NCBI GenBank assembly: GCA_002794465.1
Contig: MTSL01000081.1
Coordinates: 12,088-21,562 of the forward strand
Direction of reading: 5' to 3'
DNA length: 9,475 nt
From: Paramicrosporidium saccamoebae KSL3
Taxonomy: Eukaryota; Fungi; Cryptomycota
Shown one piece after another: positions 1-9,475 of this stretch. Each line of letters opens with the position of its first letter. The first letter of the stretch is position 1. The notes under the pieces were generated by a model that did no database searches, was not told where the DNA came from, and saw only the letters and a list, made by a program, of their open reading frames with translations. A program made the translations under genes and the position numbers.

Positions 1-42
1 GCAACCCCCCTTCCCGTCTGGTATTATCCCCACTACGCGACA
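1..42 (-). mobile_element. Repeat family E2, 5' terminal part, truncated by the left window edge
   Basis: The reverse complement of 19-42 is TGTCGCGTAGTGGGGATAATACCA, identical to 8046-8069. The first 19 nt are also identical to 349-367. Confidence 0.7.
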
Positions 43-62
43 ATATCATATATCGTGATACT

Positions 63-328
63 TGGTGGAAGAGAGTATTTCTTTACTAAAGGCGTCTTTA
101 TAGACTGCCATCCTCAATTTGACTGGGTTATGAAATGGTATAACCCTAAATTGGGATCACTCCCACCATAAGCGGTTCCTATCTAACAAGATCTGTTAAC
201 CAGCACCCACTTATTATTGATGAGTCCGACCCAGATAGCGGTCCCGCAGGCCAGCTTGGTCATATTAAGAGTGACTAACCATAAAGAAGCCACATACTTT
301 AATAATAGTGTGCTTTCACTCATCAACA
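63..328 (-). repeat. Repeat family E1, copy A (solo-LTR-like or MITE-like), with a 97-bp extra segment at 96-192
   Basis: 220-306 aligns to the reverse complement of 3276-3362 at 69/87 nt by hand count. 82-94 (TTTACTAAAGGCG) and 193-200 (CTGTTAAC) also match copy B. The ends are TGGTG (63-67) and CTCATCAACA (319-328). The left boundary is approximate. Confidence 0.8.
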
Positions 329-348
329 AACCCTTTATTGGTATCTCT

Positions 349-534
349 TGTCGCGTAGTGGGGATAAATAGTATGGACTGTCAGGCGGAAAGCCATCCAC
401 TGCTAATCCTAGAATAGTATGGATACACATCTCACTGTCCTCAAATACCCAGCAACTAATCAATCCTCTGCCTCTACGTCAAATACCCGACTAATCAATC
501 AATCCTCTGCCTCTGCCTCTGCCTCTCCGTCACA
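349..534 (+). mobile_element. Repeat family E2, complete 186-bp copy (non-autonomous element or solo LTR)
   Basis: It starts TGTCGCGTAGTGGGGATAA and ends CTCCGTCACA, giving TGT...ACA ends and an imperfect 10-bp terminal inverted repeat. The flanks CTCT (345-348) and CCCT (535-538) match 3 of 4. Confidence 0.65.
441..534 (+). repeat. Tandem duplication of the E2 3' end, with CAAT and CTCTGC micro-repeat expansion
   Basis: Unit 1 is 441-478 (TCAAATACCC..ACTAATCAATCCTCTGCCTCTACG). Unit 2 is 479-529 (TCAAATACCC..ACTAATCAATCAATC(CTCTGC)x3CTCTCCG). Confidence 0.9.
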
Positions 535-617
535 CCCTGACCCGTAGTTATATCATCTCACAATTTTTAACGGGGCATTGCAAGCTCAAATCTCAGTTAC
601 GAAAATGAGTTTATTTA

Positions 618-1670
618 ATGGATCTAGGCACGTTTTGTGCAGGTCTCCCAGTACGGGGAATCAGTAGCCAGGCTGACCTTGAGCAGTATCTCCTTAGCGA
701 TACGTTCCAGAAATTCTACGCCTTTGTGAAAACACTCTCGGAATCTGTCGCTGGTCTGAAGCTGAGTGATTGTCCGGCGCCCTCTGCCAATGTGCACTGG
801 GCTGCCACTCTACTAGAGCAAATGAGCACGAGTGTGTCGAACTATCCGCCGGTAGAGACGAATTCTCGGTTTGGGAATGCTGCGTTTCGCGACTGGTTGG
901 ATGCTATGCGCGTAATGGTGCCCAAGGAACATTTTGACAAGAAAATTCCCCTCCCCGATGAGGTATCTTCGTATCTGCTCAATTCTCTCGGTGACTATCA
1001 GCGGATCGACTACGGGACCGGCCACGAGGCACACTTTATTGCGTGGCTATACTGTCTCTGTGCATCTGAAACGGGACCATTCTTTACCACCCATGACCAT
1101 TGCTCTCTCATCCTGTCTCTGTTCACCCGCTATATGCATCTCATGCGGCGTCTCCAACAGACATATTGGCTTGAGCCGGCCGGTTCGCATGGTGTTTGGG
1201 GTCTTGACGACTACCACTTCCTGCCCTTCCTCTTTGGCGCTTCCCAGCTCATTAATCATCCGCATCTCCGTCCAAAGTCCATCCACGACCTGGATCTAGT
1301 CGAGGAATATGCCTCTGAATATCTCTATTTTTCATGTGTCGACACCATTAACCGGGTAAAGACGGCCACTCTACAATGGCACTCGCCGATGCTCAATGAT
1401 ATTAGTGCGGTTCGGACATGGAGCAAGGTTAACCAAGGGCTGTTGAAAATGTACAGAGTGGAAGTGCTAGGCAAGGTGCCGATCATGCAACATTTCCTTT
1501 TTGGGAAAATTTTACCATTCCATTCCACGGCACCCAGGACGGATGAGAAACACCGACACAGCATGCGGGGTGACTGCTGTGGCAATCCGCTTCCGTCCAT
1601 CTACTCTGTCACTGGAACAAACCGGTCTGATTGTAACCACAGCCCCTTGTCGAAATTACCGTTTGACTAA
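618..1670 (+). CDS. RRD2: Serine/threonine-protein phosphatase 2A activator (PTPA family, Rrd2/Ypa2-like), 350 aa
   Basis: PTPA hallmark motifs SRFGNAAFRDW, RIDYGTGHE, YWLEPAGSHGVWGLDDYHFLPFLFG and WHSPML..IS..W.KVNQGLLKMY..EVLGKVPIMQHFLFG are present. YWLEPAG and the C-terminal GDCCG..PS favour the Rrd2 paralogue over Rrd1; that assignment is less certain than the family. Confidence 0.95.
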   Translation: MDLGTFCAGLPVRGISSQADLEQYLLSDTFQKFYAFVKTLSESVAGLKLSDCPAPSANVHWAATLLEQMSTSVSNYPPVETNSRFGNAAFRDWLDAMRVMVPKEHFDKKIPLPDEVSSYLLNSLGDYQRIDYGTGHEAHFIAWLYCLCASETGPFFTTHDHCSLILSLFTRYMHLMRRLQQTYWLEPAGSHGVWGLDDYHFLPFLFGASQLINHPHLRPKSIHDLDLVEEYASEYLYFSCVDTINRVKTATLQWHSPMLNDISAVRTWSKVNQGLLKMYRVEVLGKVPIMQHFLFGKILPFHSTAPRTDEKHRHSMRGDCCGNPLPSIYSVTGTNRSDCNHSPLSKLPFD

Positions 1671-1678
1671 ACCATTGT

Positions 1679-2326
1679 TTATATAATTGCATCGTGATCA
1701 GTACTAACGTTGGCATTTTCTGTAGCGGCAGCTTTGGCTTTCATTGCGCCAATATCCAGCTTCAATTGCAACCCAGCTGCTGCCTCCTTCTTTAGCTTTT
1801 TCTTGTGCAGATTCTGATGCCTCCGCCACTTGTCCTTTGCGTCAAAAATTTTGTGGCATCCCTCAAAGGTACATACAAAGGTCGGCGTCATACTCTTTGG
1901 AGGCTTTGTTGTGCGCTCCCGACTCCATCCGCTGAGCAGCATAGTTCGCCCGCCTAGCAGTGTAACTTCACACGGCTCATGGCGCCATTTCCTGGCTCGG
2001 AATTGCCGCATCTCCTGGACGAATGCGACCTGTTCCGGAAACTGAAGTCGTGTCGGTGTGGGCTTGACCAGTTCGTCAGTGGAAGAGGCCATCTTACTTT
2101 TGGGTTTCTTGTAAGGCGTAGCAAAGGCATCCGTCTTTTTGCGTTTAGGGGCGCGCTTTGGGGGCGCCTCTGAGGGCGGGTCACTGGATGGTGCAGGACT
2201 GGCAGCGCGTATCTCTGATAGTTTGAATGTTAGTTTTAGCTTTGGGGTAGTATTTGCAGTGGTGTTGCCGCTAGAATTACCGCTAGCTATTGAAGACGCC
2301 TCCATGCCGTGTTTCGACTCGTCCAT
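1679..2326 (-). CDS. Nuclear protein with a 2W-hairpin (Ies4/YY1-REPO-like) motif and one C2H2 zinc finger, putative INO80 subunit, 215 aa
   Basis: C2H2 finger FVCTFEGCHKIFDAKDKWRRHQNLH (aa 150-174). Motif RKWRHEPCEVTLLGGRTMLLSGW (aa 112-134). Basic NLS-like stretches PKRAPKRKK and KKKLKK. The N-terminus is S/T/P-rich and likely disordered. CDS and finger are confident; the INO80 assignment is inference. Confidence 0.75.
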   Translation of the reverse strand: MDESKHGMEASSIASGNSSGNTTANTTPKLKLTFKLSEIRAASPAPSSDPPSEAPPKRAPKRKKTDAFATPYKKPKSKMASSTDELVKPTPTRLQFPEQVAFVQEMRQFRARKWRHEPCEVTLLGGRTMLLSGWSRERTTKPPKSMTPTFVCTFEGCHKIFDAKDKWRRHQNLHKKKLKKEAAAGLQLKLDIGAMKAKAAATENANVSTDHDAII

Positions 2327-2526
2327 GGAAACCGCGGTACTAGGCCGTTGAGTTGTTGGGTTGTCAGTGCTGGGTTATGTAAGAGTTGGCTTACTAGTCC
2401 TGGCTTATGGGACTGTTGGACTGTGCGATTGTTGGGCCATGCTATGGAATTATTGCTGCCGAGTAGTCACACTGTCGGTTCACTGTTTCAATTCATAATC
2501 AGAGCAGGTTCGATTGACAATTTTAT

Positions 2527-3162
2527 TCAAGCAACACCATCATACATTAATAGAGCCTGCACTATTGTCGGGTCATTTTTCACTCCTTCCCGAAACTCGT
2601 CCAGCGTTAGTTTCTCACTCTCATCCTTTCCCATCACCCTGAACAACTTGGTCACCCGCTTGGCTGGCGTGTCTTCGTCCTCTGGCAACTCCACCATGGT
2701 CCCCATCATCCTGTAGATTGCGTCCACAATGACCAACATATCTGTCCTACTCACCCGCTCATCCCCATCGTAATCATATAAACGAAACGCCCATTGTATT
2801 TTTTCCTCCATCCGTCCACGTGTGGTGATGGAGAGGCCAGCAAGAAACTCGCCAAAGTCAATGCTCCCACTGCCAGAGACGTCGTAGAGACGGAATAGTT
2901 GGCCGGCAAAGGCGGTGCTATCGCCAAAGGGGAAAAAGTTTTCGTACATGGACAGAAACTGTTCCTTGCTCATCAGTCCGCTGGGACATTCTCGCAAGAA
3001 GGCGCGATGCCTGACAAATAAAAAGTGTTGCTGCAGTATACCAATTTAGAATCTCTTTCCTATCATCTACACTATTAATTACTTGCAGGAATTCTTACAA
3101 TGTGTGGTCCTCTGCAGGTCCTGCACAATTTCGGGACTCAGTTTACTATTGGCCTTGCCCAT
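2527..3162 (-). CDS. NCS1: Neuronal calcium sensor 1 / frequenin, join(3162..3099, 3066..3042, 3010..2527), 190 aa
   Basis: Removing two GT-AG introns gives 64+25+484 = 573 nt = 190 aa plus TGA, the canonical NCS-1 length. The sequence starts MGKANSKLSPEIVQDLQRTTHYDRKEILNWHRAFLRECPSG, with an MGxxxS myristoylation motif and the CPSG EF1 signature. FFPFGD, EEKIQWAFRLYD, LPEDEDTPAKRV and DPTIVQAL are also present. Confidence 0.97.
3011..3041 (-). other. Spliceosomal intron 2 of NCS1 (31 nt)
   Basis: GTATACTGCAGCAACACTTTTTATTTGTCAG. It splits the Trp30 codon TG|G, and removal restores the frame and the homology. Confidence 0.92.
3067..3098 (-). other. Spliceosomal intron 1 of NCS1 (32 nt)
   Basis: GTAAGAATTCCTGCAAGTAATTAATAGTGTAG. 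Strong GTAAG donor, TTAAT branch-like site near the acceptor, and an in-frame stop. It splits the Tyr22 codon T|AT. Confidence 0.93.
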
Positions 3163-3256
3163 TTGTGTTGCGAGAGTATATTTACAGACCAGGGGATGTG
3201 AAGAAAAGGGGAGACAGCTACGCTGATCAACCCGTCACTAAGTAATCGGAGTATGG

Positions 3257-3421
3257 TGTTGATGAGCAAGCTAACTTTATTAAAGTATATGGCTCCTCTA
3301 TAGATAGCCATTTCTAATACAACCAAACTGGACTGTGGGACCGCTATCTGAGCCGGACTCACCAGTGGCAAGCGGATGCTGTTAACAGGCGCCTTTAGTA
3401 AAATTAATCCGCTCATCAACC
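3257..3421 (+). repeat. Repeat family E1, copy B (165 bp, uninterrupted)
   Basis: Perfect 10-bp terminal inverted repeat GTTGATGAGC (3258-3267) / GCTCATCAAC (3411-3420). The interior is homologous to 63-328 and 8004-8370. Confidence 0.85.
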
Positions 3422-3482
3422 CCCTTTGTCTCTAATCCATTATATGCTTTCTTTCTTGCACTTGTGATTTTATTTCAACTGA

Positions 3483-4718
3483 TTAGTGGTGACGACGGAT
3501 GATGAAAAATAAGACGGGAAGCAGGCCGGCAATGGCAGTCCACTGGAACAGCACCTGGAAAGCTCGCGAGTTATCGCCAAAATAGTCAAGGACAACTCCT
3601 CCGGCGATCCCTGCGACGATCATTGCCAGCGATCCGTATATGCCATGAAAGGCAGCTAATGCGGTCGTCTCACAGCCTGGGGTAGCCAATGTATTGGCAA
3701 TCTTTGTGCCCGCCATTGTGATGCTCGCATGGTTGATTCCCTTGAGAACTTCTCCAGGGACAGTGATCCAGGAATAGGAACTGGTTGTGGGCGCCAGACC
3801 GTAAATTGCACTCCGGAGAACGCCCGTCAAATGGCCAATCAGCATCACAGTTTCATTGCTCGTATGGGCGACAACGGTTTTGCCGTAAAAGAAGAATAGG
3901 ATCTCGGGTATGAGACGAGCTTGCATGGCTAGTCCATAGTGCAGATCCTTCATCATACGCACCTTTTTGAAGTAGACCGGAACAAATGTACCAACAACAC
4001 AGCGGACATAGCCCGCCATCAGAGTTCCAATAATGAACATGACAAACGGTGAGGATGTTAGCAATCTGGAAACTGGCCCCCACATTGAAGAATTTCCTCC
4101 CACTGCCACAGACTTTTCAAGCTGAATAGACTCTACCGACGGTCTTGGCTGCTCCGCCGATTTCACCGGATAGCATAACATGATTGCTATAAACGATGCT
4201 GTTGACGCGGCCAATGCAATGAACATGAAGCCGTACCCAAACCTTTCAATGCCCCATCCATTCAGAGTGACCACAAGTGCATGTCCCAGACTGCCCCATA
4301 GTCTTTGTCGGCCGAAAGTGTCGGGATCTGGCAGCGATAGCAACACGACTCGATCCAGCAAGGGAGTCATGGCACTTCCAAATACACCCGCCCCGCCGTA
4401 CAATACGCACACAATGATCACACGCCATATCAGACTCTCCTTTGCTCCAATACCAAACCATAGGGCCCCGAATAGGACTGCATACGCTGTCGTGCATCCA
4501 ACCAATATTGCGCGATGTGCGTCAAAGCGCTCCGCCATTCTTCCCCATAGCAGTGAACCGAAGAGAGACAGCACACAAATTGCCGTAATGTATCCATAAC
4601 TATGCGTCGGAATTCCCCAATGTTCTTCCAGATAGTTCGGCGTGTACACGTAGGTGGCGTAAAAGGACAAACTGAGGGACAGATATGCCAGTTTTGGGTA
4701 GAGTAGCAAGTCGTCCAT
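3483..4718 (-). CDS. Major facilitator superfamily transporter (MFSD6 / MFS_1-like type), 411 aa
   Basis: About 12 hydrophobic segments in a 6+6 arrangement with a central hydrophilic loop. LWGRMAERF follows TM2. PLLDRVVL..FGRQRLWGSLG is typical of the MFSD6-like family, and the N-terminus has LLYPKLAY. Substrate unknown. Confidence 0.9.
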   Translation of the reverse strand: MDDLLLYPKLAYLSLSLSFYATYVYTPNYLEEHWGIPTHSYGYITAICVLSLFGSLLWGRMAERFDAHRAILVGCTTAYAVLFGALWFGIGAKESLIWRVIIVCVLYGGAGVFGSAMTPLLDRVVLLSLPDPDTFGRQRLWGSLGHALVVTLNGWGIERFGYGFMFIALAASTASFIAIMLCYPVKSAEQPRPSVESIQLEKSVAVGGNSSMWGPVSRLLTSSPFVMFIIGTLMAGYVRCVVGTFVPVYFKKVRMMKDLHYGLAMQARLIPEILFFFYGKTVVAHTSNETVMLIGHLTGVLRSAIYGLAPTTSSYSWITVPGEVLKGINHASITMAGTKIANTLATPGCETTALAAFHGIYGSLAMIVAGIAGGVVLDYFGDNSRAFQVLFQWTAIAGLLPVLFFIIRRHH

Positions 4719-5643
4719 GCTCGGATGGTGGCTGTGGCTTCTGCGGATGCTCTCACACCGGGATATTCCGGATGCTTATATTGAGCTCAATTTGGACAGT
4801 CAGGTGAGAGGGGAGGAAAGATACCTGATGGTTCTTCCATATGAGGGACTGTCGAATCAGATTAATGGTATACTGAGGGGATTTGAGATGGCGCAGAGGC
4901 TGGGCCGAGTCTTGGTAATACCACCCATTGTGCGGTCTCAACACGAGCCTGACTCGTGTCCGCTGTTAGAGGACTGGCGGTCATTTGTAGACTTTCAAAA
5001 ACTCGGCAGACATGTGTTTCTCGAAAACATCGAGTTGCCCGAGGGCATGTCATGCTATTCTTTTGGCAAATGGCGCAAATGGTCTGTATTTGGAGATACC
5101 ACTAGACGGTTTATGGGAACTGTGTCGACGAAAATGAGACTGAAATGGCGACCTCTGAAGAGTCCGGCAAATTCTTGGATCCTGGCAGACCTTCTTGGAC
5201 ACGACCGTTTTGTTGCAGTTGCTCAGCTTCAACATGTACATTTTGACAAAGCAGTCCACAGCAAGATCAAGGACCTTGGATTTGGTTCATCGTTTGATAA
5301 CCTGGAGATTCCGTATACGGGAGTACACTGGAGAAGGGGAGACTTTGCCGAGGCCTGTAAGAACAAGAAGCAAGAGTCATGTCTGCCGTCTCTGTCAAAC
5401 TTTGGCTCCAGAGTACATGACGGGACCGTGTGGATTGCGACGGATGAGCTGGATTCTATTCCGTCGTTTCGATTGTCATTTCCAAACATTACCTTCCTCT
5501 CCTCTCATAGGGAGTGTGCGAGTCGATACTTTGATGACCTGATACACTTGTGGAAGAGTACTCATTTTATTGGCAACGGCTATTCAACCCTTTCACGCCT
5601 TGTATTTGGACTGAGGAACAATAGCGCAGTGTCTGTATTTTAA
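4717..5643 (+). CDS. GDP-fucose protein O-fucosyltransferase family protein (O-FucT, POFUT-like), 308 aa
   Basis: Motifs EGLSNQ..I..G..MAQRLGRVLVIPP, YTGVHWRRGDF..AC, VWIATDE and HFIGNGYSTLSRLV match the O-FucT pattern (GxxNQ, HxRRxD, ATD, FIGxxxST(F/L)S). Short hydrophobic N-terminus MLGWWLWLL. Confidence 0.85.
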   Translation: MLGWWLWLLRMLSHRDIPDAYIELNLDSQVRGEERYLMVLPYEGLSNQINGILRGFEMAQRLGRVLVIPPIVRSQHEPDSCPLLEDWRSFVDFQKLGRHVFLENIELPEGMSCYSFGKWRKWSVFGDTTRRFMGTVSTKMRLKWRPLKSPANSWILADLLGHDRFVAVAQLQHVHFDKAVHSKIKDLGFGSSFDNLEIPYTGVHWRRGDFAEACKNKKQESCLPSLSNFGSRVHDGTVWIATDELDSIPSFRLSFPNITFLSSHRECASRYFDDLIHLWKSTHFIGNGYSTLSRLVFGLRNNSAVSVF

Positions 5644-5645
5644 AG

Positions 5646-5651
5646 AAAAAA
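5646..5651 (-). terminator. RNA polymerase III terminator (T6)
   Basis: A run of six A on the + strand gives T6 on the - strand, one base after the tRNA-Ile discriminator. Confidence 0.8.
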
Positions 5652-5652
5652 T

Positions 5653-5726
5653 TGGTCCTTGACAGGATCGAACTGCCGACCTTGGCGTTATTAGCACCAC
5701 GCTCTAACCAACTGAGCTAAAGGACC
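5653..5726 (-). tRNA. tRNA-Ile(AAT), 74 nt, no intron
   Basis: GGTCCTTTAGCTCAGTTGGTTAGAGCGTGGTGCTAATAACGCCAAGGTCGGCAGTTCGATCCTGTCAAGGACCA. Acceptor stem GGTCCTT/AAGGACC, anticodon arm TGGTG-CT AAT AA-CGCCA, TTCGA T-loop. Confidence 0.98.
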
Positions 5727-5731
5727 AAATA

Positions 5732-5804
5732 CGCCCAGCGTGGGGCTCGAACCCACGACATTGAGATTAAGAGTCTCACGCTCTACCGACTGAGCTAGCC
5801 GGGC
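5732..5804 (-). tRNA. tRNA-Lys(CTT), 73 nt, no intron
   Basis: GCCCGGCTAGCTCAGTCGGTAGAGCGTGAGACTCTTAATCTCAATGTCGTGGGTTCGAGCCCCACGCTGGGCG. Anticodon arm TGAGA-CT CTT AA-TCTCA, T-arm GTGGG-TTCGAGC-CCCAC. Confidence 0.98.
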
Positions 5805-5881
5805 GGACAAGATGAAGGCACTTTCACTAGTGATAATGCTTAGATATATTAGAATCAAGATTGGCTGTAATATTGGATGTG

Positions 5882-6616
5882 ATGTGGCTATCTCAGTTCT
5901 GTATCGCACTATCTCTGACATGCCTGTGTATTGTATCCTGTGATGACGAGTCCCAGGAAGAGAAACGGCTTCGTCGCTTAGAAACTTTGAAAAGCACTGC
6001 TAGCGAGCGCCACCGCGTCCATCGTGCGCCCAGTTTGTTCGAAAAACTGAAAGAACCCACCATCCAACTCAACCCCGAAACACTCTATGCTGCGCATCAA
6101 GGCAGGACTAGCTTTATTAAGAGCAATGACGTGGGCGGGATCGTGATGCGGGACGGTCGCATAGTTGTGGCGAGTTGCATCTTCCAAAATCAACGGGAAA
6201 AAGAGGGAATGGAACGGGGCAATAAGCTCATAGGATTTGTAAAGAAAGGAAAGGCACTGGGAGTGAGAGACGGCATTGCGGTAAGCATCTTTGCCGACGA
6301 CAAGTTGACCATCAACAGGTCTGGAGACCACTTTAAGGGATGCGTTATAAGATTACTGTCGGGGAGGGTGCGCTTTGATCTGATCAAAAAGGGCTTGAAA
6401 AAGTACGCAGTGGAGGAGGGCGATTATCTGCTATTGGGACCGGAGGAGGAGATGGACAAAATAATCCCCTCCTTGAATGAACTATGCTACAAAGGAAACA
6501 GCATCCAGAACGTTACCGAGACAATCCAGAAATGGGCAAATCCTAGACGCTACGAGTTGACCTTGCTCCTCCACATCGGCACACGCGAATCAGTGTCCTC
6601 CTCCGACAGTGCTTAG
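5882..6616 (+). CDS. Hypothetical protein with a predicted signal peptide, 244 aa
   Basis: Long ORF filling the gap between tRNA-Lys and the next gene. The first ATG is at 5882 and gives MWLSQFCIALSLTCLCIVSC followed by a charged segment (DDESQEEK). No family recognised. Confidence 0.7.
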   Translation: MWLSQFCIALSLTCLCIVSCDDESQEEKRLRRLETLKSTASERHRVHRAPSLFEKLKEPTIQLNPETLYAAHQGRTSFIKSNDVGGIVMRDGRIVVASCIFQNQREKEGMERGNKLIGFVKKGKALGVRDGIAVSIFADDKLTINRSGDHFKGCVIRLLSGRVRFDLIKKGLKKYAVEEGDYLLLGPEEEMDKIIPSLNELCYKGNSIQNVTETIQKWANPRRYELTLLLHIGTRESVSSSDSA

Positions 6617-6647
6617 ATGGAAAAGAATAGGGAAAATAATAAATTTG

Positions 6648-7877
6648 ATGAGTTCCGCTACGACTTCCCTTAAGGGAATGTTCGGACGTGTAGGGCAGCT
6701 CTTCCGCAAGCCAGAACTGCAGAAACACGCAAACACTGGCAGAAAGGTGCTGATGCGCCCAACGGTGCCCCCAACAACGCGCTGGACGACGGGACAGATT
6801 AGCGTGACGCCCGAGGACGGACAACGGAGATTGACAGACATGTTGTGTCGTCAATACGACGTCAGTCGAGCATTTGTGCATCGTCTACTTCGGGAAGGAA
6901 AGGTGACTGTAATGCGCGCCAGGCCGGTTGAGGCTCTTCCAGGAACGGATGTGGGGATTGCGGACCCTGCCATGGTCAAGACGTGGGCGCCGAGAGAGAA
7001 TATGCGGGTCATTGCCGGCGATCTAATTACCATGGCCGAAGTCATTCTCCCTCCCCGTACCAATATTGTTCTGCCAAAAAGCAATGTGTTAACAGAAAAG
7101 ACGATTGAGTATATGCGCAGTCTGGTGATCCACAAGGACGATCGACTGATTGTAATCAACAAACCCGCTGGCCTGGCGGTACATTCGGGACCAGGGAGTG
7201 CCACCCACATTGAGGGATGGTTGGGGGCTCTTCAGTACGATGCAGAAATTGCTCCGTTATTGGTCCATCGTCTTGATAAGGGAACCAGCGGCGTCCTTCT
7301 CCTGGCTCGCACAAGAGACGTCGCTGCAGATCTGGCAGCGCGGTTTCGCGAGTCGCATCTTGATGCGTCGGTGGAAAAGGTGTATTGGGCTCTAGTACGC
7401 GGAATGCCAGACAAGCGCAATATGGAGGGCGAAATTGTGACCAACATTTATCGTACCGCCAAGACTCCCAACGAGCGAATGACCAGTTTTGCTGATCGTC
7501 GCTCCGATCTGCTCGATGAGGGCAAGGTGGCTATTACTCGATATCGATGGATGCAATTGCATTTGAGACGCTCTCCGCGAGAAAAACTCAGTCTGATAGA
7601 GTTGCAGCCGCTGACGGGACGGACGCACCAACTGCGGGTGCACATGGCGGAGCAACTCAAACTGCCCATTTTTGGCGATTATCGCTACTTTCGCAATCAA
7701 CTGCCCAATCTCAAACTCCATCTGCACTGCTATCGCATCACTCTCAAGAATTGGAATGATGGGAAGCCACTGACTATCAAGGCCAGCATCCCGCGCCATT
7801 TTATAGAAACAATGCACGACCATCCCCTCAAATTGAACACAGTTCCTAAACACGCCCTTAAAAGAAGAGCCAAATAA
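6648..7877 (+). CDS. RluA/RluC/RluD-family RNA pseudouridine synthase with an S4-like domain, probably mitochondrial, 409 aa
   Basis: Motifs IVINKPAGLAVH, LVHRLDKGTSGVLLLAR (catalytic Asp), VEKVYWALVRG, GKVAITRYR and LQPLTGRTHQLRVHM..L..PIFGDYRY, then LHLHC. S4-like GQRRL..L......SRAFVHRLLREGKV. The first ATG is at 6648. The N-terminus is R/K/S/T-rich and poor in acidic residues. Confidence 0.95.
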   Translation: MSSATTSLKGMFGRVGQLFRKPELQKHANTGRKVLMRPTVPPTTRWTTGQISVTPEDGQRRLTDMLCRQYDVSRAFVHRLLREGKVTVMRARPVEALPGTDVGIADPAMVKTWAPRENMRVIAGDLITMAEVILPPRTNIVLPKSNVLTEKTIEYMRSLVIHKDDRLIVINKPAGLAVHSGPGSATHIEGWLGALQYDAEIAPLLVHRLDKGTSGVLLLARTRDVAADLAARFRESHLDASVEKVYWALVRGMPDKRNMEGEIVTNIYRTAKTPNERMTSFADRRSDLLDEGKVAITRYRWMQLHLRRSPREKLSLIELQPLTGRTHQLRVHMAEQLKLPIFGDYRYFRNQLPNLKLHLHCYRITLKNWNDGKPLTIKASIPRHFIETMHDHPLKLNTVPKHALKRRAK

Positions 7878-7941
7878 ATGATGACTAGCAGAAGTGGCTG
7901 TCAATAGAATAAACATTTCTGCATAGTTTATTGATTAATGT

Positions 7942-7960
7942 TCAGGGACAGAGTCCCTGA
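7942..7960. other. Perfect 8-bp hairpin downstream of the pseudouridine synthase gene
   Basis: TCAGGGAC-AGA-GTCCCTGA. Function not established. Confidence 0.5.
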
Positions 7961-8003
7961 TCCGTAGATTGGGCAAAAAACTGATTGACAAGCGAGTTGG
8001 TTT

Positions 8004-8370
8004 TGTTGGTGGGTGAGCATCATTTATTAAAGTATATGGCTTCTTTGTCGCGTAGTGGGGATAATACCACGGATTTTGTCAGGCGGGGAGAGACGAGATG
8101 GGACGAGAAGAGAATTTATTCAGTCGATTCAACGACCCATTTATAGTCACAAATAACATAACCCCCAAATGGTAAAGACCTCATTATCCTTCATCGATTG
8201 TTCTGATTATCCCTTCTCCAAACTAGGGAACTATTTCCAAAAGACATGCTAATCAGCCTTCTACGTCACATCTCTATAGGTAGCCATTCTTAATACAACC
8301 ACACTCGGCTGTGGGATCGCTATCTGGGTTGGACTCGCCAACAGTAAGTGGATGCTGTATAACAGGGCCT
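8004..8370 (+). repeat. Repeat family E1, copy C, interrupted by E2 at 8046-8270; right end uncertain (possibly about 8410)
   Basis: 8004-8045 (TGTTGGTGGG..TTTATTAAAGTATATGGC) matches the start of copy B. 8271-8370 (CTATAG..TAATACAACC..CTGTGGGA.CGCTATCTG..GGACTC..GGATGCTGT) matches 3298-3393. Confidence 0.85.
8046..8270 (+). mobile_element. Repeat family E2, complete 225-bp copy inserted in E1
   Basis: TGTCGCGTAG...CTACGTCACA, with 8 of 10 terminal bases complementary. Flanks TCTT (8042-8045) and TCTC (8271-8274). E1 copies A and B show the empty site with a single 4-mer. Confidence 0.8.
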
Positions 8371-8410
8371 GCTACTATGGGTTAGTGAAGTATTCGCACA
8401 GACATCAAAC

Positions 8411-9340
8411 TTTCCTGAAAAGGGATTTTTTCCTGAACGATTCGGGGCAATTTGACGTTGGTGTAAATACTTTATTGTCTATGGCGCGCACCCAGTAGGA
8501 TATCACAACAGGGTAGTTTACAACGAGAGCGGTCTTGAGGAAAGACTAAGCGCCATTCCCGAATACACATTGTGCGGCGGAAGTCAGCCGTATCACCGGT
8601 ATTGAATTGTCTTATGATGAAGCGCAAATTCCGTGGAAGGCGTCAAACTCTTTGAAGATTATACAGATATGTGTGAATATCCTCTTGGCGGCGGTACATT
8701 AGGATGGTCTTATGCGCCCCAAGGAAGCGTTGAAGGATAAACACCTTCCGGACACTCCATGAAATCAGTGCTGCTCTGCTGCGGGTGAAGCTATTCCAAT
8801 GAGGCTTCTTGATTTTGGAAGAGCGTCTGAACCGGTGGGGGCTCGTCAAATATCTCGAAAGGAAGATCTGTGTATTCAAGCATGGATACATTAACAGCCC
8901 AAGATAATGGAAACGCGTTCTTGTTCTGGGCGTTTGTGAGGACGATATCGAATTTGCGAGTGAAATGGGCTTTTTGAACCTTGTTCATGACTTTATTTCC
9001 ATCAAAGTCTTGGAAGTCGCTAGTGTCCCGGGTACTGTTGAGATTGTCACTTGAGAAGTTCGAAGCAGAGTATGATGATTCAACGTAAAACAACCATGGT
9101 TCTCTGTAACATCATAGGCAATCAATAAAGTATTGCTCCGGTGATAGTTCTTGCGTATTTTGTGTAAATGACAGGTGGGCCAACAATGCTCTAGTCTGTG
9201 TGTTCTTGCAAATGCTGTGCTTTGGTGTCTCCCTTCTTAATTAGATAGTGTATTGCAAGCTGCAAGTCGGCGCGGGTACAATAAACAAGGACACAGAGAA
9301 GTGACACTTTACCGGCCTTTTCCAAAGGCCCTCGCGTGTG
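8411..9340 (-). pseudogene. Unassigned, stop-interrupted region; possibly decayed coding or retroelement sequence
   Basis: No intact long ATG ORF. The best open stretch is 8791-9111 on the - strand. There is weak by-eye resemblance to copia RT/RNase H fragments, but the catalytic acidic residues are missing. Confidence 0.2.
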
Positions 9341-9418
9341 AGTTGTCTCGCTGCACCCTCAGGACCTCAGGCTGCCGCTCTAATGTAGTCACATTCGTAC
9401 GTCTTGCAACCATACTGG

Positions 9419-9475
9419 CGGGTCTGTTAAACGACCCACTAACTGAGAATAAGAGTTCCCTTCCCGTCCGACAAA
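9419..9475 (-). mobile_element. Probable internal part of a fourth E2 copy, whose 5' end lies beyond the right edge
   Basis: The - strand reads TTTGTCGGACGGGAAGGG, compared with TTTGTCAGGCGGGGAGAG at 8075-8092. CCCTTCCCGTC at 9458-9468 is identical to 8-18. GTCG.TT.AAC.GACCC is shared with 8123-8138. Confidence 0.55.

Follow-up and report, generated by a model that had tools for sequence, protein, structure and literature searches.

A candidate INO80 A-module subunit in Paramicrosporidium saccamoebae that pairs a two-tryptophan hairpin with a single C2H2 finger

Does a small fungal gene whose product carries a two-tryptophan (2W) hairpin followed by one zinc finger encode a counterpart of Ies4, of YY1, or of neither? 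The 2W-hairpin has been defined and located on actin-Arp4 for Ies4, and proposed likewise for YY1 (Kunert 2022, PMC9733932); it is the actin/Arp4 anchor of both proteins (PMC9733932; PMC11761322). Ies4 is without DNA-binding domains (PMC9733932), and YY1 has been concluded to be its orthologue (Kunert 2022, PMC9733932). An initial annotation, made from the letters of the 9,475-nucleotide stretch of DNA analysed here (the window), had described such a hybrid and suggested that a hairpin with one finger in an apparently basal fungus could link Ies4 and YY1 as one ancestral A-module subunit. The guess at the source was right. The neighbouring MFS transporter gene is on record for contig MTSL01000081.1 (assembly GCA_002794465.1), which belongs to the genome of Paramicrosporidium saccamoebae, a member of the Rozellomycota that parasitises the nuclei of amoebae; this genome measures 7.3 Mb at 47% GC (PMC5701793).

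Establishing that the gene exists in its own right is an immediate concern. The ORF list and translation give an uninterrupted, intronless gene on the reverse strand (1679..2326, stop codon included) for a protein of 215 residues, encoded by 1682-2326, with a pI of about 10 and 40 lysines and arginines against 22 aspartates and glutamates. The segment originally singled out, 1805..1993, translates to exactly residues 112-174 of this protein. With either possible start, the 215-residue protein is absent from database records, because the GenBank model deposited at the locus (364 aa, 1679..2949, reverse strand) joins the middle of an upstream NCS-1/frequenin-like EF-hand gene to the hairpin/finger gene. 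A genuine EF-hand/finger fusion was considered and rejected. The EF-hand ORF aligns to residues 36-189 of the 190 in NCS-1 and meets its own stop codon (2527-2529) one residue short of the natural NCS-1 C-terminus, while the true NCS-1 start, MGKANSK, a myristoylation-type N-terminus, is encoded by a first exon that begins upstream at 3162, falls outside the 364-aa model and is followed by a GTAAGA intron. Pfam scans of family members, furthermore, found no EF-hands in relatives of the hairpin/finger protein. For these reasons we consider the fusion an annotation artefact, and the hairpin/finger ORF is a real, separate P. saccamoebae gene. It is invisible in public protein sets and would therefore be missed by surveys of domain architecture.

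A second GenBank model in the window (524 aa, 4747..6616, forward strand) likewise appears to join separate genes, here an O-fucosyltransferase ORF (4717..5643) and an unrelated 251-aa ORF (5861..6616), which are called separately on a relative's contig. Two opposite-strand tRNA genes would fall within its supposed intron. These genes, for tRNA-Ile(AAU) and tRNA-Lys(CUU) (5652..5727 and 5731..5805, reverse strand), share one orientation with a gap of only 3 nt between them, head to tail, and so may form a dicistronic pair. The lower-GC intergenic stretches of the window also hold a dispersed repeat of roughly 150 nt, in three copies with 74-82% identity at about 170-330, 3240-3400 and 7990-8390. 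One of the copies is split by about 230 nt. The repeat has no Rfam match and accounts for the resemblance between two short ORFs, at 217-417 and 3138-3419.

Relatives of the hairpin/finger protein were collected by two word-indexed searches together with an HMMER scan run exhaustively over 1.84 billion proteins. A further word-indexed search with the hairpin-only alignment gave no matches, family members included, probably owing to the shortness of its query. Twenty-six were found, ten of them contributed by the exhaustive scan, and all come from JGI/ENA metagenomes or Logan SRA assemblies; no named Ies4, YY1 or Iec1 was reached among the 1.84 billion proteins. In these relatives the hairpin/finger gene is called as a gene of its own, between the EF-hand gene and PTPA or PRP3, an order kept at four loci and in relatives down to 24% identity. 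Set beside window positions 618..4718, four metagenome contigs (L001, L002, L007 and L008) retain the order MFS, EF-hand/NCS-1, hairpin/finger, PTPA, PRP3, GT22, with hairpin/finger proteins only 24-50% identical to that of the window. Synteny is thus strongly conserved among uncultured relatives of Paramicrosporidium, and the gene order shared at the four loci suggests that the family belongs to a single clade of Paramicrosporidium-related organisms with compact genomes.

The family shares a fixed order of parts (Table 1). A motif PKLKLT[FL]KL is followed by a basic, partly AT-hook-like stretch, a helix with the pattern FVxEMxxF, the R-x-W...W hairpin, a linker of 15-70 residues, and a finger with its basic tail; the usual C-terminus is an LxLKL motif. 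Exactly one C2H2 finger is present in all 26 members. Of 23 aligned members, 22 have the N-terminal motif, either in the form PKLKLT[FL]KL or as KKLKLTLKL, and the sole exception, P0024, is N-terminally truncated. In other members the basic patch reads GRGRPKK or KKGRPKK, resembling an AT-hook, and weak Pfam AT_hook matches were obtained for P0023, P0026 and the family consensus. The basic tail is rich in lysine or arginine in most members. Most members keep the C-terminal motif, which reads LQLKLNMG or ISLKLKLN; it is missing from a few short ones.

Table 1. Parts of the 215-residue hairpin/finger protein and their positions in the window.
Feature	Residues	Window position	Strand	Basis or remark
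N-terminal motif TTPKLKLTFKLSEIR	26-40	2207..2251	-	Alternating basic and hydrophobic residues; low pLDDT
Basic patch PPKRAPKRKKTDAFATPYKKPKSK	55-78	2093..2164	-	Alignment
FPEQ motif and alpha-helix	95-108 (helix 97-107)	2003..2044	-	AlphaFold2; directly before the hairpin
Two-tryptophan beta-hairpin RKWRHEPCEVTLLGGRTMLLSGWSR	112-136	1919..1993	-	AlphaFold2, conservation, PDB matches; codons of W114 at 1985-1987 and W134 at 1925-1927
Single C2H2 finger FVCTFEGCHKIFDAKDKWRRHQNLH, C-x4-C-x12-H-x3-H	150-174	1805..1879	-	pLDDT 91-95, conserved ligands
Basic tail KKKLKK	175-180	1787..1804	-	Continues the finger helix; AlphaFold2 helix 164-184
C-terminal motif GLQLKLDIGAMKAKAA	185-200	1727..1774	-	Echoes the N-terminal KLKL motif

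Conservation speaks first for the hairpin. Residues 112-134 of the window protein (RKWRHEPCEVTLLGGRTMLLSGW) had been matched to the two-tryptophan pattern, and both tryptophans are kept in every one of the 23 aligned homologues, so that the loss of them which would have told against the initial annotation is absent. Across the hairpin block these homologues are 17-60% identical to the window protein and have only M106, R112, W114 and W134 as invariant positions; that these four persist at such identities argues that the two-tryptophan pattern is not due to chance. The interval between the tryptophans is also comparable, with 19 residues in the window protein, 18 in YY1 and 21 in S. cerevisiae Ies4.

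Structure prediction is consistent with this. The full-length AlphaFold2 model, built on a 16-sequence alignment, contains the helix, two strands (114-122 and 128-136) forming a hairpin bounded by W114 and W134, and the finger, the rest of the model being disordered. Means of pLDDT over 10-residue blocks are 76-90 across residues 101-140 and 91-95 in the finger. A separate model of residues 92-139, resting on 23 sequences, reproduces the same elements at a mean pLDDT of 87.7, with its helix (model residues 6-16) at 80-91. Ies4 structures are available from S. cerevisiae (8A5A/8A5O) and from Chaetomium thermophilum (8A5D/8A5P/8A5Q, where it is chain X). When the full model was compared by Foldseek with 350,542 PDB chains, the Chaetomium Ies4 chains 8a5p_X, 8a5q_X and 8a5d_X took ranks 1, 2 and 6, and the helix-and-hairpin model placed the same three chains at ranks 1-3 (probabilities 0.85, 0.93 and 0.77; TM 0.5), all later matches having probabilities below 0.3. 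In the match to 8a5p_X, 44 columns of the 48-residue model are aligned with the Chaetomium Ies4 chain, of which 52 residues are modelled, and superposition on 8a5d_X gives an rmsd of 2.0 A over 31 columns. The accompanying E-values of 0.5-1.0 are non-significant, as expected from an aligned segment of only about 45 residues.

Sequence profiles lead to the other half of the proposed pair. A hairpin-only HMMER profile, built from 23 sequences, obtained two matches among 177,635 distinct PDB sequences, of which the top one, at E 0.079, was the YY1 REPO peptide (4c5i_C); the alignment keeps both tryptophans in register, and the strand pattern likewise. The REPO motif quoted in the initial annotation agrees with this entry. 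A longer profile, from the N-terminal motif through the hairpin, gave no PDB match at E <= 10. By hhalign, the hairpin scored 20.8 against YY1 REPO (probability 67.5%), 16.2 against Pho and 15.9 against S. cerevisiae Ies4, although in the last comparison only strand 2, with the second tryptophan, aligns. Shuffled YY1 peptides scored 7.4-7.6 +/- 1.6-1.9 and in none of 120 trials reached 20.8, whether or not the tryptophans were held in place, so that the YY1 REPO score stands about 7 SD above the shuffles. Shuffles of S. cerevisiae Ies4 reached its observed score in 0/120 and 1/120 trials.

Curated models gave a mixed picture. Pfam INO80_Ies4 (PF08193) matched neither the window protein nor 22 relatives nor the family consensus sequences. 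Little weight attaches to this failure, since the model also misses S. cerevisiae Ies4. One relative, P0018, does match PF08193 (E 2.2e-4, 21.8 bits, below the 23.9 cut-off), and a spurious Pfam match of equal strength, to TetR_C_3 (E 0.0066), marks the noise level for short segments. The only PDB matches of the P0018 hairpin by phmmer, to designed WD40 repeats, were discarded as an artefact of summed weak repeat matches.

Taken singly, none of the similarity scores attains the customary level of significance, and some consideration is due to the view that the gene encodes a small C2H2 transcription factor specific to its lineage and unconnected with any remodeller, its W...W hairpin resembling Ies4 and YY1 by chance. 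The similarity E-values all exceed 0.05, the motif is short, and the conserved terminal KLKL motifs have no identified counterpart in Ies4 or YY1. Nevertheless, whole-PDB searches by fold and by profile each ranked first a protein that had been named beforehand, Ies4 and YY1 respectively; tryptophan-fixed shuffles of YY1 never attained the observed score; and the near miss of P0018 against the curated Ies4 model falls exactly at the hairpin. We accordingly assign this explanation a small probability, and regard the hairpin, with fair confidence, as one of the Ies4/YY1 type. The original 2W-hairpin call is borne out by a predicted hairpin bounded by W114 and W134 whose best PDB matches are Ies4 by fold and YY1 REPO by profile.

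A hairpin of this kind need not belong to INO80. The two-tryptophan principle is common to the SWI/SNF-RSC and SWR1/NuA4 modules as well as INO80 (PMC9733932; PMC11761322), and the sequence, with the methods used here, does not tell these complexes apart. The protein might thus be a hairpin client of another actin/Arp module, akin to BCL7, BDH or Rtt102 of SWI/SNF-RSC or to Swc4/DMAP1 of SWR1/NuA4. The hhalign scores for BCL7A (11.4) and Rtt102 (8.8) are, however, comparable to that of a WW-domain control (10.8), all three obtained with unverified reference sequences, as against 15.9-20.8 for Ies4, Pho and YY1. Neither Pfam BCL_N nor SANT matched the window protein or the members scanned, and, while Ies4 supplies the first three fold matches of the helix-and-hairpin model, neither Rtt102 nor Swc4 is among the top 50. 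We regard the hairpin as closer to the INO80 clients than to those of SWI/SNF, and membership of another module as highly unlikely.

The finger is less readily assigned. Its pairing with YY1 had been prompted by the string CTFEGC, common to the window protein and YY1 finger 3, which had been quoted as FQCTFEGCGKRF... and agrees with 1ubd_C. The window finger and YY1 finger 3 do share this string and the C-x4-C spacing, yet the description as YY1-like has no specific support: Sp1, WT1 and TFIIIA resemble the finger at least as closely as YY1 does. Over the profile and single-sequence searches, variants of Sp1 finger 2 scored 16.9-18.4 bits against 10.3-10.8 bits for the best single YY1 finger; in the profile search they reached 18.4 bits and YY1 finger 3 reached 10.3 bits. 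YY1 is placed first by single-sequence phmmer only because three of its fingers sum, at 7.5-10.8 bits each. CTFEGC is typical of the C-x4-C Krueppel class of fingers. Pfam zf-C2H2 matches the window protein at 14.8 bits (E 0.04), below its cut-off, and matched in all 13 members scanned.

Within the family the finger is well conserved. Its second cysteine, both histidine ligands, K159, F161 and K166 are invariant across 23 homologues, and its first cysteine is set in C-x4-C spacing in 18 sequences and in C-x-C spacing in a subgroup of five (P0019, P0022, P0023, P0025 and P0026; for example TCQCGKLF...H-x3-H). This subgroup is also distinguished by an insertion before the second tryptophan (GLW or GFW) and by a clear GRGRPKK AT-hook-like motif. 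At the predicted DNA-contact positions of the finger, assigned by the canonical scheme for C2H2 fingers, the residues are A(-1), D(+2), K(+3) and R(+6). All of these but the alanine are conserved in the core of the family, a pattern that favours a constant ligand. We infer that the finger contacts DNA, helped by its basic flanks. A lone C2H2 finger is often unable to bind DNA by itself, although in the Drosophila GAGA factor a single finger with adjacent basic stretches can suffice; this comparison is a functional analogy with no claim of homology. Three members have weak Pfam matches to the FOXP zinc-finger/coiled-coil domain (FOXP-CC), and the finger and its helix could for this reason mediate protein contacts instead.

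Taken together, these results make the protein most likely, on balance, the P. saccamoebae counterpart of the INO80 A-module client represented by Ies4 in fungi and by YY1/Pho in animals and plants. Binding of its hairpin to actin-Arp4 and membership of INO80 are predictions from the resemblance. With Ies4 it has in common a small size, a largely disordered prediction, and a beta-hairpin that comes after a helix and has a tryptophan at either end, Ies4 also being its best fold match in the PDB. It differs from Ies4, which has no recognisable DNA-binding domain, in adding one C2H2 finger with a basic tail, and in carrying conserved KLKL motifs at both ends. With YY1/Pho it shares the order hairpin, linker, finger, the distance from W134 to the finger being 15 residues (135-149). 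It has only one finger where YY1/Pho combine REPO with four in tandem, and it is without the acidic and His-rich N-terminal region of YY1. YY1/Pho serve in INO80 and in Polycomb recruitment, whereas nothing in the window protein suggests a Polycomb link.

Its combination of a hairpin with one finger is, in architecture, between the fungal and the animal or plant versions of the subunit. Other fungal proteins invite comparison. INO80 has C2H2 accessory subunits in S. pombe (Iec1) and Neurospora (IEC-1), which have been called YY1 homologues and are reported to recruit the complex to target genes (PMC5406019; PMC10097750), and in S. pombe a separate Ies4 coexists with Iec1 (PMC10097750). Like the window protein they are small fungal C2H2 proteins, a likeness drawn from their descriptions.

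The mechanism we envisage builds on this arrangement. The finger sits 15-70 residues downstream of the hairpin on what would be a flexible linker, with a basic extension of its helix beside it. Together with that extension and the AT-hook-like patch upstream, it may contact the extranucleosomal DNA read by the A-module, and the single finger would then represent a minimal form of the DNA-targeting role of YY1's four.

How such an architecture arose is a separate matter. Plant YY1 has a REPO domain and fingers and is associated with INO80 (PMC10146089). Since plants as well as animals thus possess both elements, the ancestral subunit probably had a hairpin and fingers, fungal Ies4 being a reduced form. 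A one-finger protein in the Rozellomycota fits as an intermediate, and its finger could equally be a later addition. We have a modest preference for regarding the finger as the remnant of an ancestral YY1-like array that was wholly lost from Ies4 in Dikarya. We put forward tentatively, as possible rather than probable, that the family preserves an intermediate stage of an ancestral INO80 subunit with hairpin and fingers, and so would show directly that fungal Ies4 arose from a YY1-like protein as fingers were lost step by step.

The contrary history, in which an Ies4 orthologue acquired its finger late within the Paramicrosporidium-related clade, would make the hybrid convergent and uninformative about the ancestor. 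The finger's lack of specific affinity to YY1 (17-18 bits for Sp1 finger 2 against 10-11 for the best YY1 finger) speaks for such a history, as does the fairly narrow clade suggested by a family whose detected members all come from metagenome and SRA assemblies, with gene order shared at four loci, and no annotated fungal protein of the same architecture was encountered among the 1.84 billion proteins. Against this, animal YY1 has the same order, with fingers on the C-terminal side of the hairpin; an ancestor with both elements is the simpler account of plants and animals alike having REPO and fingers in an INO80-associated YY1; a relic would be expected in just such a group as the Rozellomycota, at the base of the fungi; and 25 residues of finger carry too little signal to exclude YY1 ancestry. 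We consider late acquisition unlikely, though deserving of more credence than either chance resemblance or another actin/Arp module.

The proposal that Ies4 and YY1 descend from one A-module subunit is plausible, and not in itself new, having already been concluded elsewhere (PMC9733932); the present locus extends that published orthology. The actin-Arp4 module with its two-tryptophan hairpin client is now regarded as a building block shared by INO80, SWR1, NuA4 and SWI/SNF. Structure is the main foundation for equating Ies4 with YY1, the sequences being too short and diverged to serve. If our reading is true, an Ies4-like helix and hairpin joined to a finger in the deepest fungal branch would provide architectural evidence for common descent, and would date the loss of the fingers to within the fungi. 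The helix, hairpin, linker and finger, about 90 residues in all, form a very small natural construct for asking how linker-DNA sensing by the A-module is altered by a DNA-binding addition. Should the family indeed be a surviving intermediate, the A-module of a parasite with a 7-Mb genome would retain a built-in DNA reader of one finger for targeting or tuning INO80, in effect a minimal YY1.
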